A stretch of 24,277 nt of DNA from a virus (lineage: Duplodnaviria; Caudoviricetes): IMG/VR virus record IMGVR_UViG_3300033405_000179, positions 1 to 24,277 of that record; one strand, written 5' to 3'. Every line of letters starts with the position of its first letter. Positions within the stretch are counted from its first letter, which is position 1. The notes under the pieces were generated by a model. It had not been told where the DNA came from, did not search any database, and saw nothing but the letters and a program-made list of their open reading frames with translations. The position numbers were made by a program, and so were the translations under genes. This document shows positions 1 to 24,277 of this stretch, one piece after another.

Positions 1-1622
1 CGTTCCCCAAAGCGGTTGATCAATCCTTGGTCGCTCTCTTGCGTGACTTCGGGAGCATACTGGTTGCTGCGATTGTCCCACTGTACCTGCACGACGTTGT
101 AAGCGTCCTGCCACGCCGAACGAGTGACCTTGACCGGGTCGGTGCCCTCTTTGGCTACAAAGCAAGTGTCATCGAGAGCCACGACATAACTCGACGGAGC
201 TACCCATGTGTAGCCATTAGCCGCTGTGGTCGTGTCCCCGTAAGGCGCCAGTTTAAGCAAACCTTCACTCATGAATGCCGCACACATCCCAGCCTCCAGC
301 CACTTGCTCATGGTTGACGCTGCGGAGTCTTGCGAGTCCATCACAGGGGAGATAAAGAAATTGTTAGCCGCAAACCAGTTGTAGGCTGTGCTATTGTTTG
401 CTCGCGTACCACCTGTGCTGGTCGCACTGCCCCAAGTGCCGCTTGTCCCGTTATCTAATACTGAGGTCGGGAATGGTACGGCACCCACCCCCAATCCCCA
501 TACGGAATTGGTCAACACTTGCGTGATGCACTGGACTGGGTTGCAATCCTGAATACCGCCACCCATAGCGTCCGCTGTCACGACCTCAAATGTGTTTTCC
601 TGTATCTCAGCAGAGCTTCCCAGCCACATGGGTTGGTAGAGGACCGTAGCAATACCCGTGTACCCGAGGGCCGCTCCGGGGAAACTCGAAGTCAGGAAGC
701 TGTAGGGTAATTGCCCAGCGGCTCCAGTGTTGAGCGTGAAGTTAAGGTTGCTGCTCTCACCTGTAGCCACAGCGTTAGGGTCGGTGACTTGGTACGTGAT
801 CGTGACCTCAACCCCAACGTCACCAGAGGCAAACTTATAAGTGGCTGGTGCAGAGCCTGACACCGAGTAGGTGCCTGTCGCCGATGGTGTGCCCGTAACC
901 TTGGTCAGAGCCACGCCTTGGTTAGAGCCACTCGCATAGACAACACCGAGGTCAGAACTAAACTTGAGGTTGCCGCCTACACTAATGGATTTGCCAGATG
1001 GAATAATATCGTTCTCTTGCTGGTTTTCGACCGTTAGGTTGTAGCTGTAGTTAACCGTTACCGTCTTACCACTGTCGGTAGTGCTGAAGTCATACGTGCC
1101 CGTGCTCGGAGTATAAGTGTACTGCCCACTACTCGGATTAGAGGACACCCTGACCATGCGTGCTTGGTCGGTGCCACTTAACACAGTAGCTGAGGGAGCG
1201 CAAAAGTCGTTGTATGAGCCGCTGTAGGTGGTTGCTACACTTACTCCCAAGTCGTTGGCAAAGGTGAAAGCATTAGTAACCGTATAGGTTGGCGAGCTGC
1301 CAGAGATGGTGCACGTCTCAGCAGCGTGTGGTTGACCGAGCCAGCTTTGCCCCGTCCAGATGTCGCCAATTCCGCTTACTGTGCCGTTGCACAAACCCGC
1401 GATGACATCAGCGGTGTACGTGTAGCTCGATACTCCACCGCCACCCTTGCCACCACCGCTGGATTGCTTCTGAGAGCTAAACCCATCCTCCCAGAGAATC
1501 GACTGCTGTATCTTAGCCGTGCCCATGACGGTTGGTAGCGGATAGCCGAGCTGTGATTGATTGACCCTTACGCCAAAGTATTTCTCGGGTTTGTTGCCAC
1601 CTCCACCACCGAAGATACCCAT
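1..1622 (-). CDS. Large tail tip / host-specificity protein (J-like, GTA-type), N-terminal 540 codons; 3'-truncated by the window edge
   Basis: Not in the ORF track. Manual translation from ATG 1622 (TAATG overlap with the upstream stop) is open to base 1: MGIFGGGGGNKPEKYFGVRVNQSQLGYPLPTVMGTAKI...GGGKGGGGVSSYTYTADVIAGLC...YNVVQVQWDNRSNQYAPEVTQESDQGLINRFGE. The GxPxPxVxG and GGGKGG motifs, and the position after DUF2460-DUF2163-NlpC, are typical of this class. Confidence 0.85.
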   Translation of the reverse strand, partial: MGIFGGGGGNKPEKYFGVRVNQSQLGYPLPTVMGTAKIQQSILWEDGFSSQKQSSGGGKGGGGVSSYTYTADVIAGLCNGTVSGIGDIWTGQSWLGQPHAAETCTISGSSPTYTVTNAFTFANDLGVSVATTYSGSYNDFCAPSATVLSGTDQARMVRVSSNPSSGQYTYTPSTGTYDFSTTDSGKTVTVNYSYNLTVENQQENDIIPSGKSISVGGNLKFSSDLGVVYASGSNQGVALTKVTGTPSATGTYSVSGSAPATYKFASGDVGVEVTITYQVTDPNAVATGESSNLNFTLNTGAAGQLPYSFLTSSFPGAALGYTGIATVLYQPMWLGSSAEIQENTFEVVTADAMGGGIQDCNPVQCITQVLTNSVWGLGVGAVPFPTSVLDNGTSGTWGSATSTGGTRANNSTAYNWFAANNFFISPVMDSQDSAASTMSKWLEAGMCAAFMSEGLLKLAPYGDTTTAANGYTWVAPSSYVVALDDTCFVAKEGTDPVKVTRSAWQDAYNVVQVQWDNRSNQYAPEVTQESDQGLINRFGE

Positions 1623-2080
1623 TACTCACCACCTACGTATTCATCGCGCAGCGTGAAGAATCGCTTCTCCAACCTGCCGAACTTGAAATTCTTACCATGC
1701 CCGGAGATGACGCCTTGAAACTCCACCGCATGAATGATGTGCTCAGGCCATGCAACGACTATTGCGGCGTGCGCGAAGGCCAAGCCGAGCCTGTACACCA
1801 CCACATCTCCCGGCAGCGCCTCTGCCTCCGTGATCTCTCGCATGTACTTGTTCACATAGTCGATGTAAGTGGTGTCCTTGCGGTGCTGGAACACTTGCAG
1901 GGAGTAATTCTCGGGCAGCGTGATACCGTCATTGCAGTGACCAGCTTCTTCAAATACACCTTTGAGAAGTTGCCCACAATCGACCCCAGCACCTTTGACA
2001 CAAGACCACCCCCGGTAGGGTGTGCCTATCCAGCACTTGGCTACATCTACGATATGTTGTCTTTGTTCGTTAGTAAGCAT
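1622..2080 (-). CDS. NlpC/P60 family phage tail peptidase
   Basis: WIGTPY..GVDCGQL (catalytic Cys), PGDVVVY, HAAI and IIHA motifs. Start moved to MLTNEQ (2080), just after the upstream stop at 2082. Confidence 0.9.
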   Translation of the reverse strand: MLTNEQRQHIVDVAKCWIGTPYRGWSCVKGAGVDCGQLLKGVFEEAGHCNDGITLPENYSLQVFQHRKDTTYIDYVNKYMREITEAEALPGDVVVYRLGLAFAHAAIVVAWPEHIIHAVEFQGVISGHGKNFKFGRLEKRFFTLRDEYVGGE

Positions 2081-2081
2081 G

Positions 2082-2999
2082 TTAGATAGCCTGAGATGGA
2101 ACAGGAACGTAAGGCATCCCGCCAAAGTGAATGAGATTGTTAAACTGTTGGCTGCATTGCGTCATAGTCTTCGAGCAGCCCGCGATTACGCTAAACGAGT
2201 CGCCCACTGCCGGAGTCAGTAGCCACGGAGCCGTTAGCTCCAGATGGCCGGAAGTGTCGTGCAGCTTGACGGTTTGGCTCAGCCCAGCATTGGCTCCTGC
2301 TGTGCAAGTGACCACGCCTTGCGTGAAGTAGCCAGCCGATTGACTGAATGTCGTGCTCGGAATCATTACCCATTGCGTCGTGCCTGAGGCAGCGGTGAAG
2401 TTCGTGGTGTAGCTGCTGGCGGTCAGGCCACAGTTGGCGTCACAGAACGACCATGGGCAGTTGGATTGAATGATTCGAGTGGGAACCTTCAGATTGAGCA
2501 AGTACAGCGGATCGGCACACTCGAACTCAACCTTCACGCGGTTGATGTCATTGATCTTGGTGATCGTGCCGTAGAATTTGGTTTCCAGCCCCGCGCTGAT
2601 GTTGCCGTATTGCCCTAAAGGCATATAAGCCGTGTACACAGTAACTGTTGCAGCATCAAACAAGTTATTGACGGCAGCTTGCAGAATCCCCACGTTCATG
2701 CCCTTGTACCACGCTCCTTGCTGCGGAGCACAGGTAAGGGTCATGGTGTTGGCGTTCATGTTGAAGGCCGCTTCGCTTGTGATAGGACCACGTGACCACA
2801 TGCCATACTTGGTTGAGCGGAAAGTTTGAGCGGCACCGCTGTATCCGGATGTTCCGGCTGCTACGGCTATATCGAATTGCCCGTCCGTCGTGGTCAACAC
2901 CTGTCCGTTGGGCAGATTGATGAGGAACAAATCTGCACGGATGCAGTTGGGGTTCTGTTGCAAGAACGTGATTAGGGATGCGGGCATGAGGCGCTTCAT
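2082..2999 (-). CDS. DUF2163/BR0599-family tail hub protein
   Basis: C-terminal GCSKTMTQCSQQFNNLIHFGGMPYVP and internal NCPWSFCDANC cysteine motifs; synteny between DUF2460 and NlpC/P60. Confidence 0.85.
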   Translation of the reverse strand: MKRLMPASLITFLQQNPNCIRADLFLINLPNGQVLTTTDGQFDIAVAAGTSGYSGAAQTFRSTKYGMWSRGPITSEAAFNMNANTMTLTCAPQQGAWYKGMNVGILQAAVNNLFDAATVTVYTAYMPLGQYGNISAGLETKFYGTITKINDINRVKVEFECADPLYLLNLKVPTRIIQSNCPWSFCDANCGLTASSYTTNFTAASGTTQWVMIPSTTFSQSAGYFTQGVVTCTAGANAGLSQTVKLHDTSGHLELTAPWLLTPAVGDSFSVIAGCSKTMTQCSQQFNNLIHFGGMPYVPVPSQAI

Positions 3000-3661
3000 T
3001 ACACGCCTCCTGCATTTGCGATAGCGCCATAGGTGGTGCCAGCAACGAACTCGCTCGTGAACTTAATTCCTTGGAACATCCACTGGTCAACACCACTGTT
3101 GATCGTGTACGACCGCACAGCATCAATCGTGTCCTCGCTGAATCGGCATAGGTAGTAGAACGATCCCGTCCATGTCAGCGTGACATTGTTAGCGGGTGCT
3201 GCCGGGAACATGACCACACCAGTTGAACTGATAGACCAGTTGGCGTTGATCGTGCCGTTGACGTAGATCGTCGGCGAGCCATTAAGGTTCTGGATGATGT
3301 CCGGCTGCCCGTTGATATTGCGGGAAAGCTGGAACGCTGTATTGCTTCCGTTCGTCTGCCCAGTCCCGAACTGTGCGCCCACCACGGAGTTGTCCTGGGG
3401 ATCGGTGAACAGGAAAGGATTTGCGCCGCCAGCGGTGGCCATAAACGTCCCAAGGAACTGAGCCACCACGCTGGCCGCTGTATGCTCATGTCCCGTGACG
3501 TGGTCAAGACCGAACTCGAACTGCCACACCGGGTAGGGCTGGAGCGCGATGGCATTGGTGATGCCCGCCGCAGTCTTCTGCCGCACGGTGTTGAACACCG
3601 GGGTTTTCTTCAAGCCACTGGCCATACTCAGCGGCATCGTTGGCATAACGTAGCACGACAT
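2999..3661 (-). CDS. DUF2460-family distal tail protein
   Basis: FLFTDPQD, FGTG..TAFQL, GVVMFPAAPANNVTLTWTGSFYYLCRF motifs; directly follows the tape measure gene. Confidence 0.8.
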   Translation of the reverse strand: MSCYVMPTMPLSMASGLKKTPVFNTVRQKTAAGITNAIALQPYPVWQFEFGLDHVTGHEHTAASVVAQFLGTFMATAGGANPFLFTDPQDNSVVGAQFGTGQTNGSNTAFQLSRNINGQPDIIQNLNGSPTIYVNGTINANWSISSTGVVMFPAAPANNVTLTWTGSFYYLCRFSEDTIDAVRSYTINSGVDQWMFQGIKFTSEFVAGTTYGAIANAGGV

Positions 3662-6072
3662 TAGCGATTACACTTTCTCAGCACGTTGACGATGTGCCGC
3701 TGGAATATGGCGCTATGCTGAGCCAGCATTGCGTCAACCCCTGTTGCGTCAACCGCATGAATCTGGGGTGCATAGTGCATGTGAACGGTGGAACCAGCTT
3801 TCTCTCCACCGAATGACTCGGCGCGTTCCACGCGGTCGGTCAGAGCCTTGGTTACAACCGTCTCACCAGCGTGGCCGATGATTGGGACAGGGCCATTGGA
3901 GCCAGGAATCTTTCCACCGATTTCAAACGACATGGCAGCGGCAAACGCTTGAGCACCCATGGCTGGGGCCATCGCGTCAATCGGCCAAGGTGCCGCAGAC
4001 CACGAGGCCACCATGTTGGCACCCGCCAACTGCGCTGCTGACGCTTTTCCCGTTTGGTCGGTTGTCTTCTGGAAGACATTGGCAAGCGTGTGAGTGATAA
4101 TCCACTGCTCCAGCCAGCGCACCAGCATGGAAATCATGGATTCCAGCATCTGCTCGGCCTCTTTTTTCACAGCTTGCCCGAGTGACTTGTTCTCCACGAT
4201 GCACTTTGCCATGCTGTTTGCAAAGTTGTCAGTGAACTGCGTGATGCTGCTTTGCAGGTTGACGCGGATCTTCGTGCTCAAATCCATCGTCTCTGCCATC
4301 ATGTGGGTGAAGTAGTTACCCCATGAGCTGTTGAGCTTCTCCGCCTCCGTGTGGGTAGCAGAGAGTTCTGACGCATATTGCTTCGTCAGTGTGTTGAGTT
4401 GCGCCTGTAGCTGGATTTTCCGCGCCAGCGCCTCGTTCTGCTTTGCGGTGTCACCAAGGTGGCCAGCCTTGGCAGCATTGGCGGCCTCAGCTTCTATCTC
4501 GTGAGCGAGCGCTTCTTCCTTAATCTTCTCTTCTTGCCGGATGAGTTCGATCTTCCGAGCGAGGTATTGCTGCTGAGTTTCCAGACCCAGCTTGTTCAGT
4601 CGCTCGTTAGCATCTTCGTCTTTCTTTACGGAGTCGAGCTTGATGGATTCTTCTCGTTTCTCCGTGGCGAGTGCCAGCTTAGTCTTCGACTGGTTGAGCT
4701 CTTCGGCGAGGCGAAGAGATTCCGCCGCAGCGCTACGCTCAGCATCACTCCTACGCTTTTCGGCATCGATGTTTGCATTGGCAACCTTGTCGGCTAAGGC
4801 TATTTGCTCATTACTCCATGCCTTATCCAGCTCCGCACGCTTAGCCGGGTCACCCTCTGCTGCCCGTGCTTTTTTGTAAGCAGCTTCTTTTGCGGCAGCC
4901 TCAGCCGTGACTGCATTAACTGTGGCATCACGCTCAGTGGCTATCGCGGTCAGCTCTGCTGAGAGCTTCTCGGCTGGAGAGAGCTTGCTGTCTGCCTCTT
5001 TTTGTGCCAGCGCCATTTCGGCTAAGCTGATAGTCTGCGCCTTGATTGCATTAGCGTGTGCAATAGCTCCGGCTGCTGCGGTATGCTCAAGCTCAGCCGC
5101 TCTCTTTAGCGGCTCAAGATTGGCTTCCTTTTGCTCGTCGGATGCAACCGTTTCGCGCTTCTTGCCATTTTCGAGAACCTGATTAAGATTCTTGACCTCG
5201 TTCGCTGTTGAGGTTGCCGCTGTGCCGATAGATAGCAGCATCTCAGAGTTGCCCTGGTACTTTGGCTTAAGGTCGTCAAGAGCCTTTTTCTGCGCATTTA
5301 GCGCGGAGATAAGACCTTGCTGCGCTGTCTTTTCTGCTTCCGAGCCAGCCGGAGTCTCTGCTAATTTCCTACGCGCAGCCTCCACCGCATCCAATTGGTT
5401 CTGTACTTCGAACAGAGCATTGGTGGTTGTCCCATAACCCTTACCCTGCCCAACGCCTGAGAATGCGTCCACCACCCCACGCTTGAGTCTTTCCCATGGG
5501 CCGAGCTGGCCCTCGATGGCTTTGTTCATCGCCTGAAAATCAGACGAATACTTGGCAGCGAGGTCGTCAACGGCGATGGAAGTCTCAAGGATGGCTTCCT
5601 TCATGTAGTTGTGCGCTGGCTTGTGCTCTAGCTTGGCAATCTGGTCGTCCAGCTTGAGGTTCGTGAGGTCTAGCTGTTTAGTCTGGTCGGATTGCTTGAC
5701 TGCCGCAGCCGTGGCTTCAGCACCAGCCTTGCTGATGGCCTCTGCCAATGCACGCTGGCGCTCGATGAGCTTACCAACAACCTCAATGCCAACGACCACA
5801 CCAGCGATTGGGAGCATCATGGCAAAAGCAGCACCCACGCCGGGAATCTCGGCCAGCAGGGTGTTGAGATGGCGCGGGAGCCGAACACCAATGGATTCTT
5901 CCACGAGCATCAAGCCGCCACGAGCCTTCGTCATGCTCGCATCCATGGCGTCGCCAGTTTCGCTGGACGTGCCCTTCAGATCGGCAAGGTCTTTCTTGAC
6001 CTTCCCCATATCCTCACGGAACTGCGCGGTCTCTGCTTGCAGCTTGACGATCAGTGCGCCAACTTCCGACAT
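3661..6072 (-). CDS. Tail tape measure protein (803 aa)
   Basis: N-terminal VGALIVKLQAETAQF, long Ala/Glu/Lys-rich helical body, C-terminal FEIGG..PIIGHAGETV; follows the chaperone pair. Confidence 0.9.
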   Translation of the reverse strand: MSEVGALIVKLQAETAQFREDMGKVKKDLADLKGTSSETGDAMDASMTKARGGLMLVEESIGVRLPRHLNTLLAEIPGVGAAFAMMLPIAGVVVGIEVVGKLIERQRALAEAISKAGAEATAAAVKQSDQTKQLDLTNLKLDDQIAKLEHKPAHNYMKEAILETSIAVDDLAAKYSSDFQAMNKAIEGQLGPWERLKRGVVDAFSGVGQGKGYGTTTNALFEVQNQLDAVEAARRKLAETPAGSEAEKTAQQGLISALNAQKKALDDLKPKYQGNSEMLLSIGTAATSTANEVKNLNQVLENGKKRETVASDEQKEANLEPLKRAAELEHTAAAGAIAHANAIKAQTISLAEMALAQKEADSKLSPAEKLSAELTAIATERDATVNAVTAEAAAKEAAYKKARAAEGDPAKRAELDKAWSNEQIALADKVANANIDAEKRRSDAERSAAAESLRLAEELNQSKTKLALATEKREESIKLDSVKKDEDANERLNKLGLETQQQYLARKIELIRQEEKIKEEALAHEIEAEAANAAKAGHLGDTAKQNEALARKIQLQAQLNTLTKQYASELSATHTEAEKLNSSWGNYFTHMMAETMDLSTKIRVNLQSSITQFTDNFANSMAKCIVENKSLGQAVKKEAEQMLESMISMLVRWLEQWIITHTLANVFQKTTDQTGKASAAQLAGANMVASWSAAPWPIDAMAPAMGAQAFAAAMSFEIGGKIPGSNGPVPIIGHAGETVVTKALTDRVERAESFGGEKAGSTVHMHYAPQIHAVDATGVDAMLAQHSAIFQRHIVNVLRKCNR

Positions 6073-6555
6073 TTATTGCTCGCTTTCTTCTGGCTTCAAA
6101 TGTGGCCACATCTGGTTAAACAACTCTTCGGCGTTGGTGTATCCACTGGCCTTGAGATCACTGATAGCCTTCGTGCGTACCTCGTGCAGTCGCTCTATTG
6201 GCGTCGTCATAGGCATGTTGCCGATAACCTTCTGGATGTACTTCTTTGCTTCGCGCAGTTTCTCTTTACGCTTGGCACTCTCTTCGTCCCTGACAAAGTC
6301 AAACGCACTGATCATCGGGTCATCCGAGCTATGGCGATTGACGTTGTACACCGCACTGGCTGTAATCGCGTTGGCATAGCGGTCATACCTAATCCGCACG
6401 TTGCGCCTCTTGCATAAGGCTTGAAACATTGCCGGGGTTAGTTCCTCAAACTCTTCCCAGCTCAACCCAAGGTCGTAACGTGCAACAGCCCACAGCTCCA
6501 GCCACGTTTCCGGGGGACGCTCTAGATATTCGTCGTCCCCGTCTGAGGGTTTGGG
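6073..6555 (-). CDS. Tail assembly chaperone, frameshift extension (gpT part of gpGT)
   Basis: The -1 frame is open from the slippery site at 6549-6555 and reads PSDGDDEYLERPPETWLELWAVARYDLGLSWEEFEELTP. The ORF-track start (TTG 6465) is probably not a real start. Confidence 0.8.
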   Translation of the reverse strand, partial: PKPSDGDDEYLERPPETWLELWAVARYDLGLSWEEFEELTPAMFQALCKRRNVRIRYDRYANAITASAVYNVNRHSSDDPMISAFDFVRDEESAKRKEKLREAKKYIQKVIGNMPMTTPIERLHEVRTKAISDLKASGYTNAEELFNQMWPHLKPEESEQ

Positions 6556-6926
6556 TTGGCAGTTGCACCCGATTCCTTTGCTGCCTTCTCGTATGCCTCT
6601 TTAATGCCGGGAAAACAAAGCTCGAAGATGGCATCCGACAACAGCCGTTGAGCCTCTGGATTCAGCATGTCTTTGACTTCATCCAGCGTGACTTCGGGGT
6701 TGTACTTGTCGAGGCCACCCCAGACGATTACTGGAAAATCCTTCCCCGAAGACAGGTCTTTCCAGTCTTCAATCTTCTTAATGTCCTTGCCGATGGCCTC
6801 TTCGATCTTGGCAATGGCGCGATAGGTGTATGCCAACTTCCAGACCTTTGGTGCCGTGGCTCCGTCATCTGTGTCAATTTCCAGCGTGAAATGCGGAGTG
6901 GTGCGAGCTTTAACCAATGATTCCAT
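6522..6926 (-). CDS. Tail assembly chaperone (gpG-like)
   Basis: 134 aa between tail tube and tape measure; LAYTYRAIAKIEEAIG motif; AGGA Shine-Dalgarno; slippery heptamer near the 3' end. Confidence 0.8.
   Translation of the reverse strand: MESLVKARTTPHFTLEIDTDDGATAPKVWKLAYTYRAIAKIEEAIGKDIKKIEDWKDLSSGKDFPVIVWGGLDKYNPEVTLDEVKDMLNPEAQRLLSDAIFELCFPGIKEAYEKAAKESGATANPNPQTGTTNI
6549..6555 (-). promoter_or_regulatory. -1 programmed ribosomal frameshift site C CCA AAC
   Basis: XXXYYYZ heptamer in the correct phase of the gpG-like ORF; a -1 slip enters the frame of 6073..6465 with no intervening stop. Confidence 0.8.
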
Positions 6927-6940
6927 GTCGATCCTGTTAT

Positions 6941-6964
6941 GAGGGGTGAGTCACCCCACCCCTC
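6941..6964 (-). terminator. GC-rich hairpin after the tail tube gene (attenuator or mRNA stabiliser)
   Basis: GAGGGGTG (6941-6948) / CACCCCTC (6957-6964), 8-bp stem; no U tract. Confidence 0.45.
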
Positions 6965-6970
6965 GGTTAG

Positions 6971-7390
6971 TTATGCGTAGGTTTTGGGGCCGGTAATCTT
7001 GATCTTCAGGTCAAACGCTGCGGGCTTGTCCAGGGGCCAGGACGGGGTGAAGCTCTCCACGATACCGGTGAACGCGCAGCTATTGGAGGTGCCGTAGAGA
7101 ACCTTCATGGCGACGGCCTGACCAGCAAGGCGGATGGCTTCAAGGCCAACTTGCGTGGTGTCTCCCGGCAGGAAGAATCCCTTGACGTCGCAGGTTCCGG
7201 GATCCTGGGTGGAAGCCATGAAGGTGTCCACGCCGTTGGTAGTGGCCATGGTGGTGGTCTTTTCCGTGGCAACCTTGTCGCCGCTGATGGCAGCGGAAGT
7301 GACACCATTCATGGTTGTGAAGGTGGTGGGGCTGGCGACGGTGGCGTACTCAAAGCTATCACCGATGCCGACAATTGGAGTTCCGGGCAT
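6971..7390 (-). CDS. Major tail tube protein
   Basis: 139 aa, Thr-rich beta protein with DPGTCDVKGFFLPGD, FTGIVESF and terminal IKITGP motifs; upstream of the chaperones. Confidence 0.85.
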   Translation of the reverse strand: MPGTPIVGIGDSFEYATVASPTTFTTMNGVTSAAISGDKVATEKTTTMATTNGVDTFMASTQDPGTCDVKGFFLPGDTTQVGLEAIRLAGQAVAMKVLYGTSNSCAFTGIVESFTPSWPLDKPAAFDLKIKITGPKTYA

Positions 7391-7392
7391 AG

Positions 7393-8085
7393 TTAGTTAC
7401 CTTTCTTCTTGCGGCGAATCGCCGTGATGAATTGTTTGGGAAGTGCATCCTTCGGCACCGCTGGGAATTGCCGGTGGCCGAACGGTGGCGGGCATTGGCT
7501 GTCTCCGTGTGCGCGGGCAACCATAAGTTGCCCGGCATCGCACGAATCAAGCTGATTGGCGGCAAGCGCAGCCGACTGAAAGTCTTGATCCTCTATACCC
7601 GTCGAGGGGAAGGGATGCTTCGCCCACCAGATCTTGAGGTAGCACTGTGAAGAGCCGCAAGCGTAAGGTGGGTGGTTGCGTCCGGGGTTGGGCTCATAAA
7701 GATACCGATAGGCATTACCGTTGCTCGTGTCGTAGTACAGGATCGAGTGCCAACCCGTTACAGCCTTGCCCGTCTCTTGCAAGCGTTTGACTTGCTCTTC
7801 TATCCGGGTGGGTGCATACCAGTCATCGCAGTCCCAAGTAATGCAGATTTCGCCGTTGGCGTAGGACGTGCCAAGGTTGCGAAGAGCGCCAACTGGCTGC
7901 CGGGGTACGCGGTAGTAGCGGATACGCTCATCCTGCGGCAACAGGTGTTCGATGGTCTGGCCATCGGGGTTGTTATCGAGGATGATCAGCTCGCGGTTGG
8001 CGTATGTCTGATCCAAAAAGCACTGCACGGCAAGCAACGCCATCTCGCCATAGCAGGCCGGCATGATGCATGAAACTAATGTCAC
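7393..8085 (-). CDS. Family 2 (GT-A fold) glycosyltransferase
   Basis: LVSCIMPA, FLDQTYANRELIILD, GALRNLG, WDCDDW (DxD) and GIED motifs. Confidence 0.9.
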   Translation of the reverse strand: MTLVSCIMPACYGEMALLAVQCFLDQTYANRELIILDNNPDGQTIEHLLPQDERIRYYRVPRQPVGALRNLGTSYANGEICITWDCDDWYAPTRIEEQVKRLQETGKAVTGWHSILYYDTSNGNAYRYLYEPNPGRNHPPYACGSSQCYLKIWWAKHPFPSTGIEDQDFQSAALAANQLDSCDAGQLMVARAHGDSQCPPPFGHRQFPAVPKDALPKQFITAIRRKKKGN

Positions 8086-8091
8086 AGTGTT

Positions 8092-8490
8092 TTAACCCTT
8101 CTTGTTTTCGAGGTCTTGTAGCAGTCCGACGAGTTCGGTCTGGAATATGTCGAGACAGCGATCTTTGCTGGACTCCCAGGCGCGGCCCATCCAGTGCTGG
8201 CCTTGCTGGGTGCTGGTTCCGAACTCCTGCAATGAACCCCAGAACGCCGGCTTTTCCGGGCCGATCTCGACGGTCATCGTCGTTTCGTCATCGCCGTTGT
8301 CGAAGCTGGTTGAATAGCTCAGTTGCTCTTCGAGGACGCCGACGCCGACAGGGACCGTCTCGGCCATGGCGTCAAGCACGACCTTGGCGGCCGGCTCCGC
8401 GCAGCGTTTCAGATATCGTTTGGCAGCTTTTGGGGTCTGCTCAGTCAACAGGTCCGATAGCTCGGACAAGCCTTCAATCTCAATAGGCAT
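8092..8490 (-). CDS. HK97 gp10-like tail completion protein
   Basis: IEIEGLSEL, VPVGVGVL, LQEFGTS, WMGRAWE motifs. Start reassigned to MPIEIEG (8490). Confidence 0.85.
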   Translation of the reverse strand: MPIEIEGLSELSDLLTEQTPKAAKRYLKRCAEPAAKVVLDAMAETVPVGVGVLEEQLSYSTSFDNGDDETTMTVEIGPEKPAFWGSLQEFGTSTQQGQHWMGRAWESSKDRCLDIFQTELVGLLQDLENKKG

Positions 8491-8525
8491 AGTGTTTGTG
8501 GGTACTGCGGAGTGGGGGTTAGGTG

Positions 8526-8948
8526 TTATACAGCGGAGCGATACCACACGCGGAATTCGAGCAGAGCCTGGTAGATGAAACCTTTGCCACCCTCTTCGTA
8601 AGGCATATCCCAGTCTTTTGTTGTCAGGATGGAAGCCACTGAGGTTGCATCAGCATCAGGCAGTGTGCCGTGGTAGCCTTCGAGAATGCCGCGGACGGCC
8701 GCGGCGATCTTGCGTGACTGATAGTAAGTGATGCCGTAACAGTCCACCTGGAACAGCGCACCGCGGAAACCTAACGAGCCTTGGAAGGCTTGGGTGTCTT
8801 GCGTGGTCACGCGGGATAGCACGATGTACGGGACACTGGCGTTCTTCGGCGCAAGCACCCAGTACACTCCCTGTCCGTTGGCTGTGTTGACCAGCGCAGT
8901 AATCGCCGAGTTGGTCTGGAGGATCTCCAGCAAGCCTTGCTCTACCAT
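8526..8948 (-). CDS. Tail terminator protein (DUF3168-like)
   Basis: PYIVLSRV, FQVDCYG..AAAVRGIL motifs; position among the head-tail genes. Confidence 0.8.
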   Translation of the reverse strand: MVEQGLLEILQTNSAITALVNTANGQGVYWVLAPKNASVPYIVLSRVTTQDTQAFQGSLGFRGALFQVDCYGITYYQSRKIAAAVRGILEGYHGTLPDADATSVASILTTKDWDMPYEEGGKGFIYQALLEFRVWYRSAV

Positions 8949-9322
8949 GTCGGCATACCTGTTACGTCGTTATCCACAAAGGTCCAGATGTGCAGCTCTA
9001 CCATCTGGCCGTCTGGATCGCTAATGGATTCAATGTTGTGAAGCTGACCGCGCACCATGATCTGCATACCGCTATCAATGCTGTACGCTTTGGGATAGCG
9101 AATGATGATCTTGTAGCTCGATTGACCCTCGCGTGACTGCGGCTTGTCCAGTTCTTTACCGCGCCACTGCGCTACGTTGGCGTGGGTCGTGCCGACCGTA
9201 GTCGGCGGCAACGGCGTACCGTCTGCCGCCTGTCCGGCGTTGGGCTGGATGATCGAGATTAGCGTATTGAGCTGCGATGCGGAGAGATACCGGACGTTGG
9301 TGCTTAGCTTTCTCGGAAGCAT
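8942..9322 (-). CDS. Head closure / head-tail adaptor (SPP1 gp16-like)
   Basis: QLNTLISI, YKIIIRY..GMQI..HNIESI motifs; synteny. Confidence 0.8.
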   Translation of the reverse strand: MLPRKLSTNVRYLSASQLNTLISIIQPNAGQAADGTPLPPTTVGTTHANVAQWRGKELDKPQSREGQSSYKIIIRYPKAYSIDSGMQIMVRGQLHNIESISDPDGQMVELHIWTFVDNDVTGMPTW

Positions 9323-9324
9323 GA

Positions 9325-10050
9325 TTACCTCGGTATCCGGTAGCTGCGGAAACTCTGAAGCATCCGCTTGAGAGTCAGTGCGACTTCCGAAGTCGGCTCT
9401 ACGGCCGCCACCGATCGGTTGTCAACAAAGTGCGCGGCGAGGAACAGAATTGCCATTTGCAGCCGGGCCGGAACATTGGCCGGATTGCTTGGATCATAGC
9501 CGGCCCAGTACGTAATCTGGACGCAGTCTTCATGACGATCAGTCAACGGCCAGACCTGCCCGACGTTCAGCGTGATCTTGTCGGCGAACACGGTATAGGT
9601 GGACGGGTCCAATGTCTGCAAGGCGCCGGTGGTGTCGTAGTACTGCACGCTCACCGCGTTGGTGAGCGGCGAGCCACTCGGAACGATGACCGGGCGCCGT
9701 ACAAGGTCGATCGAGTCGGTCGTCGGAAATCCCCACCACCACCATGGAGTAGCCGTGTAGGTGTAATTGAGATTGAGCTGGTAATTCAGAATGTTCCGGG
9801 GATCACCCTGGCCGGGGAAATAGTCGTACGTTTCCAGCACCTGCTCTTGCAGACAGGCTGTTGCCGCCATGCTCTCGATTTCGTCGGTTGCCGCCGAGAT
9901 GAACAGCTCATACATTGACCAGTCCGGCGTTTCCGTCTGCGGGCTGGCACCGGTAACGTACTGCTGCGGCACATCAACGCGGGCAAAGTTGCAGAGCTGT
10001 GGCACGCTGATAACTGGCGCTGTCCGGGGAGTAACGATCTGTTGATACAT
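9325..10050 (-). CDS. Head-tail connector (HK97 gp6 / phiE125 gp8-like, long form)
   Basis: ARVD..ISAA..IE, SVQYYD, VQITYWAGY..VPARLQMAILFLAAHFVDNR motifs. Confidence 0.85.
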   Translation of the reverse strand: MYQQIVTPRTAPVISVPQLCNFARVDVPQQYVTGASPQTETPDWSMYELFISAATDEIESMAATACLQEQVLETYDYFPGQGDPRNILNYQLNLNYTYTATPWWWWGFPTTDSIDLVRRPVIVPSGSPLTNAVSVQYYDTTGALQTLDPSTYTVFADKITLNVGQVWPLTDRHEDCVQITYWAGYDPSNPANVPARLQMAILFLAAHFVDNRSVAAVEPTSEVALTLKRMLQSFRSYRIPR

Positions 10051-10053
10051 CGT

Positions 10054-11007
10054 TTACTTCCTCCGATTCAGTTCCAGACGCATGGCGTAAATGCTCAGGC
10101 TGGATGCATCGTTACTCGCGTCAGGCTCGCTCTTCTCCTGCACTTCGATTCCGTACTGCTTGCACAAGCGAACCAGCTTCGCCCGGGCTTCGGCCTTGTG
10201 AGATTCAGGAATCACTTCGTCCTGGTCGAACCGGGCCAGCGCATCGCGCAGATGCGACTTGGTAAGCTCGTCAGTGCTGAAGTGCCAGGGCAATGACCAT
10301 GTGGAGACATCATGCGGATTGCCCGCGTACACGAAATCCTCTGCCGTGAGATCTTCACCGTCAACGCGCTTCGTTTTGGCCGCGTTCTTGAGCGGTTCCG
10401 GCACGCGCCGGAACATGCTGAGGTCGTAGGCGCACGAATTGGTTACATTAGATCTGTCATCTGCAACACAATCGGCAAAACCCTGCTCTACTGCTTCGTC
10501 GGGAGTCAGCCACGTCTCTTCTTTCATCAGCGCCAGAATGTCGGCTTTCTTCTTGCCAGTCTTGGCGACGTAAAGATCGGCCGCGGAGTCCGTGACCGTG
10601 GCCAGCGTGTCCGCGCACTTGCGCATGGCATCGGCGTCACCAAACGACATACCTTGCGCTTCGTGAACCATGTACATTGTCCCGGGTGCCATAGTGACAT
10701 TGCCGGCGGTGGCAATCAGGGACGCAGCCGACGCGCATAGTCCGACCACATTGACGTTGACCGGCTTGCCGGACTGCGCCAGAAGATTGCGGATTGCAAC
10801 GCCCTCGTAGAGATCACCGCCGGGGCTGTTGACATTGAGGGTGATGCTTGTGCAGTCGGTCTGGAGCGCATTGGAGATCATCTGCGCCGTGATGCCAGCA
10901 CCGTCCCAGCTATCGCCGATAACGTCGAAGATGTCCATGACCAGCTCGTTGTCAGAGCTTGCTGCGTTGAAAAACCGTGCCGGATTCAGTTTGTTGATGA
11001 TCTTCAT
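10054..11007 (-). CDS. ClpP-type (S14) prohead protease with an extra C-terminal domain
   Basis: VNSPGGD, LCASAAS (Ser), MVH (His), EETWLTPDEAVEQGFAD motifs; follows the portal gene. Confidence 0.9.
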   Translation of the reverse strand: MKIINKLNPARFFNAASSDNELVMDIFDVIGDSWDGAGITAQMISNALQTDCTSITLNVNSPGGDLYEGVAIRNLLAQSGKPVNVNVVGLCASAASLIATAGNVTMAPGTMYMVHEAQGMSFGDADAMRKCADTLATVTDSAADLYVAKTGKKKADILALMKEETWLTPDEAVEQGFADCVADDRSNVTNSCAYDLSMFRRVPEPLKNAAKTKRVDGEDLTAEDFVYAGNPHDVSTWSLPWHFSTDELTKSHLRDALARFDQDEVIPESHKAEARAKLVRLCKQYGIEVQEKSEPDASNDASSLSIYAMRLELNRRK

Positions 11008-11011
11008 ATCC

Positions 11012-12610
11012 TTAATACCCCATCGCCATCAGAGTGAGCGCCTCGCGTTGCTCATCCAGCGTCAGTTGCTTCTGCTTGTTGATGTACTCCTGCGCCAGCT
11101 CAGCAGATATATTGAGCACGTCCGAAACGAACTGTGCCGTGAGATCGGCCTTGGCCGCTTTTCGCATGACGCGCTCGGCGAGCGATTCTGCCAGAGCAAC
11201 CAATCGGGGATGATGCTTTGCGGTGTTGGTTGCGGAACCATCGCAGGTGCCGATAGTGTCTGGATCGGAGGTATCTGGTGTAACGGTTCCCGAGTCTGTG
11301 CCTTCGCCGCCGGTTGGCGGCTTCTGGCCGGGTATAAAGAACTCTCCTGTAGCCGGGCTGAAGATCGCACCATTGCTGGGACCGCACAGGAAGTCGCCAC
11401 CTTCGATCGTGTCGCGATCCTCTGACAGCCGGGCCTCGTTGGGCGTAAGCTGCCAGCTATTGATAAGCGCGGCGTTTGTTTCGGCCCTTTCCTTGGGTGA
11501 TCCTCTCAGGATGATGTCGGCGTGGTGTTTGGCGTAGAGCGTGCCCCATTGCTTGCGCGGGATCAGGTCGCGGGTGATGCTCTGTTCGATCGCCGTGGTG
11601 TACGGCAGTAGACAGGTGTTGAAGTATTCGTCCAGAAACGCGCTGGAAGCTGCGTAGGTGGAATTCTGTTCCCCCATACCCAGCTTAACGAGTAACGGTG
11701 CGCCACCCAATAGCCGGATGACTTCCTGCTCATTCCACTTCCGGGACTCCAGGAGCTGAGACTCCTGAGCCGTAAATGTCATCTTTTCGAACTTGATACC
11801 ACCGGGCAGGAAGGTAAACTTTCCGGCGTTTTGCGATCCAGCGTAGTCTTTCTTCAGGCGATCAACGACCTTTTGTGCTTCGATCTCGTCGATGTCGGAA
11901 TCAGGTGGCGTTGTGAGGAATCCGCCCATGCCGAGGCCATTTGCAAAGTTACGGCCCGCGGTTTCTTCAGCCGCCATCAGCACGCTAAGCGCCTCTTTGG
12001 CCAGCGCGATGATCTTCGTTCCTTCCAGGCCAAATCCCTCAAGATTCAGCGACGAGACGTGCCACACCTCGGACTGCTCGAACTCTCGATAGTTTCCAGA
12101 CGAATCCGAGTAGCGCCAAACTAACGTCGGAGGATTCGTCTCTCGATTCCAGCGGGGAGTCATCTGCCACGCATTGAGCGGGATCAGGCCGATTAGATCA
12201 CCAGCGCGGTCCGTGATCTTCTGTGCAAAGCAATTGCCCGCCATGATGAGTTGCGATGCCAGAAACCACCGCATCTGAAACGATGTCTGGTACTGGTTGG
12301 GGCAGTCTTTGAGCAACGTGTAGAGAGGCTCATTGATTGCTGGCCGGGTCCGCTGGCGCCCTTGCTCAACTGTCGTACTGCGCAGAACCAACGGCATCTT
12401 GGCGAGGTCATTTGCCAGCGTCTTAACGCCGGCCAGGAACGCAGCTACACGGATGGCCGTCTCGCGCGTGACCGGTTTGCCAGCCGCGGCCGGAAGTCCG
12501 ACCAGCGCCTGCACTAGATCGGCCGATGGGTTGGATAGGGTGCAGGTAGCGTCGTTTCGGAAACCGCTGAAACCGGGAGGATCTGGTAAATTGAGAGATA
12601 TAAGATTCAT
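11012..12610 (-). CDS. HK97-family portal protein
   Basis: LAKMPL, PNQYQTSF, GNCFA, GSQNAGK, SQLLESRK, LTPNEAR motifs; ~100 aa C-terminal extension. Confidence 0.92.
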   Translation of the reverse strand: MNLISLNLPDPPGFSGFRNDATCTLSNPSADLVQALVGLPAAAGKPVTRETAIRVAAFLAGVKTLANDLAKMPLVLRSTTVEQGRQRTRPAINEPLYTLLKDCPNQYQTSFQMRWFLASQLIMAGNCFAQKITDRAGDLIGLIPLNAWQMTPRWNRETNPPTLVWRYSDSSGNYREFEQSEVWHVSSLNLEGFGLEGTKIIALAKEALSVLMAAEETAGRNFANGLGMGGFLTTPPDSDIDEIEAQKVVDRLKKDYAGSQNAGKFTFLPGGIKFEKMTFTAQESQLLESRKWNEQEVIRLLGGAPLLVKLGMGEQNSTYAASSAFLDEYFNTCLLPYTTAIEQSITRDLIPRKQWGTLYAKHHADIILRGSPKERAETNAALINSWQLTPNEARLSEDRDTIEGGDFLCGPSNGAIFSPATGEFFIPGQKPPTGGEGTDSGTVTPDTSDPDTIGTCDGSATNTAKHHPRLVALAESLAERVMRKAAKADLTAQFVSDVLNISAELAQEYINKQKQLTLDEQREALTLMAMGY

Positions 12611-12612
12611 TG

Positions 12613-14355
12613 CTAGACGCTCTGCACCATAAAGAATCGTTTCTTGGGTTTAGCCAGTTGGTTGACCGGATCCATGGCGCGTGAGAGCGCCATGATGAGA
12701 GACGCGCAACCGTCGATCTTTTCTCGTTTGCGATCACGAGCTGGCTTTATGAAGCCTGAGCCGCGCTGAGTGGACCAGCGGAGGTTAGACATCTGCCATC
12801 GCATCACCGGGTTGTTGTCCTGGGCAACCTCATGCCGCAGTACCTTGCGCATCAGTTCCAGGCATGGGCCATTCATTTTGATCGGTGTCTGCGGGTGTGA
12901 GACAAACTTACTCAGTGGGAAGCCGGACTCGCCAAGCATTCGGATCAGTTCGGATGACCATGCGTCATCGTAGGCGAGCTCTTTGAGATCGAACTGCTGA
13001 TTGATTGCTGCTATCTGCTCGGCAATGTGCCGGACATCGGTTAGATTGCCGGGAGTCGGCTCGATAAATCCGGCATCGGCCCATGTCTGGTACGGCACGC
13101 GGTCACGCTTGGTGCGCTCCGCTATGTTTTCGGCCGGACACCAGAACCATTCCAGCACTCGCCATTTCTCATCCGGAGAGAGCGGCGGGAACACCAGCAC
13201 GAGCGCCGATGTATCAATCTTTGGTGCTAGGTCAACCCCTGCGAAACAGGGACGGCCCGCAAGCTCCGCGAGTGACTCGGCGCGGAGTAACTTAGGGTCT
13301 GGATGCTGGGCAAGATCGGCGCGGCAGCAAGCATCCCATTGCTCAATGTCGATTGCCGGGTCTGATACCTCATCTGTCCAGATATTCAGGCGGAACCGCT
13401 TGAACTCCCCAAGCGCAGACGGCTTGCCTTGCGACTCTGCAAACTGATTACGCAAGGCCGACATTGGCAGGATCGCACCTAGTGACGGATTTGCCTTTAC
13501 CCAGTTGCGTTCATCCCGGTAGTCGTCGCCGGGATCAAGGCTGAAGATGAAGACGCAGACCTCGTCATCGTCAACCATTCCATCGAGGATGCGCGTACCG
13601 TACTCATGCTCACCCCAGCACAATGTTGACTTGTTCGCGCTGGCGCCCGCCGTAGTAATGCAGATGAGCATCGGCTGGCGGCGCGTATCGCCGCCGTAGC
13701 GCAGGATCGACCACAAGTTATCCGATAACTTCCACCGGTGCAGCTCGTCCAGGATGGCCGCTGAGACCACTGCGCCATCCTGCGAATCCGCGCCGCGTGC
13801 CATCGGACACAGGCGCGAGTTAGTCTCGGGGTGATAGAGCGAGAGAACTGGCGAATTGCCGTACTTCTCGATGACGGCGGATAGCTCGGGGTGTTTGTCG
13901 CGCATGGCGACGGCTTCAGTGAAACACTCACGGGCCTGCTTCAGCGCCGTGGCAGCTACATAAACGCGGGCCGTTAACTCGCCATCAGCGATCAGGTGGA
14001 AAAGCGATAACGCCGCGCCCAATCCTGTCTTACCGTTCTTCTTGGCAATCTCCAGATAGAGTCTGCGATGTTTGCGCGTGCCATCCAACCGCTTCCAGCC
14101 GTAGGCGATCGCCAAGACAGCTTGCTGCCACGGCATGAGCACCATCGGTTCCGATTGCGCAGATGAAATACAGAACGATTGGCAGAAGTCGATTACGAAG
14201 TTTGCGGCGTCGGCATCGAAGTAGATGTCAGTACGTTCCAGGTCTCGAAGGTGCCGCTGTATTGCTTTGCGAATCCACTGTCCGGCTACTACAGAGCCAT
14301 CAAGCACACCGGCGATGTACGAATCAACGACTGGATTGATGGATACTGGCGGCAT
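12613..14355 (-). CDS. terL: Terminase large subunit
   Basis: LMPWQ, Walker A IAKKNGKT, Walker B ILDELH, ITTAG, WVKANP, GVDLA and KIDG motifs. Confidence 0.95.
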   Translation of the reverse strand: MPPVSINPVVDSYIAGVLDGSVVAGQWIRKAIQRHLRDLERTDIYFDADAANFVIDFCQSFCISSAQSEPMVLMPWQQAVLAIAYGWKRLDGTRKHRRLYLEIAKKNGKTGLGAALSLFHLIADGELTARVYVAATALKQARECFTEAVAMRDKHPELSAVIEKYGNSPVLSLYHPETNSRLCPMARGADSQDGAVVSAAILDELHRWKLSDNLWSILRYGGDTRRQPMLICITTAGASANKSTLCWGEHEYGTRILDGMVDDDEVCVFIFSLDPGDDYRDERNWVKANPSLGAILPMSALRNQFAESQGKPSALGEFKRFRLNIWTDEVSDPAIDIEQWDACCRADLAQHPDPKLLRAESLAELAGRPCFAGVDLAPKIDTSALVLVFPPLSPDEKWRVLEWFWCPAENIAERTKRDRVPYQTWADAGFIEPTPGNLTDVRHIAEQIAAINQQFDLKELAYDDAWSSELIRMLGESGFPLSKFVSHPQTPIKMNGPCLELMRKVLRHEVAQDNNPVMRWQMSNLRWSTQRGSGFIKPARDRKREKIDGCASLIMALSRAMDPVNQLAKPKKRFFMVQSV

Positions 14356-14381
14356 CGGAGTAAGAGGTCATAACAAGGGAG

Positions 14382-14407
14382 AGAGCCCCGGTGTGGGCCG
14401 GGGCTCT
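14382..14407 (-). terminator. Hairpin between capsid and terL (leaky terminator or mRNA stabiliser)
   Basis: AGAGCCCCGG (14382-14391) / CCGGGGCTCT (14398-14407), perfect 10-bp stem; only a weak pyrimidine tail (CTCCCTTGTT) on the minus strand. Confidence 0.55.
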
Positions 14408-14421
14408 GGTTGAAGAAACGA

Positions 14422-15627
14422 TTAGGCGTTGGTGGTGAGCAGGCTGACAGCTTCCTGCAACGTACACTTCTGGTCAGTGCGGCGGTAGCCCAGGACGATG
14501 GTCTGACCGTTGAGCGCGGCAACCTGATCCAGCACCTTCACGCGGACATCAGAACCGCCACGGTCACCGATCGTCCAGCCGGCGGCAAAGTCGCCAAACA
14601 GGACACCGCCCGTGGTTGCAGGCGAGGCCGAGTAAACCGGCATCTGGCTCGAAAAGTTCACCGGGAAGCCAAGCAGACGCGCCTGACCGTTGGGGTCGTA
14701 GGTGACGTAAGTCTGGAACTGGTTCAGAGCAATCTGGCTCTTGTACAGGCGGTGGAACTCCGCACGGTTGAACAAGAACGAAGCGTTGTTGAAGTACGCC
14801 GAATGCACGCTGGCAACCAGGTCCATGATGTTGGAGATGTTCAGAGCCTCAGTTGCGAACGGGGTAGCACCGTTGAGGTAACCCAGCGGCTGACCGGTGC
14901 CGTTGCCATTGATGAACATGTTCTCCTCGTAGTTGTAGACCGCACGCTGCAAGTCAGCGGTCAGGAACTGCGAAAGAGCCTTCACGTCCTGCAACAGTTC
15001 CCAGCTCACAGCTACCGAGTCACCCGCCATGTAAGCGGTCAGGGTTGTGGTGTTGAAGGTAGGAACGTTGGTTGCAAAAGCGTTGGTACCGCTGTTATTT
15101 GATTCAGCTTTGCCAGCGGCAACAGTTTTGCTTGCCTGATAGGGCAGCTTGATGTCCATTTCCGTGGTGATGACCTTGCTCAGCTTGCGGGCGCTGGCTT
15201 CAATCGGCGCCAGTGCCGGGATGGTCGGGTCGGTGACGGAGGGGACGAGGTAAGAACCGTCAGCGGCGGTGCCGCCTTCGCCCAGAGCGGCGTTGCTGAA
15301 GTTACGCGTGCTCAGAGCGTTCCAGAAGGCCTTGGCGTACTCGGCAGTGCAGTTGCTGTAGCGCTTGCCGCCGACCACGCTCATCTGGTGGCTGAACTCG
15401 GGAACAACGACGCTGTTGCTGGGTGCGCCGACTTCGAGCTTACCCTTGGCGATTGCTTCCACGCGGGCGATGTTGACGTTGGTAGCGTCAAGCTCTTTCG
15501 TGAGGTTGGCGAAGGTCTCTTCCTCAGCCGCGGTGAGCTGGCGCTTGGCTTCGGAGGCCGCGTTCAACATCGCTTCCTGCCGATTCAGAAGATCTTTCTT
15601 CTGGGCGTTGAGTGCTTTGATATCCAT
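14422..15627 (-). CDS. HK97-fold major capsid protein with N-terminal coiled-coil delta domain
   Basis: DGSYLVP, VSWELLQD, FINGNGTGQPLG, LLGFPV, LFGDF motifs. Start MDIKALNAQ (15627) has an AAGGA Shine-Dalgarno. Confidence 0.95.
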   Translation of the reverse strand: MDIKALNAQKKDLLNRQEAMLNAASEAKRQLTAAEEETFANLTKELDATNVNIARVEAIAKGKLEVGAPSNSVVVPEFSHQMSVVGGKRYSNCTAEYAKAFWNALSTRNFSNAALGEGGTAADGSYLVPSVTDPTIPALAPIEASARKLSKVITTEMDIKLPYQASKTVAAGKAESNNSGTNAFATNVPTFNTTTLTAYMAGDSVAVSWELLQDVKALSQFLTADLQRAVYNYEENMFINGNGTGQPLGYLNGATPFATEALNISNIMDLVASVHSAYFNNASFLFNRAEFHRLYKSQIALNQFQTYVTYDPNGQARLLGFPVNFSSQMPVYSASPATTGGVLFGDFAAGWTIGDRGGSDVRVKVLDQVAALNGQTIVLGYRRTDQKCTLQEAVSLLTTNA

Positions 15628-15739
15628 AATGATGAAATCCTTAAACGAGGGTGTTACTCGCAACGCGGCTGCGGCCGCTAACGGGTACATGGCTCCGCGC
15701 TGACGGACTCGATGGAGCCCTGGCGTGGAGCTTGGAAAT

Positions 15740-16168
15740 TTAGGCGATGGAAACTACTTTCGGGGGGACCGGCGCTTGTGAGCGCCGAGCAAGGAACTGA
15801 CCGAGCTGTGATTCCTTCGGCTTATCGACGACAACTTTGCTGCGATCGGATGGCGTCATTGCGAAACGCGAAGCCAGGGAAATGAATTGCGAGATCTCTC
15901 CCACCATCATTTGATCGAAGTGATAACGCTTCTTGGTGGCGAGCTTAACGAGCAGTTCGAAGGCTTCACGATCACTGGCCATGAGAACGCCGGGAGCTGA
16001 CTGCTTGACCAGTTCCTTCCAGACGCGCTTCTCTGCGGCGCTTAGCCACTTCGGCGGCGGCCCGATTGGCTCGCCTGTGACCGGCTCATTGGAGCGCACG
16101 CGGTCCTTATGCGTAAGGAACGAGCCCTTCGCGTCGAGGATGGCGGATGGAGTGCGATTGCGAGCCAT
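15740..16168 (-). CDS. terS: Terminase small subunit (P27-like)
   Basis: TPSAILDAKG, PPKWLSAAEKRVW, FAMTPSDRSKV motifs; follows the HNH gene. Confidence 0.85.
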   Translation of the reverse strand: MARNRTPSAILDAKGSFLTHKDRVRSNEPVTGEPIGPPPKWLSAAEKRVWKELVKQSAPGVLMASDREAFELLVKLATKKRYHFDQMMVGEISQFISLASRFAMTPSDRSKVVVDKPKESQLGQFLARRSQAPVPPKVVSIA

Positions 16169-16173
16169 AGCTA

Positions 16174-16251
16174 AATCAATGAGTTACAAACGTGAATTTG
16201 GGTTACACACGCGGAAACGGTCGGCGCCGGGCACGTGGAATCAACGACTTA
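16174..16251. promoter_or_regulatory. Two IHF consensus sites flanking a candidate cos/packaging site
   Basis: AATCAAtgagTTA (16174-16186) and AATCAAcgacTTA (16239-16251) both match WATCAANNNNTTR exactly. They lie between the HNH gene and terS, the usual cos location. Confidence 0.55.
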
Positions 16252-17101
16252 GAGAATCCGACACCGGCAGGGTATCTGAGGGGTGGTAGGCGGGGTGACC
16301 ACCGCCGGGTGCGGGTGTAACTGGCGGCCGCTGTGCCTGTGCTTCCGCCTTACGGCGCTGGGTAAGTCTCCGCTCGCACTCATCAGCCGGGGTTGCCATC
16401 TCAATTACTCTGGCTCCGGCTTGTTCAAGTGCTTTGACGATGCCAGAGTTGCGATTGGCGATAACGAGCCATACGTGATGCTTGCTGTACTGTGTGCGTT
16501 GGATGAATTGATCTCTCAATGCAAGTACGGAACCAGCAGCATCGGGCATACCTTCGTGCATCGGTAGACCTGTGAGCTGTTGCATTGCCACGTCGTAATC
16601 AAATACGTGGTCGTTGGGCTGTTTGTGCTGCTCAACGTAGCTGCTCTTGCCGCTTCCTGCCGGGCCTGTGATAACTGTTGTGTTTGATCGGTCACCCAGG
16701 TCGCCGAGGCGTGTGCCTTTTTCGCCGGTGAAGCCGGACTCGATAGCAGTCTTGCTGGAGTGGCAACCGTGGCAGAGTCCTTGCAACCGTGCCGGATCGT
16801 AGAAGGCTTGAACGCCGAAGTTATCCACGATAAGACGTGCAGATAAGATGTGGTCAACCTCTGTTGCTGCGCGATGCCCGCAGGATCGGCAGAGGATGTC
16901 TCGGCTCAGTACCTTCTGGCGCGTGGCTTGCCATCTCTTGTTTCGATACAGCTTGCGGATTGGATCATCGGCGCGATATGCGTCGTAAAGCGATCGTGAC
17001 CGTGTCGCGTTGTTGTCCTGCTGATGCCGGGCGCAGTACGCGCTGCCTTCTATGGCGCGGCTTTGGCAATCACGACACAGGCGACTAGGTAGGCTGGGCA
17101 T
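16241..17101 (-). CDS. Packaging-associated HNH endonuclease fused to a P-loop NTPase/kinase-like domain
   Basis: CRSC..EVDHI..LQGLCHGCHSSKT, then VITGPAGSGKS and FDYD. Start reassigned to MPSLPSRLC (17101). Confidence 0.85.
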   Translation of the reverse strand: MPSLPSRLCRDCQSRAIEGSAYCARHQQDNNATRSRSLYDAYRADDPIRKLYRNKRWQATRQKVLSRDILCRSCGHRAATEVDHILSARLIVDNFGVQAFYDPARLQGLCHGCHSSKTAIESGFTGEKGTRLGDLGDRSNTTVITGPAGSGKSSYVEQHKQPNDHVFDYDVAMQQLTGLPMHEGMPDAAGSVLALRDQFIQRTQYSKHHVWLVIANRNSGIVKALEQAGARVIEMATPADECERRLTQRRKAEAQAQRPPVTPAPGGGHPAYHPSDTLPVSDSLSR

Positions 17102-17257
17102 CTTCTTGCGTCTTAAGCCGCTGTTTACGGTTGGCGGGCTTTGCAAGCTCGGCTGCGGAAGATTTCCACGCATAAGTGCCCACGCTTATGCTGCTAAGCT
17201 GTTGATATGACGTTAGATAATCCACTGGAACAGACCTGACCTACTGTGAACGGAAGT

Positions 17258-17833
17258 TTACTTTGCGTCCGCTTCCAGCTTTTGCAGGTCTGCGAGCACG
17301 CTCGAATCCAGTGCTTTGGCGTCCGCGACCAGGTTGTTCCACGCTGCGATCAAATCGCTGAAGTTGACTGCGTTGAAATCGGAGCACAACTTTTCGAACG
17401 CTGTGGCTACGGCCAAGTCTTGGCTAACATTCGAGGCCTTGGACGCAGCGGCAGCAGCGATCGCGGACCCGAGTGCAGTCAGGTCTGCAACGAACTGACC
17501 GCTGTCCTTGACACTTGCGCTGGCCAGTTGACCGGCATCCTGCACAACAGTTAAGGTCTGCGGCAGTGCTGTGCACGCTGCTTTCTCGGCGTCGGACGTC
17601 AGGGTGATCAGTTTCGGCAGCGCTGTAATGCCTTTGCCGATCTCGGTCTCAATCCAGTTAACGCCGCGCTTGATTTCGTTGAAGATTGTCTGAAGTGTCT
17701 GCATTGCCTGCTCCTCATGGAAGTCTGCGCCCGACTTGCGGGCCTTGATGCGATCGTAAATGCCGAAGGCGACCACAACGGCGCCCATGGCGGCAAAGCC
17801 GATGGCATCGATCGCTTGTTGCGAGATGAACAT
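17258..17833 (-). CDS. Hypothetical Ala-rich helical protein; possible N-terminal membrane anchor; alternative start at 17704
   Basis: Co-oriented ORF; hydrophobic AIGFAAMGAVVVAFGIY segment; GAGGAG Shine-Dalgarno before the internal ATG at 17704. Confidence 0.65.
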   Translation of the reverse strand: MFISQQAIDAIGFAAMGAVVVAFGIYDRIKARKSGADFHEEQAMQTLQTIFNEIKRGVNWIETEIGKGITALPKLITLTSDAEKAACTALPQTLTVVQDAGQLASASVKDSGQFVADLTALGSAIAAAAASKASNVSQDLAVATAFEKLCSDFNAVNFSDLIAAWNNLVADAKALDSSVLADLQKLEADAK

Positions 17834-17849
17834 GTAGTTGAACCTGACG

Positions 17850-18980
17850 GTATGGGCCCGGCGGCGCGGCTCTGATGGCCGCAGCGAGCGCCGGGCTGGT
17901 GGGATCTGGGCGGCTCAATTATGAGCCCTGAATCCAAAGGACTTAGATCCGATCGGCATGGCTCAACAATGAGCCATGATGAAAGTAAAGATAGTTGCCG
18001 GTCGTTTCGTGCTGCCGCGCTCAGGCGACTCTGGCCACCGGCCTGCCAGGAAACTGCGTAATCTTGTCCTTCATTAATAAGAGCGATTGTGAACGGGATT
18101 TCCGGACACCTTGGCAGACCTATCTGCGAGATAGTCGAGATATAGGGGCCTGTTCCGGCCCCTCTCGCTGTGCGATTCACCCGACCCATCTTGAAGCTGG
18201 ACGAGTAGTAAAGTCATCGGCAGTAGAACTCAGTGGCTAGTAGCTACGCTCGCCGCTCGATCAGGTCACGGCCTCCTGCGCTTGAGGCGCTCCGGCCTGA
18301 AGCATATTACCGGGAAACAGCTCGCGGCGTGTTTCCGGATGGTCACTCTATGTAATGGAAGCTAGCTACTCGGCGCTGCTCAGCAAGGCGGGGGACTTGA
18401 GGGAAACGTATAGCTAGGCGTGACCATCCCCAAGGTAATAGAGTATGTAGAAACACACTCTTACCTCAGAGTAATCACACCATAGCTCAGAGGCAGGTCC
18501 ACCAGTGGGGTTTCCGTTGAGCTTGCCGTGGCTTCGCGCGCCTTGTCGTTTACGTAACAGGTCAGCCGGTAAATCATTAGTTCTGGCTGCATCTTCCACT
18601 CTATGACCCCGGCAGGGCGTTACCTCCATCTGGCTTCCAGCGGCTTTCGCCTGCCTGCCTTCATCCGGGGAAAACAATCACTGAATACAGACCTTGTGCG
18701 CGAAACGGGCTTTCTTCCTTCAGGGATCGCAATGAGACTAAATCGAACTAATAAGCTCTCACCGCGGCTTAGGTCGTCCCCAGCCTCACTGGAATCATCC
18801 AGCTTATCTGTGACCGTTAACTTCATCACCTAAACGGCAACCGTGTGTTTTCTTCGGTCTGAATCCGTACTGCTATTTTTAGGTTAGCCCTGAAGCTCTC
18901 GGCGTCAAAGCTATCCGATAAATCCATAATAGGGCGACGGGCCGGGTGCCTATGTTTGGCACTCCGGCCACATTGCCCTC
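17850..18980. ncRNA. Candidate large structured non-coding RNA region
   Basis: About 1.1 kb with no credible ORF. Many nested 6-10 bp helices form multibranch junctions. Begins with a hairpin directly at a promoter-like repeat. Strand and ends are uncertain. Confidence 0.55.
18064..18108 (-). promoter_or_regulatory. Putative phage-sigma (late) promoter, copy B
   Basis: TGTCCGGAAATCCCGTTCACAATCGCTCTTATTAATGAAGGACAA; 35/45 identical, ungapped, to 18973-19017. Confidence 0.6.
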
Positions 18981-19017
18981 TATGAATTAGAGCGTTTCAG
19001 AACGGCTTTTCCGGACA
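18973..19017 (-). promoter_or_regulatory. Putative phage-sigma (late) promoter, copy A, overlapping the 3' end of the sigma gene
   Basis: TGTCCGGAAAAGCCGTTCTGAAACGCTCTAATTCATAGAGGGCAA; 35/45 identical to 18064-18108. Confidence 0.6.
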
Positions 19018-19492
19018 TCTTTCTTCCGAGCCGTGACAGTTTCTTGCGGATGGCATCGCCGGTAACACCGTAGCGCTCTCCGATCTCGTCAAAGGTCAGC
19101 CCGGCCAACAGGTGCTCGCAGTATTCCCTGTCGCGGCCTTGGATGCCGTCCGGAAGTGATGGAATATCGGGATCGTCATCCGGCACGAACTCCAGGACGT
19201 TTCCAGCTTCATCGAGCGGCAAGGCACACTCCCGATGCTTGCGCCTCATGTCGATCATGGTGTGCGTGATGATCGTGTTGAGCCAGCTTTCAGGCTGATT
19301 GATCCGTGAAAGATCCGATTGCAGAACTTTGATTGCGATCTCCTGCATCAAGTCGTCAGCTTCCTGCCCGATGCCGAACACCCATGCGCGTGATTGGCAG
19401 AACCGGCGCAGCATCCTGAAAAAAGCAGTCTCATGTGTGGCCGGATCAGAACGATACGCGTCGAATACGGCAGCGACATTACCGACCGACAT
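18980..19492 (-). CDS. ECF-like sigma-70 family factor, probable late-gene activator
   Basis: Region 2 ADDLMQEIAIKV..WLNTIITHTMIDMRRK and region 4 HTH GLTFDEIGERYGVTGDAIRKKLSR. Start MSVGNV (19492) has a GAGGT Shine-Dalgarno. Confidence 0.85.
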   Translation of the reverse strand: MSVGNVAAVFDAYRSDPATHETAFFRMLRRFCQSRAWVFGIGQEADDLMQEIAIKVLQSDLSRINQPESWLNTIITHTMIDMRRKHRECALPLDEAGNVLEFVPDDDPDIPSLPDGIQGRDREYCEHLLAGLTFDEIGERYGVTGDAIRKKLSRLGRKMSGKAVLKRSNS

Positions 19493-19727
19493 AGACCACC
19501 TCGCGCTCGCGGAGCTGGCGCTCGAACTCATCGGGCTCCATCAGTGTGACCTTGTAATTGGGCTTCCAGGCATCGCGCACGGCGATGGCGTACTCGTTAC
19601 CTTCGGCGGCCGCTATCATCAGGCGGGCATCAGGTCGCAGGGAGAGTGGGGTGCGACGGCGCAGCTCTTGAACTTTGGGGGTGCGAACGTACTCGACATC
19701 AACAGCGGTGGGATTGATAGCAGGCAT
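19479..19727 (-). CDS. Hypothetical protein (82 aa)
   Basis: AAGG Shine-Dalgarno; co-oriented; 3' end overlaps the sigma start. Confidence 0.6.
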   Translation of the reverse strand: MPAINPTAVDVEYVRTPKVQELRRRTPLSLRPDARLMIAAAEGNEYAIAVRDAWKPNYKVTLMEPDEFERQLREREVVYVGR

Positions 19728-19853
19728 GGGTAGGAACCTTTCGGGGAAGTAAGTTGCCGAGTCGGGCTCGGGCGGGGTGGAATGTGGATAATTAAGGGGC
19801 AGGATTAGTTGGGCCGGAAATCCGGCCCAATGGAATTGAGCTGAGCTGAAAAC

Positions 19854-20120
19854 TCAGCCCAATGAATCGGACTGCTTTGCGTCGAGCATGGTTGCGTAAC
19901 GGGCCAGCTTGCGGTCGAACTCCGCTGCATCACGGATCAGCTGGGCCGATATACGCTCTAACTCGGACCGATACTTCGCAACGGCGACTGCATAGTGCAC
20001 GGTCATACGATCCAGAGCAGCGACGGTCTCACGATTCGCGGCGATAGCGGCACGAAGGTTATCCAGGTTAGCTGCGATTTGTGACTCGATGTCGGAGAGG
20101 TCTTGCAGGCGCGTGGTCAT
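19854..20120 (-). CDS. Hypothetical coiled-coil protein (88 aa)
   Basis: Starts 3 nt after the HNH-AP2 stop; GGAGG upstream; heptad-like pattern. Confidence 0.65.
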   Translation of the reverse strand: MTTRLQDLSDIESQIAANLDNLRAAIAANRETVAALDRMTVHYAVAVAKYRSELERISAQLIRDAAEFDRKLARYATMLDAKQSDSLG

Positions 20121-20123
20121 AGG

Positions 20124-20678
20124 CTAGGCTGCCTCCTGCGTGGACTGCGCGGCCTGCGTGGCCGCGTTGAGGCGCGCGAAGGCACCGTGAAGGATTGTTG
20201 CTGCTTGGTCGTAAGCTTCAGCAGCGGCTTCTGCTGTGGGGAATGTGCCGAGGTGAATCTGGTGGTTGTTGACGCCTATCTGCGCTTGAAAGGTGTCGAA
20301 CTTGGTGTGGACGACGCCGCGGAAGCCAGAGGTGTTGTTGGCGTGCAGCTTGCGGTTGGCTCCATTTTGCTGGCGCGTTGCGATCCGAAGGTTCCCGCGA
20401 GTGTTATTGAGGCTGTCGCCATCACGGTGGTCTGTATCGAGGCCGGCTGGAGTGTTGGTCAACCAGCGGTGAAGATAGACCTGCTTGCCATCGACGCGGC
20501 CCACGGTGTACCACTTTCCAGATGTCGGGTTGAACCAAGCCTGCCAGGTGTGCGCGGTCACGCGGAAAAGATCCTCTGCGCTAATCGTGGTTGTTTTGCC
20601 CTGGCTAAGCTGAATCGTTGCGGCGTCGTCGCGCCAATCGAAGTTGATAAGGTTGTTGTGCTTCCTTGCTCTTGACAT
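20124..20678 (-). CDS. HNH endonuclease with C-terminal AP2 DNA-binding domain
   Basis: YLHR..DHRDGDSLNNTRGNLR..N, then NTSGFRGV..AQI..HLGTFPTAEAAAEAYDQAA..HGAFARLN. Confidence 0.9.
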   Translation of the reverse strand: MSRARKHNNLINFDWRDDAATIQLSQGKTTTISAEDLFRVTAHTWQAWFNPTSGKWYTVGRVDGKQVYLHRWLTNTPAGLDTDHRDGDSLNNTRGNLRIATRQQNGANRKLHANNTSGFRGVVHTKFDTFQAQIGVNNHQIHLGTFPTAEAAAEAYDQAATILHGAFARLNAATQAAQSTQEAA

Positions 20679-21069
20679 GTGGAATCCTTGAGGATCTCCG
20701 GCAGAGGGTGCCGGATGACGGTAGGCTGCTCGAATGGCAGCTCTTGGTGGGTGTGTACTGTGTAATAACTAGAGCCAGAGGGCCTGAATGGAAAACTGCT
20801 GTACTTCGTGCCTCTACCCTTCTTTAGTATGAAGCCCACACCTCCGAAACCCCGGAAAACTCACCTAAGTTGTTGAAAACAACGTGTCACACCTCTTTTG
20901 CGACTGCACCACAAATGGTGCAAATGATTGAATGCGGGTATTGACAGATGAGTTAACACTGTTTCCTTGACGCACGGCTGGACCTGTGCGTATGGCAGGC
21001 TGGTGGTGCGGCTACATCTATCCTGCCACACGAAGCGCGAGTGCCAAAGCTATGCCCTTTCGGGCACAG

Positions 21070-21094
21070 AAAAAGCCCGGCACGAGGCCGGGCT
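21070..21094 (-). terminator. Rho-independent terminator ending the xis operon
   Basis: Minus strand AGCCCGGC-ctcgt-GCCGGGCT followed by TTTT, about 20 nt after the stop at 21117. Confidence 0.75.
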
Positions 21095-21116
21095 GAGTGC
21101 CGCAGGATGTCTTTGA

Positions 21117-21710
21117 CTAGATACTTACGGCTCGGGCGCCAAGCTCTGTCATTTGCAGGATGCGCCTGACCAGATCCAGCAGCTCGGCCTCGCGAGTGGC
21201 GGCGTCCACCCCACTGTACTGCTCGGTGATCGTGGAGACGATGGAATCCACCCGGTCCTGCTTGGCCGGTACCGAGGCGGCACGGCGCCGACCTTTGCCG
21301 GATGCAACCTGTACGGGCTGTGCAATAGGATCTTCGCAAAGCACGAAGGCCCCTGATGGATCATCGAGATCGAGGATGCGCGGGATAGCCCCTTCGCTGC
21401 ACCCCAGGGCAGCGGCGATGGCACGGAATATCGCCGGGGCCCAAGTTCCCTCGGCCTCGGGGTCGAATTTCGCACCGTAATGGATGAGCGCGGCACCGAG
21501 AAGAGGGCGTGAGCCGTAATAGAGCTCCGCGGTATCGACGAGATTCTTGCGCGCGTGTTTTACGTCCTTCGACGGTTTTATAGCTTCCCGTAGCTCGATA
21601 GCTTCCAGAGAGGCTTCCAGGGCGGAACGGTTGAATACTTCCGCGGCAGGTTCGGGAACCGTGGTGGTAGTCGGGGATGTCGGCGCGGGAAACATGATCA
21701 GGTTGCTCAT
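21117..21710 (-). CDS. Hypothetical protein (197 aa)
   Basis: ATGA overlap with the upstream gene; GGAGG Shine-Dalgarno; followed by a terminator. Confidence 0.7.
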   Translation of the reverse strand: MSNLIMFPAPTSPTTTTVPEPAAEVFNRSALEASLEAIELREAIKPSKDVKHARKNLVDTAELYYGSRPLLGAALIHYGAKFDPEAEGTWAPAIFRAIAAALGCSEGAIPRILDLDDPSGAFVLCEDPIAQPVQVASGKGRRRAASVPAKQDRVDSIVSTITEQYSGVDAATREAELLDLVRRILQMTELGARAVSI

Positions 21711-21979
21711 GCAGCCCTCCGCGTAACGGTGCTGAACTCGCGCCGGGTCAGGCGCGCATGGACGCGGCGCACCACACTCTCCGGCACGCGCAGCGTGATG
21801 TAGGAGCGCTTAAAGCGACGTTCCGGCTCGCCGATGATGACGACGCCCTGCTCGTTCTGGAAGATTTCGCGTGTCTTGTCTGCGGACAGACCCCAGGTTT
21901 CGGCGATCTGTTGAATGGAAAAATGCTGCTCAAATGCGATTCCGCTGGGAGCGGTTTCGCAGGATTTGCTGTCGTTCAC
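21707..21979 (-). CDS. Excisionase-like winged HTH protein
   Basis: HFSIQQIAETWGLSADKTREIF...LRVPESVV pattern; small basic-tailed protein next to the integrase. Confidence 0.65.
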   Translation of the reverse strand: MNDSKSCETAPSGIAFEQHFSIQQIAETWGLSADKTREIFQNEQGVVIIGEPERRFKRSYITLRVPESVVRRVHARLTRREFSTVTRRAA

Positions 21980-22134
21980 TTCTTACCCCTATTCAGTAGT
22001 CGTATGGATCATTCGTCTATCTCCATTCCCGCTGCTGTCCTCGGACAGTTCCAGCGACCGGATTTCATTCGGGGCATCCGGTGGGCCTAATCGCGTCTAT
22101 TATTCAGTTGCCGGCGCTTTTTGCCGGGTCTTTT

Positions 22135-22164
22135 AACTTAATCCGTATTAAGCAAAGCTGTCAA
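22135..22164 (-). promoter_or_regulatory. Sigma70-type promoter for the xis operon with an overlapping palindromic operator
   Basis: TTGACA (22164-22159), 18-nt spacer, TAAGTT (22140-22135); CTTAAT-N4-ATTAAG at 22137-22152. Confidence 0.55.
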
Positions 22165-22194
22165 GCCCCATGAGCACAAAAAGAGGCGGCGTGA

Positions 22195-23595
22195 TTATTT
22201 CCCTGCTGATTCCAGAGCACGCTTGACGCTCTCCACGTGTGCCTGATCCATGCTCTGCACCCAGGGAAGGTAGCTCCGTTCGGTCTGGAGCGTTGAGGCG
22301 TGGCCGAGCGCCCGCGAGACATTACGAAGGGGTACACCGCGGACGATCATCGAGACGGCGCATGTGTCGCGCAGCATGTATAAGTGCGGCTTGCGCTTCC
22401 TGCCGTGCTCTGTGGTCACCGATTCGATTCCGGCCTTCGTGAACACCACATTCATGCGGTCCTGCCACAAGTGGACGTTCGATTTCTCCTGTGAGAGCTT
22501 GTTACCACCCACGCTGACGCGGAACGGCATATCGGCACTGACGGAATCTGCCTCAAGTGGTACATCGCGCAGTAGCTCTAAGATGCGTTCCGGTAGCGGC
22601 ACAATGGCGAGGACTCCCGTCTTATGCCGCTGGTAGCGGAGTACACCGTTGCCGTCGATCTGTTCCGGCCTAAAGTGGATGGCGTCGATCGGTGCCATGC
22701 CCGACCAGCGCAACAGCTCCACGAATGCGCGGAGCCTAGTTCGCCAGTTTCTGCGCGTCAACTCGGGAAGGTTTTCGGGGTCGTATTCTTCGATGGCGTG
22801 CAGGATTGCCGCGTACTGTTCCTCGGTGAAGACCGCCGTGCGATTCCCCTTCGCGACGGGAAACTGCATAACGTGTGCTGTGGGATCTTCCTTCAGCCAT
22901 TTCCGGCGCAGGCAGAACTTGATGAACGTTCGCACCATATTCCACCGCTGCCGGCGAGTTAGATCGGAGCCGAAGGTCCAGCTATTTCTCCACTCCAGTA
23001 TCACCTCGTCGGTGAGCTGCTGCACGTTGACGATGCGCTTCGCCTCCGGCTGACGGTCGTTGTAATCCTTGACCCACCGGAAGAGGTGTCCAGGGAGCCG
23101 GGCGATCTTCTCTCCGGTTTCCTTGCCGTTCTTGTCTTTCTCGGCTTCGATGTGTCCGAGCAGCGATCGCCGCATCTTCACGGTGTTGTTATCGCCTAGC
23201 CGCGCCACCTGATCGCGGTCGAAAGCGTAGACGGCATCGACGAGCGAGACGCTTTCCACTGCTTGCTTCTCCGAGAGCCGATCCTCAAGCTCGGCGATGC
23301 GCTTCTTGTCCGGGTCCCATCCGTCGCGATACCGCTGCGCTAGCTTCTCGGCCTCCGACCACTTCCGGGTTTTCGCCGAGATGCGTCGATTCTTGCCGGC
23401 CCCATCTCCCTCGTAGATACGCAGCGATTTCGGACACCGGCACTTCCCTTTCGTCTTTTCGTGCTTCGCCGGATCGTACTGACAATCGGGCGCGTGCTGC
23501 CTGACGATGACCGTTACGCTGCACGTTCTTGCGCCAATAGAAATGGGGGCGCTATCCTCAGCGCCCCCATCATCAATCTGGTTCGTGTCTAGCAT
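22195..23595 (-). CDS. int: Tyrosine recombinase (phage integrase)
   Basis: C-terminal RHKTG, YMLRDT, LGH, TERSY motifs; core-binding region ..VRTFIKFCLRRKWLKEDP. Start MLDTNQ (23595) has an AAGGA Shine-Dalgarno; the upstream ATG at 23622 overlaps an extended -10-like TGaTAGCAT. Confidence 0.88.
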   Translation of the reverse strand: MLDTNQIDDGGAEDSAPISIGARTCSVTVIVRQHAPDCQYDPAKHEKTKGKCRCPKSLRIYEGDGAGKNRRISAKTRKWSEAEKLAQRYRDGWDPDKKRIAELEDRLSEKQAVESVSLVDAVYAFDRDQVARLGDNNTVKMRRSLLGHIEAEKDKNGKETGEKIARLPGHLFRWVKDYNDRQPEAKRIVNVQQLTDEVILEWRNSWTFGSDLTRRQRWNMVRTFIKFCLRRKWLKEDPTAHVMQFPVAKGNRTAVFTEEQYAAILHAIEEYDPENLPELTRRNWRTRLRAFVELLRWSGMAPIDAIHFRPEQIDGNGVLRYQRHKTGVLAIVPLPERILELLRDVPLEADSVSADMPFRVSVGGNKLSQEKSNVHLWQDRMNVVFTKAGIESVTTEHGRKRKPHLYMLRDTCAVSMIVRGVPLRNVSRALGHASTLQTERSYLPWVQSMDQAHVESVKRALESAGK

Positions 23596-23631
23596 GAGAT
23601 CCTTTCTGCTGCTGGACCCCATGCTATCACG

Positions 23632-23695
23632 TTAGGCCGTTTTTAGGCCATTTCGTTTTCCGCGCTTACAGTCGCTTTGGTTTCATTCGCTTACA
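23632..23695. repeat. Short direct repeats in the att-proximal region (candidate integrase arm or accessory sites)
   Basis: TTAGGCC at 23632-23638 and 23643-23649; CGCTTACA at 23663-23670 and 23688-23695. Confidence 0.45.
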
Positions 23696-23701
23696 CAATT
23701 C

Positions 23702-24277
23702 TCAGTAGTTCATGTCGAACTGCTCCTGGTGGAGCAGCGGATCGCTCTTGACCAGCACGGGATGGCGGAGCAGGTCTTCCATCTCCTGCAGCCATCTCGC
23801 GTTGTCGTTCTTGAGCTCCTTGGCCACCTCGGGATTGACCCGCAGGATGACCTCCTTGTTCTCGACGTGGCGGCGAACCTTGCGCATCTCGACATAGATC
23901 TCATTGCAGACCGTCTGCACCGATTTGACGAAGCCCGTGGCCTCGCAATATGGGCAGGGAGTTCCCAGCGTGCGCTCCAGCGACTGCTTGACGCGCTTGC
24001 GCGTGATCGCCACCAGTCCGAAGTCGTTAAATTGCAGAATCTTCGATGGCGCGCGATCGGATTTCATCGCCTCTTCGAGCGCCTGCATGACCTTTTGCCG
24101 GTTCTTGCGCTCGTCCATGTCGATGAAGTCGACGACGATGATGCCGCCGAGGTCGCGCAGGCGGATCTGCCGCACGATCTCCTTCACGGCGTCGATGTTG
24201 GTCTTGACGATGGTGTCCTCGAGCCGGGCCGTCTTGCCGACGTACTTGCCGGTGTTGATGTCGATGGCCACCAGCGC
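23702..24277 (-). CDS. Host Rne/Rng family ribonuclease (RNase G/E), C-terminal part; 5'-truncated by the window edge
   Basis: AIDINTG and RQIRLRDLGGIIVVDFIDM (catalytic Asp motifs); CPYC zinc link. The frame stays open to the window end. Confidence 0.95.
   Translation of the reverse strand, partial: ALVAIDINTGKYVGKTARLEDTIVKTNIDAVKEIVRQIRLRDLGGIIVVDFIDMDERKNRQKVMQALEEAMKSDRAPSKILQFNDFGLVAITRKRVKQSLERTLGTPCPYCEATGFVKSVQTVCNEIYVEMRKVRRHVENKEVILRVNPEVAKELKNDNARWLQEMEDLLRHPVLVKSDPLLHQEQFDMNY

Follow-up and report, generated by a model that had tools for sequence, protein, structure and literature searches.

A putative large structured RNA between the sigma factor gene and the packaging genes of a phage

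We analyzed the whole of a 24,277-base virus record (hereafter, the window), which is about 35% complete. Its genes follow one another on the minus strand: an integrase gene, small genes, an HNH/AP2 gene, an 82-aa ORF, and a sigma-70 family gene come first; after a long gap follow a 148-aa gene, an HNH/ATPase gene, and the terminase, capsid, portal, and protease genes. The last 570 bases of the record match, at up to 78% across their full length, a gene that 203/251 Acidobacteriota genomes carry; presumably it is an RNase G/E-like host gene. Because of this match, we read the record as a prophage of Acidobacteriota; the comparison of this gene covered that phylum alone. Identical DNA was present in peat metagenome runs, one of which (X1) may be its source. 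No RNA data set was listed as containing the stretch, a result that has no bearing on expression. The features flanking the gap are as follows.

19479 to 19727, minus strand: 82-aa ORF upstream of the sigma gene, also upstream of sigma in the homologous phage locus L008 (43% identity)
18980 to 19531, minus strand: sigma-70 family gene with regions 2 and 4 (PF04542, E 1e-9; phrog_1740)
18973 to 19021, minus strand: promoter-like copy A, overlapping the last bases of the sigma gene and matching copy B at 38/49 positions
18118 to 18979, minus strand: putative large structured RNA of ~860 nt, with a 5′ end predicted from copy A and a 3′ end predicted at the final hairpin ahead of copy B
18064 to 18112, minus strand: promoter-like copy B, a 49-nt repeat (38/49 identical to copy A)
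17853 to 17979, minus strand: leader hairpins following copy B (z -4.4 to -5.5)
17258 to 17704, minus strand: 148-aa gene, function not assigned (no Pfam or PHROG match)
16241 to 17173, minus strand: HNH/ATPase gene, the first of the packaging block

With the sigma protein as bait, we found no relative in viral contigs (a word search returned only the protein itself), and a full protein search returned distant proteins only. L008, which was located through the 148-aa protein, has the same gene order, and its sigma protein gave no BLASTP alignment to that of the window; both match phrog_1740. The 82-aa protein carries an LSLRP motif that is invariant in seven relatives, its ORF overlaps the start of the sigma gene, and it is possibly a partner of sigma. 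The 148-aa protein is alanine-rich and has few relatives. Since these measure 148–166 aa, the true start of the gene is likely 17704, and the stretches by which the 191- and 193-aa versions reach into the gap are not conserved. In locus L009, the gene preceding the 148-aa relative resembles what we take to be a peptidoglycan peptidase, so the 148-aa protein may be part of lysis.

With the downstream gene started at 17704, the gap (17705–18979) measures 1275 nt, while the other 26 gaps between chosen genes are at most 438 nt long, and at most 84 nt among the structural genes. The original prediction of a long interval without a credible ORF in an otherwise packed genome is thereby borne out. 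ORFs of 69–87 aa overlap the structured region, and their coding is not conserved: in the homologs L199 and L245, stops or frameshifts interrupt the 87-aa ORF that covers the core, and reading frames are likewise disrupted by stops and shifts from homolog to homolog. All ten helices that had been named in the gap are exact reverse complements, and the GAAA tetraloop on the minus strand and the long hairpin at 18931–18979 are present as described. Perfect helices of at least 7 bp within 200 nt numbered 23, compared with 9.9 ± 3.3 in shuffled sequences (2.3-fold; 0/200 shuffles as high). The excess of 6-bp perfect helices was modest (51 versus 38 ± 6; 7/200 shuffles as high). Folding energy over 18000–18985, compared with 20 shuffles per strand, gave z = -5.8 for the minus strand and z = -2.0 for the plus strand; the minus strand thus folds better than its shuffles.

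We found five partial homologs (L008, L132, L071, L199, and L245) and several short contig fragments. All loci found lie in mobile elements, and the genes downstream differ among them. A core of ~320 nt (18840–18523) recurs in L199 and L245 and partly in L132, whereas L132, L071, and L008 share a 3′ hairpin domain with the window. In L008, a 440-nt structured gap (z -4.9) directly follows the sigma gene and shares the 5′ hairpin and the 3′ block with the window; its 3′ domain scored 52, a value reached by none of 200 shuffles. A loose pattern of the 3′ block, run over 29 of 64 metagenome parts, returned at least 117 loci, which sorted into L132 and L071 (phage-like and structured), L070 (the window itself), and seven short intergenic repeats; the remaining loci lacked the hairpin and were judged chance. 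L132 showed a second shared block at 18567–18509 (E 6e-6), and a pattern made from this block led to L199, the one real locus of 61 in viral contigs. L199 is a 55.6-kb phage with a gap of ~700 nt (z -3.4) that aligns to the window by BLAST at E 4e-18. The core pattern gave no real locus among 15 in genomes, and two 3′-domain patterns in viral contigs gave one real locus each, of 2 and of 31, both being the L008 record. Because motif searches yielded L132, L071, and L199, the motifs used are conserved in them by construction; the helices scored below lie mostly outside the patterns.

L245 was found in the Acidobacteriota genome G286 with a sequence-only model of 18500–18670 (E 1.8e-4). It sits in an integrase-bearing island beside a tRNA-Pro gene, the gene next to its core is convergent, and it carries helices P2–P4 and the 5′ pseudoknot strand, all of which lie outside the search model. 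Short contigs in the metagenome runs X1 and X2 match 18533–18576 (in X1 at all but six positions), and past this match they carry the pseudoknot strand in the form of L199 and L245; two further contigs from X1 match the 5′ part of L199.

The family is rare in genomes: seven model or pattern searches of 151–401 Acidobacteriota genomes each, in samples that overlap, gave true hits in G286 only. A DNA search hit 0/137 genomes. An R1 model search gave 5/151 hits, four of them rejected on alignment, and a second gave 1/151, also rejected. R2 searches gave 1/151, 2/151 (the second in coding DNA), 1/151, and 1/151, and one of the two hits of a pattern search (2/401) was confirmed. BLASTN against annotated phages and plasmids returned either no match or chance pieces of 23–32 nt, and the five loci with capsid relatives all lacked this region. 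The core was not found in L008 or L071, nor the 3′ motif in L199; among the homologs, core and 3′ domain occur together only in the partial L132. The structural elements, in the order of the putative RNA, are as follows.

18931 to 18979, minus strand: 5′ hairpin (pair probability ~1.0), with a similar hairpin after the sigma stop codon in L008
18523 to 18840, minus strand: conserved core, with homologs L199, L245, and part of L132
18840-36/18527-23, minus strand: P1, closes the core
18835-29/18773-67, minus strand: P2, with a variable insert
18766-57/18737-28, minus strand: P3, with a 19-nt loop
18745 to 18752, minus strand: 5′ strand of the pseudoknot, in the P3 loop (8/8 pairs in 3/3 sequences)
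18726-16, minus strand: P4, a small hairpin
18704-698/18539-33, minus strand: P5, closes the second junction
18589-85/18567-63, minus strand: P8
18576 to 18583, minus strand: 3′ strand of the pseudoknot, in the P8 loop (L199/L245 form also in the ends of the X1 and X2 contig fragments)
18561-41, minus strand: P10
18402 to 18515, minus strand: middle domain of P11 (in L245 and L132), P12 (in L245), and a long hairpin (18481–18417)
18118 to 18210, minus strand: 3′ domain of GGGUGAAU linker, PC2, PC3, and a third hairpin, with homologs L008, L132, and L071
18175-65, minus strand: PC2 hairpin, covarying
18163-44, minus strand: PC3 hairpin with a GGAAC loop, covarying

The architecture is modular (5′ hairpin, core, middle domain, and 3′ domain), and several junctions and one pseudoknot are supported, from few homologs. 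Inside P5, the second junction holds P6, a variable hairpin, P8, and P10; the variable hairpin is the one capped by the GAAA tetraloop, and it is far longer in L199. We scored 15 hand-anchored helices: pairing holds in 232/236 cells, and both partners differ from the window in 26/75 columns. Of the changed cells, 50/54 still pair; these helices were hand-picked on the minus strand, which inflates both the pairing and the G-U bias (8 G-U, 1 A-C). When partners were slid by 1–3 nt as a control, pairing fell to 31%–45%. A MAFFT alignment of P3–P4 gave pairing in 36/36 cells with 6/12 pairs changed on both sides, whereas none of 500 shuffles had as many cells paired and slid partners paired at 31%–50%. 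The check on covariation that had been proposed for this stretch thus came out with compensatory changes in independent homologs. In the 8-bp pseudoknot between the P3 and P8 loops (18752-45/18583-76), five of the eight pairs are changed on both sides in L199 and L245 with pairing intact. Full cores number three, and L199 and L245 have identical pseudoknot letters, so these five swaps may represent few independent events.

The structure model leaves out the minimum-free-energy and RNAalifold predictions for the core, which conflict with the covariation; run on two cores, RNAalifold returned a different fold that has no compensatory pairs. L245 folded no better than its shuffles (z -0.2). The nested helix map of the original prediction survived in part: three of its ten helices (18144–63, 18313–36, and 18433–66) agree with the conserved fold and seven clash with it, six by using strands that the homologs keep in other helices and one by crossing P6. 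Perfect complementarity alone does not place a helix in the fold.

Taken together, these comparisons indicate that the stretch very probably encodes a conserved structured RNA. Decayed or chance intergenic DNA, or a set of short ORFs, would fit the overlapping frames of 69–87 aa and the small number of homologs; the strength of the BLAST match to L199, the compensatory changes, and the failure of the frames to be kept make this explanation barely credible, and covariation refutes it in the main. We also considered a structured single-stranded DNA element such as an origin, a priming site, or a packaging signal. Covariation does not separate RNA from single-stranded DNA, several homologs fold alike on either strand (the reverse strand folds equally well in L199, L008, and L071), and the 3′ domain is like short intergenic repeats of cellular contigs. 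Against a DNA element, the sense strand folds better in the window, G-U pairs favor one strand, the region starts at a promoter-like site, and no replication gene adjoins the structured gap within the window. A DNA element is, on this evidence, very unlikely, and an RNA is the reading that we follow below.

The predicted ends of this RNA depend on the two promoter-like copies, which have what we take to be an ECF-type promoter look, with ECF-like boxes. The third-best place for the 49-nt repeat in the window matches at 26/49 only, and no sigma-70 consensus site was found near the structured gap. Both matches returned for the promoter pattern were judged chance. An RNA of about 870 nt, or of up to 1.1 kb, had been proposed: a structured RNA of ~860–870 nt between copies A and B is supported by covariation and by the absence of conserved coding, but 17850–18060 is a separate leader. 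The proposed sigma link also held in part, as a sigma gene adjoins the structured region here and in L008, but not at the loci that share the core. The promoter-like repeat was absent near all five homolog loci tested (best 26/49), and the domains are split among these loci; thus, the element is modular, and we propose a dependence on sigma for the window phage only.

We asked how far the RNA could instead form the start of a long late transcript, acting in cis on the downstream genes as an RNA antiterminator or a processing signal. HK022 put and the Bacillus EAR element are examples of RNA antiterminators. Consistent with such a leader, the RNA shares the strand of the genes, with a promoter-like site ahead of it and the packaging genes behind it, its 3′ domain precedes same-strand ORFs in L008, L071, and L132, and no terminator-like site was found on the minus strand of 17100–20200. 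However, a second promoter-like copy lies downstream of the RNA and probably serves the late genes, the downstream genes vary among homologs, the core of L245 opposes a convergent gene, and the RNA is far larger than known put-type elements. A leader is therefore unlikely. The variable neighbors and the convergent gene of L245 fit action in trans better, and we consider it rather likely that the RNA acts in trans as a molecule of its own.

Several short elements lie close to these sites. A partial third copy of the promoter-like motif is found at 17238–17261, just upstream of the HNH gene. The 52-nt hairpin at 17853–17904 is 85% identical to 5037–5088 of L008 and precedes the 148-aa gene in both phages; it is likely a cis-regulatory leader. 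Pairs of twin hairpins occur after copy B (17903–17979) and upstream of the operon of the 82-aa ORF and sigma (19807–19864), and are possibly antitermination or protein-binding sites. In L199, a 33-nt direct repeat (85%; 2990–3022 and 3103–3135) lies just upstream of its RNA locus and is possibly a different promoter.

We compared the RNA with known large RNAs of phages and bacteria. GOLLD is described as an RNA of more than 800 nt from phages and prophages, with a multi-junction build, kissing loops, and separable 5′ and 3′ domains (10.1101/2024.12.08.627333). GOLLD forms a 14-mer cage and ROOL an octameric cage, both protein-free and without a known function; kissing loops, several of them initially recognized through covariation, bridge the RNA chains (10.1101/2024.12.08.627333). 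ROOL is a large, ornate phage RNA with three pseudoknots, and bacterial RNAs of such size and complexity are rare (PMC5737381).

At ~860 nt by its predicted ends, the window RNA is of the size (~800 nt) and phage or prophage setting of GOLLD, and it shares with GOLLD the multi-junction build, kissing loops, and separable domains. It differs in its conserved motifs and in that its most conserved part is central; the model of the conserved GOLLD 3′ domain (RF02032) matched 0/3 records at E ≤ 10, a cut-off that no control passed. GOLLD often lies beside tRNA genes, whereas the window (in which we found no tRNA gene) and four of the five homolog loci are without one; the exception is a single tRNA-Pro ~6.5 kb from the L245 copy, at the edge of the island. 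Expression on lysis and the 14-mer cage are traits of GOLLD itself. With ROOL, the window RNA has in common that it is large, ornate, phage-borne, and pseudoknotted, but one pseudoknot was seen compared with three, and RF03087 gave no match at E ≤ 10 (0/3 records; no control passed either). OLE, raiA, and HEARO also belong to the large structured RNAs of bacteria, and for several such RNAs no biochemical function is known; the window RNA differs from them in having no Rfam hit. It also differs from HEARO, or omega RNA, which is associated with an IscB/IsrB ORF, in that no model matched and no ORF of this type lies inside or adjoining it. In line with the suggestion that the RNA may be new, no known class was matched at the Rfam gathering score. 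Three weak window hits at E ≤ 10 were all outside, or unrelated to, the structured feature, and whole-Rfam scans of the five homologs were empty.

Group II introns form a further comparison, since their domain I is a nested multi-junction with a long-range loop kiss of 7–8 bp. The core, a multi-junction with what we take to be an α/α′-like kiss, could accordingly be a domain-I-like scaffold that moves between elements, and the RNA a ribozyme or an intron-derived mobile RNA. Its patchy occurrence in unrelated elements (one genome across the seven Acidobacteriota model and pattern searches), the long invariant single-stranded motifs, and the long range spanned by the 8-bp kiss would suit such an RNA. 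However, neither domain 5 nor domain 6 was seen (RF00029, 0/3 records at E ≤ 10, a cut-off passed by 5/14 controls), no Rfam group I or group II family, D1–D4 included, was hit in the window, L199, or L245, no gene is interrupted, and there are no exons, no reverse transcriptase, and no conserved ORF inside. We therefore regard a catalytic or mobile RNA as doubtful.

The long non-coding stretch, the covarying multi-junction, the long-range pairing, and the location in mobile elements, all read from sequence, support an RNA of the large, ornate phage kind that is not a member of GOLLD or ROOL. We found no description of such a family in the literature covered, nor among the papers listed for motif text searches, with thin coverage of subscription journals. 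The family is likely undescribed, although part of this RNA may appear among the candidates in PMC10690425.

We propose the following course for the window phage. As the late genes switch on, the phage sigma would start a transcript at copy A, near 18979, which would end near 18118, ahead of copy B; copy B would then restart transcription toward the late genes. The RNA would work in trans. By analogy with GOLLD and ROOL, whose covariation-predicted kissing loops bridge chains, loop-loop contacts would be expected to assemble it into a multimer, which may serve as a scaffold or a decoy in lytic growth; a cage-like form is a tentative suggestion. For the reading as a whole, that is, a free-standing RNA of ~860 nt with a conserved core and kiss, transcribed by the phage sigma and self-assembling into a multimer, we estimate a probability of about 0.5.

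If this reading holds, a new and unrelated family with natural compensatory variants of the kiss would offer a direct test of cage building as a general phage strategy, and the dedicated sigma and promoter-like site would place such an RNA at a particular point in the phage cycle. A bolder version, which we regard as speculative and somewhat unlikely, sees here a third giant class of phage RNA, unrelated to GOLLD and ROOL and of modular build, that is exchanged between Acidobacteriota phages and islands and in which the kiss is an intermolecular, sequence-coded bridge. If true, the swaps in the kiss would give every element a separate cage made of its own RNA, under sigma control; if the RNA were not a cage, a new large ribozyme under phage sigma control would be the alternative.

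Elsewhere in the window, the second-largest gap (20679–21116, 438 nt), with structure near 20900–21200 (z about -3.5), is likely an early control region. L071 (minus strand, ~420–1130; z -6.0) and L008 (3345–3780; z -4.9) have large structured gaps that share only the 3′ domain with the window, and may be further RNA classes built on a common 3′ module. The seven short intergenic elements (L061, L097, L102, L117, L123, L149, and L159) stand alone in cellular contigs, at ~2501 of 5-kb loci, and are possibly REP-like repeats, a shared RNA module, or a case of convergence. Each carries GGGUGAAU, a hairpin, and a GGAAC-loop hairpin like the 3′ domain; the first hairpin covaries, and L117 has an apparent inverted partner copy.
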